Shown here: positions 1 to 64,000 of the stretch, piece after piece | How positions within the stretch are numbered: the first letter of the stretch is position 1 | How the letters are laid out: each line of letters starts with the position of its first letter | NCBI GenBank assembly: GCA_038326655.1 | Contig: JBBQKG010000007.1 | Coordinates: 19,067 to 83,066, forward strand | DNA length: 64,000 nucleotides | Direction: 5' to 3' | DNA from: Solirubrobacterales bacterium | Lineage (GTDB): Bacteria; Actinomycetota; Thermoleophilia; Solirubrobacterales; JBBDJG01 | Notes under the pieces: generated by a model | The model's input: only the letters and a program-made list of their open reading frames with translations | Told to the model about the DNA's origin: nothing | Database searches by the model: none | Made by a program: the position numbers and the translations under genes

Positions 1-88
1 CGAGGTGCACCCCGTCGAAGGTGCCGAGCGCCAGCGCCCGCCCGCCCGGGGCGGCCAAGATCTCCTCGAGCGTTCGGTACACGTCCAT
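1..88 (-). CDS. ribF: Riboflavin kinase/FMN adenylyltransferase, N-terminal fragment (gene runs off the window start)
   Basis: Minus-strand ATG at 88..86 opens a frame reading MDVYRTLEEILAAPGGRALALGTFDGVHL. GTFDGVH is the N-terminal nucleotidyltransferase motif of RibF. ATGA overlap with the truB stop; classic truB-ribF synteny. Confidence 0.6.
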   Translation of the reverse strand, partial: MDVYRTLEEILAAPGGRALALGTFDGVHL

Positions 89-957
89 CAGGCCGACACC
101 ACCGCCACGGGCCGCAGCTTGCCGTCCCGGCACTCCGCCACGGCGACCAGCTCACCGGCCGCCGTGAGCCGCACGTCGACCGCGTCTGCATCGATGCCGC
201 CGGGCTCGACCGCACGGCCGTTTCGGACGAGCCGCTCCTCCTCGGGGTCGAGCGCTCGCTCCGGCAGGAACGAGAGCGCCTCGGCAAGCGGCACGAGCCG
301 CGCATCGTCTGCGGCCTCGACGGCGAAGGCCCCGATCGCCGTGCGCTCGAGCGACCCGCAGTAGGCGCCCACTCCGGTCAGCTCGCCGAGGTCGCCGACG
401 AGCGCCCGCACGTATGTGCCGCTGGAGCACTCCACCTCGAGCTCGGCCCGCTGCCCCTGGTGGTCGGGTTGGTCGTCGGCGAACGCGAGCACGTCGAGCC
501 GCGTGACGTGCACGCGGCGCACCGGTGTCTCGAAGCTCTCCCCTCGGTGCGCCTTGCGGTACAGGCGCTCGCCGCCCACCTTGACCGCCGATGTCAGCGG
601 CACGCGCTGGTCGATCTCGCCGACCAGGCGGGCGGCCGCAGCGCGGACGGCGGCCTCGTCGGTGCGACGCCCGGTCGCCTCGATCTCGCCGGTCGGGTCG
701 CCCGTGTCGGACACGGCACCCAGCCTCGCGATCGTCCTGTACGTCTTCGGAAGCGCCATGAAGAACCGCTGGAACCGGGTCGCCTTCCCGACCATCACGA
801 GCAGTAGCCCGGTCGCGAAGGGGTCGAGCGTGCCGGCATGGCCGACCTTCGCCCTGTGTGCGATCGGCAGCCTCCGCACGCGGTCGACGACATCGTGGGA
901 AGTGACGCCGGCCGGCTTCGCGACCAGCAGCACGCCGCTCGGCTGACCCCCGGCCAT
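88..957 (-). CDS. truB: tRNA pseudouridine(55) synthase TruB
   Basis: 289-aa ORF with an ATG start. Contains GVLLVAKPAGVTSHD and GHAGTLDPFATGLLLV (catalytic Asp motif). Sits after rbfA/nrnA as in most bacteria. Confidence 0.9.
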   Translation of the reverse strand: MAGGQPSGVLLVAKPAGVTSHDVVDRVRRLPIAHRAKVGHAGTLDPFATGLLLVMVGKATRFQRFFMALPKTYRTIARLGAVSDTGDPTGEIEATGRRTDEAAVRAAAARLVGEIDQRVPLTSAVKVGGERLYRKAHRGESFETPVRRVHVTRLDVLAFADDQPDHQGQRAELEVECSSGTYVRALVGDLGELTGVGAYCGSLERTAIGAFAVEAADDARLVPLAEALSFLPERALDPEEERLVRNGRAVEPGGIDADAVDVRLTAAGELVAVAECRDGKLRPVAVVSA

Positions 958-985
958 GACCCAGCGAAGCCTATCCCCCGTGCAG

Positions 986-1981
986 CTAGCGCTGCTGCGC
1001 GGCGATCTCGGCGCGGATGAAGCCGATCAGTCCGCGCAGGTCCTTCGTACTCGAGAACCCGGCGGCCTGCCGATGACCGCCGCCGCCCTCCTTGCGGGCG
1101 ATCACGCTCACATCGACGTCGTCGGTGGCAGCTCGCAGGCTCACCTTGTTGACGCCCTCGCGACCCTCCTTGAGCTGCTCCCGGACGAAGGCCGCCACGA
1201 CCGTCCCCTCGACCGCGCGGATGTGGTCGACGATGCCCTCCGAGTAGTTCTCGTCGGCGCCCGTCTCGTCGTAGTCGATGCGCGTGATGTGCGAGAGGGT
1301 GAGCCGGCCCTCGTCGAATCGCTCGACGCGGCTGAGGACGCGTGTCAGCAGCTGCAGCTTCGCGAACGGGACGTTCTCGTAGAGCTGGCGGAACTCCTGA
1401 TGGACGTCGACGCCGGCCTCGATCAGGTCCGCCGCCATCCGGTGCGACTCGGAGGTCGTGTTCTCGTACTGGAACTTGCCGGTGTCGGTCACGAGCCCGA
1501 CGTAGAGCGCCGCCGCGAGCGCCAGCGTCAGCTCGACGCCCAGGTCCGCGATCAGGTCGTAGACGATCTCGGCGGTGCAGGAAGCCGTGCCGACCACCAG
1601 GTTCGCGGTGCCGAAGCGCGTGTTGTCGTGGTGGTGGTCGATGTTCACGATGTGCGCGTCGTCGCGGCCGAGGAAGCTCACCGGCATGCGGTCGATGTTG
1701 CCGCAGTCCAGGAACACGATCGTGCGCTCCTCGGCGTCCGGTGGAAGCTCGTGGGTCACGTCGGCGAGCGGAAGCCTGCGGTACTCGTATGGCAGCGGGA
1801 ACTCCTCGGCCGACATGAACATCATGTTGTCCTTGCCCATCAGGTCGAGCACCATGTGCATGCCGACCAGCGACCCGAGTGCGTCACCGTCGGGGTTCTC
1901 GTGGGTGGTGAGCAGGAACTTCTCCCCGAGCCTGAGCTCCTCGACGACTTGGTCGCGCTCGGTCGTGACGTCGGCCTTCAC
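986..1981 (-). CDS. nrnA: DHH/DHHA1 family phosphoesterase (NrnA-like oligoribonuclease / pAp phosphatase)
   Basis: 331 aa with HENPDGDALGS, NIDHHHDN and a C-terminal GGGGHRQAAGF (DHHA1). GTGA overlap with the rbfA stop. Confidence 0.8.
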   Translation of the reverse strand: MKADVTTERDQVVEELRLGEKFLLTTHENPDGDALGSLVGMHMVLDLMGKDNMMFMSAEEFPLPYEYRRLPLADVTHELPPDAEERTIVFLDCGNIDRMPVSFLGRDDAHIVNIDHHHDNTRFGTANLVVGTASCTAEIVYDLIADLGVELTLALAAALYVGLVTDTGKFQYENTTSESHRMAADLIEAGVDVHQEFRQLYENVPFAKLQLLTRVLSRVERFDEGRLTLSHITRIDYDETGADENYSEGIVDHIRAVEGTVVAAFVREQLKEGREGVNKVSLRAATDDVDVSVIARKEGGGGHRQAAGFSSTKDLRGLIGFIRAEIAAQQR

Positions 1982-2325
1982 GAGGTGGTTCCCTCGTCGC
2001 GCAGCAGCTTTCCGATCCGCATCACGCGCTCGACGCTGGGGTCGTACTCGAAGCTGAGCTTGGGCGTGTGCTTCAGCCGCAGCCGCGAAGCCAGCCGCGA
2101 CTGCAGGTAGGCATGCGCGGACGCGAGCCCGGCCAGCGAGTCCTCGCGCTCCTTCTCGTCGCCGAGCACGCTCACAAACACGCGCGCGTGCCGGAGGTCG
2201 GGGCTGGTATCGACCGCCGTCACTGTCACGAAGCCGACGCGCGGGTTCTTGAGCTCGGTCGTGATCGCCTCGCTCAACACTTCGCGCACCGCCTCGTTGA
2301 CTCGCCTGATCCTGTCTTTGGGCAT
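1978..2325 (-). CDS. rbfA: Ribosome-binding factor A
   Basis: The tracked ORF 1978..2637 is over-extended. The internal ATG at 2325 gives MPKDRIRRVNEAVREVLSEAI...VTVTAVDTSPDLRHARVFVS, a typical 115-aa RbfA. Confidence 0.9.
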   Translation of the reverse strand: MPKDRIRRVNEAVREVLSEAITTELKNPRVGFVTVTAVDTSPDLRHARVFVSVLGDEKEREDSLAGLASAHAYLQSRLASRLRLKHTPKLSFEYDPSVERVMRIGKLLRDEGTTS

Positions 2326-2452
2326 GGGATTGGGATCGCAGGAACCTCCGTGGACACTGTCTCGACTATATACGCGATGTTTGCGTGCACCCGGCGAATC
2401 CCTGCTCGGTGAGCGCACGCAAACGCGGCCATTGCACCCCGGAGCGGGCTGC

Positions 2453-2755
2453 TCAGGCGTCGATGTCCTCGAACGAAACCAGCCGGCGGTCGACCCGCGC
2501 GCCTTCCGGAAAGCGCGCCAGCAGGTAGCGCTCGATGCTGTCGATCGCCCGCTCGAGCTCTCCGGCCGAGCCGGACACCATGGTCGCCGCGAGCGTTGCG
2601 CGCTGCCACAGGTCCTGGTCGGCGACCTCGGCGACACTCGCGCCGAAGCGCCTGGCGAGCGTCGAGCGCACCGACAGCAGCTCCTTCCGCTTGCCCTTCA
2701 GGCTGCCGTTGTCCGGTAGGTAGAGGTGGATCGTGAGGGCGGCCAAGAAAGGCAC
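2453..2755 (-). CDS. DUF503 (YlxP-like) protein
   Basis: The conserved part LTIHLYLPDNGSLKGKRKELLSVRSTL...ERYL lies between infB and rbfA, the usual DUF503 position. The tracked start at 2920 would overlap infB. The in-frame GTG at 2755 gives about 100 aa. Confidence 0.7.
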   Translation of the reverse strand: MPFLAALTIHLYLPDNGSLKGKRKELLSVRSTLARRFGASVAEVADQDLWQRATLAATMVSGSAGELERAIDSIERYLLARFPEGARVDRRLVSFEDIDA

Positions 2756-2757
2756 GG

Positions 2758-2802
2758 TCGTCGCTGGGCCAATCGTCCTTGGGCCAATCGTCCTTCGGCC
2801 AA
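2758..2802. repeat. Three tandem copies of a 15-bp unit (tcgtcSYtSggccaa) in the infB-DUF503 spacer
   Basis: Read directly: tcgtcgctgggccaa / tcgtccttgggccaa / tcgtccttcggccaa. Confidence 0.8.
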
Positions 2803-2826
2803 GAAAGATTTCGTTGTTCGATTGTT

Positions 2827-5127
2827 CTATTCGAGCTCTCGCTCGACCTGGCGCGTCTCGTAGGCCTCCAGCACATCCCCCTCCTTGACGTCCTGGAAGT
2901 TCTCGATCGTAATGCCGCACTCGAAGCCCTCTTCGACTTCACGCACGTCGTCCTTGAAACGCTTGAGCGACGAAAGCATGCCGTCGTAGATGATCGTGCC
3001 GTCGCGCAGCACGCGGATGTTGGCGGCACGCGTGATCTTGCCCTGGGTGACGTGGCACCCGGCGATCGTGCCGATCCGCGAAGCGCGGAAGATCTGCCGG
3101 ACCTCGGTCATGCCGAGCGACTCCTCGACCTCTTCCGGAGCGAGCATGCCCTGCATCGCCAACTTGAGCTCGTCGGTGATCTTGTAGATCACCGTGTAGG
3201 TGCGGACGTCGACCTCCTCCTGGTCGGCGAGCATCTTCGCCTCGGGCAGCGGCCGCACGTTGAAGCCGATGATGATCGCGCTCGAAGCCGCGGCAAGCAT
3301 CACGTCGGACTGAGTGATACCTCCGACCGCCGTGTGGAGCACGTTCAGCGTCACCTCCTCGCGCGAAAGCTTGGCGATCTGATCCTGGATCGCCTCGAGC
3401 GATCCCGCGACGTCCGCTTTCAGGACCAGGTTCAGCTCCACCGCCTGGCCCGCCTGCGCGCGCTCGAACACGTCCTCGAGGCTCACCACGGCCGACCGGC
3501 GCCGCGCGAGCGCCTCGGTCTTCAGGCGGATCGCGCGCTCGCTTGCGAGATGCCTCGCCTCGCGGTCGTTCCGCACCCCGCGCACGGGCTCGCCCGCGTC
3601 GGGCACGCTGTCGAATCCGAGGATCTCGACCGGCTCACCGGGCACGGCTTGCTCGACGCGCGCGCCGAGGAAGTCGTGCATCGCGCGGACCCGGCCCCAG
3701 TGGGCGCCCGCCACGAGCGCATCGCCCATCTGGAGCGTTCCGCGCTGCACGAGCACGGTTGCGACCGGGCCACGGCCCGGATCGAGCCTCGACTCGACCA
3801 CCGTGCCGCTCGCCGGCGCGTCCTTGTTGGCCTTGAGATCCTCGACCTCGGCCACCAGCAGGATCATCTCGACGAGGTTGTCGAGACCCTGCTTGGTCTT
3901 CGCCGAAACGTCCGCAAAGACGGTCTCACCGCCCCAGTCCTCCGGCGTCAGCCCCTGCGAGGCGAGCTCGCCGCGGACCCGGTTCGGGTCGGCGTTCTCC
4001 TTGTCGACCTTGTTCACCGCGATCACCATCGGCACGCCGGCCGCCTTCGCGTGATCGATCGCCTCCGTGGTCTGCGGCATCACGCCGTCGTCGGCGGCGA
4101 CCACGATCACGGCGATGTCGGTCACCTTCGCGCCGCGTGCGCGCATCGCGGTGAAAGCCTCGTGGCCGGGCGTGTCGAGGAACGTCACGACCCTGCCGTC
4201 GTGGTGCACCTGATAAGCGCCGATGTGCTGTGTGATCCCGCCGGCCTCGCCCGCCGCGACCTCGGTCTCGCGGATCGCGTCGAGCAGCGACGTCTTGCCG
4301 TGGTCGACGTGGCCCATGATCGTGACGACCGGCGGCCGGTCCGTGAGGTCCTCGTCGGCGTCCTCGAAGGCGAAATCGGTGTCCTCGTCCGCGGCGCGCA
4401 CGATCTCGACCTTCTTGTCGAACTCGTCCGCGATGATGCCGATCGCCTCGTCGGACAGAGTCTGGGTGATGGAGGCCATCTCGCCCATCGCCATCAGCTT
4501 CTTGATCACCTCGCCGGCCTGGACGCCGAGATGCTCGGCGACGTCGCGGACGGTCGCGCCCGAGGGGATCTTGACCGGCGGCAGCTCGGTTACGACCGTC
4601 GGCGGCCGGTCGCCGGGCTCGGGCGGCGGCGCGCCGCGGCCGCGGCTGCGGCGCCTGCGCTGCTGCTGGAACGGCGGCGGCGTCTGGCGGCGCGAAGCCT
4701 GTGAGTCGATCACGACGCGGCGCCGGCGGCCGCCCGACTGGGGCGTGCGCTCGCGCGCGGCCATCGCGCGGCGGTCGGGGCCGGCATCGGAGGAGCGGCG
4801 AGGCGGGCTGTCGCCGGGCTTTCCGTCCGGGCCGCTGCCCGGCTTCGCGGGCTGACCCGGCTGCGGCTGGGCGCCCTGCGCCTTGGGCTCCGGGCCGGAC
4901 TTTTCGCCCTGGGTCTTCGCGGCCGGGGCTTCCGGCTTCGGCGCTGGAGTGGCGCCCTGGGCGGAGCCGTTCGCGCCATCTCCGGAGAGCACCTTCACGG
5001 CGTCGGCCTCGTCGATCGTCGAGGCGGCCGCCTTCACGTCGACACCGGCGGCCTGCAGCCGGGCCAGGAGGTCCTTGCTCGAGACCCCCTTCTCCTTTGC
5101 AATCTCGTAGACGCGCTTCTTCGCCAC
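2827..5127 (-). CDS. infB: Translation initiation factor IF-2
   Basis: 766 aa. N-terminus [21 protein letters not shown], then a Pro/Ala/Gly/Arg-rich linker. GTPase motifs [20 protein letters not shown] and NKVD. GTG start 8 nt after the nusA stop. Confidence 0.95.
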
Positions 5128-5135
5128 GGTGTCGG

Positions 5136-6575
5136 CTAGCGCTCCTCTCCGCCGCCGGCGGTTTCGGGCTGCGCGGGCACCGGCGCGGCGGGCTCGGGCG
5201 CGCCGTCCTGCGGCTCTGCGGCAACCTGCGGCTCGGCCGCGACCGGCGCCTCCTCCGTGGCCGGAGCGTCGGGCGCCTCCTCCACGGAGGACTCACCTGC
5301 GCCGTTGGCGGCGACGGGCACCTGCGCAGCCCCGGCGGGTTCCTCGGCCAGCGCCTGGTGGGCCGGAAGGCCGCAGTAGCGGGAGCCCGGCAGCGCCGCA
5401 TTCGGGCACCGCTTGCCGGAGCTGAGCACCGCGTGGCAGCGGCCGGACACGTCCTCCTCGGGCTGAACGCCCAGCTCGGCCTCTTCCTCAGCGAACTCGC
5501 TCTCGGACTTGATGTCCACGCGCCAGCCCGTCAGGCGGGCAGCGAGGCGCGCGTTCTGGCCCTCCTTGCCGATCGCGAGGGAGAGCTGGTCGTCGGGCAC
5601 GACGACCGTCGCCTGCTTGTTGTCGTCGTCGACGAGCACCTCGCGCACGCGGGCCGGCGACAGCGCCTTCGCGACGAATCGCGCGGGCTCCTCGTTGAAG
5701 GGAATGATGTCGATCTTCTCCCCGCGCAGCTCGGACACGACCATCCGGACGCGTGACCCGCGCGGACCCACGCAGGCGCCGACCGGGTCGACGCCGTCAG
5801 CATGCGAGACCACCGCGATCTTCGAGCGGTAGCCCGGCTCACGCGCGACGTTGACGATCTCGACGAGGCCGTCCGCGACCTCCGGCACCTCGAGCTCGAA
5901 CAGCTTCTTGATCAGCTCGGGGTTGCGGCGCGAGACGATGATGCTCGGCCCCTTGGTGCTCGAGGAAACCTCGGTGATCACCGCCTTCACGCGGGCGCCG
6001 TGGTCATACCGCTCGCTGTCGACCTGCTCGGATTTGGGCAGCAGCGCCTCGACGCGCTCGCGGAGCTGCACGAGCGTGTAACGCGAGTCCGACTGCTGGA
6101 TGATCCCGGTGATCATCTCGCCCACGCGGTCCTGGTACTCCTCGAACATCATGTCGCGCTCGGCCTCGCGGATCCGCTGGAGGATCACCTGCTTGGCGGT
6201 CTGCGCGGCGATCCGGCCGAAGTCGGTCGGGGTGACGTCGCGGCTCGAGATCTGGTCCTCGTACTCGGCCAGCTTCTCGAGGTCGATCTCGGGCTCCTCG
6301 GGCTCTCGCATCTCGCCCGTCTCCGGGTCGATCGTCTGCTCGGACTCGATCGCCTCCTTGACGAGCTTCTCCTCGAGCTCGGGAGGAAGGATCAGCTCGA
6401 ACACGCGGAAGTCCGCGGTCCTGCGATCCATGTCGACGCGGGCGTACCTCGCCGCGCCGGGGGTCTTCTTGTAGGCAGACAGCAGTGCATCCTCGAGCGC
6501 CCGCATGAGGGTCTCCGAAGAGATGCCCTTCTCCTTCTCGAGCGTCTGGACTGCTTCTACGATCTCCTTGCTCAC
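5136..6575 (-). CDS. nusA: Transcription termination/antitermination factor NusA with a Cys-containing, Ala/Pro/Glu-rich C-terminal extension
   Basis: GTG at 6575 (GTGA overlap with the rimP stop) gives VSKEIVEAVQTLEKEKGISSETLMRALEDALLSAYKK. S1 and KH regions are present (GACVGPRGSRVRMVVSELRGEKIDII). The tracked ORF start at 6656 is over-extended. Confidence 0.9.
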   Translation of the reverse strand: MSKEIVEAVQTLEKEKGISSETLMRALEDALLSAYKKTPGAARYARVDMDRRTADFRVFELILPPELEEKLVKEAIESEQTIDPETGEMREPEEPEIDLEKLAEYEDQISSRDVTPTDFGRIAAQTAKQVILQRIREAERDMMFEEYQDRVGEMITGIIQQSDSRYTLVQLRERVEALLPKSEQVDSERYDHGARVKAVITEVSSSTKGPSIIVSRRNPELIKKLFELEVPEVADGLVEIVNVAREPGYRSKIAVVSHADGVDPVGACVGPRGSRVRMVVSELRGEKIDIIPFNEEPARFVAKALSPARVREVLVDDDNKQATVVVPDDQLSLAIGKEGQNARLAARLTGWRVDIKSESEFAEEEAELGVQPEEDVSGRCHAVLSSGKRCPNAALPGSRYCGLPAHQALAEEPAGAAQVPVAANGAGESSVEEAPDAPATEEAPVAAEPQVAAEPQDGAPEPAAPVPAQPETAGGGEER

Positions 6576-7066
6576 TTCTGCCTCGCGATCTTGCCACCGG
6601 CGGCGATCAGGTTCGAGCGGCGGATGCGCTCGTGCGGGATCGTCAGCGTGCCCCACTCGCCCGCGAGCGCGACGCCGCGGTCATCGGCTCCGATCAGCTC
6701 GCCCTTGAAGTCGTTGCGGCCCTCGATCGAGTCACGCGTGCGAATGCGCACCCGCGAGCCCATGAAGCGGTGATAGTGGTCCAGCTTCGTGAGCGGGCGC
6801 TCCGGCCCCGGCGAGGAGACCTCGACCGTGTAGTCACGCAGAAGGTCACGGAGATGGCGGGTGACACGCGCGCACAGCTCGACGTCGACGCCGCCCTCGC
6901 GGTCGAGGAAGATGCGCAGGATGGGCGCGCGCCGCGCACCGACCAGCTCAACGGCCACGACCTCCACGTCCGGCTCGAGGTCGGCGATGCGCTCCTCGAT
7001 CTCCGCCTGGATGCGGGCACGGCCATCTGTTTCCAATTGGTCCTCTTTTAGTGAAGTGCTCAACAT
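6572..7066 (-). CDS. rimP: Ribosome maturation factor RimP
   Basis: Contains VVAVELVGARRAPILRIFLDREGGVDVELCARVTRHL, typical of RimP. The start is uncertain: TTG 7075 lies inside a terminator U-tract, so ATG 7066 is used here. TTG 7036 behind AAAGAGGA is an alternative. Confidence 0.8.
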   Translation of the reverse strand: MLSTSLKEDQLETDGRARIQAEIEERIADLEPDVEVVAVELVGARRAPILRIFLDREGGVDVELCARVTRHLRDLLRDYTVEVSSPGPERPLTKLDHYHRFMGSRVRIRTRDSIEGRNDFKGELIGADDRGVALAGEWGTLTIPHERIRRSNLIAAGGKIARQK

Positions 7067-7073
7067 TTCTCGC

Positions 7074-7098
7074 AAAAAAAGTGGGCTGGAAGGCCCAC
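7074..7098 (-). terminator. Intrinsic terminator (GUGGGC-6nt-GCCCAC + U7) downstream of dtd and immediately upstream of rimP
   Basis: The minus strand reads GTGGGCcttccaGCCCACttttttt, a perfect 6-bp GC stem followed by seven T. Confidence 0.75.
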
Positions 7099-7186
7099 TT
7101 CTGAAAGAGCGGCGACACGCCGCAGGTCTCCCGTCTGTCGGTCGGCGAAGTATAGCGATGGAGGGTGTACGTTCCGGGAGGGTCCG

Positions 7187-7624
7187 CTAGGCCTCGAGCA
7201 TCAGTGTGACGGGGCCTTCGTTGACGAGCGAGACCGACATCCGGGCGCCGAAGCGACCGCGCTCGACGGGCACGCCGCGGCCCTCCAGCTCACGGCAGAA
7301 CTGCTCGTAGAGCCGCTCCGCCTCACTGGGCTCCGCGGCGCCCGTGAAGCTCGGCCGGAGGCCCCGGCGCGTATCGCCGTAGAGCGTGAACTGACTGACC
7401 GCGAGCACGGACGCTCCGAGGTCGAGCAGCGACCGGTCCATGCGCCCTCCTTCGCCGTCGAACACGCGCAGCTTCGAAAGCTTGTCGGCGAGCCGCCCGG
7501 CCTGCTCGGAGTCGTCGCCCTCCCCCACGCCTAGCAACACCAGGAGGCCCTCGCCGATCTCGCCGACGGTCTCGCCGCCGACGCTGACGGAGGCGTGGCT
7601 CACGCGTTGGATCAGCGCGCGCAC
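7187..7624 (-). CDS. dtd: D-aminoacyl-tRNA deacylase
   Basis: GTG at 7624 gives VRALIQRVSHASVSVGGETVGEI...SQFTLYGDTRRGLRPSF...NEGPVTLMLEA (145 aa). The tracked 257-aa ORF is over-extended. Confidence 0.9.
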   Translation of the reverse strand: MRALIQRVSHASVSVGGETVGEIGEGLLVLLGVGEGDDSEQAGRLADKLSKLRVFDGEGGRMDRSLLDLGASVLAVSQFTLYGDTRRGLRPSFTGAAEPSEAERLYEQFCRELEGRGVPVERGRFGARMSVSLVNEGPVTLMLEA

Positions 7625-7634
7625 GGGCCGGCGA

Positions 7635-8021
7635 TCAGTCGCTGACCCTGTCCCGGTAGATCCTGTAGTCGGTCCTGTCCGGCCGCATGCCGCACGCGAG
7701 CGACATGTGGCGACGGGCCGCGCGGCGGTCGCCCAGCTTCTCGAGCGAGCGGCCGAGGCAGAAGTGCGCATAGTCGTCCGCAGGGCTCTGCTCGACGACC
7801 GCGGAGAACTCCGTGGCCGCGGGCCGGTAGCGGCCGCTGCGGAAGTATGCGCGCCCGAGCGCCTCGCGGATCGAGGTCTTGTCCGGCTCCAGGCGCTTCG
7901 CCTTCTCGAGCGACACCGCGGCCTGCGCCCAGTGCCTTTCGGCGAGCAGCGACAGACCACGCTGGAAGAGGGCGTAGGCGTCGTCGGACGCGGGATCTTG
8001 GGGCAGGTACTCGCGGCTCAT
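7635..8021 (-). CDS. Tetratricopeptide-repeat protein
   Basis: 128 aa with TPR-like helical repeats (AYALFQRGLSLLAERHWAQAAVSLEKAKRLEPD..., REALGRAYFRSGRYRPAATEF). ATGA overlap with the coaBC stop. High GC3. Confidence 0.7.
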   Translation of the reverse strand: MSREYLPQDPASDDAYALFQRGLSLLAERHWAQAAVSLEKAKRLEPDKTSIREALGRAYFRSGRYRPAATEFSAVVEQSPADDYAHFCLGRSLEKLGDRRAARRHMSLACGMRPDRTDYRIYRDRVSD

Positions 8022-9271
8022 GTGGTCGTCTCCGACATCGACCGTAGCGACTGCACGAAGTCGAGCACGGCGGCTGCGATGTCCGCCTTGCCGGCGAGCG
8101 GCACGTGGCGCTCCTCGCCCGGCGCAAGCATCGTCACCTCGTTCTCTTCGGAGTCGAAGCCGATGTCGGCGCGCGAGATGTCGTTCACGACGATCGCGTC
8201 GAGTTGCTTGCGCGCCAGCTTCTCGCGAGCCCGGTCGACGCCCGCCGGGCCGTGCTCGGCCGCGAACCCGATCAGCGACTGCCCCGGGCGGCGAAGCGAA
8301 GACGCCTCGGTGAGCACGTCCGGTGTGCGCACCAGCTCGACCGCGAGCGCATCGTGGGGCTCCTTCGAGATCTTGCCCTGCGCGGGCGTGGCGGGCCGGT
8401 AGTCCGCGACCGCGGCGGCCATCAGCAGCACGTCGCAGGCGGGGAACCCCTCGAGCGTGGCGCGGCGAAGCTCCTCGGCCGTCTCGACCCTCACAAAGGT
8501 GACGCCCGGCGGTGGCGGCAGGGCCGCGTTGGCCCCGACCAGCGTCACGTCGGCGCCCCGGCGGGCCGCTTCGGCTGCGAGCGCAAACCCCATGCGGCCG
8601 CTCGAGCGGTTGCCGAGGAAGCGCACGGCGTCGAGCGGCTCACGCGTGCCGCCCGCGGTCACGAGCACGCGCAGGCCGTCGAGGGGCCGCGGCGCCCCGG
8701 TACCAGCGGCCAGCTCGATCGCGGCGAGCAGCTCGACCGGCTCGGCGAGACGGCCGATCCCCCATTCACCGCGTGACGCCAGCGCGCCCGTCCCGGGGTC
8801 CACCACGTGGACACCCCGGGCGCGCAGCGTGTCGAGGTTCGCCTGCGTGGCGGGATGCTCGAACATGCGGTTGTTCATCGCCGGGGCGAGCACAATCGGC
8901 CCCGCACACGCGAGGTAGGCGGCGGTCACCATGTTGTCCGCGAGCCCGGTCGCGAGCTTCGCGATCGTGTTGGCCGTCGCCGGCGCGATGCAGTAGACGT
9001 CGCAGCGGGCCGCCAGCTCGAGGTGGCCGATCGGGTCGTGGTCGGGCGCCGCCTCCCCGGGAAACGTGCCGCGGGCAGGGTCACGCTCGAACTCTCCGAC
9101 CAGCACGGGCGCACCCGTGATGCCCTCGAACGTCGCCCGACCCACGAACTCGAGCGAGCCGGGGGTCTGGAGCACCCGCACGGCGTGCCCCGCCCTGGTC
9201 GCGAGGCGCGCGAGCTCGACCGCCTTGTAGGCGGAGATGCCACCGCTTGCGCCGAGCAGGATCCTTGCCAC
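8018..9271 (-). CDS. coaBC: Bifunctional phosphopantothenoylcysteine decarboxylase / phosphopantothenate-cysteine ligase
   Basis: 417 aa. Flavoprotein N-terminus ILLGASGGISAYKAVELARL; CoaB motif VTAGGTREPLDAVRFLGNRSSGRMG. Confidence 0.95.
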   Translation of the reverse strand: MARILLGASGGISAYKAVELARLATRAGHAVRVLQTPGSLEFVGRATFEGITGAPVLVGEFERDPARGTFPGEAAPDHDPIGHLELAARCDVYCIAPATANTIAKLATGLADNMVTAAYLACAGPIVLAPAMNNRMFEHPATQANLDTLRARGVHVVDPGTGALASRGEWGIGRLAEPVELLAAIELAAGTGAPRPLDGLRVLVTAGGTREPLDAVRFLGNRSSGRMGFALAAEAARRGADVTLVGANAALPPPPGVTFVRVETAEELRRATLEGFPACDVLLMAAAVADYRPATPAQGKISKEPHDALAVELVRTPDVLTEASSLRRPGQSLIGFAAEHGPAGVDRAREKLARKQLDAIVVNDISRADIGFDSEENEVTMLAPGEERHVPLAGKADIAAAVLDFVQSLRSMSETTT

Positions 9272-9297
9272 GCGCGCTCCCCTCCGGGCCGCCTGCG

Positions 9298-9528
9298 TCA
9301 GACGCGGTAGCGCGAGCGGATCTTGCCCTGAGCGACCTCTTCGAGCGCGATCGTCAGGTAGTTCTTCGAAGGCGTGTCGACCATCGGCGGGGGGAACTCC
9401 TCGAAGACTCCCTCGCCGAGCGTGTGGTAGTAGTTGTTGATCTGGCGGGCCCGCTTCGCCGCCACGATGACTGCCGCGTAATTGGAGTCGACGTGTTTGA
9501 GCAGGCTGTCGATGCGCGGATAAATCAA
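9298..9528 (-). CDS. rpoZ: DNA-directed RNA polymerase subunit omega
   Basis: 76 aa. Contains NYAAVIVAAKRARQIN, the RpoZ signature. TTG start 6 nt behind GGAGCA. Position gmk-rpoZ-coaBC. Confidence 0.85.
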   Translation of the reverse strand: MIYPRIDSLLKHVDSNYAAVIVAAKRARQINNYYHTLGEGVFEEFPPPMVDTPSKNYLTIALEEVAQGKIRSRYRV

Positions 9529-9585
9529 GAGAAATGCTCCTATCGCCGGGCTGCGGCCCCTACCGCAGTCTCCGGTGATCTTACA

Positions 9586-10188
9586 TCAGGCCTTTTCGCC
9601 TTCCTCGAGCGCCGCGGCGGCCTGGTCCTGAGCGGTCACCGCGCGCACCAGCCCCGCAAGCTCCTCCGCGGCCCGGTCGAGGTCGTCGTTGACGATCACG
9701 TGCCCGAACTCCTCGCGCGCTGCCAGCTCCTCCTGAGCGGCCGCGAGCCGACGTTCGATCTCATCCGGGCGGTCGGTCGCCCGCCCCACGAGGCGCTCGC
9801 GCAGGGCATGGGGGGAAGGCGGGGCGATGAAGACCTGGACCGCCTCCGGCATCGCCTCACGCACCTGCCGGGCGCCCTGGACCTCGATCTCCAGCACGAC
9901 GCCGGTGCCGCGGGCCAGGCGCGGCTCGACCTCCGTCCGCAGGGTCCCGTAGCTGTTCCCCGCGTAGGTCGCGTGCTCGAGCAGCTCGCCGTTCTGCGCG
10001 AGCCGGTCGAACTCCCTGCCGGACATGAAGTGGTATTCGACGCCGTCGCGCTCGCCGGGGCGGGGAGGGCGCGTGGTGGCCGAGACCGACAGCTCGAGCC
10101 CGGGCACCTCCCGGAGCAGGCGCCGGATCAGGGTGCCCTTGCCGACCCCTGACGGCCCGGTGATGACGAATAGCCGCCCGGTGGTCAA
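9586..10188 (-). CDS. gmk: Guanylate kinase
   Basis: 200 aa. P-loop GPSGVGKGT and SATTRPPRPGERDGVEYHF. Confidence 0.95.
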   Translation of the reverse strand: MTTGRLFVITGPSGVGKGTLIRRLLREVPGLELSVSATTRPPRPGERDGVEYHFMSGREFDRLAQNGELLEHATYAGNSYGTLRTEVEPRLARGTGVVLEIEVQGARQVREAMPEAVQVFIAPPSPHALRERLVGRATDRPDEIERRLAAAQEELAAREEFGHVIVNDDLDRAAEELAGLVRAVTAQDQAAAALEEGEKA

Positions 10189-10239
10189 CGGGCCTCGACG
10201 CTCTGGCCGCGGGGCCGCGTCAAACCGCCTAGGGGGTCA

Positions 10240-10572
10240 CTAGTTACGGAAGTGACTGACCAGCTCGGCGCGCTGGCGCTGCGAGAGGCCGCCGAGCGTC
10301 TTGCTCGGGGAGATCCGGCACTGGGCGAGGATCTTGTTGACCTTCACGTGGCCGTACTTCGGGACCGCCAGCAGCATGTCCGACACCTTCGCGCTCTGGA
10401 TGTACTCCGGGGGCGAGAGCAGCAGCACGTTGATGTTCGCGCGGCCGGCGCGAAGGTCTTTTTTCAGCTGAGCCCTCCTCGTGCGAACGCGGTTCGCCTC
10501 GTTGAGCGCATCCATTCGTTGCGTCAAGGAACGCTCCGGCGCGCCCGAGGGGGACTTGGTGGCGGCGGGCAT
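10240..10572 (-). CDS. mihF: Actinobacterial-type integration host factor (mIHF)
   Basis: 110 aa. The C-terminal part KVSDMLLAVPKYGHVKVNKILAQCRISPSKTLGGLSQRQRAELV matches the MihF family as I know it. Lies directly upstream of gmk, as in mycobacteria and streptomycetes. Confidence 0.85.
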   Translation of the reverse strand: MPAATKSPSGAPERSLTQRMDALNEANRVRTRRAQLKKDLRAGRANINVLLLSPPEYIQSAKVSDMLLAVPKYGHVKVNKILAQCRISPSKTLGGLSQRQRAELVSHFRN

Positions 10573-10580
10573 GGGCGGCG

Positions 10581-10608
10581 ATTATACGCACGGCAAAGCG
10601 GCGTGCAA
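10581..10608 (-). promoter_or_regulatory. Sigma-70-like promoter (TTGCAC-16-TATAAT) whose -10 box ends 8 nt before the mihF ATG (leaderless mRNA predicted)
   Basis: The minus strand reads cTTGCACgccgctttgccgtgcgTATAATcgccgcccATG. Confidence 0.45.
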
Positions 10609-10652
10609 GATGCGCTTCGAAAAAACTTTCGCAAATAAACCGAGAATTGAGG

Positions 10653-10673
10653 TCGACCTCGTGCGGAGGTCGA
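10653..10673 (-). terminator. Hairpin (UCGACCUC-5nt-GAGGUCGA) followed by a T-rich stretch, downstream of pyrD
   Basis: 8-bp stem read directly. The T-rich run (ggtttatttgcgaaagtttttt) is not immediately adjacent, so termination activity is uncertain. Confidence 0.35.
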
Positions 10674-10728
10674 GGGCGCTTGAGGCAGGTTCACTTTTGA
10701 CCTGCATTTTCACAGCTTTTTAAAACGC

Positions 10729-11676
10729 TCAGACGACGCGCGGGTAGTCGGCGAGTCGCGCGACGCGCGACTTCGACAGTAGCTGCGCAAGCTCTTCGCG
10801 CACTCGCTCGGCGGCCGCCGGATCGCGGAAGCTCTCGGTTCCGACTGCGACGCAGGTCGCCCCGGCGGCGAGGAAGTCGAGCGCGTCGCGGCCGCATCGA
10901 ATCCCTCCCATGCCGACCACCGGGAGGGTCGTGCGCGAGGCGACCTGGTGCACCTGCTCGAGCGCCACCGCCCGCACCCCCGGCCCCGACAGGCCGCCGC
11001 TGCCGGCGCCGAGCCAGGCGCTTCCCGAGGCGCTCTCGAGAGCCGGATCGATCGCCCGGGCGCGAAGCGTGTTGATCAGCGAGACGGCGTCGGCGCCACC
11101 GTGCTCGGCGGCCACCGCGACCCCGCCGACGTCGCTCGCATTGGGCGTGAGCTTCACGATCAGAGGCTTCGACGTGAGCGGCCGCACGCGGTGCATCAGG
11201 GTCGCGGTCTCGTGCGGGTCGTCCCCCATGACGCAGCCCGACTTGACGTTGGGACAGGACACGTTCAGCTCGAGGGCGGCGACCTCGGTGCGTGCCGCGA
11301 CACCCTCGACGAGCGTCGCGAACTCGTCGTGGCCGAACCCCGCAACGCTCACGATCAGCGGCACGGGGACGGTTGCGAGCACCGGCAGGTCGTGCTCCAG
11401 GAAGCCGTCGAGGCCCTTGTTCGGAAGACCGATCGAGTTGATCAGCCCCGCCGGCGCCTCCCAGAGCCGCGGCGGCGGGTTGCCGTCGCGACGTTCGACC
11501 GTGATCGTCTTCGATACGAACGCGGAGAACGGAAACCGCTCACGCAAGCCGTCGCCGAACGTGCGCAGGGCTGCGATCGCGTCGAAGGTGCCGGACCCGT
11601 TCAGGACCGGATGGCGGAGCTCGAGCCCGGCCAGGCCGGTTGCCAGGTCGGGCGCCGCGGTCAGCGCTCCAGCCAC
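10729..11676 (-). CDS. pyrD: Dihydroorotate dehydrogenase, class 1B catalytic subunit
   Basis: Contains NGSGTFDA, INSIGLPNKG, LELNVSCPNV and GGLSGPGVRAVAL. GTG 11676 is chosen as start (16-nt overlap with pyrK); the tracked 380-aa ORF is over-extended. Confidence 0.9.
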   Translation of the reverse strand: MAGALTAAPDLATGLAGLELRHPVLNGSGTFDAIAALRTFGDGLRERFPFSAFVSKTITVERRDGNPPPRLWEAPAGLINSIGLPNKGLDGFLEHDLPVLATVPVPLIVSVAGFGHDEFATLVEGVAARTEVAALELNVSCPNVKSGCVMGDDPHETATLMHRVRPLTSKPLIVKLTPNASDVGGVAVAAEHGGADAVSLINTLRARAIDPALESASGSAWLGAGSGGLSGPGVRAVALEQVHQVASRTTLPVVGMGGIRCGRDALDFLAAGATCVAVGTESFRDPAAAERVREELAQLLSKSRVARLADYPRVV

Positions 11677-12448
11677 GACTCCTCCAGGTCCGAGGCCGCC
11701 ACCACCGGCCCGTCGACGCAGATCCGCCGGTAGCCGTCGCGCGTGAGGACGACGCACCCGAAGCAGGCGCCGAAGCCGCACGCCATCGCCTCCTCGAGCG
11801 CGAGCTCCGCGGCCACGGTGCGCTCCGCGCAGAGAGCGCGCACCGATTCGAGCATCGCCGGTGGGCCGCATGCATAGACGACCGCGCTCGGGGTCTGGTC
11901 GAGCTCGTCCACGAGCAGCTCCGTCACGAGGCCGTGGTGGCCGGCTGACCCGTCGTCGGTCGCGAGCACCGGCGGTGCGGGCAAGAGGCCGGCGGCCTCG
12001 GCGTAACCAGAATCGCGAAAGCCGGCCAGCACGAGCGGGTCACGGCCGGCGTCGCGAAGCGACTCGGCCAGGATCACCAGGGGCGCAAGCCCCACCCCGC
12101 CGGCGACGAGCACCGGCCGCGCTTCCCGCGCCGGAGGCGAGAAGCCGATGCCGAGCGGGCCGACGAGCCACATGCCCTCGCCCTGGTCGAGCGCGGCGAG
12201 CCGCTCCGTGCCCGGACCGATCGCATCGACGAGAAACCCGAGCCGCTCGCCGCGGACACGGCAGACCGAGAACGCGCGAGCGAGATGCGGACGTCCATCC
12301 GCCCCGCCCCAGCCGCGCGCCGCCGCGAGCATGTAGAACTGCCCCGCAAGCGGCGGCGGCCCCGATCGGTCGGCGACCTCCACGAGCCTGTAGGGCCCGG
12401 CCGCCTGGTTGGCCGTCACCTCGCAGAGCCGGCGTCCGAAGGGCGCTG

Positions 12449-12452
<4 letters not shown>
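11661..12452 (-). CDS. pyrK: Dihydroorotate dehydrogenase electron-transfer subunit (FAD / 2Fe-2S)
   Basis: GTG 12452 (GTGA overlap with the carB stop). Contains [13 protein letters not shown] and a C-terminal Cys cluster [12 protein letters not shown]...C. Confidence 0.85.
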
Positions 12453-15656
<3,204 letters not shown>

Positions 15657-15664
<8 letters not shown>

Positions 15665-16817
15665 GCACCATGTCCACGAAACGGTCGAAGAGATAGAGCG
15701 AGTCGTGCGGCCCCGGTCCTGCTTCCGGGTGGTACTGGACGCAGGCGGCGGGCACATCGTGCAGCACGAGGCCCTCGACCGTGCGGTCGTAGAGGTTCAC
15801 GTGCGAAAGCTCCGCGGCGCCGAAGTCGGTCTCGCAGCGGACCGGCTCGTCCGCGTCGATCGCCTTGGCGCCACCGGGCCCGAGTACCGCGAACCCGTGG
15901 TTCTGCGCTGTGATCTCGATCTTGCCCGTGGAGAGGTCCTTGACCGGGTGGTTCGCCCCGCGGTGGCCGAAGCGCAGCTTGAACGTGTCCAGCCCAACCG
16001 CCCGGCAGAGCAACTGGTGGCCGAGGCAGATGCCGAAGACGGGAAGCTTGCCGACGAGCGCTCGGACCGTTCCGACGACGTGGTCGAGCGCCGCAGGGTC
16101 GCCCGGCCCGTTCGCCAGGAAGACGGCGTCCGGCTGCTGGTCGAGGACGTCCTGGGCCGAGCTTCCGCAGGGCATCAGCACGAGGCGGCAGTCACGCTGA
16201 CGGAGGTTTTCGACGATCGAGCGCTTGATGCCCGTGTCGAGCGCCACCACCTTGGGGCCGGAGCCCTCGTCGAACACGATCGGCTCGCGCGGCGTGACCT
16301 CGGCGGCGAGGTCGCGCCCGTCCATCGAGGGCTCGGCGGCGATCAGGTCGCGCGCCTCCTGGTCGCTCATCTCGCCGGGGAAAACACCGCCGAGCATCGC
16401 GCCCCGCTCCCGCAGGTGGCGGACGAGTGCCCGCGTGTCGACGCCGCCGATCCCCGGGACGCCCTCTGACGCGAGCCAGTCGAGCCAGCCTGCGCCGGCG
16501 TCTTCCGGGCGGCTGTTCATGCCCTCGCGCATGATCACCGCGCGGGCATGGATCCGGCCCGACTCCATGTTCGCGTCGCTGACCCCGTAGTTGCCGATCA
16601 GCGGATAGGTGAAAGTGATGATCTGCGCGTCGTACGAGGGGTCGGTGACCGCCTCCTGGTAGCCGGTCATCGCGGTGTTGAACACGACCTCGCCGACCGC
16701 GGCCACGGGCGCTCCGACGGCGATCCCATGAAGCCGCGTGCCATCCTCGAGTAGAACAAACGCCGTCCCGCCCGAAACCGGTCGATCTGCTTGCAGATCG
16801 ACCGCGCTTTCTCTCAT
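15657..16817 (-). CDS. carA: Carbamoyl-phosphate synthase small (glutaminase) subunit
   Basis: ATG 16817 (ATGA overlap with the upstream gene). Contains GICLGHQLL (catalytic Cys), NHGFAV and QYHPE. Confidence 0.95.
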
Positions 16818-17350
16818 TTCACAAGCCTCTGGATGTCCTTGAACTCCGGCGAGCCGGCGCCCCGCAGCAGCTCGAACAACGCCGTCTCGACGCTCGTCAC
16901 GTAGGCGCCGCTTCGCTCCATCTTGTGGAGGCCGAGATCCCGGTTCTCCGCCGTCCGCGAGGTCACCGCGTCCTTGACCACGTGCACTCCCCGGCCAGTC
17001 GTGAGCAGGTCCTCGGCGGTCTGGTTCACGCACACGTGCGACTCGATCCCGCAGAGCAGCACCTGATCGCGAACGTCCAGCGCGGTCGGGAACCCGTCCG
17101 CGTCGAGCGCACTGAAGGCGACCTTCTCCATCCTCGGCACACCCTCGAGGTGCTCGGCGACCTCGGGGACGGTCTCGCCGAGGCCCTTTGGATACTGCTC
17201 GGTGACGAGCACCGGCAGGCCGAGCATGCGGGCGCCCTGCACGAGCGTCGCGACGTTCGCCGCGACGCGGTCGAAGTCGAGCACCGCCGGGCGGAATGCC
17301 TCCTGAACGTCGATCACGGCGAGCGCCGTACGGCCCCGGTCGAGCTTCAC
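16814..17350 (-). CDS. Isochorismatase-family cysteine hydrolase embedded in the pyr operon
   Basis: GTG 17350 (GTGA overlap with the pyrC stop) gives VKLDRGRTALAVIDVQEAF...VLLCGIESHVCVNQT (Asp and Cys of the family triad), 178 aa. The stop overlaps the carA ATG. Confidence 0.8.
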   Translation of the reverse strand: MKLDRGRTALAVIDVQEAFRPAVLDFDRVAANVATLVQGARMLGLPVLVTEQYPKGLGETVPEVAEHLEGVPRMEKVAFSALDADGFPTALDVRDQVLLCGIESHVCVNQTAEDLLTTGRGVHVVKDAVTSRTAENRDLGLHKMERSGAYVTSVETALFELLRGAGSPEFKDIQRLVK

Positions 17351-18723
17351 CGGCGCGCCTCGCGCCCGGCGAACATCGAGCCCTCCGCGAGCCGGATCGC
17401 GAAGTTGCGGTCCCGGTAGGCGACAGTGCCGGCGGCGACGGTCATCAGCACGCGCCCGTTGAGGTCGCGTCCCGCGAAGCACGAGTTCTCGGAGCGGCTC
17501 TCGTAGCCCGCCTCGCCGACGGTCCACGGCGCATCGAGATCGACCAGGCAGAAGTTCGCGCGTGCTCCGGGCGCAAGCGTCGGCGCGGCGAGCCCGTACG
17601 GAGCGCCGCCTGCCGTGATGCGCCGGATGAGCAGGTCGAGGTCGATCACGCCCGGCTGGACGAGATTGGTGTAGATCGCGGCGAACGCGGTCTCGAGGCC
17701 GGTCACTCCCATCGGCGCCTGTTCGAACGGCGCCTCCTTCTCCTCGCGCGAGTGCGGCGCGTGGTCGGTCGCGATGCAGTCGATGACGCCCGAGCGAAGG
17801 CCCTCGATCAGCGCCGTGCGGTCCGCCTCCGAGCGCAGCGGCGGATTCATCTTGAAGCGGGGGTCGAGCTCGCGGACGGCTACGTCGGTGAGGGTCAAGT
17901 GGTGCGGAGTGACCTCGCAGGTGATCTCCACGCCCGCCTGCTTGGCCCGCTCGACCGCCGCCACGGACTCGGCCGCCGACAAGTGGAGGATGTGAAGGCG
18001 GCCGCGCTCGTAGCGAGCGATCCCGGCGTCGCGCTCGATCGCCGTGCTCTCGGAGATCGAGGGGATGCCGGCGAGGCCCAGCAGGGCGGAGACCGCCCCT
18101 TCGTGCATGACGCCGTCGGCCGATAGCGATGGGTCCTCTTCGTGGAGCGCCAGCACGCCGCCGCAGAGGCGTTGATACTGGAACGCCTGGCGAAGTCGTC
18201 GTGCGTCGGCGACGGGCACGCCGTCGTCGGTGAAGCCGACCGCGCCCTCGCGCCCGAGCTCCACCATCTCGGTCAGCTCCGACCCGTGCTGGCCCCTGGT
18301 GATCGCGGCGAGGAAGCCGACCGGCACGACCGCCTCCACCGCTGCCCGCTGCTGGAGCGAGCGCAGCACGGCGGCGTTGTCGACGACGGGCTCCGTGTTG
18401 GGCATCGCGAGCACGCAGCAGAAGCCGCCCGCGGCGGCCGCCCGCGTGCCCGACTCGAGGTCCTCCTCGTCCTCCCGGCCCGGCGTCCGGAGGTGGACGT
18501 GCGGGTCCACGAAGCCGGGAAACAGGTGCAGGCCCTCGCCGTCGATCGACTCGACACCGTCGCCCCGCTCGAGCGTGCCGGCGGGTGCCAGCTCGGCGAC
18601 CTCTCCGTCCCGGACGAGCACGTCGTGCGGCCCGTCGATCGCGGCCGCGGGGTCGAGCGCGTGGACGCCCGTGACGAGCACCGCGGCCGGTGGCCCGCCG
18701 CGTGCCGAGAGCCGAACCCTCAC
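17347..18723 (-). CDS. pyrC: Dihydroorotase
   Basis: GTG 18723 (GTGA overlap with the pyrB stop). Contains DPHVHLRTPG and IDCIATDHAPH (amidohydrolase metal ligands). Confidence 0.9.
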   Translation of the reverse strand: MRVRLSARGGPPAAVLVTGVHALDPAAAIDGPHDVLVRDGEVAELAPAGTLERGDGVESIDGEGLHLFPGFVDPHVHLRTPGREDEEDLESGTRAAAAGGFCCVLAMPNTEPVVDNAAVLRSLQQRAAVEAVVPVGFLAAITRGQHGSELTEMVELGREGAVGFTDDGVPVADARRLRQAFQYQRLCGGVLALHEEDPSLSADGVMHEGAVSALLGLAGIPSISESTAIERDAGIARYERGRLHILHLSAAESVAAVERAKQAGVEITCEVTPHHLTLTDVAVRELDPRFKMNPPLRSEADRTALIEGLRSGVIDCIATDHAPHSREEKEAPFEQAPMGVTGLETAFAAIYTNLVQPGVIDLDLLIRRITAGGAPYGLAAPTLAPGARANFCLVDLDAPWTVGEAGYESRSENSCFAGRDLNGRVLMTVAAGTVAYRDRNFAIRLAEGSMFAGREARR

Positions 18724-19691
18724 GCTGGTTGCTCCACCGCGGGCGCTGGAGACCCTGCGCGCGGACCGTCGTCGGGCGCCGCCGAGAGCAGCTCGTAGAG
18801 GATCGCCATGCGCACCACCACACCGCTTGCGACCTGATCGGCGATCAGCGTCTGAGGCGAGTCGGTGACCTCGGCCGACAGCTCGACCCCGCGGTTGACC
18901 GGCCCCGGGTGCATGAGCAGCTGGCCGGGCTGGAGGCGGCGCGAGTCGATCTGGAAGCACGAGACGTACTCGCGCACGGAGGGGATGAAGTAGCCGTGGT
19001 CGCGGTCGGGGCTCCGGTCCATGCGCTCCTGCTGCATCCGCAGCGCATAGATCACGTCGGCCTCGCCGAGCCGCTCGAGGTCATAGGCGATCTCGCAGCC
19101 GAGCGTCTCGAAGTCCCGGGGGATCAGGGTCGGCGGTCCGGCGACCGTCACGCGGGCGCCCATGCGCGTGAAGGCGAGCACGTTGGAGCGCGCGACGCGG
19201 CTGTGCATCACGTCGCCCACGATCCAGATCTCGATCCCCTCGAGGCTCCCGGTGCGGCGGCGCAGCGTGAACAAGTCGAGCAGCGCCTGGCTCGGGTGCT
19301 CGTGCTTGCCGTCACCCGCATTCACGACCGACGCAGACGAGTTCCGGGCGACGATCTCGGCGGCCCCGGCCCACGGAGACCGGATCACGATCGCGGCCGG
19401 ATCGTAAGCGGACAGCGTCGCGACCGTGTCCTTCAGCGATTCTCCCTTGTCCACCGACGAGCCGGCCGAACGGATGCTGATCAGGTCGGCGGAGAGGCGC
19501 TTGGCGGCCAGCTCGAACGAAGAGCTCGTGCGCGTGCTGGCCTCGTAGAAGAGGTTGACGACGGTCCGCCCCCGCAGCGTCGGCACCTTCTTGATGTCGC
19601 GATCGGCGACCTCCGCGAAGCTGTCGGCGATCGCAAGGATCCGCTCGATGTCGGCGCGACTGAGGTCGGCGATCGTCAGCAGATGCTTCAT
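18720..19691 (-). CDS. pyrB: Aspartate carbamoyltransferase catalytic subunit
   Basis: ATG 19691 (ATGA overlap with the pyrR stop). Contains EASTRTSSSFELAAKRL, HEHPSQALLD and LMHPGPVNRG. Confidence 0.95.
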   Translation of the reverse strand: MKHLLTIADLSRADIERILAIADSFAEVADRDIKKVPTLRGRTVVNLFYEASTRTSSSFELAAKRLSADLISIRSAGSSVDKGESLKDTVATLSAYDPAAIVIRSPWAGAAEIVARNSSASVVNAGDGKHEHPSQALLDLFTLRRRTGSLEGIEIWIVGDVMHSRVARSNVLAFTRMGARVTVAGPPTLIPRDFETLGCEIAYDLERLGEADVIYALRMQQERMDRSPDRDHGYFIPSVREYVSCFQIDSRRLQPGQLLMHPGPVNRGVELSAEVTDSPQTLIADQVASGVVVRMAILYELLSAAPDDGPRAGSPAPAVEQPA

Positions 19692-20269
19692 GAGGGGGGG
19701 CCCTCTGTCAACCCGACCGTCGGCTTGCCGACGGTCGGCAGTTGTTCCACTTCGACCTCGTCCACGCCGTCCTCCTCCTCGAGGCGCACGTAGACCCGCT
19801 CCGAGCGCGCGGTCGGCAGGTTCTTCCCGACGTAGTCCGGGCGGATCGGGAGCTCCCGGTGGCCGCGGTCGACGAGCACCGCGAGCTGCACGCACGCGGG
19901 GCGCCCGTAGTCGAAGAGCGCCTCGATTCCCGCCCGCGCCGTCCGTCCGGTGTAGAGCACGTCGTCGACCAGCACGACCGTGGTCTCCTCGAGCGGGAAG
20001 TCGATCCGCGAGGAGTTGACCACCGGCTGGCTCGCCGGGCGCCGCGCGCCGACGTCGTCCCGGTAGAAGCTGATGTCGATCTCGCCCAGCGGCACCGGCC
20101 GGCCGAGCAGCTCCTCGATCATGGCCCGAAGCCGGCGTGCCATCAACGCGCCACGCGTGTGTATGCCGACCAGCGCGATCGGCCGATCGCCGTTTCGCTC
20201 GACGATCTCGTGCGCGACGCGCAGCAGCGTTCGACGTAGGTCCTCGCGGTCGAGGACGGCATGACTCAA
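19688..20269 (-). CDS. pyrR: Bifunctional pyr operon regulator / uracil phosphoribosyltransferase PyrR
   Basis: 193 aa. PRPP-binding motif VVLVDDVLYTGRTARA. TTG start behind AGGAAGGGG. First gene of the pyr operon. Confidence 0.95.
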   Translation of the reverse strand: MSHAVLDREDLRRTLLRVAHEIVERNGDRPIALVGIHTRGALMARRLRAMIEELLGRPVPLGEIDISFYRDDVGARRPASQPVVNSSRIDFPLEETTVVLVDDVLYTGRTARAGIEALFDYGRPACVQLAVLVDRGHRELPIRPDYVGKNLPTARSERVYVRLEEEDGVDEVEVEQLPTVGKPTVGLTEGPPS

Positions 20270-20277
20270 GTTGCGTG

Positions 20278-20320
20278 CCCCTTCCTAGCCTCGCAGGACC
20301 GGATTAAAGGAACCGACAGG
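20278..20320 (-). promoter_or_regulatory. Putative PyrR-binding RNA hairpin overlapping the pyrR Shine-Dalgarno
   Basis: The minus-strand leader reads GUUCCUUUAAUCCGGUCCUGCGAGGCUAGGAAGGGG. This resembles the PyrR binding loop (UCC.G.GAGGCU plus flanking UUUAA and AAGG) as I recall it. UUCCU pairs with the AGGAA of the SD. Confidence 0.55.
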
Positions 20321-20358
20321 GCGAGTGTAACAGCGGTGCCCGACGAGCCGGCGCGGGC

Positions 20359-21339
20359 TCAGCTCTCCTGTGAGACCGCCTCGGTGTGCGCGCGCTCGCG
20401 GTGCTCGCGAAGGCTCATCAACGCCGGCGCGCCACGCTCGCGATAGGGAACCTCGACCACGTCGAAGTCGCGCGGCACCACGACCGGATCGAAGACCGCT
20501 CGGGCCTCCTTCTCTATCACCGGCGCGAAGTAGCGCGACGACAGGTGCGTGAGCGCGAGCAGCGACACGTCCGCGGCGCGCGCGATCTCGGCCGCCTGGC
20601 GCGCGGTCGAATGCCCCGTCTGCCGCGCCCGGTCGGCCTCCTCTTCGGCGAACGTGCTCTCGTGTACCAGCAGCTCGGCGCCGGCGGCCACCACGACGGT
20701 CGAGTCGCAGGGCTCCGTGTCTCCGGTGAACACGAGCTTGCGCCCCGGGCGCGGATCGCCCATCACGTCGCCCGGCTGGACCGTCCGGCCGGGCGCCTCG
20801 ACCGGTGAGCCGCGCTGCAGCAGTCCGAACTGCGGGCCGGGCTCGACCCCGAGCTCGCGCGCGCGCTCGGGGTCGAAGCGGCCCGGCCGGTCGTCCTCGA
20901 CAAGCGCATAGCCGAGCGCCTCGGCCCGGTGTGCGACCGCGTACGCGCCGACGCGGTAGCCGTCGAGCTCGACCGCCTCACTGGGCGCGAGCTCCCGGAG
21001 CCGGACCTCGTAGGTGAGCTTGCCGTAGATGCGGCGCAGGTCCGTCATGAGGGCCTGCAGTCCGCGCGGACCGTGGATCGTGAGCGGTGCCGTCCGGCCG
21101 CGGAGCGCGAAGGTCTTCATCATTCCGGGCAGACCCAGGAAATGGTCGGCGTGAAAGTGCGTCAGGAAGACGTGCTCGACGTCCGGGAGGCCGACCGAGC
21201 GCAGCAGCTGGCGCTGCGTCCCCTCCCCGCAGTCGATCAGGAGGCGGTCTCCGCCGCGGCGGATCAGCAGGCTTGCCGGTGCTCGCTGGACGGTCGGCAT
21301 CGAGCCGGCCGTGCCGAGAAACAGAACGGAGAGGTCCAT
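20359..21339 (-). CDS. rnz: Ribonuclease Z / MBL-fold metallo-hydrolase
   Basis: 326 aa. MDLSVLFLGTAGSMP..., HFHADHFLGLPG (HxHxDH), a late TGDT and LTHLS. Confidence 0.8.
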   Translation of the reverse strand: MDLSVLFLGTAGSMPTVQRAPASLLIRRGGDRLLIDCGEGTQRQLLRSVGLPDVEHVFLTHFHADHFLGLPGMMKTFALRGRTAPLTIHGPRGLQALMTDLRRIYGKLTYEVRLRELAPSEAVELDGYRVGAYAVAHRAEALGYALVEDDRPGRFDPERARELGVEPGPQFGLLQRGSPVEAPGRTVQPGDVMGDPRPGRKLVFTGDTEPCDSTVVVAAGAELLVHESTFAEEEADRARQTGHSTARQAAEIARAADVSLLALTHLSSRYFAPVIEKEARAVFDPVVVPRDFDVVEVPYRERGAPALMSLREHRERAHTEAVSQES

Positions 21340-21388
21340 CGCACGCCCTATCTTCGCGAAACCGGCGGCGCCCGCGGCGCGCGGCGGG

Positions 21389-23143
21389 CTAGTGACAGTC
21401 CGCTGAGCCGGAATCCGTGAAGGCCGTCGTGTCGCCGGCTTCCTTCACGAATTGCCAGTCGTACTTCTGGGCGTAGAGCGTCAGTTTCAGGACGCCGAAG
21501 CTGCCTGGGTGGCGCACCTCGGCGGTCGTGCCCTGCGGAGTGGTGAAGCTCTTGCCGCCGGTGCCGACGATGAACTCACGGAGGCCGTTGTCCGGATCGG
21601 CCGTACCGTCGGCGGTCGCGGGCGCAAAGCGCTGGTAGCTGTGGTCGTTGCCGTTCAGGATCAACTCCGAGCCTGCGTCGTACAGGTCCTGCCAGAGCAC
21701 GCCGGTCGAGCCCTGCTCGTCGGCCACGTGCGGACCGTCGGTGAAGTGCGGGAAGTGCCAGAAGGCGAGCGTGCATCTGTTGCCGCGGTGCCGGTAGAGG
21801 TCTCCCTTAAGCCACTGCTCCTGCTCGGAGCCGGCCGCGCAGCTGACGACGTTGCAGTTCGAGTTGAGCGACACGATGTGCCACGACCCGAGGTCGAAGG
21901 AGTAGTAGCCCTTCGCGGGGTCGCCGGCCGCCGCACCGAAGTAGCCGAAGTAGCCGCTCGCGCCCGGGTCCCCGTACTCGTGGTCGCCAGGGGTCGGATG
22001 GGTGATCGCCTTGAACCGGCCCCAGGTCGGGTCATAGGAGGTCGTGAAGCTCGCAAGCGTGCCGTCCTCGTACTGCTCGTCGCCGAGCGTCAGCACCGCG
22101 TCGGAGCCCGCGAGCAGATCCGAGGTGAACCGCTGGTGGCACGCGTCTGCGACGCCGTCCCCGTTGTTGAAGAAGACATCGGCCGGATCGCAGGCGATGT
22201 CCCCCGCCGCGGACACGACCGACTCGGGGATCGCCTTGTGCAGCCGGTTGGCCCAGATGCCCGTGCACGGGCGCGGAGTCGGCGCGAGGCAGGTCGGATG
22301 GACCCAGGAGGTCGCGGCCTCGACCGCGCTGCCCTCGTCCCACTGGTTCCAGGTCGTGACGAGCTGCAGCGGCTCGTGCGAGGCGAACATGTTCTCGATC
22401 GCGGTGTCCCAGGCCGGAACGCTCAGCCGCGATGCGCTTCCGGGGCTGATCGCGTACGAGCTGCCCGGCGCGTGCGACTCGGCCACCCCGGGCGCGTAGT
22501 CGTGCCAGGCGTCGGGCTGCGCCGCGCAGCCGGCGTAGCCGTCCACGGTCTCGAGCACCAGGTAGAAGTCGAGTGTGTTTGCGTCCTGCCAACGCTGCGC
22601 CATGTCGCAGCCGTCGGCGGCGCCGGAGCGCACGAACACGACCGGCCGCCCGTCGATTCGGAGGTACTGCGGCTGAGCTGCGTACCGCGCGCCGATGTAG
22701 GCGAGGTCCGACTCGATCTGGGCGACGCTCGGGTCCTGCGACGCCTCCGGCTGGTAGAAGAGCGACCACTTGAACGGGCTGTTCCCGGTCGCCTGCAGGA
22801 TCGCCGAGATCGGCGAGTCCGTGGCCGAGCCCTGCCCGCCCCAGGAGGCGATCGCGGCATTCAGCCGCGCGTATTGCATCCACGTGACCTCCTGCGCGAC
22901 GGTCGCCGCGACGGCGGAGTCGTACCGGCCGAGCAGCGGCTCGTCGGCGAGCGCGCCGGACGGCCACGCGTCGGCCGTCCACGGGTAGTAGAAGGCAGCC
23001 CGAACCGGAGCCGTCCCGGTGGCCGCGCCGGCGGGCGCGGCTGCGAGGCCGCTGAGGCAGAGCGCAAGCGCCAGCAAAGCGAGAAGAAGCGCCCGGCCAT
23101 GCGTGCTGTCGCTAAAGGTCATCCGTGATGCTGCTGTCTCCAC
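21389..23143 (-). CDS. Secreted two-domain protein: GH99-like glycoside-hydrolase-like N-domain fused to a calcineurin-like metallophosphoesterase
   Basis: Signal peptide RALLLALLALALCLSGLAAAPAGA. N-domain has AAFYYPW...GRYDS...IASWGG...TTWNQWDEGSAVE. C-domain has AGDIACDP, GDEQYEDG, TPGDHEY, LNSN, WHFPHF and NGNDHSYQRF. The start may be ATG 23122 instead of GTG 23143. Confidence 0.7.
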   Translation of the reverse strand: METAASRMTFSDSTHGRALLLALLALALCLSGLAAAPAGAATGTAPVRAAFYYPWTADAWPSGALADEPLLGRYDSAVAATVAQEVTWMQYARLNAAIASWGGQGSATDSPISAILQATGNSPFKWSLFYQPEASQDPSVAQIESDLAYIGARYAAQPQYLRIDGRPVVFVRSGAADGCDMAQRWQDANTLDFYLVLETVDGYAGCAAQPDAWHDYAPGVAESHAPGSSYAISPGSASRLSVPAWDTAIENMFASHEPLQLVTTWNQWDEGSAVEAATSWVHPTCLAPTPRPCTGIWANRLHKAIPESVVSAAGDIACDPADVFFNNGDGVADACHQRFTSDLLAGSDAVLTLGDEQYEDGTLASFTTSYDPTWGRFKAITHPTPGDHEYGDPGASGYFGYFGAAAGDPAKGYYSFDLGSWHIVSLNSNCNVVSCAAGSEQEQWLKGDLYRHRGNRCTLAFWHFPHFTDGPHVADEQGSTGVLWQDLYDAGSELILNGNDHSYQRFAPATADGTADPDNGLREFIVGTGGKSFTTPQGTTAEVRHPGSFGVLKLTLYAQKYDWQFVKEAGDTTAFTDSGSADCH

Positions 23144-23264
23144 AGGAACCCCCCTGGCCGGGAGCTCGCAGGTTCCGAAAGTACCAGATTGCAGGGAAAC
23201 CGCAACTTAATGCGGCGCTGGGCGAACCGAGGCAGCCCGCTTTCCCCTCTAGACTGCAGCCTGA

Positions 23265-23337
<73 letters not shown>

Positions 23338-23488
23338 TGGGTTCCGCTGACGGGTCGTGCTGCCGAGCTTCATCCTCCGCTCACGCACTGCCCGAAGTTC
23401 CGGTAGCGCTGACCGAATCGGTCGCCCAGGAAGACCTGCTCGGCCTTGCAGCACGGTCGGCAAGACGTCCCCTCGATCGCCGAAGCGC

Positions 23489-24247
23489 TCAGTCGCGCAG
23501 GCGCTCGAGCGCCTCCGCGGCCTTGCGCTCGCGCTCGGCGGCGTGCTCGGCGCTGCGCTTCGCCCGGCCCAGCTCGCGCTCCGCATTGCGAACGGCGCGC
23601 GAGGCGGACTCGACCGCTTCACGAGCCTCACGCGCCGCCGCGCGTGCGGTCTCGAGCCTGGCCTCCGCGGCCTCGGTGCGCTTGCGTGCCGGCGGCTGCT
23701 TCGCGGCGGAGCGCTTTCCCCGTGGGGCCGGCGCCCCACCGAGGCCGAGCCCGATCGCCTGCCGCCCCCGCGTCAGCCGCCCCTCGACGACCTCCGCGGC
23801 CGCCTGCTCGTCGAGCGCCGCCGCATGGAGGGTCTCGGCGACGTCGTCGAGCGGGCCCTCGCCGGCCGCCGTCCCACGCTCGCGGAGCAGGGCCCGCGCC
23901 TCGCCGGTGAGCCCCCGCACCAGCGCGCGCTCCCTGGCCGACAGATCGCGCACATCGCCGCCCGCTTTCTCGTTGCCCCCCACGAGTCGCTTCTGCGCGT
24001 CGCGCAGCTCGCGTCCGACCGCGATCAGGTCGCCCAGCCCTCCGCCGCTGCCGCGAGCGAGCTGGTTCATCGCCCAGGCCGGCGCCGTGGGCTTGCGCAG
24101 TCCCTTCACGCGCTCGGCCGCCTCGCGGCGGCCCTCGGCGCGAAGCTTTTTCGCGGCCGCATCCCGGGCGGCCGTGAACTGGTCCAGCGGCAGGCCGTAG
24201 AGGCGGTCGATTTCGGCTTCGGGTGGGGCGTTTCTTGCGCGGGACAA
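23489..24247 (-). CDS. Hypothetical protein, Ala/Arg/Glu-rich with a predicted coiled-coil C-terminus
   Basis: 252-aa ORF with high GC3. N-terminus EIDRLYGLPLDQFTAARDAAAKKLRAEGRREAAERVKGLRKPT looks like a conserved actinobacterial hypothetical. No recognisable catalytic motif. TTG start. Confidence 0.55.
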   Translation of the reverse strand: MSRARNAPPEAEIDRLYGLPLDQFTAARDAAAKKLRAEGRREAAERVKGLRKPTAPAWAMNQLARGSGGGLGDLIAVGRELRDAQKRLVGGNEKAGGDVRDLSARERALVRGLTGEARALLRERGTAAGEGPLDDVAETLHAAALDEQAAAEVVEGRLTRGRQAIGLGLGGAPAPRGKRSAAKQPPARKRTEAAEARLETARAAAREAREAVESASRAVRNAERELGRAKRSAEHAAERERKAAEALERLRD

Positions 24248-24421
24248 ATTTTCGATCGTCGTGGTTTAAGGATCCTCGCGGCCGGGGAAACCGCGCCTAC
24301 AATCTCTCAGTGCGCCTCTGCTTGCAGAGGCGACCATCCGTCTTGAAGCGCCCGGTCATCGATCGGGCGCTTCGAGTTCCGGGACCGGAAAAGACTGCCG
24401 GGTCGCGTATATTTCCCGGCC

Positions 24422-24589
24422 GTGGGCCTCCTCATCACATTCGCCGTCGCGGTGATCGCCAGCGTGGCCGGGATCGGCGCGGTGCTGGCCGGCGGCGGCA
24501 CGACGCAACTCGTGGTGGCGCTCGCGATCCACATCGTGGGCACGATCGTCGCGCTCGGCGCCGTCATGGCCGCGCTCGACGCGGGCTAG
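24422..24589 (+). CDS. Possible 55-aa two-helix membrane protein (below the ORF-track size cut-off)
   Basis: Hand translation from GTG 24422: VGLLITFAVAVIASVAGIGAVLAGGGTTQLVVALAIHIVGTIVALGAVMAALDAG*. Almost every codon ends in G/C. No clear SD. Its TAG shares the CTAG tetranucleotide with the stop of the convergent HAD gene. Confidence 0.4.
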   Translation: MGLLITFAVAVIASVAGIGAVLAGGGTTQLVVALAIHIVGTIVALGAVMAALDAG

Positions 24590-25248
24590 CCCCCGGCCCG
24601 CAAGGGCGTTTCGTCGAGCCTGCCGAGCAGCGCCTCGATCGACTCGAACACCGCGCACGCGCCGGCGGTCCGAAGCTCCTGCTCGGAGAACCCACCGGTG
24701 AGCAGCGCGATCGTCTCGACGCCGCAGCGCTTCGCCGCCTCGCAGTCCCAGGTCGAGTCACCCACCATCAGGGCCTCTCCCCCGCCTGCTTTCTTCTTCG
24801 CGGCGGCGATCAGGTCGGGATGGGGCTTGGTGCGCTCGACGTCCGCAGACGTGGTCCAGTCATCGACGATCTGGCGCGCGTCCAGCAGGTCGAGATAGTG
24901 CTCGACCTCCTGGGACTTGGCGGAGCTGGCCAGCACGACCGGGTGCCCGTCGTCGTGCAAACGCTCGATCAGGTCGCGCGCGGCACGGAACGGCCTCACC
25001 TCGTCGATCAGCTCCATGTAGAGCTCGCCCTCCGTCTCCCGCACGGCGTCGCCGTGCGCGCGCTCGCCCTCCTCGCCGCAGAGCGCGCTCACGAGCTGGT
25101 CCCCGCCCATGCCCATGTGCCGGTGGATCCGCCAGACCGGCAGCACGATGTCGTGTCGCAGGAAGGCGCGGTACCAGGCGATCGCGTGTTGATAGTTCGT
25201 GTCGACGAGCGTTCCGTCGACGTCGAGAATCGCGGTCACGGTAGGCAT
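24586..25248 (-). CDS. HAD-superfamily hydrolase (subfamily IA-like phosphatase)
   Basis: 220 aa. Motif I ILDVDGTLVDT, motif III/IV ...MVGDSTWD. Confidence 0.85.
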   Translation of the reverse strand: MPTVTAILDVDGTLVDTNYQHAIAWYRAFLRHDIVLPVWRIHRHMGMGGDQLVSALCGEEGERAHGDAVRETEGELYMELIDEVRPFRAARDLIERLHDDGHPVVLASSAKSQEVEHYLDLLDARQIVDDWTTSADVERTKPHPDLIAAAKKKAGGGEALMVGDSTWDCEAAKRCGVETIALLTGGFSEQELRTAGACAVFESIEALLGRLDETPLRAGG

Positions 25249-25336
25249 CGAGCCTCCTTCTACCCGTTTGTCGCCTGTTTTGCCTTGTTCGCCACTTGGG
25301 TAATAGACCGAGTGTCATCCCGAGAAAGGAACTCCC

Positions 25337-25630
25337 ATGTGGGCTGGTTCAGTCGGCCTGATCGTTGCACTTCTGGTGATACTGCTGCTGGCGCTGGGGC
25401 TCTCGGTGATCATCGCGGCGCCGATCATCGCGGCGCCGTTCTTCATCGTCGGATTCGGCGCCTTCCTGGTCTGGCGCGGTAGGCAGCGAAGCCGCGCGAG
25501 GTTCGGTGAGGGCTACGGCGCCCGCGTGCCGACCACGGAGGAAACCGCGCCCGACCCGGTCGCCGACTCCGGCGTGACGGACGCCGCGCGGGCCCGCAGC
25601 GACGCGGCCACGCGTGAGAAGGCCGTCTGA
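25337..25630 (+). CDS. Small membrane protein, hypothetical
   Basis: 97 aa. Two hydrophobic helices (GLIVALLVILLLALGLSVIIAAPIIAAPFFIVGFGAFLVW) and a charged tail. AAAGGAA lies 6 nt before the ATG. Confidence 0.6.
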   Translation: MWAGSVGLIVALLVILLLALGLSVIIAAPIIAAPFFIVGFGAFLVWRGRQRSRARFGEGYGARVPTTEETAPDPVADSGVTDAARARSDAATREKAV

Positions 25631-26372
25631 GGGCCGCCTGAAGACCGTCCGCGTCGGCTGCTCGGGCTGGAACTACGCCCACTGGCGCGAGCTCGTCTAT
25701 CCGAAAGGGCTGCCGCCGGGGCGCTGGCTTGCCTACTACGCGACGCTGTTCGACACGGTTGAGGTCAACACCACCTTCTATCGGCTGCCCGCCCGGCCGG
25801 CGGTGGAAGGCTGGGCACGCCAAAGCCCGCCCGGCTTTCTGTTCGCCGTCAAGGCGAGCCGGTACCTGACTCACATCAAGCGGCTCACCGACATGCGCGC
25901 CGGCGTGGCGCGCTTCTACGAGCGCATCGAGCCGCTGCTCGAGGCGGGGAAGCTCGGGCCGGTGCTGTGGCAGCTGCCGGGGAACTTTCGCCGCGATGAC
26001 GAGCGCCTCGAGGCCGCGCTCGACGCATTGCCCGAGGGCCGCCACGCCTTCGAGTTCCGTCACGAGAGCTGGTTCACGCCCGAGGTCTACGAGCTGTTGC
26101 GCAGCAGGGCCGTCGCACTCGTGATCGGGGACACGCCTGAGCGCCCGTTCCAGACGCACGAGCAGACCGCGGACTGGACCTTCTTGCGCTTCCATTACGG
26201 ATCGCGGGGCCGCAACGGCAACTACTCGCAGCGAGAACTCGACGCGTGGGCGGCGCGCATCGCAAAGTGGCGGCGAAGCATCGACGTCTACGCGTACTTC
26301 AACAACGACTGGAACGGCTACGCCGTGCGCAACGGGCTCTACCTGAAACGCGCGCTAGCCGAGTTGGGGTAA
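25614..26372 (+). CDS. DUF72 (YecE/UPF0759) family protein
   Basis: Contains VRVGCSGWNYAHWRELVYP...YYATLFDTVEVNTTFYRLP...FEFRHESW, the DUF72 pattern. GTG start overlapping the previous gene by 17 nt (start uncertain). Confidence 0.85.
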   Translation: MRRPSEGRLKTVRVGCSGWNYAHWRELVYPKGLPPGRWLAYYATLFDTVEVNTTFYRLPARPAVEGWARQSPPGFLFAVKASRYLTHIKRLTDMRAGVARFYERIEPLLEAGKLGPVLWQLPGNFRRDDERLEAALDALPEGRHAFEFRHESWFTPEVYELLRSRAVALVIGDTPERPFQTHEQTADWTFLRFHYGSRGRNGNYSQRELDAWAARIAKWRRSIDVYAYFNNDWNGYAVRNGLYLKRALAELG

Positions 26373-27257
26373 GGCCTGCCGCTGGTCCAGGACGGGTGCG
26401 AACAGGTCGCCCTCGCGCTCCACCCGCCCCAGCACCGCATCGCAGTCGAACACGAGCAGGTCCGGGTCGCGCTGCTCCAGCGCCCGCTCCACTTCCTCCC
26501 AGTGCACCGGCGCCGACACCGTCGGCCGCTCGCGTGCGCGCAGCGAGTAGACGCAGACCGTTGTCTTGTGGTCGTCGTTCTGGCTCCAGTCGACAAACAC
26601 CTTCCCGCCCCGGATGCTCTTCTTCATGCTCGAGACGACGAGCTCGGGCATCTGCTTCTCGAGCAGCATCGCGATTGCGCGTGCGAACGGCTTCGTGTCG
26701 TCGTACGTGACCGGGCCGTTCAGCGGCACATAGACCTGAAGCCCCTTGGAGCCCGAGGTCTTTGGGTAGCAGTCGAGCCCGAGACCGGTGAACAGCCGGC
26801 GAAGGGCGGCCCCGACCAGCGCGCACTCGACGATCCCGGCGGGCTCACCGGGGTCGAGGTCGAACACCATCATCGTCGGCTGCATCACGTCCTCGGCCCG
26901 CGAGAGCGACGTGTGCAGCTCGAGGTCGGCGAGGTTCGCGAGCCAGATCAGCGTCGGCAGGTCGTTTGCGAGGCAGTACTGGATCACGCGCTTGTTGTGC
27001 ACGGTCACGGTCTCGATCCAGTCGGGCCGGTGGGACGGGCACTGCTTCTCGTAGAAGAACTGGCCCTCGACGCCGTCGGGGTAGCGCTTGAGCGTCAGCG
27101 GCCGGTCGCGGAGGTGCGGGAGCAGGGCCGGCGCGACCCGCCGGTAGTAGTCGATCACCTGGCCCTTCGTGAACCCGGTGGCCGGATAAAAGATCTTGTC
27201 GAGGTTGGAGAGCTTGAGGCGACGGCCCTCGACTTCGACCTCGACGGCCTTTGTCAC
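26355..27257 (-). CDS. ligD: NHEJ DNA polymerase/primase (stand-alone LigD polymerase domain)
   Basis: 300 aa. Contains LKLSNLDKIFYPATGFTKG, LKRYPDGV..FFYEK and KVFVDWSQNDDHKT. GTGA overlap with the ku stop. Confidence 0.9.
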   Translation of the reverse strand: MTKAVEVEVEGRRLKLSNLDKIFYPATGFTKGQVIDYYRRVAPALLPHLRDRPLTLKRYPDGVEGQFFYEKQCPSHRPDWIETVTVHNKRVIQYCLANDLPTLIWLANLADLELHTSLSRAEDVMQPTMMVFDLDPGEPAGIVECALVGAALRRLFTGLGLDCYPKTSGSKGLQVYVPLNGPVTYDDTKPFARAIAMLLEKQMPELVVSSMKKSIRGGKVFVDWSQNDDHKTTVCVYSLRARERPTVSAPVHWEEVERALEQRDPDLLVFDCDAVLGRVEREGDLFAPVLDQRQALPQLG

Positions 27258-28156
27258 GCCTGCGTCTTGGACCTGGGCTTCTTCGCGGGAGTGCGCTTCG
27301 CGGGAGTGCGCTTCGCCGCGGCCTTCTTCGCCGGCGCCTTCCGCGCGCCGGTGCCCGGCTTGCTCGCCTTCGCGCCGTTCGACTTCGCCGCGGCAAGAGA
27401 CGCCTCGAGCGCCGCCATCAGGTCGGGCACGGCCGTCGGCGCCTCGGGCTCGGGTGCCACCGCGACCTCCTGGCCCTCGGCCTTGCGCTCGATCAGGTCG
27501 AGCACGCGCTCGCGGTACTCGTCGCGGTACTTGCTCGGATCGAACGGGGTCGCCAGGGACTCGATCAGCTGCCTGGCCATGTCGACCTCGCGCTTGGTCG
27601 CCGACACCTCCCCGTCGGGGAGCTCGTCGATCTGCTCGGGGTCGATCAGCTCGTCGGCGAACAGCATCGTCTCCATCGTGAGCACGTCCCCGGCGGCGCG
27701 AATTGCGGTCAGGTACTCCTTCGAGCGGATCACGACCCGTGCGATCGCGACCTTGTTGGTCTCCTTCAGCGCCTCCAGCAGCAGCCTGTAGGGCTTCGCG
27801 GCGCCGGTGTCGGGGGCGAGGTAGTAGGGGTGCTCGTAGAACAGAGGGTCGATGTCGTCGAGGTCGACGAAGTCCTCGATGTCGATCGTGCGCGTCTTCG
27901 CCGGGTCGAGCGCCTCGAGCTCCTCAGGCGTCACGACCACGTAGCGCCCCGGGCTGACCTCGTAGCCCTTGACGATCTCCTCGTAGGGAACTTCCGCATC
28001 CTCCTCGGCGCAATAGCGCTTCAGCAGGATGCGGGAATGGTCCTGCTCGTGGAGCTGATTGAAGCGCACCGTCTTCTTGGACACCGCGCTGTAGAGCTTT
28101 ACGGGCACGTTGACCAGCCCGAAGCTGATCGCGCCTCTCCATATCGATCTAGCCAT
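27254..28156 (-). CDS. ku: Ku protein (NHEJ end-binding) with a Lys/Ala/Pro-rich basic tail
   Basis: N-terminus MARSIWRGAISFGLVNVPVKLYSAV. Tail ends KAPAKKAAAKRTPAKRTPAKKPRSKTQA. Confidence 0.95.
   Translation of the reverse strand: MARSIWRGAISFGLVNVPVKLYSAVSKKTVRFNQLHEQDHSRILLKRYCAEEDAEVPYEEIVKGYEVSPGRYVVVTPEELEALDPAKTRTIDIEDFVDLDDIDPLFYEHPYYLAPDTGAAKPYRLLLEALKETNKVAIARVVIRSKEYLTAIRAAGDVLTMETMLFADELIDPEQIDELPDGEVSATKREVDMARQLIESLATPFDPSKYRDEYRERVLDLIERKAEGQEVAVAPEPEAPTAVPDLMAALEASLAAAKSNGAKASKPGTGARKAPAKKAAAKRTPAKRTPAKKPRSKTQA
27281..27310. repeat. Perfect 2 x 15-bp tandem repeat inside the ku 3' end (encodes AKRTP-AKRTP)
   Basis: cttcgcgggagtgcg cttcgcgggagtgcg, read directly. Confidence 0.85.
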
Positions 28157-28158
28157 GG

Positions 28159-29589
28159 CTACTCCAGTTTCTCCTCGAAGATGACATCCCTTGCATTCTT
28201 ATCGTCGCGAAGGCCTTTGAAAGAAGCCTGTCGCAACGTTCGTGTCGTCGTCCAGCCACGAAACTCGACCTCGGCGACCAGCTCCGGCTCCACGAACCGG
28301 GTCCCCTTGGGCGGCTGACGGCCCTCGAACGGGCTGTCGGGGCGCTCCAGCTCCTGGAGGCGCGCGAGCAGGTCCTGCAGGGTTTGCTGGGTGAATCCCG
28401 TGCCCACGTTGCCCGCGTAGACGAGCTTTCCATCCGCATGGAAGCCGACCGCCAGGGACCCCAGCGTCGCACTCCGGCCGCCCTGTCCGGGCAGCCAGCC
28501 CCCGATCACGAGCTCCTGGCGCATCCCGTTCTTCACCTTGAGCCAGTCGCCGCTGCGTGATCCGGGCTTGTAGCGGCTGTCGAGGCGCTTCGCGACAACG
28601 CCCTCGAGCCTCTGCTCCTTGCTCGCGTCGAGCATCGCCTTCCCCTCGCCCACGTGATGCGCCGGGGTGCGCCAGTTGTCGCCGTTCAGGTCCAGCTGCT
28701 CCAGCAATGCGCGGCGCTCCGTGTACGGCAGCGCCATCGTGTTGCGGCCCTCGAGATACAGCACGTCGAAGATCATGTAGGTCACCGGCGTGTCGGCCAT
28801 GCGGCGCCGGATCGCGGACTCCGACGCGAGGTGCATGCGCGGTTGAAGCCGCTGGAAGCTGGGATGGCCCTGCTCGTCGAGCGCCACGATCTCTCCGTCG
28901 AGCACGGCGCGTCGCGAGCCGAGCTCCCGGCCGAGCTTGCGCAGCTCCGGGTAATGCTTGGTGACGTCGCGCAGGCTGCGGCTCTCGAGGTGCACACGGC
29001 CCCCATCGCAGTAGGCGACCGCGCGAACCCCGTCCCACTTGACCTCGAACGCGTGGTCGCGATCGTTTCGGGGCAGGTCGGACAGGCGGGCCATCATCGG
29101 CACCACGTGCTCGGGCATCGGGTCCTCCTCCGGGTCGGCCGGGGGGTCCATCCGGTGGATCATCCAGTTCTTGCTATTGGTCCGGAACAGGACGTACTTG
29201 CCCTCGAGGCGCTTGCCGTGGAAGGTCACGATCACCTCGTCGTCGCGCCACTTCTCGCACTCGTACGTGCCGCTGTCCCAGATCTTCACCTTGCCGGCGC
29301 CGTACTCGCCCTCCGGGATCTCCCCGGCGAAGTCGATGTACTCGAGCGGGTGGTCCTCGACGCGGACCGCGAGGTGGTTTCGCTTGGGGTCGGTCGGGAT
29401 CCCCTTCGGCACCGCCCACGAGACCAGCACGCCGTCACGCTCCAGGCGGAGGTCCCAGTGCAGGCTGCGCGCATGGTGCTCCTGGATCACGAAGCGCTCC
29501 CCGTGCCGGCGGGTGCGCGAGCGTCCGGCCGGCTCGGGGGTCTTGCCGAAGTCGCGCTTTTCCTCGTAGGTCTCGAGCTTCTGTGCCAT
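28159..29589 (-). CDS. ligD: ATP-dependent DNA ligase LigD, phosphoesterase + ligase domains
   Basis: 476 aa. PE domain FVIQEHHARSLHWDLRLE...VEDHPLEY. Ligase adenylation motif FEVKWDGVRAV. OB domain at the C-terminus. Confidence 0.9.
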   Translation of the reverse strand: MAQKLETYEEKRDFGKTPEPAGRSRTRRHGERFVIQEHHARSLHWDLRLERDGVLVSWAVPKGIPTDPKRNHLAVRVEDHPLEYIDFAGEIPEGEYGAGKVKIWDSGTYECEKWRDDEVIVTFHGKRLEGKYVLFRTNSKNWMIHRMDPPADPEEDPMPEHVVPMMARLSDLPRNDRDHAFEVKWDGVRAVAYCDGGRVHLESRSLRDVTKHYPELRKLGRELGSRRAVLDGEIVALDEQGHPSFQRLQPRMHLASESAIRRRMADTPVTYMIFDVLYLEGRNTMALPYTERRALLEQLDLNGDNWRTPAHHVGEGKAMLDASKEQRLEGVVAKRLDSRYKPGSRSGDWLKVKNGMRQELVIGGWLPGQGGRSATLGSLAVGFHADGKLVYAGNVGTGFTQQTLQDLLARLQELERPDSPFEGRQPPKGTRFVEPELVAEVEFRGWTTTRTLRQASFKGLRDDKNARDVIFEEKLE

Positions 29590-29590
29590 C

Positions 29591-30226
29591 TCACCTGACG
29601 GTTGTCACGCGGCCCGTGCGGGCGGCTGTGATCCCGCGCTGGAGCTGCTCCGTGTCGACCGGTCCGCGCGCGTGGGCCACGACCCGGCCGGCCTTGTCTA
29701 TGAAGTACGTCTCCGGGATACCCGTTGCGCCGTAACTGTTCGCAACCTCACGCCCCGATTCGCGCACACTCGGGTAGCTCGTGCCGAACTTGCGGCCAAA
29801 CGCATGGGCGTCGCCTCTGACGTCCTGGATGTCGAGCCCCAGGAACAGCACTCCCCGGTGCCCGAGCGCCCGCCAGCCGCGCTCGAGGCGCGGCGCCTCC
29901 TGGCGGCACGGTGTGCACCACGAGGCCCAGAGGTTGAGTACCACCGGCGCGCCGCGAAGGTCCGTGAGCGAAAGCCGCCCGCGTGCAAGCGCCGGTCCCA
30001 GCGACCGCTCGAGCTTCGGCGGCAGCGTCCCCCGCTCGAGCACCTCCAGCGAAAAGCCGGGCGCGGCGGCGGAGCGCCCCGAGGAGAGCGCCTGGTCGAT
30101 GCGGTCGTCGGTCCCCTTCGAGAGCAGCCCGTACGTCAGCAGGGCCAGAAATCCCGCCACGAGCGCCACGACGATCCACCGGCCGGCGTGCAGCCGCCTC
30201 GGCGTCGCTTTCGCCTCCACGTGCAT
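29591..30226 (-). CDS. Membrane-anchored TlpA/ResA-like thiol:disulfide oxidoreductase
   Basis: 211 aa. N-terminal TM segment WIVVALVAGFLALLTYGLL. Redox motif LNLWASWCTPC. The stop is 1 nt from the ligD ATG. Confidence 0.85.
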   Translation of the reverse strand: MHVEAKATPRRLHAGRWIVVALVAGFLALLTYGLLSKGTDDRIDQALSSGRSAAAPGFSLEVLERGTLPPKLERSLGPALARGRLSLTDLRGAPVVLNLWASWCTPCRQEAPRLERGWRALGHRGVLFLGLDIQDVRGDAHAFGRKFGTSYPSVRESGREVANSYGATGIPETYFIDKAGRVVAHARGPVDTEQLQRGITAARTGRVTTVR

Positions 30227-30355
30227 GCCTGGAAGGATGACGGACTTGGATCGTCCACCGGCCCCCCGGGCGGCCCCGGCGCCGACTACGGCGCGGGATA
30301 CAATCGAGCGGTGCTCCCCCAGAGCCGCTCACGATGACCGCCGAAGAGCCTTTCA

Positions 30356-31360
30356 ATGCCGATCGCCTTCCGACCACGACTGCCGAGACGGGCGCACACG
30401 AGGCGCGCCGGCACAGTGGTCGCGCCGGCGACTGAGCGCACCCAGCCACAGATCGAGCAGCTCTCCCACGAGGGCCTCCGCTGGATCCACATCGAGCGAC
30501 CCGGCCCGCTCGAGCGCGCATGGCTGGCCGAGCACTTCGACTTCCACCCGCTGGACCTCGAGGACGTCATGTCCCGCAATCAGCGGCCGAAGATCGACGA
30601 GTACCCGGACTACCTCTTCATCGTCTTGCACTTCCCGATCTTCGACAAGCAGGTCGGCCGCCTGAACGCCGGTGAGCTCGACATCTTCGTCGGGCCCGAC
30701 TACGTGATCACGCTCCCGAATCAGCCGCTCAAGCCGGTCGAGTACCTGTTCGAGCGCTGCCGTACGAGCGAGGAGATGCGGGAGCAGTACTTCCGCAAGG
30801 GGTCCGGCTACCTGCTCTACCAGATCGTCGACCAGTCGTTCGACTACTGCTTCCCGATGCTGCGCAAGATCGGGAACAAGCTCGAGCAGCTCGAGGAGGA
30901 GATCTTCAGCGGCGCCGGCGAGGAGATCGTGCGCGACATCTCCAACGTCAAGCAGGAGATCATCAACTTCCGCAAGACGATCCGCCCGCAGCGGACGGTG
31001 CTGCGCGATCTCGAGCGCACCAAGCAGCGTTACATGGCCGAGGGCATGGAGGTCTACTTCGACGACATCGTGGACGCCTCCGAGCGGATCTGGGACATGC
31101 TCGAGAACTACAAGGAGGTCGTGGAGGCGCTCGAGGACACGAACGAGTCGGTGATCTCACACCGCGTGAACGACATCCTGCGCGTGCTCACCGCGTTCAG
31201 CGTGGTGGTGCTCCCCCTCACCTTCATCGCGAGCCTCTGGGGCATGAACGTGGGCGTCCCCGGCGAGAACAGCGTGGCGGCGTTCTGGATCATCGTAGGC
31301 GTGATGGTGGCGATGCTGGTCGGCATGATCGGGTTCTTCCGGCACCGCGGCTGGCTGTAG
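30356..31360 (+). CDS. corA: Magnesium/cobalt transporter CorA
   Basis: 334 aa. GMNV (GMN motif) between two C-terminal TM helices. The exact start is uncertain because the first ~20 codons have lower GC3. Confidence 0.9.
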   Translation: MPIAFRPRLPRRAHTRRAGTVVAPATERTQPQIEQLSHEGLRWIHIERPGPLERAWLAEHFDFHPLDLEDVMSRNQRPKIDEYPDYLFIVLHFPIFDKQVGRLNAGELDIFVGPDYVITLPNQPLKPVEYLFERCRTSEEMREQYFRKGSGYLLYQIVDQSFDYCFPMLRKIGNKLEQLEEEIFSGAGEEIVRDISNVKQEIINFRKTIRPQRTVLRDLERTKQRYMAEGMEVYFDDIVDASERIWDMLENYKEVVEALEDTNESVISHRVNDILRVLTAFSVVVLPLTFIASLWGMNVGVPGENSVAAFWIIVGVMVAMLVGMIGFFRHRGWL

Positions 31361-31379
31361 ATCGGCGTACAGTTCTTCC

Positions 31380-31841
31380 ATGTCCGCTTGCCGTAGGCAG
31401 GCCATGATCGACGCGCCGGTGGAGACGATCTGGGAGCTCGTCGGGGATCCCCGCAGGCACCCGGAATGGTGGCCGCGCGTGATTCACGTGAACGGCGAGC
31501 GCTTCGAGCCCGGCGACCAGTACGTGCAGGTCACCCGCGGCCCACTCGGCTCTGGCGAGACGAACTTCCTCGTCGAGCGCAAGGGCGACCTCCGCGAGAT
31601 CCGGCTCGAGTGCCAGCTCACCGGGACCTACGCCCACTGGCACCTGACCGAGGCTCGGGGCGGAACCTTCGTCGACCTCGAGATGGGGATGCAGCCGAAG
31701 GGGTTCGGCGACAAGGTTTTTGACAGCACCTTCGGGCCGCGCTACTTCAGGCGCTGGGCCGCCCACTCGATCGACGCGCTCGGTGAGGTCGCAGGCGCCG
31801 AGGCGGAGGTCAGCCGCCCGCCACGGCCGGCAGGATCGTGA
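31380..31841 (+). CDS. SRPBCC (START/polyketide-cyclase-like) family protein
   Basis: 153 aa. MIDAPVETIWELVGDPRRHPEWWP is typical of the fold family. The 3' end overlaps the convergent moaD-like gene by 32 nt. Confidence 0.75.
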   Translation: MSACRRQAMIDAPVETIWELVGDPRRHPEWWPRVIHVNGERFEPGDQYVQVTRGPLGSGETNFLVERKGDLREIRLECQLTGTYAHWHLTEARGGTFVDLEMGMQPKGFGDKVFDSTFGPRYFRRWAAHSIDALGEVAGAEAEVSRPPRPAGS

Positions 31842-32082
31842 TCTCGTCGCCCTCGGCGACGGGCGTTTCGAGCCCCTGCCCGAAGCGGATGTCCTCACCG
31901 CCGACGTAGACGTTCACGAAGCGCCGCAGCTCGCCACCCTCGGTGATGCGCTCGCGCAGGCCGTCGTAACGCTCGTACAGCGCGTCGAGCGCCTCGCCCA
32001 CCGATGCGCCCTCGACCTCTGTCTCGGCCGCGTTGCCCGTCAGAGTGCGCAGCTGCGCCGGGATCTTGACCGTGACCGACAT
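31810..32082 (-). CDS. MoaD/ThiS-family beta-grasp sulfur-carrier protein (C-terminal Gly-Gly)
   Basis: 90 aa ending ...EITILPAVAGG*. The ATG immediately follows the TGA of the upstream ThrC-like gene (TGAATG). Confidence 0.8.
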   Translation of the reverse strand: MSVTVKIPAQLRTLTGNAAETEVEGASVGEALDALYERYDGLRERITEGGELRRFVNVYVGGEDIRFGQGLETPVAEGDEITILPAVAGG

Positions 32083-33315
32083 TCAGGCTTCGGCGGCCGC
32101 GAGCACAGCGTCGGCGACGCTCGCCGTGGTCGGTTCGACGTGGTGGACGGTGACGGCACCGCGAATCGCGTCGAGGGTCTTGAGGCCTTCGCCCGTGATG
32201 ATCAGGACGACCCGCTCGTCCGGTCCGATGTCGCCGCGCTCGGCGAGCTTTCGAAGCACCGCGGTGGTGACGCCGCCGGCGGTCTCGGTGAAGATGCCGG
32301 TGGTCTCCGCGAGCAGCTTGATGCCCTCAACGATCTCCTCGTCGGTGACGGCGTCGATCGATCCGCCGGTCCTGCGCGCGAGGTCGAGCGCGAACACGCC
32401 GTCGGCCGGGTTGCCGATCGCAAGCGACTTCGCGATCGTCTGCGGGCGCACGGGGCGGCAGACCTCCTGGCCCGCCTGGAACGCTTGCGCGACCGGCGAG
32501 CAGCCCTCCGCCTGCGCGCCGTTGAAAGCCGGAAGCTCACCCTCGATGATGCCGAGCTCGAGCCACTCCTCGAAGCCGCGGGCGATCCGGGTGAAGAGCG
32601 AGCCGGAGGCGACCGGCACGACCACGCGGTCGGGCAGCTCGAAGCCCAGCTGCTCGGCGACCTCGAAGCCGAGCGTCTTTGAGCCCTCGGCGTAGTAGGG
32701 CCGCAGATTTACGTTCACGAACGCCCAGGGGTGCTCGGACGAGAGCTCTGTGCAGAGGCGGTTGACGTCGTCGTAGTTGCCGTCCACGGCCACGAGCCGG
32801 GTGCCGTAGACGCCGGTTGCAAGGATCTTCTGCTCCTCGAGGTCCGCGGGCACGAACACGTAGGACTCGAGCCCGGCGGCGGCGGCGTGGGCGGCGACGG
32901 CATTCGCGAGGTTGCCGGTGGATGCGCAGGCGACGACCTCGTAGCCCAGCTCCTTCGCCTTCGCGATCGCGACGTTCACGACGCGGTCCTTGAAGGAATG
33001 CGTGGGGTTGGCAGCGTCGTTCTTGACGTAGACCTCACCGATGCCGAGCCGCTCCGCGAGCCGCTCGGAGCGAATCAGCGGCGTGAAGCCCGCGTCGAGG
33101 GCGGTCTTGGGACGCCGCGCGAAAGGCAGGAAGTCCGCATAGCGCCAGATCGAGGCGGGTCCCGCCTGGATCTTGCGCCGCAACTCGGCCGGGTCCCCCA
33201 GCGACGAGTGGTCGTAGGTGACCTCTAGAGGGCCGAAGCACCGCTCGCAGACGTAGCTAGCGTCGAGCGGATAGGTAGCGTGGCACTCCTTACAACTCAG
33301 TGCTTGTACTGGCAT
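32083..33315 (-). CDS. Threonine synthase-family PLP enzyme (ThrC homologue, possibly a MetM-like homocysteine-forming enzyme)
   Basis: ATG 33315 behind GGAGA gives MPVQALSCKECHATYPLDASYVCERCFGPLEV (Cys4 ribbon). PLP-lysine motif NPTHSFKDR. The tracked ORF start at 33504 runs through the riboswitch and is rejected. Confidence 0.9.
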   Translation of the reverse strand: MPVQALSCKECHATYPLDASYVCERCFGPLEVTYDHSSLGDPAELRRKIQAGPASIWRYADFLPFARRPKTALDAGFTPLIRSERLAERLGIGEVYVKNDAANPTHSFKDRVVNVAIAKAKELGYEVVACASTGNLANAVAAHAAAAGLESYVFVPADLEEQKILATGVYGTRLVAVDGNYDDVNRLCTELSSEHPWAFVNVNLRPYYAEGSKTLGFEVAEQLGFELPDRVVVPVASGSLFTRIARGFEEWLELGIIEGELPAFNGAQAEGCSPVAQAFQAGQEVCRPVRPQTIAKSLAIGNPADGVFALDLARRTGGSIDAVTDEEIVEGIKLLAETTGIFTETAGGVTTAVLRKLAERGDIGPDERVVLIITGEGLKTLDAIRGAVTVHHVEPTTASVADAVLAAAEA

Positions 33316-33334
33316 CTTCGTCTCCTTACCAACT

Positions 33335-33361
33335 AAAAAACTCTGCCCGGCTGTGGCAGAG
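33335..33361 (-). terminator. Riboswitch expression-platform intrinsic terminator
   Basis: The minus strand reads CTCTGCCacagccgGGCAGAGtttttt: a 7-bp stem, 7-nt loop and T6, located 20 nt before the ATG. Confidence 0.85.
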
Positions 33362-33384
33362 GTTTCGTTGGGAAGAAAACCCCC

Positions 33385-33507
33385 CCCACATCTCCCAGGC
33401 CTTGAACATGGAGCCTGCTGGAATTGGCACCGTTTCCTCGCCGCAAGGCTCGGAATGGTTGCCGGGGCTTCAAAGGGCCAGTCCCTCCACCCCTCTGGAT
33501 GCAAGAG
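33385..33507 (-). promoter_or_regulatory. SAM-I (S-box) riboswitch aptamer
   Basis: The minus strand reads CUCUUGCAUCCAGAGGGGUGGAGGGACUGGCCCUUUGAAGCCCCGGCAACCAUUCCGAGCCUUGCGGCGAGGAAACGGUGCCAAUUCCAGCAGGCUCCAUGUUCAAGGCCUGGGAGAUGUGGGG. All conserved SAM-I blocks are present, and P1 (CUUGCAUC / GAUGUGGG) can form. Confidence 0.9.
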
Positions 33508-33521
33508 CTATGTGGTCGGTG

Positions 33522-33527
33522 ATTATA
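33522..33527 (-). promoter_or_regulatory. -10 box (TATAAT) of the riboswitch promoter
   Basis: gcgTATAATc lies about 14 nt upstream of the first aptamer nucleotide. The -35 element is weak. Confidence 0.5.
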
Positions 33528-33589
33528 CGCATGCCGCCGACGAAGCCGTATCCAGGCGACCTTCCGCCGCCTAATAGGATGCGCCGGCC

Positions 33590-34075
33590 TTGGCCGCGGA
33601 GATCCTGTGGGCGCCCTGGAGGCTCGAGTACATCATCGGCGAGAAGTCACACGAGTGCATCTTCTGCGCCAAGCCGGCGCTGGAAGACGACGCCGCGCTG
33701 ATCGTCCGCCGCGGTGAGCGCTGCTTCGTGATGCTGAATGCGTTTCCGTACACGAGCGGGCACGTGATGATCGCTCCCTTTGAACACACCGCCGACCTCG
33801 CCGGGCTCGACGAAGCGACCGCACGCGAGCTGATGTCGCTCACGCAGGACTCGATCCGGGCGATCGGCGGCGCCTACAGGCCGGAGGGCTTCAACGTCGG
33901 CGCGAACCTCGGCACGGTGGCCGGCGCCGGAGTCGCCGACCATGTCCACATGCACGTGGTCCCGCGCTGGGAGGGCGACACCAACTTCATGCCGGTGCTG
34001 GGCGAGGTCCGTGTGCTGCCCGAGAGCCTCGGCGACACGCACCGCAAGCTGAGGGAGGCCTTCGCGAACCTGTGA
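33590..34075 (+). CDS. HIT-family nucleotide hydrolase/phosphorylase
   Basis: 161 aa. Histidine triad ADHVHMHVVPR. N-terminal ILWAPWRLEYI, as in Ap4A-phosphorylase-type HIT proteins. TTG start. Confidence 0.85.
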   Translation: MAAEILWAPWRLEYIIGEKSHECIFCAKPALEDDAALIVRRGERCFVMLNAFPYTSGHVMIAPFEHTADLAGLDEATARELMSLTQDSIRAIGGAYRPEGFNVGANLGTVAGAGVADHVHMHVVPRWEGDTNFMPVLGEVRVLPESLGDTHRKLREAFANL

Positions 34076-35454
34076 CCCGGCCGGTCGATCCTGCGATTTT
34101 CAAGGCCTACGACGTGCGGGGCATCTACCCACGCGAGATCGACCAGGACGTCGCCTACCGGGTCGCGCGGGCCTTCGTACGCGTGCTGCTGGACATGCGC
34201 GGCGGCGCGCCGCCCAGCGAGGGCCTGCACGTCGCGATCGGGCACGACATGCGGCCGCACTCCCCCGCGCTCGCGGAGACGTTCGCACGGGGCCTGCTGG
34301 ACGAGGGCTGCAGGGTGCTCGATATCGGGCTCGTCGGGACCGAGATGGTGTATTACGCCGTCGGCTCGCGGCAACTCGATGGGGGCGTCTCCGTGACCGC
34401 CTCGCACAACCCGAAGGCCTACGCCGGCTTCAAGCTCGTGCGCGAGAGCGCGATCGCGCTCTCCGGCGACACCGGCATCGAGAAGATCCGCCGGATCGTC
34501 GAGCGCGAGGCCTTCGACGAGGCGCCGAAGCAGGTGGGCGAGCCTCAGCGGGCCGATCTGTACGAGCCGTTTCAGCATCACGTGGTCGGATTGATCGAGC
34601 CCGAGGTGATCCGCCCGATGCAGCTCGTGCTCGACGGCGGCAACGGGATGGCAGGCCCGATGATCGGCCCGATCCTGGACAGCTTCCCGGTGACCGCGGA
34701 CCGGCTCTACTTCGAGCCGAACGGGGACTTCCCCGGCCACGAGCCGAATCCGCTGCTGCCCGAGAACCGCAAGCTCATCATCGACAAAGTGCTCGAGCGC
34801 CAGGCGGAGCTCGGGATCGCCTGGGACGGCGACGCGGACCGGTGCTTCTTCATCGACGACCAGGGCGAGTTCGTGCCGGGGGACTTCCTCACCGCGCTGC
34901 TGGCGGAGGCATTCCTCGCGAAGGAGCCCGGGGCGACGATCCTCTACGACGTACGCGCCAGCCGCGCGGTCCCGGAGGTGGTCGCGGCGGCCGGCGGAAA
35001 GCCGCTCGTGAACCGGATCGGGCACGCGTTCTTCAAGGCCCGCATGCGGGAGACCGGCGCCGTGTTCGGCGGCGAGGTATCCGGCCACTACTACTTCCGC
35101 GACTTCTGGTGCGCGGACTCGGGGGTGATCCCGGCACTGCTCGTGCTCGAGCTCCTGTCAGTGCGTGGGAAGACGATGGCCGAGCTGCTGGAGCCCTACC
35201 GAGGGCGCTACTTCATCTCCGGCGAGATCAACTCGGAGGTCACCGATCAGGACGCGAAGATGCGCGAGCTCGCCGAGCGCTACGGCGAGGGCAAAGTGAG
35301 CTGGCTGGACGGCGTGTCGGTCGACTTCGACACATGGCACTTCAACGTGCGGCCGTCGAACACCGAGCCGCTGCTGCGGCTCAACCTCGAGGGCTCCACG
35401 CAGCAGGAGATGGAGGCGCGGACGGAGGAGATCCTGGGCGTAATCCGCTCGTGA
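34072..35454 (+). CDS. Phosphomannomutase / phosphoglucomutase
   Basis: 460 aa. FKAYDVRGIY, phosphoserine loop VTASHNP and metal loop WDGDADRCFF. GTGA overlap with the HIT gene. Confidence 0.9.
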   Translation: MTRPVDPAIFKAYDVRGIYPREIDQDVAYRVARAFVRVLLDMRGGAPPSEGLHVAIGHDMRPHSPALAETFARGLLDEGCRVLDIGLVGTEMVYYAVGSRQLDGGVSVTASHNPKAYAGFKLVRESAIALSGDTGIEKIRRIVEREAFDEAPKQVGEPQRADLYEPFQHHVVGLIEPEVIRPMQLVLDGGNGMAGPMIGPILDSFPVTADRLYFEPNGDFPGHEPNPLLPENRKLIIDKVLERQAELGIAWDGDADRCFFIDDQGEFVPGDFLTALLAEAFLAKEPGATILYDVRASRAVPEVVAAAGGKPLVNRIGHAFFKARMRETGAVFGGEVSGHYYFRDFWCADSGVIPALLVLELLSVRGKTMAELLEPYRGRYFISGEINSEVTDQDAKMRELAERYGEGKVSWLDGVSVDFDTWHFNVRPSNTEPLLRLNLEGSTQQEMEARTEEILGVIRS

Positions 35455-35461
35455 ACGGAAC

Positions 35462-36490
35462 TTGACCGGAGAGGCCGGCGACCGGCGCTCCGCCGACGCG
35501 CTCGCGCGCGCCGCGGAGGCGGGAATCCACGCCCTGCGGATCCCGACGCCGTTCGCGGTCGGGCGGGTGAACGCCTACCTGATCGAGGACGACCCGCTCA
35601 CGCTCGTCGACTCCGGGCCGAACTCGGGCCGCGCGCTGGACGAGCTCCACCACCAGCTCGCCGAGCACGGGCGCTCCGTCGACGACATCGAGCTGATCGT
35701 GCTGACCCACCAGCACATGGACCACCTCGGGCTTGTGGACATCATCGCGAGCCACTCCGGGGCCGAGGTGGCGGCGATCGACAAGTTGGCGGGCTACGTC
35801 GAGGACTTCTCGGGGGCCGCCGCCCGTGACGACGAGTTCGCGACCGCCGTGATGCTTCGCAATGGCATCTCCGAGGACGTCGTCCAGGCGCTGCGGCAGG
35901 TGTCGTCCGCGTTTCGCGCGTGGGGCGGCAGGGCGAACGTCACGCGTTCGCTACGCGACGGCGAGGTGCTGTCGCTGCGCGACCGCAAGCTTCAGGTACT
36001 TCACCGGCCCGGGCACAGCCCCTCGGACACGATCTTCTGGGACGAGCGCCGCAGGATCCTGATCGCGGCCGATCACTTGATCAAGCACATCTCCTCGAAC
36101 CCGCTGATCTCCCGGCCGCTCGATGCCGGAGAGGTGAAGGCGAGCGAGCGGCCGCAGGCGCTCGTCACGTATCTGGAGTCGCTGCGAAAGACGCGGGAGC
36201 TGCCCGCGGAGATCGTCCTGTCGGGCCACGGCGAGCCGATCACCGACCACGTCCGGCTGATCGACGAGCGCTTCGAGCTCCACCGCAAGCGGGCAGAAAA
36301 GATCTACGGACTGATCGAGCAGGGCCCCCGCACGGGCTATGAGCTCGCGCAGGCGCTCTTCGGGGACATCGCTGTAACCCAGGCCTACCTGACGCTCTCG
36401 GAAGTGCTCGGGCACGTCGACCTGCTCCTGAACGACGGCCGGGTGCGAGAAGTCGAGCAGAACGGCGTGGCGCGCTTCGAAACCGCCTAG
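35462..36490 (+). CDS. MBL-fold metallo-hydrolase with a C-terminal winged-helix-like domain
   Basis: 342 aa. THQHMDHLG (HxHxDH) and a later GHSPSD. Confidence 0.8.
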   Translation: MTGEAGDRRSADALARAAEAGIHALRIPTPFAVGRVNAYLIEDDPLTLVDSGPNSGRALDELHHQLAEHGRSVDDIELIVLTHQHMDHLGLVDIIASHSGAEVAAIDKLAGYVEDFSGAAARDDEFATAVMLRNGISEDVVQALRQVSSAFRAWGGRANVTRSLRDGEVLSLRDRKLQVLHRPGHSPSDTIFWDERRRILIAADHLIKHISSNPLISRPLDAGEVKASERPQALVTYLESLRKTRELPAEIVLSGHGEPITDHVRLIDERFELHRKRAEKIYGLIEQGPRTGYELAQALFGDIAVTQAYLTLSEVLGHVDLLLNDGRVREVEQNGVARFETA

Positions 36491-36538
36491 ATCGACTGTA
36501 ACCTGCGCGGGCGCCGGGGGTTCAGACCTTCGGGACCT

Positions 36539-37558
36539 GTGATGAGCGCCACGATCACCAGCCCGGTCGACGCAGAACTCGAGCGGTTCTCGACCGCCGT
36601 CTCGCTGACGCCGCGCGCCGGTGCCTCGAAGCTGCGCATGTTCCTGGTCGTCAACCCCCGCGCGACGACCGTCTCTGGACGGCTCAAGAACCTCGTCATC
36701 TACGCCTTGCGAGGACGCTACGACGTCCACGCGGTCGAGACCGAGGGCCGCAACCACGCGACCGCGCTGACGCGCGAGGCGATCGTCGACCAGTACGACC
36801 TGGTCGTCGCGTTCGGCGGGGACGGCACGCTGAACGAGGTCGCGAACGGCCTCGCCCACTCCGGCGTCCCGCTCACGATCCTCCCCGGCGGGTGCACCAA
36901 CGTCGCCTGCCGGATGCTCGGCATCCCCACCGACATAGTCGACGCGACGGAGCACCTGCTCCAGCTCGCCGACGGCGCCGTCGCGCGCCCGATCGACCTC
37001 GGCAGAGTCAACGGCCGATACTTCGTGTTCTCGAGCGGAGCCGGGCTTGACGCGGACGCCACGCGCTGGGTCGACGAACGCCGCGTGCTCAAGGCCCGCG
37101 GCCGGGTGCTGACGTTCGGCTACGCAGCGACCGCCGCCTTCCTCCGGGACTACCGCGGCCGGCCGCCCCGCCTGTGCGTCGAGGCCCGCGGCGAGCGCGT
37201 CGAGGGCGTCAGCGCGTTCGTCCAGAACTCGCGCCCGTTCACCTACGCGCGCTCGAAGCCGCTGCACGTATGCGAGGACGTCGCGCTCGACAGCGGCACG
37301 ATCTCCGCGATGGTGATGGAGCGGGCCGGCATGCGCGAGGTGCCCGGGGCCCTGTGGCGCCTGTTCCGCGAAGGCAGGAGCCTCTCTCAGCATCCACGGG
37401 CGCACAGCTTCCCGCGCCTGAGCGAGGCGCGCGTGGCCTCACTGGAGGACGGCGGCGGGCCCCTCCGGTTCCCGCTCGAGGTCGACGGCGACTACCTCGG
37501 CGAGCACACGGAGGCCGTGTACGGCGTGGCGCCGAAGGCGCTCCGCGTGGTCAGCTAG
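36539..37558 (+). CDS. Diacylglycerol-kinase-family lipid kinase
   Basis: 339 aa. VVAFGGDGTLNEVANGL is the catalytic-domain signature. Confidence 0.85.
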   Translation: MMSATITSPVDAELERFSTAVSLTPRAGASKLRMFLVVNPRATTVSGRLKNLVIYALRGRYDVHAVETEGRNHATALTREAIVDQYDLVVAFGGDGTLNEVANGLAHSGVPLTILPGGCTNVACRMLGIPTDIVDATEHLLQLADGAVARPIDLGRVNGRYFVFSSGAGLDADATRWVDERRVLKARGRVLTFGYAATAAFLRDYRGRPPRLCVEARGERVEGVSAFVQNSRPFTYARSKPLHVCEDVALDSGTISAMVMERAGMREVPGALWRLFREGRSLSQHPRAHSFPRLSEARVASLEDGGGPLRFPLEVDGDYLGEHTEAVYGVAPKALRVVS

Positions 37559-37584
37559 CCCGTCCTCCAGGCGAGAGCGCGGAG

Positions 37585-39951
37585 CTAACCGCCACCGGGG
37601 ATCACGCGGTACGCGTCGAACACCGAGTCCACGTTGCGCAGGCGCGCGACGCAGTTCTTCAGCGACGTGGTGTCGCCGACCTCGACCACGAAGCGGTTCT
37701 TCACCATCGGGTGGTCGACGATGCAACGCGCCTCGAGGATGTTGATGCCGGTCTCGGCGAACGTGCGTGACAGGTCCTCGAGCAGCCGCGTGCGGTCCCA
37801 CGCGTCGATCTGGAGCTCGACCCGGAACGAGGTCTCGTTGACTCCCTCCCACGAGACGTCCGTGAAGCGCTCGGGGTCCCGCTTGAGCTGGACCACGTTC
37901 TTGCAGTCCGTGCGATGGATCGTGATGCCTCGCCCGAGTGAGATGTAGCCGACGATCTCGTCTCCGGGGACCGGTCGGCAGCACTTCGCAAGGCGCACCA
38001 TCACGTCGTCGATGCCCTGCACGCGGATGCCGTAGCCCGTCGCGGTGCCCGAGGGACGCGCGCGCTCGTCCTTGCCCTTCGCGAGTCCCTCCGCGGGCCG
38101 CTCCTCGGCGACCGCCTCACCCTGCTTCAGGCGCTGCAGCAGCTTGTTCGTGACGACGCGGCCCGAGATCTTCGCCTGCCCGAGCGCCACGTAGAAGTCG
38201 TCTGCCTTGCGAAAGCCCATCTCGCGGATCACGTCCGCGAGCAGCGGCGAGCCCGTGATCTTCTGAGCGGGCAGGCCCTGCTTCCGAAGCGTCTCCTGGA
38301 GCAGCTCGCGGCCGCGGTGCTCGGAGTCCTCGCGGCGCTCACGGGTGAACCAGGCGCGGATCTTGTTGCGGGCGCGCGTCGTCTTCACGAGCGAAAGCCA
38401 GTCGCGGGATGGCCCCCGCTCCTGCTTCGAGGTCAGGATCTCGATGATGTCACCGGACTGGAGCCGGTAATGGAGCGGCGTGATCTTGGCGTTCACCTTC
38501 GCGCCCACACAGCGGTGGCCCACGTCGGTGTGGACCGCATAGGCGAAGTCGAGGGGCGTCGAGCCGGCCGCGAGGGACTTGACCTCGCCCTTCGGCGTGA
38601 ACACGAACACCTCGTCCTCGAAGAGGTCGATCTTGAGCGTCTCCATGAACTCCCGCGGGTCCTGAAGCTCCTGCTGCCAGTCGAGCAGATGGCGCAGCCA
38701 CGCCGGCTTGGCGGCTCCGCCCGCCTCGATGTCGGTGGCCGCGTCCCCGTTGGGATCAGCGGGCGAGGGGAGGACACCCCCGCCGTCCTTCGCCAACCCG
38801 GCTCGTCCGCTTGCGGACAAGGCGCTCTTTCTCTTGTAGATCCAGTGCGCGGCGACCCCGTACTCGGCCGTGAAGTGCATCTGCCGCGTGCGGATCTGGA
38901 TCTCGAGCGGCTGACCCTCGGGCCCGATCACGGTCGTGTGCAGGGCCTGGTACAGGTTGAACTTGGGCATCGCCACGTAGTCCTTGAACCGACCCGGCAG
39001 CGGCTTCCACAGGGAGTGGATGATTCCGATCGCGCCGTAGCAGTCCTTGACCGAGTCGACGATCACGCGCATCGCGGTGAGGTCGTAGATCTCGTTGAAC
39101 TCGCGGCCCTTCTTGGTCATCTTCGCGTAGATCGAATAGAAGTGCTTGGCGCGGCCCGAGACGTCGGACTCGATCGCAACGGCCTCGAGCTCCTGCTTCA
39201 GGTAGCGGCCGGCGCGCTCGACGTAGCTCTCGCGCTCGGTGCGCTGCTGGCTGACGAGCGACTTGATCTCGCTGTACTTGCGCGGGTGCAGGGACGAGAA
39301 GGCGAGGTCCTCGAGCTCCCATTTGATCGAGTGGATGCCGAGCCGGTGCGCGAGCGGCGCGAAGATGTCGAGCGTCTCCTTGGCCTTCTCGATCTGCTTC
39401 TGCTTCGGGAGCGCGTCCAGCGTGCGCATGTTGTGCAGCCGGTCTGCCAGCTTGATCAGGATCACCCTGATGTCGCTGGCCATCGCGACCATCATCTTGC
39501 GGTAGTTCTCGGCCTGCTGCTCGTCGCGGCTCTGGAAGGTGATTCCGGTGAGCTTGGTGACGCCGTCGACGAGCTGGGCGATCTCGTCGCCGAACCTCGC
39601 GCGCACGTCCTCGAGCGACGCGCTCGTGTCCTCGACCGTGTCGTGGAGCAGCGCCGCACAGATCGTCTCCGTGTCGAGCCGCATGCCGGCGCAGATCTTC
39701 GCCACCCCGACCGGATGGGTGATGAACTCCTCGCCGGACTTGCGCTGCTGGTCGGCGTGGCGCTCGCAGGAGAACCGGAACGCATCCGCGACGCGCTCCC
39801 TCTCCACCGGCTCGACCGCGTCGTCCGCGTGCTCGGACACGACCGCGAAGAGGTCGGCCAGCATCTCCGCCTCGCGTGCGGGCAGGCCCGCCGTCAACTG
39901 CTCGTCGGTGGGAGCTTCCGGGGGCGCCTGCTCGATCACGCCGACGCGCAT
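37585..39951 (-). CDS. relA: Bifunctional (p)ppGpp synthetase/hydrolase (RelA/SpoT homologue)
   Basis: HD domain (HPVGVAKI..., LLHDTVEDT), synthetase (GRAKHFYSIYAKM, ...DYVAMPK), TGS and ACT regions. ATG 39951 is preferred. The tracked GTG 40095 would overlap recJ by 91 nt. Confidence 0.9.
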   Translation of the reverse strand: MRVGVIEQAPPEAPTDEQLTAGLPAREAEMLADLFAVVSEHADDAVEPVERERVADAFRFSCERHADQQRKSGEEFITHPVGVAKICAGMRLDTETICAALLHDTVEDTSASLEDVRARFGDEIAQLVDGVTKLTGITFQSRDEQQAENYRKMMVAMASDIRVILIKLADRLHNMRTLDALPKQKQIEKAKETLDIFAPLAHRLGIHSIKWELEDLAFSSLHPRKYSEIKSLVSQQRTERESYVERAGRYLKQELEAVAIESDVSGRAKHFYSIYAKMTKKGREFNEIYDLTAMRVIVDSVKDCYGAIGIIHSLWKPLPGRFKDYVAMPKFNLYQALHTTVIGPEGQPLEIQIRTRQMHFTAEYGVAAHWIYKRKSALSASGRAGLAKDGGGVLPSPADPNGDAATDIEAGGAAKPAWLRHLLDWQQELQDPREFMETLKIDLFEDEVFVFTPKGEVKSLAAGSTPLDFAYAVHTDVGHRCVGAKVNAKITPLHYRLQSGDIIEILTSKQERGPSRDWLSLVKTTRARNKIRAWFTRERREDSEHRGRELLQETLRKQGLPAQKITGSPLLADVIREMGFRKADDFYVALGQAKISGRVVTNKLLQRLKQGEAVAEERPAEGLAKGKDERARPSGTATGYGIRVQGIDDVMVRLAKCCRPVPGDEIVGYISLGRGITIHRTDCKNVVQLKRDPERFTDVSWEGVNETSFRVELQIDAWDRTRLLEDLSRTFAETGINILEARCIVDHPMVKNRFVVEVGDTTSLKNCVARLRNVDSVFDAYRVIPGGG

Positions 39952-40004
39952 GTGCGCGTCGGGCAGCTTCGGCGTGTCGCCCGCGCCCGCGCCGCCGTTG
40001 GCGG

Positions 40005-42623
40005 CTAGGCGGCTGCCCGCCGCGGGCGGCTGCTCGCCGTTGGCGCCGCCGTTGGTCGTGTCTGCTCGCTCAGAAATCGAAGGCCCTCTTCGCACATGCG
40101 GGCGTAGGCGCGGAATGCGCTCGAGCGCTCCAGCTCGACCCGCTCATTGCTTGTGATCGTGCACTTAACGGTAGCGCTTGAGCGGTCCGTCGACACGAGG
40201 CCGAGCTCGCCCAGGACGCGCAGGCAGCGGGCCGCATGGATCGGGCTTCGCGGGTGTGGTCCATCGCCTGCCAGCACCGCTTCCAGCGGCTCGTCGCAGA
40301 GCTCGCCGCCCGCCGCCGAAAGCAGCCGGTAGTGGGATGCGAGCGCCGGCCTCAGCGCCAGCTCGTGCTCGAGGAACCGGCGCGCGAAGTCGACCTCCGC
40401 GGGGCCCCAGCCGAGATGCAGGAAGCCCTCCCCCACGCTCCTTCCGAGCAGCTCCGAGACGTGCGGAAACGGCGGCGGGTCGAGCGCGAACACGTGCCGG
40501 AAGCGAGCGGACAGGCCGGCGTCGCGCTCGAGCGACGCGTAGTCGGCCACGCAAAGGGCGCCGCCGAAGCCGGCCACCTCGGTCGCGGCGTCACGGGCGC
40601 ACCGGGTGGAGACCGGGATCACGGCCGCTCGCCCGAACCGCGCCGGCGCGAGCTCACGGGCGAAGAGCGATCGCCGGCGCGACATGTCCGCGCACGCGAC
40701 CAGCACCGGCTCGCCGGTGCTGAGCAGCTCGGAGAGAGTGCCGAGGACGCCCTCGCCACGCCGGTCGATGACAGTTCGCGCTTCCTTTTGGTCGCGCTCC
40801 CGATGTGCATCTCCGTGCGCCGCCTCGAGCGGAGCCTCGAGTTCCTCGAAGACGCTGTCCCACCACTGCTGCCCGCGTGCGCGGCAGGCGCAGCCTGCGC
40901 ATCCCTCCGAGCTCTGCGCCTCCTCGGTCAGCTCGTGCACGGCCCGCACGACCAGGCGCGGCTCGACCGCGCCGGCCCACTCGTTCACCTCAAGCCGGGC
41001 GGCCACGTCGTGCGGCCGGGGCCCGGCTGCCCCGCCGAGCGTGTCGCCGACCCCGAACGCCACCGCCCGCGCCTGCACGCCCGCCGACCTGACCGTGAAG
41101 CGCGCGTGCTTACCCTCGCCCATCGGGCGGACCTCAGCCAGCTTCGCGCCCGGGAGCAGCAGCGTGACGGCCGGGTTTCCCATGCCGAACGGGCGCAGCG
41201 CCTGGATTTCCTGGGCAAGCGCCAGGCAGACCGCGCCACCGGGCACAATCGCGTCCACGTGCTCCCTCCGGACGAGGTCTTCGGGCGCAAGCGCCGCGCG
41301 GGCATGCTCGACCAGCGCCGCGCGAAACGGCTCGATGTTGCGCTCCTCCACCTCGAGCCCCGCCGCCATCCTGTGGCCGCCGAACCGCTCCAGGTGGTCC
41401 GACGCGCTGGCGAGCCCCGCGTGGAGGTCGTACGGGGAGATGCTGCGCGCCGAGCCGCGCCCGCGGCCGGCGCCGTCGAGCCCCACGAGCACGAACGGGC
41501 GGTGGTGGCGCTCCACCAGCCGTGACGCGACGATCCCAACCACGCCCGGATGCCAGCCCTCGCCGGCGAGCACGTGCACCGGGTCGTCACGGCGCTCGGG
41601 CACGGCCGCCAGCTGTTCCTCGGCCGCGATCAGGATCGCCGTCTCGACTGCCCGCCGCTCCACGTTGATCGCGTCCAGCTCGAGCGCAATCTCACGTGCG
41701 CGCTCGGCGTCGCCGGTGAGCAGCAGCTCGAGACCCGCGTCGGCGCGGTAGAGGCGGCCGGCGGCGTTGATCCGCGGCGCCAGCCCGAAGCCGAGTGTCT
41801 GCTCGGTCGCGCTCTGGGGTTCGACCCCGGCGACGCGCAGCAGCTCGCGCAGGCCGACCCGGCGGGCGCCCTGGACCGCGCGCAGGCCGCTGCGCACGAG
41901 CGCCCGGTTCTCGCCCCGCAGCGGCACGAGGTCGGCGACCGTAGCAAGCGCCACGATGTCGAGCTCCCGGTCGAGCTCGGCCACGTCACGACCGGCCGCC
42001 GTGAAGAGCGCCTGCGCGAGCTTGTACGCGACCCCGGTGGCGCACAGCTCCTCGCACGGGTAGCCGCCCACGACCGGGTGGATCACGGGGCAGTCGGGCA
42101 GGTCCTCGCCGGGCCGGTGATGGTCGGTGACGATCACCTCCATCCCGAGCGAGCGCGCGAACGCGACCTCCTCGACCGCCCCGATCCCGCAGTCGACCGT
42201 GACCAACAGGCTCGCCCCACCGGCGCGGAGTTCCTCGACGGTCTTCGGGGAGAGCCCGTACCCGTCCTCCGAGCGGCTCGGCAGGCGCGCGCGCACGTCG
42301 GCGCCGAGATCGCGGAGCGCCCGTACGAGGACCGCCGTGGATGAGACGCCGTCGACGTCGTAGTCGCCGTGGACCGCGATCTGGCTCCCGCGCCCGATGT
42401 GTCCGAGCACGAGCTCAACCGCCTCCTGCATGCCGTCGAACTCGAACGGATCGTGCGTCTCGGTCGCGTCGAGGAAAGCCACCGCGGCGGCCGGATCGCC
42501 CAGCCCGCGCCGCACCAGCACCGCGGCGACCGTCTCGCTCACGCCGAGCGCCGCCGACAGCGCGCGGGCATCCGCGTAGGAGTAAGGAGCCGCTGACCAG
42601 CGGCCGGCACGACTGACGGTCAC
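40005..42623 (-). CDS. recJ: Single-stranded-DNA-specific exonuclease RecJ with a ~300-aa C-terminal extension
   Basis: 872 aa. DHH motifs HGDYDVDGVSS, VDCG and VTDHHRPG. DHHA1 motif GGHRMAAGL, followed by an OB-like region and a 307-aa tail. Confidence 0.9.
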   Translation of the reverse strand: MTVSRAGRWSAAPYSYADARALSAALGVSETVAAVLVRRGLGDPAAAVAFLDATETHDPFEFDGMQEAVELVLGHIGRGSQIAVHGDYDVDGVSSTAVLVRALRDLGADVRARLPSRSEDGYGLSPKTVEELRAGGASLLVTVDCGIGAVEEVAFARSLGMEVIVTDHHRPGEDLPDCPVIHPVVGGYPCEELCATGVAYKLAQALFTAAGRDVAELDRELDIVALATVADLVPLRGENRALVRSGLRAVQGARRVGLRELLRVAGVEPQSATEQTLGFGLAPRINAAGRLYRADAGLELLLTGDAERAREIALELDAINVERRAVETAILIAAEEQLAAVPERRDDPVHVLAGEGWHPGVVGIVASRLVERHHRPFVLVGLDGAGRGRGSARSISPYDLHAGLASASDHLERFGGHRMAAGLEVEERNIEPFRAALVEHARAALAPEDLVRREHVDAIVPGGAVCLALAQEIQALRPFGMGNPAVTLLLPGAKLAEVRPMGEGKHARFTVRSAGVQARAVAFGVGDTLGGAAGPRPHDVAARLEVNEWAGAVEPRLVVRAVHELTEEAQSSEGCAGCACRARGQQWWDSVFEELEAPLEAAHGDAHRERDQKEARTVIDRRGEGVLGTLSELLSTGEPVLVACADMSRRRSLFARELAPARFGRAAVIPVSTRCARDAATEVAGFGGALCVADYASLERDAGLSARFRHVFALDPPPFPHVSELLGRSVGEGFLHLGWGPAEVDFARRFLEHELALRPALASHYRLLSAAGGELCDEPLEAVLAGDGPHPRSPIHAARCLRVLGELGLVSTDRSSATVKCTITSNERVELERSSAFRAYARMCEEGLRFLSEQTRPTAAPTASSRPRRAAA

Positions 42624-42669
42624 CGCCCGATGCTAGGAACGGCGGTGGACGGAACGGCGAGGCGGCGCG

Positions 42670-42939
42670 CTAGCGCACGTGCGTGAGCCGCGGGTCTTCG
42701 CGGCGCATTCCGATGAAGTAGCAGACCGCGAGGCCCGCGATCGCGCCCGGAACCGCCTCGAGCGCGGTCCTGAGGCTGGCGTTGTCCACCTGGCCGACTG
42801 CGAGCGCGATGCCGATCATGTTCGCGCCGAGGATCGCGAACATGAATGCGCCCACGATCCCGCCCCAGAAGCGATCCGGCACGAAGACCGCGAAGTGCCA
42901 GATCGCGATTCCCATCATCGTCCAGACGAGGAAGTTCAT
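42670..42939 (-). CDS. GlsB/YeaQ/YmgE-like small membrane protein
   Basis: ATG 42939 gives the 89-aa sequence MNFLVWTMMGIAIWHFAVFVPDRFWGGIVGAFMFAILGANMIGIALAV..., with three hydrophobic segments. The tracked 212-aa ORF is over-extended. Confidence 0.6.
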   Translation of the reverse strand: MNFLVWTMMGIAIWHFAVFVPDRFWGGIVGAFMFAILGANMIGIALAVGQVDNASLRTALEAVPGAIAGLAVCYFIGMRREDPRLTHVR

Positions 42940-42940
42940 C

Positions 42941-45814
42941 TCACCTGCTCCGGCCGTGCTTTCGCCGCCCGCGCTGGCGGGCACGCTTCTTACGGTCCGC
43001 CCGCTCGGCGCGGACCGCGTCGACCGCGCGCTTGCGCGTCTCGCCGTCCTCCGAGCGTGCACCGCCCGGCACGGTCGCGGCTTCCCCGGCGCCGTTCGGC
43101 TCCTCCTCGAGCTCCGGTGGCTCGCTGTCGAGCTCGGCGGCGCCGTCATCGACGGGCTCCGGCACGGGCTCCGACCGGGCAGCCCGGCGCCGGCGACGTC
43201 CCTCCGTCGCGACGGCGGCGCCCGCGGCCACCGGCTCCGGGGCCTCGTCCTCGGGCCCGGCGGCCTCCGGCATTCCCTCGCGCGACATGACGGCGTATGC
43301 CGGCACATGGCCGAGCTGCTCGAGGATCCGGTGGCGCCGCTGCACGTACTGCGGCTCGCGCTCCTTCTCCTCGGTCAGCACCGGGCTCGCGATGAAGATC
43401 GACGAGTAGGCGCCGGAGGCGACTCCGACCAGCAGCGCAAAGGCGAAGTCCTTGAGCGTCTCGCCGCCGAAGATCAGGAGCGAAGTGATCGGGAGCAACG
43501 TGCAGAACGAAGTTGCCAGCGACCGGGTCAGGACCTCACTCATGGAGCGGTTGACGATCTGGGAGAAGGTCGCGCGCGGCATGCGCGGCGCGTTCTCGCG
43601 CACGCGGTCGAACACGATCACGGTGTCGTAGAGCGAGAATCCGAGAATCGTCAGCAACGCGGCCACCGTCGAGGTCGTCACCTCCCGGCCGGTGAGGGAA
43701 TACACGCCCGCCGTGATCAGGATGTCGTGGAACAGCGCGATCACGACCGGCACGGCGAACTTCGGCTCGAACCGGAACGCGACGTAGGCCATGATCAAGA
43801 GCAGCGAGGCGACGATCGCGATCACCGCGCTGCGCGCAACGGTGGTGCCGAAGGTCGGCCCGACACTCTCGCTCGAGAAGCCCTCCGCGCGCACCCCGAA
43901 CCTGGAGGAGATCGTGTCCTCGAGCCGCTTCACGCCGCCCGGGCCGAGCTCCTTGGTGGAAACCTGGATCGCGTTGGGACCGAGCTCTTTGTTCTTGACC
44001 TGCTGGATCTTCGCGTCGGCGAGGCCGAGCGGCCGGACGGCGCTGCGGACGTCCTCGACGCTTGCGGGCTTGACGAGCGCGGCGGTCACACGCGTGCCGC
44101 TCTCGAAGTCGATCCCGAAGTTGAGGCCCCTGGTCGCGAGCGCGACCGAACCAATCGTGAGGATGATGCCCGACATCGCGAAGAAGTAGCGGCTCTTCCC
44201 CATGAAGTCGAACTTCCACCGGAAATGGCGCTCGGTCGCGCCCAGCATCGCGGGGCTGCCGAGGATTCGCGAGCGGCCCATCGAGGCCAGCACCGCCTGC
44301 GTGAAAAGCACCGCGGTGAACAGCGAGACGAGCGTGCCGACGCCGAGCGTGAAGGCGAAGCCCTTGACGCCCGCGGTCGCGAGCACGAACAGGATGAACG
44401 CCGTGATCAGCGTGACCACGTTCGCGTCGACGATCGTCTTGATGCCACGCGTGTAGCCGGCCGAGATCGCGGACATCGTCGATCTTCCGGCGCGTAACTC
44501 TTCCTTAATGCGCTCGAAGATGATGATGTTCGTATCTGCCGCGACGCCGATCGTGAGGATCAGTCCCGCGATGCCGGGCAGCGTGAGCGTGATCGGGATC
44601 AGCTTGATCAGCCCGAAGAAGAGGACCGCGTAGGTGAGGAGCGCGAGGCCCGCGATCGCGCCCAGCAGCCTGTAGTAGAGGAGCAGGAAGATGAGCACGA
44701 GGGTGAAGCCCACGATGCCCGCGATCAGGCCCTGGTGCAGCGCCTGCTTGCCGAGTGTGGCCGAGACCTGGACCTGGCTGATCGGCTTGAGCGTGATCGG
44801 CAGTGCGCCGGTCCGAAGCACGTCCGCGAGGTCCTGGGCCTCCTGCAGCTTGAACCCGCCGGAGATCTGCGCGCCGGTCCGGCCGTCGATCCCGTTCGGG
44901 TTCTCGCGATAGTCGATGAACGGCCGCGAAACGAGCTTCTGGTCGAGCACGATCGCGAACGTCTGGAAGGAGTTCTCGACCGGCTGGCCGGGAATCTGGC
45001 GCTGCTGCCCGCGCTCGGCGAGCTGCTTCGTCACGCGCTGGAACTCGTCGCGCCCCTTCCCGGTGAAGCTGAAGGTGACGATCGGCTGGTTGGTCTGGGG
45101 GTCGTAGTTCTGCTTCGGGTCCTTGAGGTCGGTGCCCTTCAGCTCAGGGTTGTCACGCAGCAGGAACCACCGGTCATAGGTCTGGTTGCTCGGGAAGCCC
45201 GGCGGCTTCTCGCCCTGCACCACGACGGTCCCGGGCGGGACCATGAGCAGCTGGTAGCCCTTGGGCAGCTTGCCGTCGAGCTGTGACAGCGCGTCCTTGC
45301 GCGTCGCGTCCGGGCCCTCGGCGAGCTGCTTGTTGGGCTTGAAGACGTAGTACTGGCCCCGGGTCGTGTTGTTGGCGTCCACGACGGGCTTCTGCTGAGA
45401 GGCCTTCTTGATCGCCGCGTAGAGGCCGTTGATCGGCGTGCGCGGATTGCCGATCACGTTCGCCTCCCAGTCGTACAGATAGAGCTGGGCGGTCGTGCCG
45501 ACCTGGTTCTTCGCGCGATCGAGGTTCTTGACGCCCGGCAGCCCGACGGAGATCTGCTTCTGGCCGAGGCGCTGGATCTCGGGCTCGGCCACGCCCAGCT
45601 TGTCGACCCGCTCGCGGATGATGTCGATCGCGCGATCGACGGCCTCGGGCGTGACCGCGCTCTGTGGCGTGGGCTCGCCCTGGTAGACCAGCTCGACGCC
45701 GCCTTTCAGGTCGAGGCCGAGCCGGGTTTGCTTGGTCGCGATGACGATGCCCGATGCGGCCAGGAAGCCAAGCATCAGCAAGATCACGAACAGGTTGCGG
45801 CGGCGGGAAGTCAC
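42941..45814 (-). CDS. secDF: Fused protein-export membrane protein SecDF with a long charged C-terminal tail
   Basis: 957 aa. SecD N-terminus LGLDLKGGVELVYQG, a periplasmic domain and 6 TM. Then SecF (FDFMGKSRYFFAMSGIILT..., GIDFESGT) with 6 TM. About 150 aa of acidic/basic tail follow. Confidence 0.9.
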   Translation of the reverse strand: MTSRRRNLFVILLMLGFLAASGIVIATKQTRLGLDLKGGVELVYQGEPTPQSAVTPEAVDRAIDIIRERVDKLGVAEPEIQRLGQKQISVGLPGVKNLDRAKNQVGTTAQLYLYDWEANVIGNPRTPINGLYAAIKKASQQKPVVDANNTTRGQYYVFKPNKQLAEGPDATRKDALSQLDGKLPKGYQLLMVPPGTVVVQGEKPPGFPSNQTYDRWFLLRDNPELKGTDLKDPKQNYDPQTNQPIVTFSFTGKGRDEFQRVTKQLAERGQQRQIPGQPVENSFQTFAIVLDQKLVSRPFIDYRENPNGIDGRTGAQISGGFKLQEAQDLADVLRTGALPITLKPISQVQVSATLGKQALHQGLIAGIVGFTLVLIFLLLYYRLLGAIAGLALLTYAVLFFGLIKLIPITLTLPGIAGLILTIGVAADTNIIIFERIKEELRAGRSTMSAISAGYTRGIKTIVDANVVTLITAFILFVLATAGVKGFAFTLGVGTLVSLFTAVLFTQAVLASMGRSRILGSPAMLGATERHFRWKFDFMGKSRYFFAMSGIILTIGSVALATRGLNFGIDFESGTRVTAALVKPASVEDVRSAVRPLGLADAKIQQVKNKELGPNAIQVSTKELGPGGVKRLEDTISSRFGVRAEGFSSESVGPTFGTTVARSAVIAIVASLLLIMAYVAFRFEPKFAVPVVIALFHDILITAGVYSLTGREVTTSTVAALLTILGFSLYDTVIVFDRVRENAPRMPRATFSQIVNRSMSEVLTRSLATSFCTLLPITSLLIFGGETLKDFAFALLVGVASGAYSSIFIASPVLTEEKEREPQYVQRRHRILEQLGHVPAYAVMSREGMPEAAGPEDEAPEPVAAGAAVATEGRRRRRAARSEPVPEPVDDGAAELDSEPPELEEEPNGAGEAATVPGGARSEDGETRKRAVDAVRAERADRKKRARQRGRRKHGRSR

Positions 45815-45914
45815 TCTTGTCTCTCGATCCCTCGGGGGATTCTAGACGCGGGTTCGGGACGACCGGGCTGGCCGTCCGCGCGCATGCAGCGGAGAGGTTG
45901 AGGTTCGGACCGGG

Positions 45915-46361
45915 TCAGCGCTTGGGTGTCAGGACGAGGAGCAAGCCGCCATCGTCATCGTAGGCGGGGAAGACGTCGGCGGTCGCCTCGGCGGGCAGAT
46001 CGCCTTCGGCCTCCACCCGGACCGACCGCCCGAGCACCCGGACGCCCCACTCCAGCGAGGTGTTGATCGGATCGTCGCCCTCGCCGAAGCTGAGGCCGAG
46101 CACCTCCTTCACCGGGCGGCCGACGGTCGCCTCGTCCTTCAGGCCGGTGAGCTCGAAGCTGCCCCGGCCGCAGCCGATCACGCGCGCTTCGCTGTCGCAC
46201 ACGAAGAACGCCGCGTTGGGGTCGGGGAAGTAGTCGTCGAGCAACTCGAAGAGGAACCCGAACCCGCACTTCTGGCAGCCTCGCGGGTTCGTGCTGAAGC
46301 CGGCCGTCCGCTCGGCGGGGGTGGTGCGGGTACCGCAGTTGGGACAAATGAAGATGGGCAC
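45915..46361 (-). CDS. Hypothetical zinc-ribbon protein with a PAS-like C-terminal region
   Basis: 148 aa. CPNCG-x19-CQKCG. High GC3. Occupies the slot between ruvB and secDF. Confidence 0.6.
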   Translation of the reverse strand: MPIFICPNCGTRTTPAERTAGFSTNPRGCQKCGFGFLFELLDDYFPDPNAAFFVCDSEARVIGCGRGSFELTGLKDEATVGRPVKEVLGLSFGEGDDPINTSLEWGVRVLGRSVRVEAEGDLPAEATADVFPAYDDDGGLLLVLTPKR

Positions 46362-46400
46362 GCTTCGAGTTTAGAAGCAGTGCGAACCCCGCCCGTCACC

Positions 46401-47432
46401 TCAGAACAGGCTGCCCGCTCGGTCGGGCCGAGGAAGACCCAGGTGCTCGTACGCGCGCGCGGTCGCGACGCGGCCACGTGGCGTCCGCTTGATCAGCCCC
46501 CTTTGCAGCAGATACGGCTCGTACACGTCCTCGATCGTGTCCTGCTCCTCACCCACGGACGCGGCCAGTGTCGAGAGCCCGACGGGGCCGCCCTCGAACT
46601 TCTCCACGATCGTTCGAAGGATCTCACGGTCGAGGCGCTCGAGCCCTTCGGTGTCGACCTCGAGCAGTTCGAGCGCATCCGCGGCGACCAGCTCAGTCAC
46701 CGTGCCGGTCGAGCGCACCTCCGCGAAATCGCGCACGCGCTTCAACAGCCTGTTGGCGACCCGCGGCGTTCCGCGCGCGCGGGCGGCGATCGCCTCCGCG
46801 CCGGCGTCCTCGATCTCCACGCCCAGGATCGCGGCGGAGCGGCGGACGATCTCGGTCAACTCCGCGACGGGATAGTGCTCGAGGCGATGACAGAGGCCGA
46901 AGCGCTCGCGCAGCGGCGTGGTCAGCAGCCCGGTGCGCGTCGTGGCGCCCACGAGCGTGAACGGCGGCAGGTCGAGGGTCACCGTGCGCGCCCCCGCGCC
47001 CTGTCCGAGCACGATCGGCAGGCGCCGGTCCTCCATCGCCGGATACAGCGTCTCCTCGACCGCGCGGGTGAGGCGGTGAATCTCGTCGATGAAGAACACC
47101 GAGCCGGGCTCGAGCGCGGTCAGGAACGCGGCCACGTCGCCCTTGCGCTCGAGTGCGGGGCCGGCCGTCTGCACGAGCGGGACGTCCAGCTCGTGCGCCG
47201 TGATGTGGGCGAGCGACGTCTTCCCGAGGCCGGGCGGCCCCGCCAGCAGCACGTGATCGAGCGGCTCGCCTCGCCGGCGGGCGGCCTCGATGAAGAGCGC
47301 GAGCTGGTCCTTCACCTGATCCTGGCCGACAAAGTCGTCGAGTGTCCGCGGGCGAAGCGAGCGGTCGAACTCCTCCTCCCCGGGCCGCGTGGCCGGCACC
47401 TGGATGCTGAGATCGGCCGGCGGCGTGCTCAT
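46401..47432 (-). CDS. ruvB: Holliday junction branch-migration ATPase RuvB
   Basis: 343 aa. Walker [19 protein letters not shown], and a sensor region. Confidence 0.97.
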
Positions 47433-48028
47433 GCCGCCTTCACGGCTCCGCGCAGCGCGGCCTCGATCAGCGCCTCCGGCGGCGCATGCTCGTCGACGGA
47501 CGCGGCGGCCGCGAGCATCGCCTCCGCCTCCGACGGGTCGTACCCGAGCGCGACGAGGCCCTCGCGGGCCACCGCGCGCGGCGACTCGGCCCCGGCCGGC
47601 GCGCTTCGCGCCTCCTCGTCGAGCTCTCCGGCAAACGCCTCGCGCAGCTCGACGATCACGCGCTCGGCGGTCTTGCGGCCGATCCCCGGCACGACCTGAA
47701 AGCGCTTTGCGTCGCCGGCGGCGATTGCCTTGCGGAGCTCCCCGGCGTTCGATCCCGACAGCGCCGTGAGCGCCATCTTCGGACCGACGCCGGCGACCGA
47801 GATCAGGCGCAGGAACAGCTCCCGCTCGGCCTCGGTGGCAAACCCGTAGAGCTGGATCCCGTCGTCCTTGAGGATCAGGTGCGCGAGCAGCGCCGCGCTC
47901 TGGCCGGCGGCCGGCACGCGCTCGAGCGTCTTCGCGGACACGCTCAGCCGGTAGCCGACGCCGTTGCAGTCGATCACGACATGGTCGGCCCGGCGCGACT
48001 GGACGGCGCCGGATACGGAGGAAATCAT
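47429..48028 (-). CDS. ruvA: Holliday junction DNA-binding protein RuvA
   Basis: ATG 48028 gives [28 protein letters not shown]. HhH motifs [10 protein letters not shown] and [16 protein letters not shown] overlap with ruvB. Confidence 0.9.
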
Positions 48029-48109
48029 TAGCCCGGATTCTGGAGATGGAGGCGGATGCCTCCCATGTTCATGAAACTGGCCGTTCGCGGCCAAGGCCGC
48101 GAGCGGGTG

Positions 48110-48135
48110 TCCCTAGGGATGGTCATCCCTAGGGA
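48110..48135. repeat. Two copies of the self-complementary 10-mer TCCCTAGGGA separated by 6 nt, spanning the ruvC stop codon
   Basis: Read directly: TCCCTAGGGAtggtcaTCCCTAGGGA. Confidence 0.8.
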
Positions 48136-48598
48136 CCGGCATCTGGTTGGTGTGGCAAATTGCAAGTGCCAGCGCGTCGGCGGCGTGGTCCGACGCCGGC
48201 GGCGCGTCCAGCCCGAGCAGCGCCGCGACCATCCGCTGCACCTGCTCCTTGCCTGCGCGGCCGCTGCCGCACACGGCCAGCTTGACCGCCTGCGGCGTGT
48301 AGGAGAAGCATGGGATCCCGCCGGCGCCCGCGGTCGCCAGCACGGCGCCTCGGGCCTGTCCCACCGCGAAGGCGGTGCGCACGTTGCGGCCGAAGAAGAT
48401 GTCCTCGATCGCGAGCGCTGCCGGGCGGTGCGCCGCGATCAGCTCGTCGATCCGCGCTGCGATCGCCGAGAGCCGCCGCTCGAGCGGCTGGTCGGGCGTG
48501 GTCGAGATCACGCCCCCGCTGAGCGCTGCGAGAGTCCCGCCGCGGCGTTCGACCAGCCCGAAGCCCGTCGATGCCGTGCCGGGATCGATGCCCAGCAC
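48113..48598 (-). CDS. ruvC: Holliday junction resolvase RuvC
   Basis: LGIDPGTASTGFG (catalytic Asp) sits at the N-terminus. GTG 48598 gives a canonical (M)LGIDPG start clear of the tetR stop. ATG 48643 and ATG 48661 are longer alternatives that overlap tetR. Confidence 0.85.
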   Translation of the reverse strand: MLGIDPGTASTGFGLVERRGGTLAALSGGVISTTPDQPLERRLSAIAARIDELIAAHRPAALAIEDIFFGRNVRTAFAVGQARGAVLATAGAGGIPCFSYTPQAVKLAVCGSGRAGKEQVQRMVAALLGLDAPPASDHAADALALAICHTNQMPVPRDDHP

Positions 48599-48620
48599 GA
48601 CGGTGCCGAGGCGGGGCCCG

Positions 48621-49352
48621 TCAGACCTGGCCGCGCCCTCCATTCGACTGTTGTTCTGCATCGGCGACGACCTTCCCGCCCGACGCCGGTGGGCCCAGGC
48701 GCTCGCCCTGCTGCATCCGGCCGAGGCCGAGCCACATGAAGCTCAGCATCATCGAGACCAACTCGGACACGTCGGAGTCCCGGTTCCGCAGCCACCAGTC
48801 TGCGAGCGCGTAGAAACCGCCCACGACCATCTCGGCGATCTGCTCGAGGTTGCGGCGCTCGAGCCCCTCGCGGGTCTCGGGCGGCTCCATCTCCATCAGT
48901 CCCACCATCGCCGCGACCGCGCCTCGGCGCAGCGCCGCCTGCTGCTGGGCGATCTCGGGGTCGGTCACGTCGCGCACGAACATCTGGAACGCCTCGGGTT
49001 GCTCGGTCACGAACGAAAAACCGGCCACGGCGCCCATCTCCAGTCGCAGCACGCCGACCGCGTCCGGCACCGACCCGGCCGCCACGATGCGGTCGAGCAT
49101 CTCCAGCGCGGCACGGTTCATGAGCTCGCTGTACAGCTCCTGCTTGCTGCGGAAGTGCTCGTAGATGAGCGCCTTCGAGATCCCCGCAGCGGCCGCCACG
49201 TCATCGATCCGCACCGTGTCGTAGCCGCGCTGGCCGAACACGAGGTTCGCCGCCTCGAGGATGCTCTGCCGCCGTTGCTCCGCACGCAGGCGGCGCTTCG
49301 GCCTGGCGGGCCCCGGCGCTGTCTCGGCTGCGTCCATGTCGGTCAGTTTCAC
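48621..49352 (-). CDS. TetR/AcrR-family transcriptional regulator
   Basis: 243 aa. HTH region RRQSILEAANLVFGQRGYDTVRIDDVAAAAGISKALIYEHFRSKQELY. The start is GTG 49352 or ATG 49337. Confidence 0.85.
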   Translation of the reverse strand: MKLTDMDAAETAPGPARPKRRLRAEQRRQSILEAANLVFGQRGYDTVRIDDVAAAAGISKALIYEHFRSKQELYSELMNRAALEMLDRIVAAGSVPDAVGVLRLEMGAVAGFSFVTEQPEAFQMFVRDVTDPEIAQQQAALRRGAVAAMVGLMEMEPPETREGLERRNLEQIAEMVVGGFYALADWWLRNRDSDVSELVSMMLSFMWLGLGRMQQGERLGPPASGGKVVADAEQQSNGGRGQV

Positions 49353-49448
49353 ACAGAAGCCGGCGAGCCGGGGAGCTTCCTTGTCATACGACCAACTCTA
49401 CGTGCGAGCGCGCAATCCTGGGCGGGAAAAGCTTGCGCGAATTGCCAC

Positions 49449-49477
49449 TTGACACTGACCGCACGGTTAGTTAAGCT
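49449..49477 (+). promoter_or_regulatory. Sigma-70-like promoter (TTGACA-17-TAAGCT) embedded in an imperfect palindrome, a candidate TetR operator
   Basis: The plus strand reads TTGACActgaccgcacggttagtTAAGCT. TTGACACTGACC-gcac-GGTTAGTTAA is an imperfect inverted repeat. Confidence 0.4.
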
Positions 49478-49548
49478 CGCCCAGCCTCTCAAGGATGGGT
49501 CCTTTCAGGGGAACCGCGGGGACCGCGGACGGACGCGACAGCGGGCTT

Positions 49549-49584
49549 CGGGCGGGGAGGCAGATCAAATCTTCTCCCCGCCCG
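49549..49584 (-). terminator. Strong hairpin (11-bp GC stem, 14-nt loop) about 40 nt downstream of the yebC stop; no U-tract
   Basis: CGGGCGGGGAG-gcagatcaaatctt-CTCCCCGCCCG, read directly. Confidence 0.4.
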
Positions 49585-49622
49585 AGCTCATCTCCTAGCT
49601 CATCCGGATCTCGCGTCACAAC

Positions 49623-50372
49623 TCAGGCCGTCGCCTGCTCGAGCACCTCGGCGCCGATGTCGAAGTTTGCGTGGACCTGATCGACGTCGTCCTGCTCGTC
49701 GAGAGCGTCGAGCAGCCGCAGGAGCTTGCGGGCGTCGTTCGCATCGACCTCGACGACGGTCCGCGGCACCATCGTCTGCTCCGTCGACTGGACCTCGACA
49801 CCGGCATGCTCGAGCGCCTCGCGCACCGCGCGCAGCTGGCCGGGCTCACAGGTGACGCGGATCGAGTCGCCGTCCTCGGTCAGGTCGTCGGCGCCGGCGT
49901 CGATCGCGGGCATCAGATCGTCCTCGCTCCACCGTTCGCCGTCGACGAGCAGCACGCCCTTCTTGTCGAACATCCATGCCACCGAACCAGGCTCGCCCAG
50001 GTTCGCGTCGGCGCGCGAGAACATGTGGCGCATCTCCGCCGCGGTGCGGTTGCGGTTGTCGGTCAGGCACTCGACCAGGATCGCGACGCCGCCCGGCCCG
50101 TACCCCTCGTAGGTGACGGTTTCGATCGCGGCCGCATCGGCGCCCGCGCCCGTGCCCCGGGCGATCGCCCGCTCGATGTTCTCCTTGGGCATTCGCAGCG
50201 CCTTGGCCTTCTCGACCGCGTTTGCAAGCGCCGCGTTGCCGTCGGGGTCGCCGCCGCCGTCACGCGCGGCGACCGTGATCGCGCGCGCAAGCTTCGTGAA
50301 GAGCTGGCCTCGCCGGGCGTCGGCGGCGCCCTTCTTGCGCTTGATCTGTGCCCATTTGGAGTGGCCGGCCAA
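49623..50372 (-). CDS. yebC: YebC/PmpR-family DNA-binding regulator / translation factor
   Basis: 249 aa. (M)AGHSKWAQIKRKKGAADARRGQLFTKLAR is the family signature. TTG start. Confidence 0.95.
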   Translation of the reverse strand: MAGHSKWAQIKRKKGAADARRGQLFTKLARAITVAARDGGGDPDGNAALANAVEKAKALRMPKENIERAIARGTGAGADAAAIETVTYEGYGPGGVAILVECLTDNRNRTAAEMRHMFSRADANLGEPGSVAWMFDKKGVLLVDGERWSEDDLMPAIDAGADDLTEDGDSIRVTCEPGQLRAVREALEHAGVEVQSTEQTMVPRTVVEVDANDARKLLRLLDALDEQDDVDQVHANFDIGAEVLEQATA

Positions 50373-50426
50373 AGTCGTGCCTGGAGGCGCCGTCGGGGGG
50401 CCGCCCAGTTATCCGGACATGCTAGG

Positions 50427-51479
50427 TCAATCCCCCCAGCGGAAGCCAATCTCGCTGGACTCGGGCTCGAGCGGGCTCTTGGGCAGGCCCGGCTGCGGCT
50501 GCGGCTCGTTGTAGCCGACCGGCGCGACGTCGTTGGGCGTGTCCGGATGAAACAGGGACGCCAGGTACTGGATGTGCCCCCGCCCGGGGCCGAGCTCGAA
50601 CTGGCCACCGCCGTAGCCTCCGATGTCGCGCTCGGCGAGGTAGTCGTAGCAATCGAACAGCGCCCTGATGCTGCCGAAGCGCGAAGGCTTCACGTTCACC
50701 ATCTTCGGCGGGAAGGGCAGCGCCTCGATGTCGGCGATCGAGTGGATCGGCGCATCCCAGGTGATCCGGTCCTCGTGGGCGGCGAGCACCGCGCGGGTCT
50801 CGTCCGTCAGCGCGGGGTCCTCGATCCATGCCCGCGGGAACGCCTCGACGACCCGGCGGTAGAGGTCGGGGTCGGCCGGCTGGTCGACGACTGTCCCCTT
50901 GTAGAAGCCCTTGAAGTCGACCGAGTCGACGGCACCCGTGCGGACCAGCTCGGCGATCAGCTCGTCGCTCCAGTCGCTCGTGGGGTCGAGCTTGAACCGA
51001 AGCGTCGGATAAAGCTCGAGCCGGCGGCGCACCGGCTCGATCGTGGACGGCGAGCCGAGGCGCAGCGAGACCACGAACGTGACGGGCCGCGACTCGCGGC
51101 CGAGCGCCTGCGCAAGCGACGTCCCGGACTGGCGCAGCGCAAGGTCGAGCGCCGCGCTCTCGTAGCCCCAGCGGCGGTAGAGGCGCGACACGTCGCGCAC
51201 CGGCTCGGCCGGGAAGAGGTCGAGCTCGCCCAGCCGCGCGGCGAAGCTGTCGAGCGTCCACGAGCCGGCCAGCGGCAGGGTCGGTCCGGCCTCCTGGGCT
51301 GCGACATGGTCGAGCGCGTCGTAGGTGACGTCCTCCCCGACTCCCGCGTGGCCGCCGCCCCGGAGCTCGATCACGGTCGACAGCCGCGTGAAGTCGCTGG
51401 ACACGTCCCTTTCGAGCCCTTCGAGCTGGTAGGACTCGACCTCCAGCGGAAGGCCTGCGACATTGGCGTAGGTGCTCAC
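50427..51479 (-). CDS. Divergent enolase-superfamily (mandelate racemase/muconate lactonizing enzyme-like) protein
   Basis: The spacing of candidate ligand/base motifs fits the enolase C-terminal barrel: RFKLDPT, AWIEDP, ITWDAPIHS and VNVKPSRFG. GTG 51479 is chosen as start. Specific function unknown. Confidence 0.55.
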   Translation of the reverse strand: MSTYANVAGLPLEVESYQLEGLERDVSSDFTRLSTVIELRGGGHAGVGEDVTYDALDHVAAQEAGPTLPLAGSWTLDSFAARLGELDLFPAEPVRDVSRLYRRWGYESAALDLALRQSGTSLAQALGRESRPVTFVVSLRLGSPSTIEPVRRRLELYPTLRFKLDPTSDWSDELIAELVRTGAVDSVDFKGFYKGTVVDQPADPDLYRRVVEAFPRAWIEDPALTDETRAVLAAHEDRITWDAPIHSIADIEALPFPPKMVNVKPSRFGSIRALFDCYDYLAERDIGGYGGGQFELGPGRGHIQYLASLFHPDTPNDVAPVGYNEPQPQPGLPKSPLEPESSEIGFRWGD

Positions 51480-51594
51480 GGAAGGCGGGACCCTAGCCCC
51501 ATCCGCAGCGCGCCGACGGCCTCCGGCATCGGGGCGCGGCCGAATCGCGTCGAGCCGACCGCGTTCGCGAACCCGTGGATCCCGAGGCAAGTGG

Positions 51595-51822
51595 TCATTC
51601 TTTGTAGAAGTCGCGAAGGCGAGGACGGACGAGCGCCCACGCCAAGCCGCCCGGGACCAAAGCGATCACAAACAAGAGAACACCGGTGCCAATGAGCGCA
51701 GAGGGTTCCGTGTCCGAGCTGCCGGATGCTGCGGCACCAATCAGCAGAATGCCGTAGAGGACCAGCCCCACAGCGATACATGCCAGCAGTAGCGCGGCGA
51801 CCACCTTAAGGATTTGGGACAT
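51595..51822 (-). CDS. Possible 75-aa two-TM membrane protein at the end of the pot operon
   Basis: ATG 51822 gives MSQILKVVAALLLACIAVGLVLYGILLIGAAASGSSDTEPSALIGTGVLLFVIALVPGGLAWALVRPRLRDFYKE. It is hidden in the tail of the tracked ORF 51595..52755. Confidence 0.5.
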   Translation of the reverse strand: MSQILKVVAALLLACIAVGLVLYGILLIGAAASGSSDTEPSALIGTGVLLFVIALVPGGLAWALVRPRLRDFYKE

Positions 51823-51866
51823 ACGCACGGCGGCGGCTGGGTCGTCTGCGACCTCGACACACACGG

Positions 51867-52755
51867 TCAAGTCGCATCGGGCCGGACCGACGCCATCCGC
51901 TCGGCCCGGCGCTGCTGCCACACGGTCACGACCATCAGGGTGAGCGTCGCGAGGAAGATCAGGGTCGCCATGATGTTGACCTGCGGCGGGATCGCGACCC
52001 GCGCGGCGCCCCAGATGTAGAGCGGGAACGTCACGGTGCTGCCGGAGTTGAAGTTCGTGATCACGAAGTCGTCGATCGACAGCGCGAAGGCAAGCAGCGC
52101 GCCGGCGAGCACGCCCGGCGCGATCAGCGGCAGCGTCACCCTCGTGAACGTGGCCCACGCGTTCGCCCCGAGATCTTGGGCTGCCTCCTCGATGTGCCGG
52201 TCGAAGCCGATCAGGCGTGAGCGCACGACCACCACCACGAAGCTGATGCAGAACATCACGTGCGCGATCAGGATCGTCGTAAAGCCGGTCGCGAAGCCGA
52301 CCGTGAGGAACAGCGACAGGAGCGAGGCGCCGAGCACGATCTCCGGGGACGCCATCGGCAGGAAGACGAAGAAGTTCGCGAGCTGACGCCCGCGGAACTG
52401 GTAGCGCACGAGCCCGATCGCCATCAGCGTCCCGAGGATCGTGGCGATGATGGTCGCGACCGGCCGCGATCTCGAGGCTCGTCTTCATCGCGTCCGTGAG
52501 CCCCGAGATCGCGAAGGGATGCTCCCAGTGGCGCAGCGTGAATCCGTGCCAGGTGAAGTTGAACCGGCTGCGCGTGTCGTTGAACGAGAAGAGGATGATC
52601 ACCGCGATCGGCGCGAGCAGGTAGAGCAGCGCGATCGCTGCGTACAGGTTCAGGAGGTGGTCGAGCACCCACCGCCCGAATGCGAGCAGCCGGGGGTGCG
52701 AGACCGGGCGGAGCGGCATCCGGATCCTGTCTGCCGCCTCGGTGCGCGCGGTCAC
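51867..52755 (-). pseudogene. potC: Polyamine ABC transporter permease (PotC-like) interrupted by a +1 frameshift near 52461
   Basis: The N-terminal ~98 codons (..FNDTRSRFNFTWHGFTLRHWEHPF..MKTSLEIAA) are in one frame (GTG 52755, GTGA overlap with potB). The remainder (VATIIATILGTLMAIGLVRYQFRGR...EAAQDLGA...) is in another frame, ending at 51867. The junction reads GCG GCC [G] GTC GCG ACC. Confidence 0.75.
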
Positions 52756-53621
52756 TTCGCCTCCGCCGCCTCGACGCCCAGCAAAGCCTCGCTCCCCGCG
52801 ATACGGACCCAGGCGACCACCAACAACAGGATCGCGGCCATCAGGATGAACGACAGGGCGGCCGCGGTCGGATAGTCGGTGATCACGAGGAAGCGGCTCT
52901 GGATCACGTTGCCGATCATGTACTGGCGGGAGGTTCCCAGCAGCTGCGCGTTGATGAAGTCTCCGGCCGCCGGGATGAACGTCAGCAGCGATCCCGCGAC
53001 GATGCCGGGCAGCGCCAGCGGCAGCGTGACCCGCATGAATGCCTTACGCCGGTTCGCGTAGAGGTCGGAGGCCGCCTCCAGCATGCCCTTGTCGAGCCGC
53101 TCGAGCGTCGCGTAGAGCGGCAGGATCATGAACGCCAGGAAGTTGTAGGTGATGCCCGCAATCACGGCGCCCGTGGTCGCGAGCACGCGGCCGTCCTGCG
53201 GGACCACACCGAGGAACTGCAGCACGTTCACGGCAGGGCTCGAGTCGTCCAGGATCGTCTCCCAGGCGAGCGTCCGCACCAGGTAGGTGGTGAGCGACGG
53301 CAGGATCACGAGCAGCAGCAGGGCGTTGCGCCAGCGCCCTCCGCGCGTTGCGATCGCGTACGCGAGCGGGAAGCCGATCAGCAGCGCCAGCAGCGTCGCC
53401 ACGAACGCGTACCAGAACGAGCGAAACAGCTGCTCGTGGTAGCTCGAGATCGCGTCCGTGAAGTTCGAGAATGCCCAGTCGAAGTGGTAGCCGGCATAGA
53501 TGTCGCCGTGCTCGAGGGCGACCCTTCCCATGTAGTACAGGGGCAGCGCGAAGAAGAACAGCAACCACAGCAGCCCCGGCGCGAGGAGCAGATACGGAAC
53601 CGCGCGACGCCGGAGCGGCAA
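52752..53621 (-). CDS. potB: Polyamine ABC transporter permease (PotB-like)
   Basis: 289 aa with 6 TM. EAA-loop region LEAASDLYANRRKAFMRVTLPLALPG. TTG start 1 nt after the potD stop. Confidence 0.85.
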   Translation of the reverse strand: MPLRRRAVPYLLLAPGLLWLLFFFALPLYYMGRVALEHGDIYAGYHFDWAFSNFTDAISSYHEQLFRSFWYAFVATLLALLIGFPLAYAIATRGGRWRNALLLLVILPSLTTYLVRTLAWETILDDSSPAVNVLQFLGVVPQDGRVLATTGAVIAGITYNFLAFMILPLYATLERLDKGMLEAASDLYANRRKAFMRVTLPLALPGIVAGSLLTFIPAAGDFINAQLLGTSRQYMIGNVIQSRFLVITDYPTAAALSFILMAAILLLVVAWVRIAGSEALLGVEAAEAK

Positions 53622-53622
53622 T

Positions 53623-54552
53623 TTAGGCCCCTATGACCTGCTCGAAGCGGCTGTCGAGCTCCTGCTCTTCCTTCGGCGTGAGCTTTTTGAAGATGTGCGC
53701 GTTCTCGAGCAGCTTGTCAGAGGGAAAGATGAGCTCGTTCTCCGCCAGCTTCGGGTTCTCTTTCTGAAGAACCTCCTTGACGCCCTTGACAGGCGTCACG
53801 TAGTTGACGGCCTTGGCGATCTTCGCCTGCACCTCGGGGTCGTAGACGTAGTTCATCATCAGCTCGGCGGTGTACGCGTGCGGCGCCCCGACTGGGATCT
53901 GCATGTTGTCCGACGACAGCGTGAAACCCTCCGGGGGAAAGAAGAAGCGGATGTTCGGGTCGTCGGCCTGCAATTGCACGGCGTCTCCCGACCACCCGTA
54001 GATCAGCCAGGTGTCGCCCCTGGTGATTTCCTTGGTGTAGTCGTTGCCGGTGAAGCGGCGGATCTGTCCGTCCCGGTTCGCCTTATCGATCTTGTCGAGC
54101 GCGGCGTTGATGTCCTCCGTCGTCGCCTTGGAGGGGTCCTTGCCCATCCCGAGCATCGTGAGGCCCACCGTGTCGCGCGACTCCGTGAGCATCGTGACCT
54201 TGCCCTTGAGCTTCGGGTCGAAGATGTCGTTCACGCTCATCGGCTCCGCGATCTTGTCCTTTCGGTAGATCAAGCCGGCGAAGATGCCCTGCCACGGCGC
54301 CGAGTAGTCGCGCGTCAGGTCGAAGTCGGCCTTCCTGAAAGCGGGCAACAGGTTCTTCTGGATGTTGGGCAGCACGGACTTGTCGAGCTTTTGGACGTAG
54401 CCGAGGCGAATCATGCGGCCCGCCATCCAGTCGGTGACCGCCCACAGGTCGCGGCCACCGGAAGATCCGCGTGCGAGCTGCTGATGGACCTTGCCGAAGA
54501 ACTCGACGTTGTCGTTGATCTCCTCCGTGTACTTGACCTTCGTGCCGGCGGA
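53623..54552 (-). pseudogene. potD: Polyamine-binding periplasmic protein (PotD/PotF family) lacking its start, signal peptide and first ~50-60 residues
   Basis: The open frame reads [57 protein letters not shown]... down to the stop at 53623. It is closed upstream by TGA at 54555..54553, which lies inside potA codons. There is no room for an N-terminus. Confidence 0.7.
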
Positions 54553-55657
54553 TCACGTGCATGTGCTGGGGCGCCCAGGCGAGCCGCACCCGCGCCCCCG
54601 CCCCGGGCAGGCGCTGGCGCTGCGCCTCGTCGACGTTGGGCACCAGCGCCGTGAGCGTCGTCTCGCCGGGAAGCCGGACGACCATCTGTGTCGCGGTGCC
54701 GAGATACACGGAGGCCTCGATCAGGCCCTCGACACTGGGCCGGTCCGAGGGCCGCGGGTCCTCGAGGCGCGAGAGCTCGAGCTTCTCTGGTCGCACGACC
54801 GCGTGGCAGCGATCGCCCGCCCGCAGGCCGTCCGGCGAGGCCGGCACGGTGACACCGGCGTCCAGCCGCAGCTCTCCGGCGCCGGCGACCCTGCCCGGCA
54901 TCAGGTTCGAGACTCCGATGAACCCGGCCACGAACTCGGTCCCCGGCCGGTCGTAGACCGCCGCGGGCGAGTCGACCTGCTCCACGACGCCATGGTTCAT
55001 GACCGCGATGCGATCCGACATCGTGAGCGCCTCTTCCTGGTCGTGCGTGACGTAGATGAACGTGATGCCGACGTCGCGCTGGATGTTCTTGAGCTCGATC
55101 TGGAGTTCCTTGCGGAGCTTCAGGTCGAGCGCGCCGAGGGGCTCGTCCAGGAGCAGCACGGTCGGGAGGTTGATCAGGGCGCGCGCGAGCGCGACTCGCT
55201 GCTGCTGGCCTCCGGACAGCTGGCGCGGCTTGCGCTTGGACTCGGGCGTGAGGCCGACGCGGTCGAGCTCGGCGGCGACGCGGCGGGTCACCTCATCCCT
55301 GGCGACGCGCTTGCGGCGCAGGCCGAAGGCGACGTTCTCCTCCACGCTGAGGTGCGGGAAGAGCGCGTAGCTCTGGAAGACCGTGTTGGTCGGCCGCTTG
55401 AAGGGAGGCAGATCGACGACGTCGACGCCGTCGATCAGGATGCGGCCGTCGCTCGGGCGCTCGAAGCCGGCGACCATCCGCAGCGTCGTCGTCTTGCCGC
55501 AGCCGCTCGGCCCGAGCAGCGTGAAGAACTCGCCCCGCGCGACCGACAGATCGATCGCGCGGACCGCGGTGAAGTCCCCGAAGCGCTTCGTGACCCCGTC
55601 GAGCTCCACGCTCGGGTCGAGCGCGGGATCACGGGCACCGACGTTCGCGGCGGTCAC
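54083..55657 (-). CDS. potA: Polyamine ABC transporter ATPase (PotA-like); the physical ORF lacks a normal stop and runs ~155 junk codons into potD
   Basis: Contains [24 protein letters not shown] and [11 protein letters not shown]. The regulatory C-domain ends ...[13 protein letters not shown] near 54550. After that the frame reads Arg/Gly/Pro-rich sequence out of frame with potD until 54083. Confidence 0.8.
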
Positions 55658-55817
55658 TCTCTCCTCTTTCTCACTGGCACCTGCGTGCTCGGAAACTTAC
55701 CTCCCCCCCGGAAAGGCTAACCCGATGGCCTTCCCGGTACCGCATATGGTTTGTATCGTTAGCCGTACAGGCTAGTCTTTCGTCCGTATCGGCGAAGTGC
55801 CGTGGAGAGGAGCCGAG

Positions 55818-57221
55818 ATGGCGGGAAAAGTAGGCGTCGAAGAAGCCACACCACGTTCTGCCGCAGCCCAGAGCAACTGGCAGGAGCTGGCCAAACGTCA
55901 CCTCTGGATGCACTTCACGCGCATGGGTGCCTATGCGGACCACGAGGTCCCGGTGCTCGTGCGTGGCGAGGGCTGTTATGTCTGGGACGAGCACGGCAAG
56001 CGGTATCTCGACGGTCTTTCGGCGCTCTTCTGCGTCAACGCGGGCCACGGGCGCGCCGAGCTCGGCGAGGCCGCCGCGGCCCAGGCCAAGGAGCTCGGCT
56101 TCTACACGACCTGGAGCTACGCGCATCCGCGCGCGATCGAGCTCGCGGCGCGGATCGCCGGGCTCGCGCCGTATGACCTCAACCGTGTCTTCTTCACGTC
56201 GGGCGGCTCCGAGGCAGTCGAGTCCGCCTGGAAGCTGGCCCGCAACTACCATCGCCTGCGCGGCGACGGCCAGCGCATCAAGCTGATCGCGCGGGAGCTC
56301 GCCTACCACGGCACGTCGCTGGGCGCCCTGGCGGCGACCGGGCTGACGGGGCTGCGGGCCCCGTTCGAGCCGCTCACGCCGGGCGGGTGCCACGTCCCGA
56401 ACACCAACAGCTACCGCTGGCCCGCTGAGCGCGACCCGCTCTGGGCCGCCGACGCGATCGAGGAGCGGATCCAGTTCGAGGGGCCCGAGACGGTCGCCGC
56501 CGTGATGCTCGAGCCGGTGCAGAACGCCGGCGGGTGCTTCGTTCCGCAGGACGGCTACTTCGAGCGCGTGCGCGAAATCTGCGACCGGCATGGCGTGCTG
56601 CTGATCTCGGATGAGGTGATCTGCTCCTGGGGCCGGCTCGGGCACTGGTTCGGCTGCGAGCGCTTCGGCTACCGCCCGGACATGATCACGACCGCGAAAG
56701 GGCTCACGTCGGCATACGCCCCGATGGGCGCCGTGATCGTCTCGGACCGTGTTGCCGCGCCGTTCATGGAGGGAACCACGATGTTCGCGCACGGCTTCAC
56801 GTTCGGCGGTCATCCGATCGCGGCCGCGATCGCGCTCGCCAACCTCGACATCTTCGAGCGCGAGGACCTCTGCGGCCACGTGCGCGCCAAGGAGGGCGAG
56901 TTCCGGGCCCGCCTCGACGGGCTCCGCGACCTGCCGATCGTCGGCGACGTGCGCGGGTCGGGCTTCTTCCACGCGATCGAGCTCGTCAAGGACCGTGACA
57001 CCAAGGAGTCCTTCAGCCACGAGGAGGCCGAGCTGCTGCTGCGCGGCTTCCTGTCGGGCGAGCTCTACCGCCAGGGCCTGATCTGCCGGGCCGATGACCG
57101 CGGCGACCCGGTCGTGCAGCTCGCGCCGCCGCTGATCGCCGACACCGAGCAGTTCGACGAGATCGAGGCGATCCTGCGCTCCGCGCTCACGCAGGCCTGG
57201 GACCGCATCGTCGCCTCTTGA
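55818..57221 (+). CDS. Class-III (omega-amine:pyruvate / putrescine-type) aminotransferase
   Basis: ATG 55818 behind GGAGAGGAG. Contains HLWMHFTRM, GEGCYVWDEHGKRYLDG, SGGSEAVESAWK, DEVICSWGRLG and TTAKGLTS (PLP Lys). Confidence 0.9.
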   Translation: MAGKVGVEEATPRSAAAQSNWQELAKRHLWMHFTRMGAYADHEVPVLVRGEGCYVWDEHGKRYLDGLSALFCVNAGHGRAELGEAAAAQAKELGFYTTWSYAHPRAIELAARIAGLAPYDLNRVFFTSGGSEAVESAWKLARNYHRLRGDGQRIKLIARELAYHGTSLGALAATGLTGLRAPFEPLTPGGCHVPNTNSYRWPAERDPLWAADAIEERIQFEGPETVAAVMLEPVQNAGGCFVPQDGYFERVREICDRHGVLLISDEVICSWGRLGHWFGCERFGYRPDMITTAKGLTSAYAPMGAVIVSDRVAAPFMEGTTMFAHGFTFGGHPIAAAIALANLDIFEREDLCGHVRAKEGEFRARLDGLRDLPIVGDVRGSGFFHAIELVKDRDTKESFSHEEAELLLRGFLSGELYRQGLICRADDRGDPVVQLAPPLIADTEQFDEIEAILRSALTQAWDRIVAS

Positions 57222-57231
57222 GGAACCCGCG

Positions 57232-58797
57232 ATGAACGTGTTGAACCTGAAGGCGCTGCTCGACGAGACGGGCCTCGAGCTGATCACCGGCCAGAGCGCC
57301 GTGGAGGCGCCGATCCGCTGGGTGCACATCAGCGAGCTGATCGACCCGACCCCGTGGCTGTCGGGCGGCGAGCTGCTGCTCACGACCGGCATGCAGCTCG
57401 ACGACGAGGCGCAACAGCGCACCTACGTCCAGCGGCTCGTGCAGCACAGCATCGGGGGGCTGGGCTTTGCGACCGGGTTCGGGCACGAGCGGGTCCCGGA
57501 GGCGATCCTGGCGGAGGCGGCGCTGCTCGACTTTCCGGTTTTCGAGGTGCCGTTCGAGATGCCGTTCATCGCGATCACCGAGATGGCCTTCACACGGCTC
57601 GTCAACGAGCAGTACGCGCTGCTCCAGCGCGGCATCGCGGTGCAGCGGCGGCTCGAGCAACTGGTTCTCGACGACCGCGGCCTGGACGAGCTGACGCGCG
57701 CGCTGTCGGCCGCGATCGGTGGAAGCGTGGTGATGCTCGACGGCCGCGGCGAGCCCACTGCGACGGCGAATTTCCGTCGCCCGATTCCTGCGCAGGCACT
57801 CGACGCGATCTGCGCGGAGGTCGTCGCCCGGAACGGGTCGGGGCCCGTGGCGCCCTTCGAGCCGTCGGCCGAGGCAGCCTCGGAAGTGTCCGGTCGCGCG
57901 CTCGTGCTGCCGCTCGCGCCCGAGGTGCGGGGAGCCCCGCAGGCGTGGCTGGTGGGCGTCCGCGACGGCGGCCCGCTCGGGGAGTTCGAACGGTTGATCT
58001 TGCAGCAGGGGGTAACGGTGGTGGCGCTCGAGTTGATGCGCCGGCGGGTGATGCGCGACACCGAGCGCAGGCTCGCCGGCGACATCCTCGCCGATGCTGT
58101 GGCGGGCGAGCTTCGAGACCACGAGCTCGAGGCACGACTGCGCCCGTTCGGCGTCGGTGTGAGGGCGGCGGTGCTGGTCTTCGGGCTCGAGGGCCCGGCG
58201 GGCGCCGAGGCCTCGCTCGAGCGGCTCATGTCCGAAGCCGGCGTCGGCGCACTAGTCGCCTGTCGCGAGGACAGGCTGTGCGCCGTCGTCGACGGAAGCG
58301 TGGGCGATCCGCTCGTGCTCGCAGCACGCACGCGTGACGTTCTGGCACAAGATCACGGGGACGTGCGGGTTGCCGCCAGCAGGGTCGCCCCCACGATCGC
58401 GCTGCGCTCGTCGTTCCACGAAGCCCGGTACGCGCTCGAGGTGGTCGCGTTCTCGAACGGCCGCGCGCCGGACGTGGCCTCGTGGCAAGACCTGGGCGCA
58501 TTCCAGCTCCTGCTCTCGGTTCAGGACGACGAGGCATTGCGGCTCTTCTGCGACAGCGTGCTCGACCCGATCCAGGAAGGCGAGGGCGAGTACGGGGGCG
58601 AGCTGCTCAAGTCGCTGGAGGCGTTCCTCGAGCAGAACGGGCAGTGGGAGAAGGCCGCCCGAGAGCTCTTCTGCCACCGCCACACGCTGCGCTACCGGAT
58701 CCGCCGCATCGAGCAGCTGACCGGGCGCGACCTGTCGAACGCCCGCGACCGGATCGAGTTCTGGCTGGCGCTCAAGGCAAGAGAGCTGGTGTCGTGA
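57232..58797 (+). CDS. PucR-family transcriptional regulator
   Basis: 521 aa. PucR-type N-domain (VHISELIDPTPWLSGGELLLTTG). C-terminal HTH LFCHRHTLRYRIRRIEQLTGRDL. Confidence 0.85.
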   Translation: MNVLNLKALLDETGLELITGQSAVEAPIRWVHISELIDPTPWLSGGELLLTTGMQLDDEAQQRTYVQRLVQHSIGGLGFATGFGHERVPEAILAEAALLDFPVFEVPFEMPFIAITEMAFTRLVNEQYALLQRGIAVQRRLEQLVLDDRGLDELTRALSAAIGGSVVMLDGRGEPTATANFRRPIPAQALDAICAEVVARNGSGPVAPFEPSAEAASEVSGRALVLPLAPEVRGAPQAWLVGVRDGGPLGEFERLILQQGVTVVALELMRRRVMRDTERRLAGDILADAVAGELRDHELEARLRPFGVGVRAAVLVFGLEGPAGAEASLERLMSEAGVGALVACREDRLCAVVDGSVGDPLVLAARTRDVLAQDHGDVRVAASRVAPTIALRSSFHEARYALEVVAFSNGRAPDVASWQDLGAFQLLLSVQDDEALRLFCDSVLDPIQEGEGEYGGELLKSLEAFLEQNGQWEKAARELFCHRHTLRYRIRRIEQLTGRDLSNARDRIEFWLALKARELVS

Positions 58798-58810
58798 GGA
58801 GGCGCGCGGC

Positions 58811-59932
58811 TTGACACGATCCGGGCTCGCGGTCGCGGTCCTGGGCGCGGGCGGCACGATCGCGCCCGCCGTGGTGCGCGACCTTGCGGAATCGGAGGAG
58901 GTGTCGTCGCTCGGCCTCCTCGACATCGACCCCGACCGCGCCCGCGCGGTCGCCGACCGGCATGGCCTCGGCAAGGCCACGGTGCACGAGGCCGACGCCC
59001 GCTCCGGGCTCGGCGACGTCCTCGAGAAATTCGACGTGCTCGTGAACGCGGCGAGCTACCGCGTGAATCTCGACGCGATGCGGGCATGCCTTTGGGGCGG
59101 CTGTCACTACATCGACCTCGGAGGCCTCTACTGGCAGACCGGCAAGCAGCTCGAGCTCGACGGCGAATTCCAGCGGGCCGGCCTGCTGGGGTTGCTCGGG
59201 ATGGGGTCGAGCCCCGGCAAGACGAACGTGATGGCGGTCAGCGCCGTACGGGCGCTGGGCGAAGCGCCGCGCGTGCTGCACGTGATGGCCGCCGGGCGCG
59301 ACCTCTCTCCGCCCAGGGGCGCCTCCTCGTTTCCCTACGCGCTGCGGACGCTCGTCGACGAGGCCACGATGCGGCCGGTCGTGGTCGAGCAGGGCGAGCA
59401 GACCGAGCTCGAGCCGCTCTCGGACGGCGGCGAGGTCGACTTCGGAGACCCAATCGGGCGCAGCCGGACGATCTTCACGCTGCACTCCGAGCTGCGCACG
59501 TTTCCCGGCAACTTCCAATGTGCGCAGGCGAGCTTCAGGCTCTCGCTGCCGCCGGCGGTGCTGAAGGAACTGCGCCGCCTCGCGAGCGCCCCCGAAGACG
59601 AGGTCGAGGAACAGATAGAGGCTGCGGCCCGCGCCGCACTCCCCCCCTCCGCCAACACCGTCTCGACGCATGTCGTGGAAGCGGCGGCCAACGGCCGGAG
59701 CGTGCGGGTAAGGGCCGTCGCGCGGCCGCTCGAGCGCTGGAAGCTCGGCGGAGGGGTGGTCTCGACCGGGGCTCCCGCGGCGGCGGCCGTCCGGCTGCTT
59801 GCGCGTGGGTCGATCTCGGCGACCGGCGTCTCGGCGCCGGAGCGCTGTGTCGATCCCGACGACCTCTTCCCCGAGCTCGAGGCCCACGGGACCACCTTCG
59901 AGGTGACCGAGCACGAGGTGGTCGCCTCTTGA
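58811..59932 (+). CDS. Saccharopine-dehydrogenase-like NAD(P)-binding protein
   Basis: 373 aa. Rossmann VAVLGAGGTIAPAVVRDL. VLVNAASYRVNLDAMRACLWGGCHYIDLGG is typical of the Sacchrp_dh family. Confidence 0.75.
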   Translation: MTRSGLAVAVLGAGGTIAPAVVRDLAESEEVSSLGLLDIDPDRARAVADRHGLGKATVHEADARSGLGDVLEKFDVLVNAASYRVNLDAMRACLWGGCHYIDLGGLYWQTGKQLELDGEFQRAGLLGLLGMGSSPGKTNVMAVSAVRALGEAPRVLHVMAAGRDLSPPRGASSFPYALRTLVDEATMRPVVVEQGEQTELEPLSDGGEVDFGDPIGRSRTIFTLHSELRTFPGNFQCAQASFRLSLPPAVLKELRRLASAPEDEVEEQIEAAARAALPPSANTVSTHVVEAAANGRSVRVRAVARPLERWKLGGGVVSTGAPAAAAVRLLARGSISATGVSAPERCVDPDDLFPELEAHGTTFEVTEHEVVAS

Positions 59933-61080
59933 AGGTCGGCGTCCCGACCGAGATCAAGGCCGACGAGTACCGCGTCGCGCTCACGCCGATCGGCGCGCGC
60001 GAGCTAGCCGAGCACGGCCACGAGGTCGTAATCCAATCTGGCGCGGGCGAGGGAAGCGCGCTCCCCGACCCGGCATTCGCGGCCCAGGGAGCCCGCATCG
60101 CGCCCGACGCGGAATCGGTGTTCGCCGACGCCGAGCTGATCCTGAAGGTGAAGGAGCCTCAGCCGGCCGAGGTCGGCCTCCTGCGGCCGCACCACACGCT
60201 CTTCACCTACCTGCACCTGGCCGCCGACCCCCAGCTCTCGCGCGCGCTTTGCGAATCGGGCGCGACCTGCGTCGCCTACGAGACCGTCGAGGACGACCGC
60301 GGCCGACTGCCACTGCTCGCGCCGATGAGCGAGATCGCCGGCAAGATCGCAACCCAGGCGGGGGCGTTCATGCTCGAGAAGCCGCTGGGCGGCCGGGGGA
60401 TCCTGCTCGGCGGAGTGCCCGGCGTGCCCGCGGCGACGGTGATGATCATCGGCGGCGGCGTAGTCGGCATGAACGCCGCCTTCATCGCGATCGGCATGGA
60501 GGCCGAGGTGTTCGTGTTCGACACCTCGATCGACCGCCTGCGCGATCTCGACATCGCGCTCAGCGGCCGTTGCTCGACGGTGTACTCGTCGACGCTCGCG
60601 ATCGAGGAGATGCTTCCCCGCGCGGACCTCGTGATCGGCGCGGTGTTGCTGCACGGCGCCCGGGCACCGCGCGTGATCAAGCGGACGCAGCTGCGCCTCA
60701 TGAAGCCGGCCGCCGTGCTCGTGGACGTGTCGATCGACCAGGGCGGGTGCTTCGAGACCTCACGGCCCACCACGCACAGCCACCCGACCTTCGAGGTGGA
60801 CGGCGTCATCCACTACTGCGTCGCGAACATGCCCGGCGCGGTGCCGGTGACGTCGACCTACGCGCTGACGAATTCGACGTTGCCCTACGTGCTCGCGCTC
60901 GCCGACCAGGGCGTGCGCGAGGCGGCGGCGCGCGATCCCGGGTTGCGGCTCGGGGTCAACGTCGCCGGCGGCCGGATCACGAACAGCGCAGTCGCGGCCA
61001 GCCTGGCGATGCCGCTCACGCCGCTCGAGGAGGCGCTCGACTCCGCCGCCGACGCACGCCAGGAAAGAGTTGCGAAATAG
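59929..61080 (+). CDS. ald: Alanine dehydrogenase
   Basis: TTG 59929 (TTGA overlap with the previous stop) gives (M)KVGVPTEIKADEYRVALTP... NAD motif IIGGGVVGMNAA. The tracked 664-aa ORF is over-extended. Confidence 0.95.
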   Translation: MKVGVPTEIKADEYRVALTPIGARELAEHGHEVVIQSGAGEGSALPDPAFAAQGARIAPDAESVFADAELILKVKEPQPAEVGLLRPHHTLFTYLHLAADPQLSRALCESGATCVAYETVEDDRGRLPLLAPMSEIAGKIATQAGAFMLEKPLGGRGILLGGVPGVPAATVMIIGGGVVGMNAAFIAIGMEAEVFVFDTSIDRLRDLDIALSGRCSTVYSSTLAIEEMLPRADLVIGAVLLHGARAPRVIKRTQLRLMKPAAVLVDVSIDQGGCFETSRPTTHSHPTFEVDGVIHYCVANMPGAVPVTSTYALTNSTLPYVLALADQGVREAAARDPGLRLGVNVAGGRITNSAVAASLAMPLTPLEEALDSAADARQERVAK

Positions 61081-61106
61081 TTTTGCCCAGACCCTGAGGA
61101 GGAGAC

Positions 61107-62549
61107 ATGGCCACCGCTTCGCAAACCAGGATCGAGAACTTCATCGACGGCGAGCACCGCCCCGCCGTGGACGGCTCGGACGAGCCGATCCTCAACCCCG
61201 CCACGGGTGAGCAGATCGCGACCGCGCCGCTGTCGGGCGACGCCGACGTGGACGCCGCCGTGCAGGCCTCCAAGCGTGCATTTCGCGAGTGGTCGGAGAC
61301 CCCACCGGGAGAGCGCGCGCTCGCCCTGCTGCGGATCGCAGATGCGCTGGAGGAGAATGCTGACGAGCTCTCGGAGCTCGAGTCGCTGAACGTCGGCAAG
61401 CCGATCGAGGCGATGCGCGAGGAGGAGATGCCCGTGCTCGTCGACAACCTCCGCTTCTTCGCGGGCGCCGCCCGCTGCCTCGACGGGCTCGCCGCCGGCG
61501 AGTACATGCGCGGCTACACGTCGATGATCCGCCGCGAACCGGTCGGCGTGGTCGGTCAGATCGTGCCCTGGAACTACCCGCTGATGATGGCGATCTGGAA
61601 GATCGGCCCGGCGCTCGCGGCCGGCAACACGGTCGTCCTGAAGCCGTCGGAGCAGACGCCGCTGACGGCCGCGCGGCTGGCGGAGATCTGTGCCGAGCAC
61701 CTCCCGAGGGGCGTCCTGAACGTGATCTTCGGGCACGGCGAGCCGGCCGGCGCGGGCCTCGTGCGCCATCCCGACGTCGCGATGGTGTCGCTGACGGGAG
61801 ACGTCGCGACCGGCAAGGAGGTGGCCCGGGCGGCTGCCGACACCTTGAAGCGGGTGCATCTCGAGCTCGGCGGCAAGGCGCCCGTGATCGTGTTCGACGA
61901 CGCCGACCTCGAGGCGGTCGTGGAGGGTGTGAAGATCGCCGGGTACTTCAACTCCGGCCAGGACTGCACGGCCGCGACCCGCGTGCTGGCGGGCCCGAAG
62001 ATCCACGAGGACTTCGTCGCCGGCCTCGCCCAGGCGGCGGGCTCGCTGAAGGTCGGCGACCCCTCCGACGCGGCCACCGAGATGGGGCCGCTCGTGTCGG
62101 AGGCACAGCGCGAGCGGGTGTCGGGGTTCCTGAGCCGGACCCCCGGCCACGCGCGGACGGTCGCCGGCGGCAAGGCGCCGTCGGGCAATGGCTACTTCCT
62201 CGAGCCGACCGTGATCGCGGGCCTCGAGCAGGGCGACGAGATGATCCAGCGCGAGATCTTCGGCCCCGTCGTGACGGTCCAGCGGTTCGCGAACGACGAG
62301 GAGGCGATCGAGCACGCAAACGGGGTCGAGTACGGGCTCGCGGCGAGCGTGTGGACTCGCGACGTCGGCCGCGCGATGGACGCCGCCCGCCGGCTTCGAT
62401 TCGGAACCGTCTGGGTGAACGACCACATCCCGCTGGTGTCCGAGATGCCGCACGGCGGCTTCAAGCAGTCGGGCTACGGCAAGGACCTCTCGATGTACTC
62501 GCTTGAGGATTACACCGTGGTGAAGCATGTGATGGTTAGCTTGAGCTGA
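61107..62549 (+). CDS. NAD-dependent aldehyde dehydrogenase (aminobutyraldehyde-dehydrogenase-like)
   Basis: 480 aa. Contains VPWNYPL, LELGGKAP and FNSGQDCTAATR (catalytic Cys). Confidence 0.95.
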   Translation: MATASQTRIENFIDGEHRPAVDGSDEPILNPATGEQIATAPLSGDADVDAAVQASKRAFREWSETPPGERALALLRIADALEENADELSELESLNVGKPIEAMREEEMPVLVDNLRFFAGAARCLDGLAAGEYMRGYTSMIRREPVGVVGQIVPWNYPLMMAIWKIGPALAAGNTVVLKPSEQTPLTAARLAEICAEHLPRGVLNVIFGHGEPAGAGLVRHPDVAMVSLTGDVATGKEVARAAADTLKRVHLELGGKAPVIVFDDADLEAVVEGVKIAGYFNSGQDCTAATRVLAGPKIHEDFVAGLAQAAGSLKVGDPSDAATEMGPLVSEAQRERVSGFLSRTPGHARTVAGGKAPSGNGYFLEPTVIAGLEQGDEMIQREIFGPVVTVQRFANDEEAIEHANGVEYGLAASVWTRDVGRAMDAARRLRFGTVWVNDHIPLVSEMPHGGFKQSGYGKDLSMYSLEDYTVVKHVMVSLS

Positions 62550-62557
62550 ATAAAAGG

Positions 62558-62583
62558 CCGCGGATCTGCGAGCAGATCCGCGG
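62558..62583. terminator. Bidirectional hairpin terminator (12-bp perfect stem) between the aldehyde dehydrogenase gene and a convergent small ORF
   Basis: CCGCGGATCTGC-ga-GCAGATCCGCGG. On the minus strand it is followed by CCTTTTATT. Confidence 0.6.
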
Positions 62584-62680
62584 GTGGGTGGCGGGACGAA
62601 GTTTTGCCGCGGGCGCGCATCCCCAAGGCGCATACACAACGCTGCACGGCTCCGACCCTTATGAAGTTGTTCCCGGAAAG

Positions 62681-62860
62681 CTAAGCGGCCGTGCGGTGCT
62701 GCTCTATCTGCTCGACCCGCGACTTGAGCGCGCGAAGCTCGTCTTCGAGGCCCCAGATCCGTTCGAGCGACTGCTTCAACCGCTCCTCCAGGTCCCTCAT
62801 CCGCCTCGGCGTCCGGTCGGTTGCCCTCAGCACTCCATCCTCTCCGACCATCGTTGCCAT
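62681..62860 (-). CDS. Possible 59-aa coiled-coil protein (below the ORF-track cut-off)
   Basis: Hand translation: MATMVGEDGVLRATDRTPRRMRDLEERLKQSLERIWGLEDELRALKSRVEQIEQHRTAA*. High GC3 and a heptad-like pattern. A downstream hairpin with a U-rich tail is on the same strand. No clear SD. Confidence 0.35.
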   Translation of the reverse strand: MATMVGEDGVLRATDRTPRRMRDLEERLKQSLERIWGLEDELRALKSRVEQIEQHRTAA

Positions 62861-62914
62861 ACGAGGACGCTAGCCGCCGCATCGGTCGACTGCGCTTGAC
62901 TAGGCTTTGCGTCG

Positions 62915-63763
62915 ATGCGACTCGTGACCTACCGGTCCAAGCGCGGTGCGCGCGCAGGTGTCCTGCAGGACGGCCGCGTGATCGACGCCTGGGACGTGCT
63001 CGAGCCCGGCGTGGCCGAGTCCAGCGTCCGCCAGCTGCTTGCACACGACGCGCTGGACCGCCTCGCGGAGGAGCTCGCCGGTGGCGGCATCCCAATCGAC
63101 CAGGTGACGGTCGACGTGCCGGTGCCGGACCCGGAGAAGATCATCTGCATCGGCCTGAACTACCGCGCGCACGCGGCCGAGGCCGGCATCGACCCTCCCA
63201 GCGCGCCGACGTTCTTCGCGAAGTTCCGGAATGCCCTTGCACCCTCGGGCGCGGAGGTGGCGCTGCCGGCGGGCAGCGACAAGGTCGACTACGAGGCCGA
63301 GGTCGCATTCGTGATCGGCAGGCGCTGCCGCAACGCCGACGAGGCCGAGGCGCTGCGTTTCGTGGCCGGCTACACGCTCCTGAACGACCTCTCCGCGCGT
63401 GACCTGCAGTTCGCGACGCCCCAGTGGATGCCCGGCAAGGTGTTCGACGGATCCGCTCCGTGCGGCCCGGCGCTCGTGACGCCCGACGAGGCGACCGCCG
63501 GCGGAGCGATCGAGGTCGCACTGGAGCTGAACGGGGATACGGTGCAGTCCGCCACCACCGAAGACCTGATCTTCTCGATCCCGGCGCTCGTGTCACATCT
63601 GTCACGCCTGATGACACTCGAGCCGGGCGACATCGTCTCGACCGGGACGCCCTCGGGCGTCGGCAGCGTCAGACAGCCACGGATCTGGCTGAAGGACGGC
63701 GACCAGGTAACCGTCTCGTCACCCACGCTGGGCCGCCTCGAAACGCGGCTGCGCCGTCCCTAG
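62915..63763 (+). CDS. Fumarylacetoacetate hydrolase (FAH)-family protein
   Basis: 282 aa. Contains KIICIGLNYRAHAAE, DYEAEVAFVIG, LNDLSARD and TGTPSGVG. Confidence 0.9.
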   Translation: MRLVTYRSKRGARAGVLQDGRVIDAWDVLEPGVAESSVRQLLAHDALDRLAEELAGGGIPIDQVTVDVPVPDPEKIICIGLNYRAHAAEAGIDPPSAPTFFAKFRNALAPSGAEVALPAGSDKVDYEAEVAFVIGRRCRNADEAEALRFVAGYTLLNDLSARDLQFATPQWMPGKVFDGSAPCGPALVTPDEATAGGAIEVALELNGDTVQSATTEDLIFSIPALVSHLSRLMTLEPGDIVSTGTPSGVGSVRQPRIWLKDGDQVTVSSPTLGRLETRLRRP

Positions 63764-63785
63764 CAAACGCCGTCGCTAACCCAAC

Positions 63786-63813
63786 CCGATCGACCTGCCC
63801 GCAGGTCGATCGG
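63786..63813. terminator. Hairpin (13-bp perfect stem, 2-nt loop) between convergent genes
   Basis: CCGATCGACCTGC-cc-GCAGGTCGATCGG, followed on the plus strand by CCTTTCTCCC. Confidence 0.6.
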
Positions 63814-63834
63814 CCTTTCTCCCGACGGCCTTCT

Positions 63835-64000
63835 TTAAAGGCCTTCGGGGTGCCGCGCGGCGAAGCTGCGACTGCTGAACCGCGCCGACTTCCGCCAGCG
63901 CGGGCCACGCTGGCCCGGCCCGGAGGTGTCGAAGCGAAGCCCCGCGATCGTCATGTACGCGTGGCCCGGGTTGGTGTAGACCGTGATCCACAGGCCGCGA
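63835..64000 (-). CDS. C-terminal fragment of a conserved hypothetical protein (gene enters from beyond the window end)
   Basis: Hand translation of the minus strand: ...RGLWITVYTNPGHAYMTIAGLRFDTSGPGQRGPRWRKSARFSSRSFAARHPEGL*. High GC3. The AGLRFDTS...GPRW...RHP motif recalls actinobacterial hypothetical / cell-wall-hydrolase-associated C-termini (from memory only). Confidence 0.45.
   Translation of the reverse strand, partial: RGLWITVYTNPGHAYMTIAGLRFDTSGPGQRGPRWRKSARFSSRSFAARHPEGL

Follow-up and report, generated by a model that had tools for sequence, protein, structure and literature searches.

We analysed a window of 64,000 nt (the whole stretch of DNA considered here) from a Solirubrobacterales bacterium (assembly GCA_038326655.1, contig JBBQKG010000007.1, positions 19,067-83,066 of the forward strand). 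The host is an uncultured soil or sediment actinobacterium of the class Thermoleophilia. Two adjacent genes on the minus strand of the window are preceded by a structured RNA leader (Table 1): the first gene encodes an enzyme of the threonine synthase (ThrC) family and the second a small beta-grasp protein. An earlier note on this DNA had described the same elements, and all of them are present, each exactly where it had been placed or at most 2 nt away.

Table 1. Features of the operon and its leader, in the order of transcription; coordinates are positions in the window.
Feature	Position	Strand	Basis or remark
-10 promoter box TATAAT	33522..33527	minus	sequence; without a -35 match
Inferred transcription start	about 33516-33513	minus	placed from the -10 box
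ACATAG motif	33508..33513	minus	after the -10 box, before P1; conserved in relatives
SAM-I (S-box) riboswitch aptamer, P1-P4	33385..33505	minus	RF00162
Predicted antiterminator	33345..33400	minus	constrained ViennaRNA folds
Intrinsic terminator CTCTGCC-ACAGCCG-GGCAGAG + T6	33335..33361	minus	7-bp stem (5 G-C pairs), 7-nt loop
Shine-Dalgarno site AAGGAGA	33321..33327	minus	5 nt before the ATG at 33315
metM-like gene, 410-aa ThrC-family fold-type II PLP enzyme	32083..33315	minus	PALP match, motifs, clade
metO-like gene, 90-aa beta-grasp sulfur-carrier protein	31810..32082	minus	ThiS/MoaD fold, GG end

Promoter, aptamer and predicted switch

The leader matches the covariance model of the SAM-I riboswitch (RF00162) over model positions 1-108 of 108, scoring 85.4 bits (gathering cut-off 44.4; cmscan, Rfam 15; E = 8.5e-19). 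A full SAM-I element had been claimed at 33507-33385 of the minus strand, together with a proposal to check it against this model; the significant full-length match bears the claim out, and the conserved sequence blocks and closing P1 pair that had been quoted are all visible. The P1 pairing, CUUGCAUC/GAUGUGGG, comprises eight pairs, three of which are G-U. Across 80 leaders, compensatory changes were found in 8 of the 20 predicted pairs of P2, P3 and P4.

The TATAAT box said to precede the aptamer is in place, and most of 78 related leaders have a TAnnnT box equally far upstream of P1. A two-hexamer sigma-70 promoter scan did not call the box because it has no -35 match. The motif ACATAG, or its variant ACATAA, was found in most of 78 aligned leaders and may mark where the transcript begins. 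Past the aptamer, the perfect intrinsic terminator that had been reported (CUCUGCC, 7 nt, GGCAGAG, U6) is the sole terminator-like site of the minus strand within 31600-33800, and 50 of 79 related leaders have a hairpin followed by at least five T at the equivalent place. The GGAGA and the ATG placed after it were also recovered, the former within AAGGAGA.

Constrained ViennaRNA folds predict a competing antiterminator, one side of which consists of GCCUGG, UGUGG (the P1 3' strand) and GGGGGUUUU and the other of GAAACCUCU, CCACA and CCGGGC, the latter segments overlapping the terminator. In these purely computational folds, the antiterminator segment has an energy of -29.8 kcal/mol and is incompatible with both P1 and the terminator. 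In the minimum-energy fold, the pairing partner of the Shine-Dalgarno site is UUUUCUUCC, which lies upstream of the terminator. Sequence and folding together predict that, at low SAM, the P1 3' strand would pair downstream, forming the antiterminator and letting RNA polymerase read into the operon. Bound SAM would lock P1, the terminator would form and transcription would end 20 nt short of the start codon; the ribosome-binding site may additionally be hidden by the extended terminator structure. A metatranscriptome contig with three mismatches spans 33486-33227, which covers aptamer, terminator and coding sequence, and gives a weak indication that the operon is transcribed.

A ThrC-like enzyme coupled to a sulfur carrier

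The earlier note had named a comparable pair, MetM/MetO, from Streptomyces. This is correct: Hasebe et al. (2024, AEM 90:e01247-24) described the pathway, including MoeZ and Mec, and are cited for it in Appendix 4 of bioRxiv 10.1101/2024.10.14.618325 and in PMC12172450. According to these two citing sources, a ThrC-homologous enzyme and a small GG-terminated carrier of S. albulus convert O-phosphohomoserine to homocysteine via a protein thiocarboxylate, MoeZ and Mec act in trans, a SAM riboswitch lies upstream of metM, and the enzyme is commonly misannotated as threonine synthase.

The protein encoded by the first gene matches Pfam PALP (7e-76) and is, as had been proposed, a PLP enzyme of the ThrC family, with a Cys4 ribbon (C8/C11/C23/C26, spaced CxxC-11-CxxC, encoded at 33238-33294) and the PLP lysine in NPTHSFKDR (Lys109, codon 32989-32991). 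Its closest solved structures are canonical ThrCs (PDB 6CGQ, 2ZSJ, 1UIM and 2D1F; 35-41% identity), with which it shares the fold, the SFKDR lysine motif and presumably the substrate. Unlike them, it has an extra N-terminal part with the Cys4 ribbon, residues 1-50, that no solved ThrC covers. The ribbon was rejected as a marker of MetM: paired N-terminal CxxC motifs also occur in many ThrC-family representatives that do not belong to the MetM-like clade, and the MetM-like protein of Microcystis is devoid of them.

Four motifs set the enzyme and its clade apart from proven ThrCs. Where the latter have PTGSFKDRGM, STGNT, NSVNPxRxEGQKT and PVGNAGN, the former have PTHSFKDRVV, STGNL, NVNLRPYYAEGSKT and PVASGS. 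These motifs include the substitutions T88L, S155N, R160Y and N188S (T. thermophilus numbering); the four sites read L, N, Y and S throughout the clade, whereas T, S, R and N are kept in all six canonical ThrCs compared. We take T88, S155, R160 and N188 of T. thermophilus ThrC to be the residues that bind the substrate phosphate. A ThrC-family tree had been suggested as a check. In a simple neighbour-joining tree, drawn without support values, the enzyme falls with the MetM-like proteins of Nonomuraea and Microcystis in a clade apart from the six canonical ThrCs. Orthology to S. albulus MetM would pass through two intermediaries, the Microcystis protein thrC_1, labelled 'thrC (metM)' and 60% identical to the window enzyme, and the Nonomuraea gerenzanensis homologue, 53% identical to it. 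The Microcystis protein is itself 51.6% identical to S. albulus MetM (PMC12172450).

Because the stop codon of metM directly abuts the start codon of metO (TGAATG), the two genes are translated together. Both this zero spacer and the 90-aa MoaD/ThiS-fold protein ending in GG had been read correctly before. The protein matches Pfam ThiS (PF02597; 1.8e-18) and, over its full length, the CysO structures 4N6E_B (3.4e-23) and 3DWG_C (8e-21); it shares 49-51% identity with the CysO proteins of M. tuberculosis and A. orientalis. GG-terminated beta-grasp proteins such as CysO, HcyS, ThiS and MoaD donate sulfur as C-terminal thiocarboxylates. In a difference from the S. albulus system, the window carrier ends directly in GG (...PAVAGG followed by TGA; GG codons 31813-31818), and therefore no C-terminal trimming is needed for its first use.

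Conservation and gene neighbourhood

The comparison set consisted of the best 80 genome hits, all related Thermoleophilia loci, 79 of which had enough flanking sequence. The module is present in all 80, with the riboswitch in 79/79 and metO in 79/79 of the loci with sufficient flanks, and all 22 of the 22 related leaders that were rechecked with Rfam exceed the gathering cut-off. The metM-metO junction is an abutting or overlapping stop/start or a short spacer in every one of the 79, and the metO product ends in GG directly before the stop codon in 65 of them and has one extra residue in 13. The N. gerenzanensis homologue is likewise preceded by a SAM-I aptamer (68.7 bits) and has a downstream gene for a 91-aa protein ending in ...AVAGG; a separate canonical thrC lies beside thrB in Nonomuraea, and Microcystis also has a separate canonical ThrC. 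Clade placement, coupling to a GG carrier and conservation of the module in 79/79 testable relatives all speak for the MetM/MetO interpretation that the earlier note had put forward.

A hom-thrC-thrB neighbourhood is typical of canonical thrC in Actinomycetota. The window gene, unlike canonical thrC, is not beside thrB and stands under a SAM riboswitch; the neighbours of the operon are HIT, PMM, SRPBCC and CorA genes. Within 6 kb of the operon in the 80 relatives, the annotated neighbour families are PMSR, CtaG, FHA, DJ-1, YkuD, an epimerase, a nucleotidyltransferase and two families without a Pfam hit, with no E1 or JAMM among them. An E1-like activator and a JAMM peptidase had been said to be missing from the window. 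In agreement with this, Pfam detects neither a ThiF/E1 nor a JAMM domain in 52 high-GC3 ORFs from across its 64 kb, and a regular-expression search for the JAMM motif in all six frames yielded no credible ORF. Separate genes for ThrC, MoeZ, Mec or MetX/MetY were found neither in the 64-kb window nor, among the annotated families recurring in at least five loci, within 6 kb in the relatives.

Proposed pathway and competing readings

We consider, with a probability of about 0.85, that the locus is a SAM-repressed metM-metO operon of a bacterium of the Thermoleophilia (Actinomycetota). Its enzyme is a probable O-phosphohomoserine-dependent homocysteine synthase, and most likely the two genes, under a SAM-sensing RNA, make homocysteine from O-phosphohomoserine with sulfur from the small carrier protein. 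Homology to the known systems suggests how the homocysteine-forming reaction would proceed. A MoeZ-type E1/rhodanese, with its gene elsewhere in the genome, would adenylate the free GG end of MetO and turn it into a C-terminal thiocarboxylate. MetM would bind O-phospho-L-homoserine on Lys109 and eliminate phosphate, and the MetO thiocarboxylate would attack C-gamma, as opposed to the attack of water at C-beta in threonine synthase. Homocysteine would then be released, possibly via a MetO-homocysteine adduct cut by a Mec-type JAMM hydrolase.

Two other thiocarboxylate systems are instructive. In Wolinella succinogenes, Krishnamoorthy and Begley are said to have described in 2011 a homocysteine synthesis by HcyS/HcyF/HcyD/MetY for which a protein thiocarboxylate is likewise the sulfur donor. 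That system reportedly relies on a MetY-type, fold-type I O-acetylhomoserine sulfhydrylase, with E1 and JAMM genes clustered, whereas the window operon has a ThrC-type enzyme and neither E1 nor JAMM nearby. The CysM/CysO/Mec/MoeZ system of M. tuberculosis (PDB 3DWG) also has a fold-type II PLP enzyme that accepts a protein thiocarboxylate, and its CysO is 49% identical to the window carrier, with the same ...ILPAVAGG end. However, the window enzyme belongs to the ThrC family and not to the CysM/CysK family, its predicted substrate is O-phosphohomoserine and not O-phosphoserine, and the operon has no mec.

It is improbable, in our judgement, that the pair makes another sulfur amino acid, either cysteine from O-phosphoserine, as CysM/CysO do, or the product of a cysteate-synthase-like sulfur transfer by a ThrC-family enzyme. 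The best solved relatives of the carrier are indeed CysO proteins, ThrC-family enzymes that act on O-phosphoserine exist, and SAM-I controls cysteine genes in some Firmicutes. The cysteate synthase model TIGR03844 is also among the matches of the enzyme, but its score is far below the cut-off (81.9 versus 324.9 bits). Nor is the enzyme of the CysM/CysK type (the cysteine synthase A model gives only a partial match, E = 3e-13), and its nearest functionally labelled homologues are MetM-like.

Slightly less credible still is a divergent but genuine threonine synthase, or synthase/deaminase, with a carrier serving some other pathway and a riboswitch that balances flux at the O-phosphohomoserine branch. 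All close homologues examined are named threonine synthase by JGI and NCBI, and the window enzyme itself passes the NCBIfam thrC model TIGR00260 (304.7 bits, cut-off 167.1). This pass does not discriminate, because MetM-like proteins (270-305 bits) and a true ThrC (310 bits) score alike; no MetM-specific model is among the matches listed, and NCBIfam was set aside as a discriminator. The mislabelling that the earlier note had proposed is confirmed by these names and scores, and mislabelling of MetM as 'threonine synthase' has already been remarked on in GapMind 2026, the supplements of which contain no MetM or MetO sequences. For the Microcystis MetM-like protein, PMC12172450 reports in vitro activity both as a threonine synthase and as a threonine deaminase, and no rise in methionine when it was induced; this counts against a MetM reading of the window enzyme. 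Opposed to a genuine threonine synthase are the replacement of the four active-site positions, the clade separate from proven ThrCs, the location outside a hom-thrC-thrB cluster, unlike the canonical copy of Nonomuraea, and the tight junction with a GG carrier gene in 79/79 relatives. In addition, SAM-I regulons consist of Met, Cys and SAM genes. The weakest alternative, to which we give hardly any credence, is that MetM uses free sulfide directly and that the small protein is dispensable or a ubiquitin-like modifier: it passes NF041918, named SAMP1 in NCBIfam (73.1 bits, cut-off 60), and no E1 gene lies nearby, but actinomycetes normally rely on one shared MoeZ encoded at another place in the genome, and the metM-metO adjacency and the GG terminus are conserved in relatives. 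The Streptomyces pathway, as presented in bioRxiv 10.1101/2024.10.14.618325, moreover needs MetO, MoeZ and Mec.

Returning to the metM-metO reading, the riboswitch had been offered as independent support from a different lineage. It is not new independent support, because SAM-riboswitch control of metM has already been reported for S. albulus, as related in PMC12172450. The lineage is different at the level of the class (Thermoleophilia, not Actinomycetes) but not of the phylum, which is Actinomycetota in both cases. A search of the older comparative-genomics literature for an S-box in front of a thrC-like gene yielded no usable report. Since the MetM/MetO pathway has been known from Streptomyces since 2024, the pathway is not new and the operon is an ordinary further example that reveals no new chemistry and no new mode of regulation.

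A broader reading is conceivable, but we regard it as doubtful: MetM/MetO may be the universal, perhaps sole, homocysteine path across Thermoleophilia, and the SAM-I switch may have been rebuilt within the class, with one Solirubrobacteraceae subgroup having, instead of the terminator type, a natural aptamer without P4 that sequesters the Shine-Dalgarno site. If functional, this P4-less variant would be a naturally minimised SAM-I scaffold bridging SAM-I and SAM-I/IV. The four-motif signature that parts MetM-like proteins from canonical ThrCs could seed a specific family model, and predictions of methionine prototrophy from Thermoleophilia genomes would be wrong unless the threonine synthase annotation is corrected. 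With this operon, the pathway described in 2024 reaches into Thermoleophilia, a class of soil actinobacteria that is abundant and for the most part uncultured.

Operon architecture and leader RNA

Scanning the whole window with Rfam 15 revealed one riboswitch, a full-length SAM-I aptamer (85.4 bits, E = 8.5e-19, model positions 1-108 of 108; RF00162 gathering cut-off 44.4 bits). An earlier note made from the sequence alone had proposed this aptamer together with a TATAAT box, a terminator, a ribosome-binding site and an ATG, and all were located around 33527-33315 when the minus strand was read over 31700-33700. Its account of the regulated genes was also borne out: a ThrC-family enzyme with an N-terminal CxxC-11-CxxC motif and Lys109 inside NPTHSFKDR is followed by a GG-ended MoaD/ThiS carrier, the TGA stop of the first gene directly abutting the ATG of the second.

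Features of the metM-like operon and other elements discussed in the text
Feature	Position	Strand	Basis
TATAAT (-10 box)	33527-33522	-	sequence
ACATAG motif	33508-33513	-	
SAM-I aptamer	33385-33505	-	Rfam 15
Alternative helix	33400-33345		constrained folds of leader
Terminator, 7-bp stem + T6	33361-33335	-	terminator scan
AAGGAGA (Shine-Dalgarno)	33327-33321	-	sequence
ATG of metM-like gene	33315	-	sequence
metM-like ORF, 410 aa	33315-32083	-	Pfam PALP, 7e-76
metO-like ORF, 90 aa, ThiS/MoaD family	32082-31810	-	Pfam; C-terminus PAVAGG-stop
Probable split NHEJ cluster, three adjacent ORFs	26355-29589	-	read by eye
148-aa ORF between secDF and ruvB	45915-46361	-	
tRNA gene	23265-23337	+	73.2 bits

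In the minimum-energy fold of the 203-nt leader (-83.5 kcal/mol), aptamer and terminator form together and the terminator helix is extended by UUUUCUUCC paired to the Shine-Dalgarno region. In the alternative helix, GCCUGG, UGUGG (the 3' strand of P1) and GGGGGUUUU pair with GAAACCUCU, CCACA and CCGGGC, a stretch that comprises the 5' arm of the terminator, its loop and part of its 3' arm. As computed, the leader has the classic SAM-I OFF-switch arrangement: SAM binding would lock P1 and block the antiterminator, allowing the terminator to form. A 260-nt metatranscriptome contig ("ice metagenome", run X7) covers 33486-33227 with 3 mismatches, spanning aptamer, terminator and metM start, and weakly suggests a read-through transcript in nature, with DNA carry-over possible. 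The ACATAG motif (or ACATAA) between the -10 box and P1 is kept in most related leaders and falls outside the Rfam model; it may represent the transcript start or an additional pairing partner.

Family placement of the enzyme and carrier

Close homologues of the window protein number in the thousands and every named one is a threonine synthase; no identical record was found in the assembly collection. The pipelines assign this label because the protein scores 304.7 bits against NCBIfam TIGR00260 (thrC). We rejected this model as a ThrC discriminator, as two different genes of Nonomuraea gerenzanensis both pass it. One (53% identity to the window protein, 270 bits) is preceded by a SAM-I aptamer (68.7 bits) and followed by a 91-aa gene ending IIPAVAGG; the other (310 bits) adjoins thrB and shares 65% identity with M. 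tuberculosis ThrC. The nearest solved structures are likewise threonine synthases (B. subtilis 6CGQ, Aquifex 2ZSJ, T. thermophilus 1UIM and M. tuberculosis 2D1F), with matches that start at residues 50-56 and do not cover the Cys4 ribbon. Microcystis aeruginosa also has two family proteins, a canonical ThrC and a "thrC_1" labelled "thrC (metM)", with 60% identity to the window protein. The latter is 51.6% identical to MetM of Streptomyces albulus and was reported to act in vitro as a threonine synthase and a deaminase (PMC12172450). Orthology of the window protein to the characterised S. albulus MetM is indirect, running through the Microcystis and Nonomuraea homologues.

A ThrC-family tree was built by neighbour joining, without support values, from these sequences and 43 full-length family representatives. 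The window protein grouped with its Thermoleophilia relatives, the Nonomuraea and Micromonosporaceae homologues and Microcystis thrC_1, apart from all six canonical ThrCs. Four motifs distinguish this clade from canonical ThrC: PTHSFKDRVV versus PTGSFKDRGM, STGNL versus STGNT, NVNLRPYYAEGSKT versus NSVNPxRxEGQKT, and PVASGS versus PVGNAGN. In T. thermophilus numbering the changes are T88L, S155N, R160Y and N188S, at residues that we take to contact the substrate phosphate, the group that presumably directs the addition of water by ThrC. Such changes are consistent with an enzyme that would keep O-phosphohomoserine elimination with a changed nucleophile and attack site. The Cys4 ribbon was rejected as a MetM diagnostic: it is common across the wider family, and Microcystis thrC_1 lacks it.

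By NCBIfam the carrier would be named SAMP1 or a MoaD-family protein. It can be aligned over its full length with two CysO proteins, from Amycolatopsis orientalis (4N6E_B; 3.4e-23, 51% identity) and M. tuberculosis (3DWG_C; 8e-21, 49% identity), and it shares 57% identity with the MetO-like protein of Nonomuraea.

The Nonomuraea loci (L081, L082) lie on PLSDB record NZ_LT559118.1, titled "Nonomuraea gerenzanensis plasmid I", with 11.85 Mb and only 10 annotated features. Besides the thrC-thrB pair, which is preceded by a probable hom, the record contains other chromosomal genes; evidently it is the chromosome, filed as a plasmid.

Conservation and variation among relatives

We surveyed the best 80 loci among GTDB species genomes. 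Nearly all were labelled as Thermoleophilia MAGs (Solirubrobacterales, Thermoleophilaceae, Conexibacter) or more broadly as Actinomycetota, two being labelled Acetobacteraceae and Eremiobacteraeota; the top relative showed 89% identity. Sequencing runs containing the window stretch were sediment, rock, biocrust and soil metagenomes. A SAM-like leader immediately 5' of the metM homologue and a MetO homologue immediately 3' were each found in 79/79 loci with sufficient flanking DNA on that side, the spacing of metM and metO typically running from 1 nt of overlap up to a gap of a few tens of nt. All 22 leaders rechecked with Rfam, the weakest nhmmer matches among them, exceeded the SAM-I cut-off (66-86 bits). 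P2, P3 and P4 are backed by compensatory changes, and most of the 78 leaders aligned have the -10 box at the matching place. The riboswitch-enzyme-carrier module is kept in every Thermoleophilia locus recovered.

The carriers end exactly in GG in 65 of 79 relatives, and one has a different, extended C-terminus. The other 13 extend past GG by a single residue, which is A, R, C, S or V (loci L001, L016, L018, L020, L036, L041, L043, L058, L061, L062, L065, L070 and L072); exposing the GG would take a JAMM-type peptidase in these but not in the window copy.

About 15 leaders, mostly Solirubrobacteraceae-labelled, wholly lack the P4 stem-loop (...CCAAUUCCAG-AGAGAUGUG; loci L006, L008-L010, L014, L015, L017, L018, L022, L023, L025, L028, L036, L053 and L060). 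Their aptamers lie ~60-160 nt upstream of metM (e.g., L008:5844-6003) and still score 66-77 bits to RF00162. They have no T-run; in its place, pairing of GCUCUUCGC...GCGAAGGAGCCC could mask the Shine-Dalgarno site, and these leaders look like a translational variant reminiscent of SAM-I/IV. In many relatives, among them most of those with terminator-type leaders, the terminator 3' arm (CGGCGGAGG) and T-run stop 5-10 nt before the ATG (e.g., L029:5985-6006). The GGAGG inside this stem probably doubles as ribosome-binding site, in which case transcription and translation would be controlled together.

Directly after metO, 26 relatives carry a convergent msrA (PMSR, 3e-63; e.g., L021:7616-8290 (-)), a second methionine-related gene that is absent from the window.

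Partner genes and the proposed homocysteine pathway

Pfam searches of 52 ORFs across the window identified ordinary housekeeping genes (truB, infB, nusA, rimP, coaBC, the pyr/car operon, corA, HIT and PMM genes, relA, recJ, secDF and ruvABC) and no ThiF/E1 or JAMM domain, in agreement with the earlier note, which had placed neither activator nor peptidase in the window. Neither domain was found among the neighbour families recurring in the 80 relatives, so an activating enzyme would have to be encoded elsewhere.

Of the three NHEJ ORFs, two of 300 aa each would encode a LigD polymerase domain and Ku (MARSIWRGAISFGLVNVPVKLY...), and one of 476 aa LigD phosphoesterase plus ligase. Pfam gave no match at 1e-5 for the 148-aa ORF, whose N-terminus bears a zinc-ribbon-like CPNC...CQKC motif. 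The anticodon loop of the tRNA reads CCG, which suggests tRNA-Arg; several relatives (L012, L013, L018, L020, L034, L062) have a similar tRNA within a few kb of metO.

According to papers citing Hasebe et al. (2024, AEM 90:e01247-24), MetM, MetO, MoeZ and Mec of S. albulus turn O-phosphohomoserine into homocysteine. A SAM riboswitch lies upstream of S. albulus metM, and homologues occur in cyanobacteria (PMC12172450). Both the pathway and its riboswitch control match what is proposed for the window. From its sequence, we consider the locus very probably (roughly 0.85) a SAM-I-controlled MetM/MetO homocysteine synthesis operon. The homocysteine synthesis proposed earlier is therefore supported, yet a rediscovery, because the S. 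albulus pathway and its SAM riboswitch were already published. The window adds a probable instance of MetM/MetO in another class of the same phylum, and the survey of relatives adds conservation of the module across all Thermoleophilia loci recovered.
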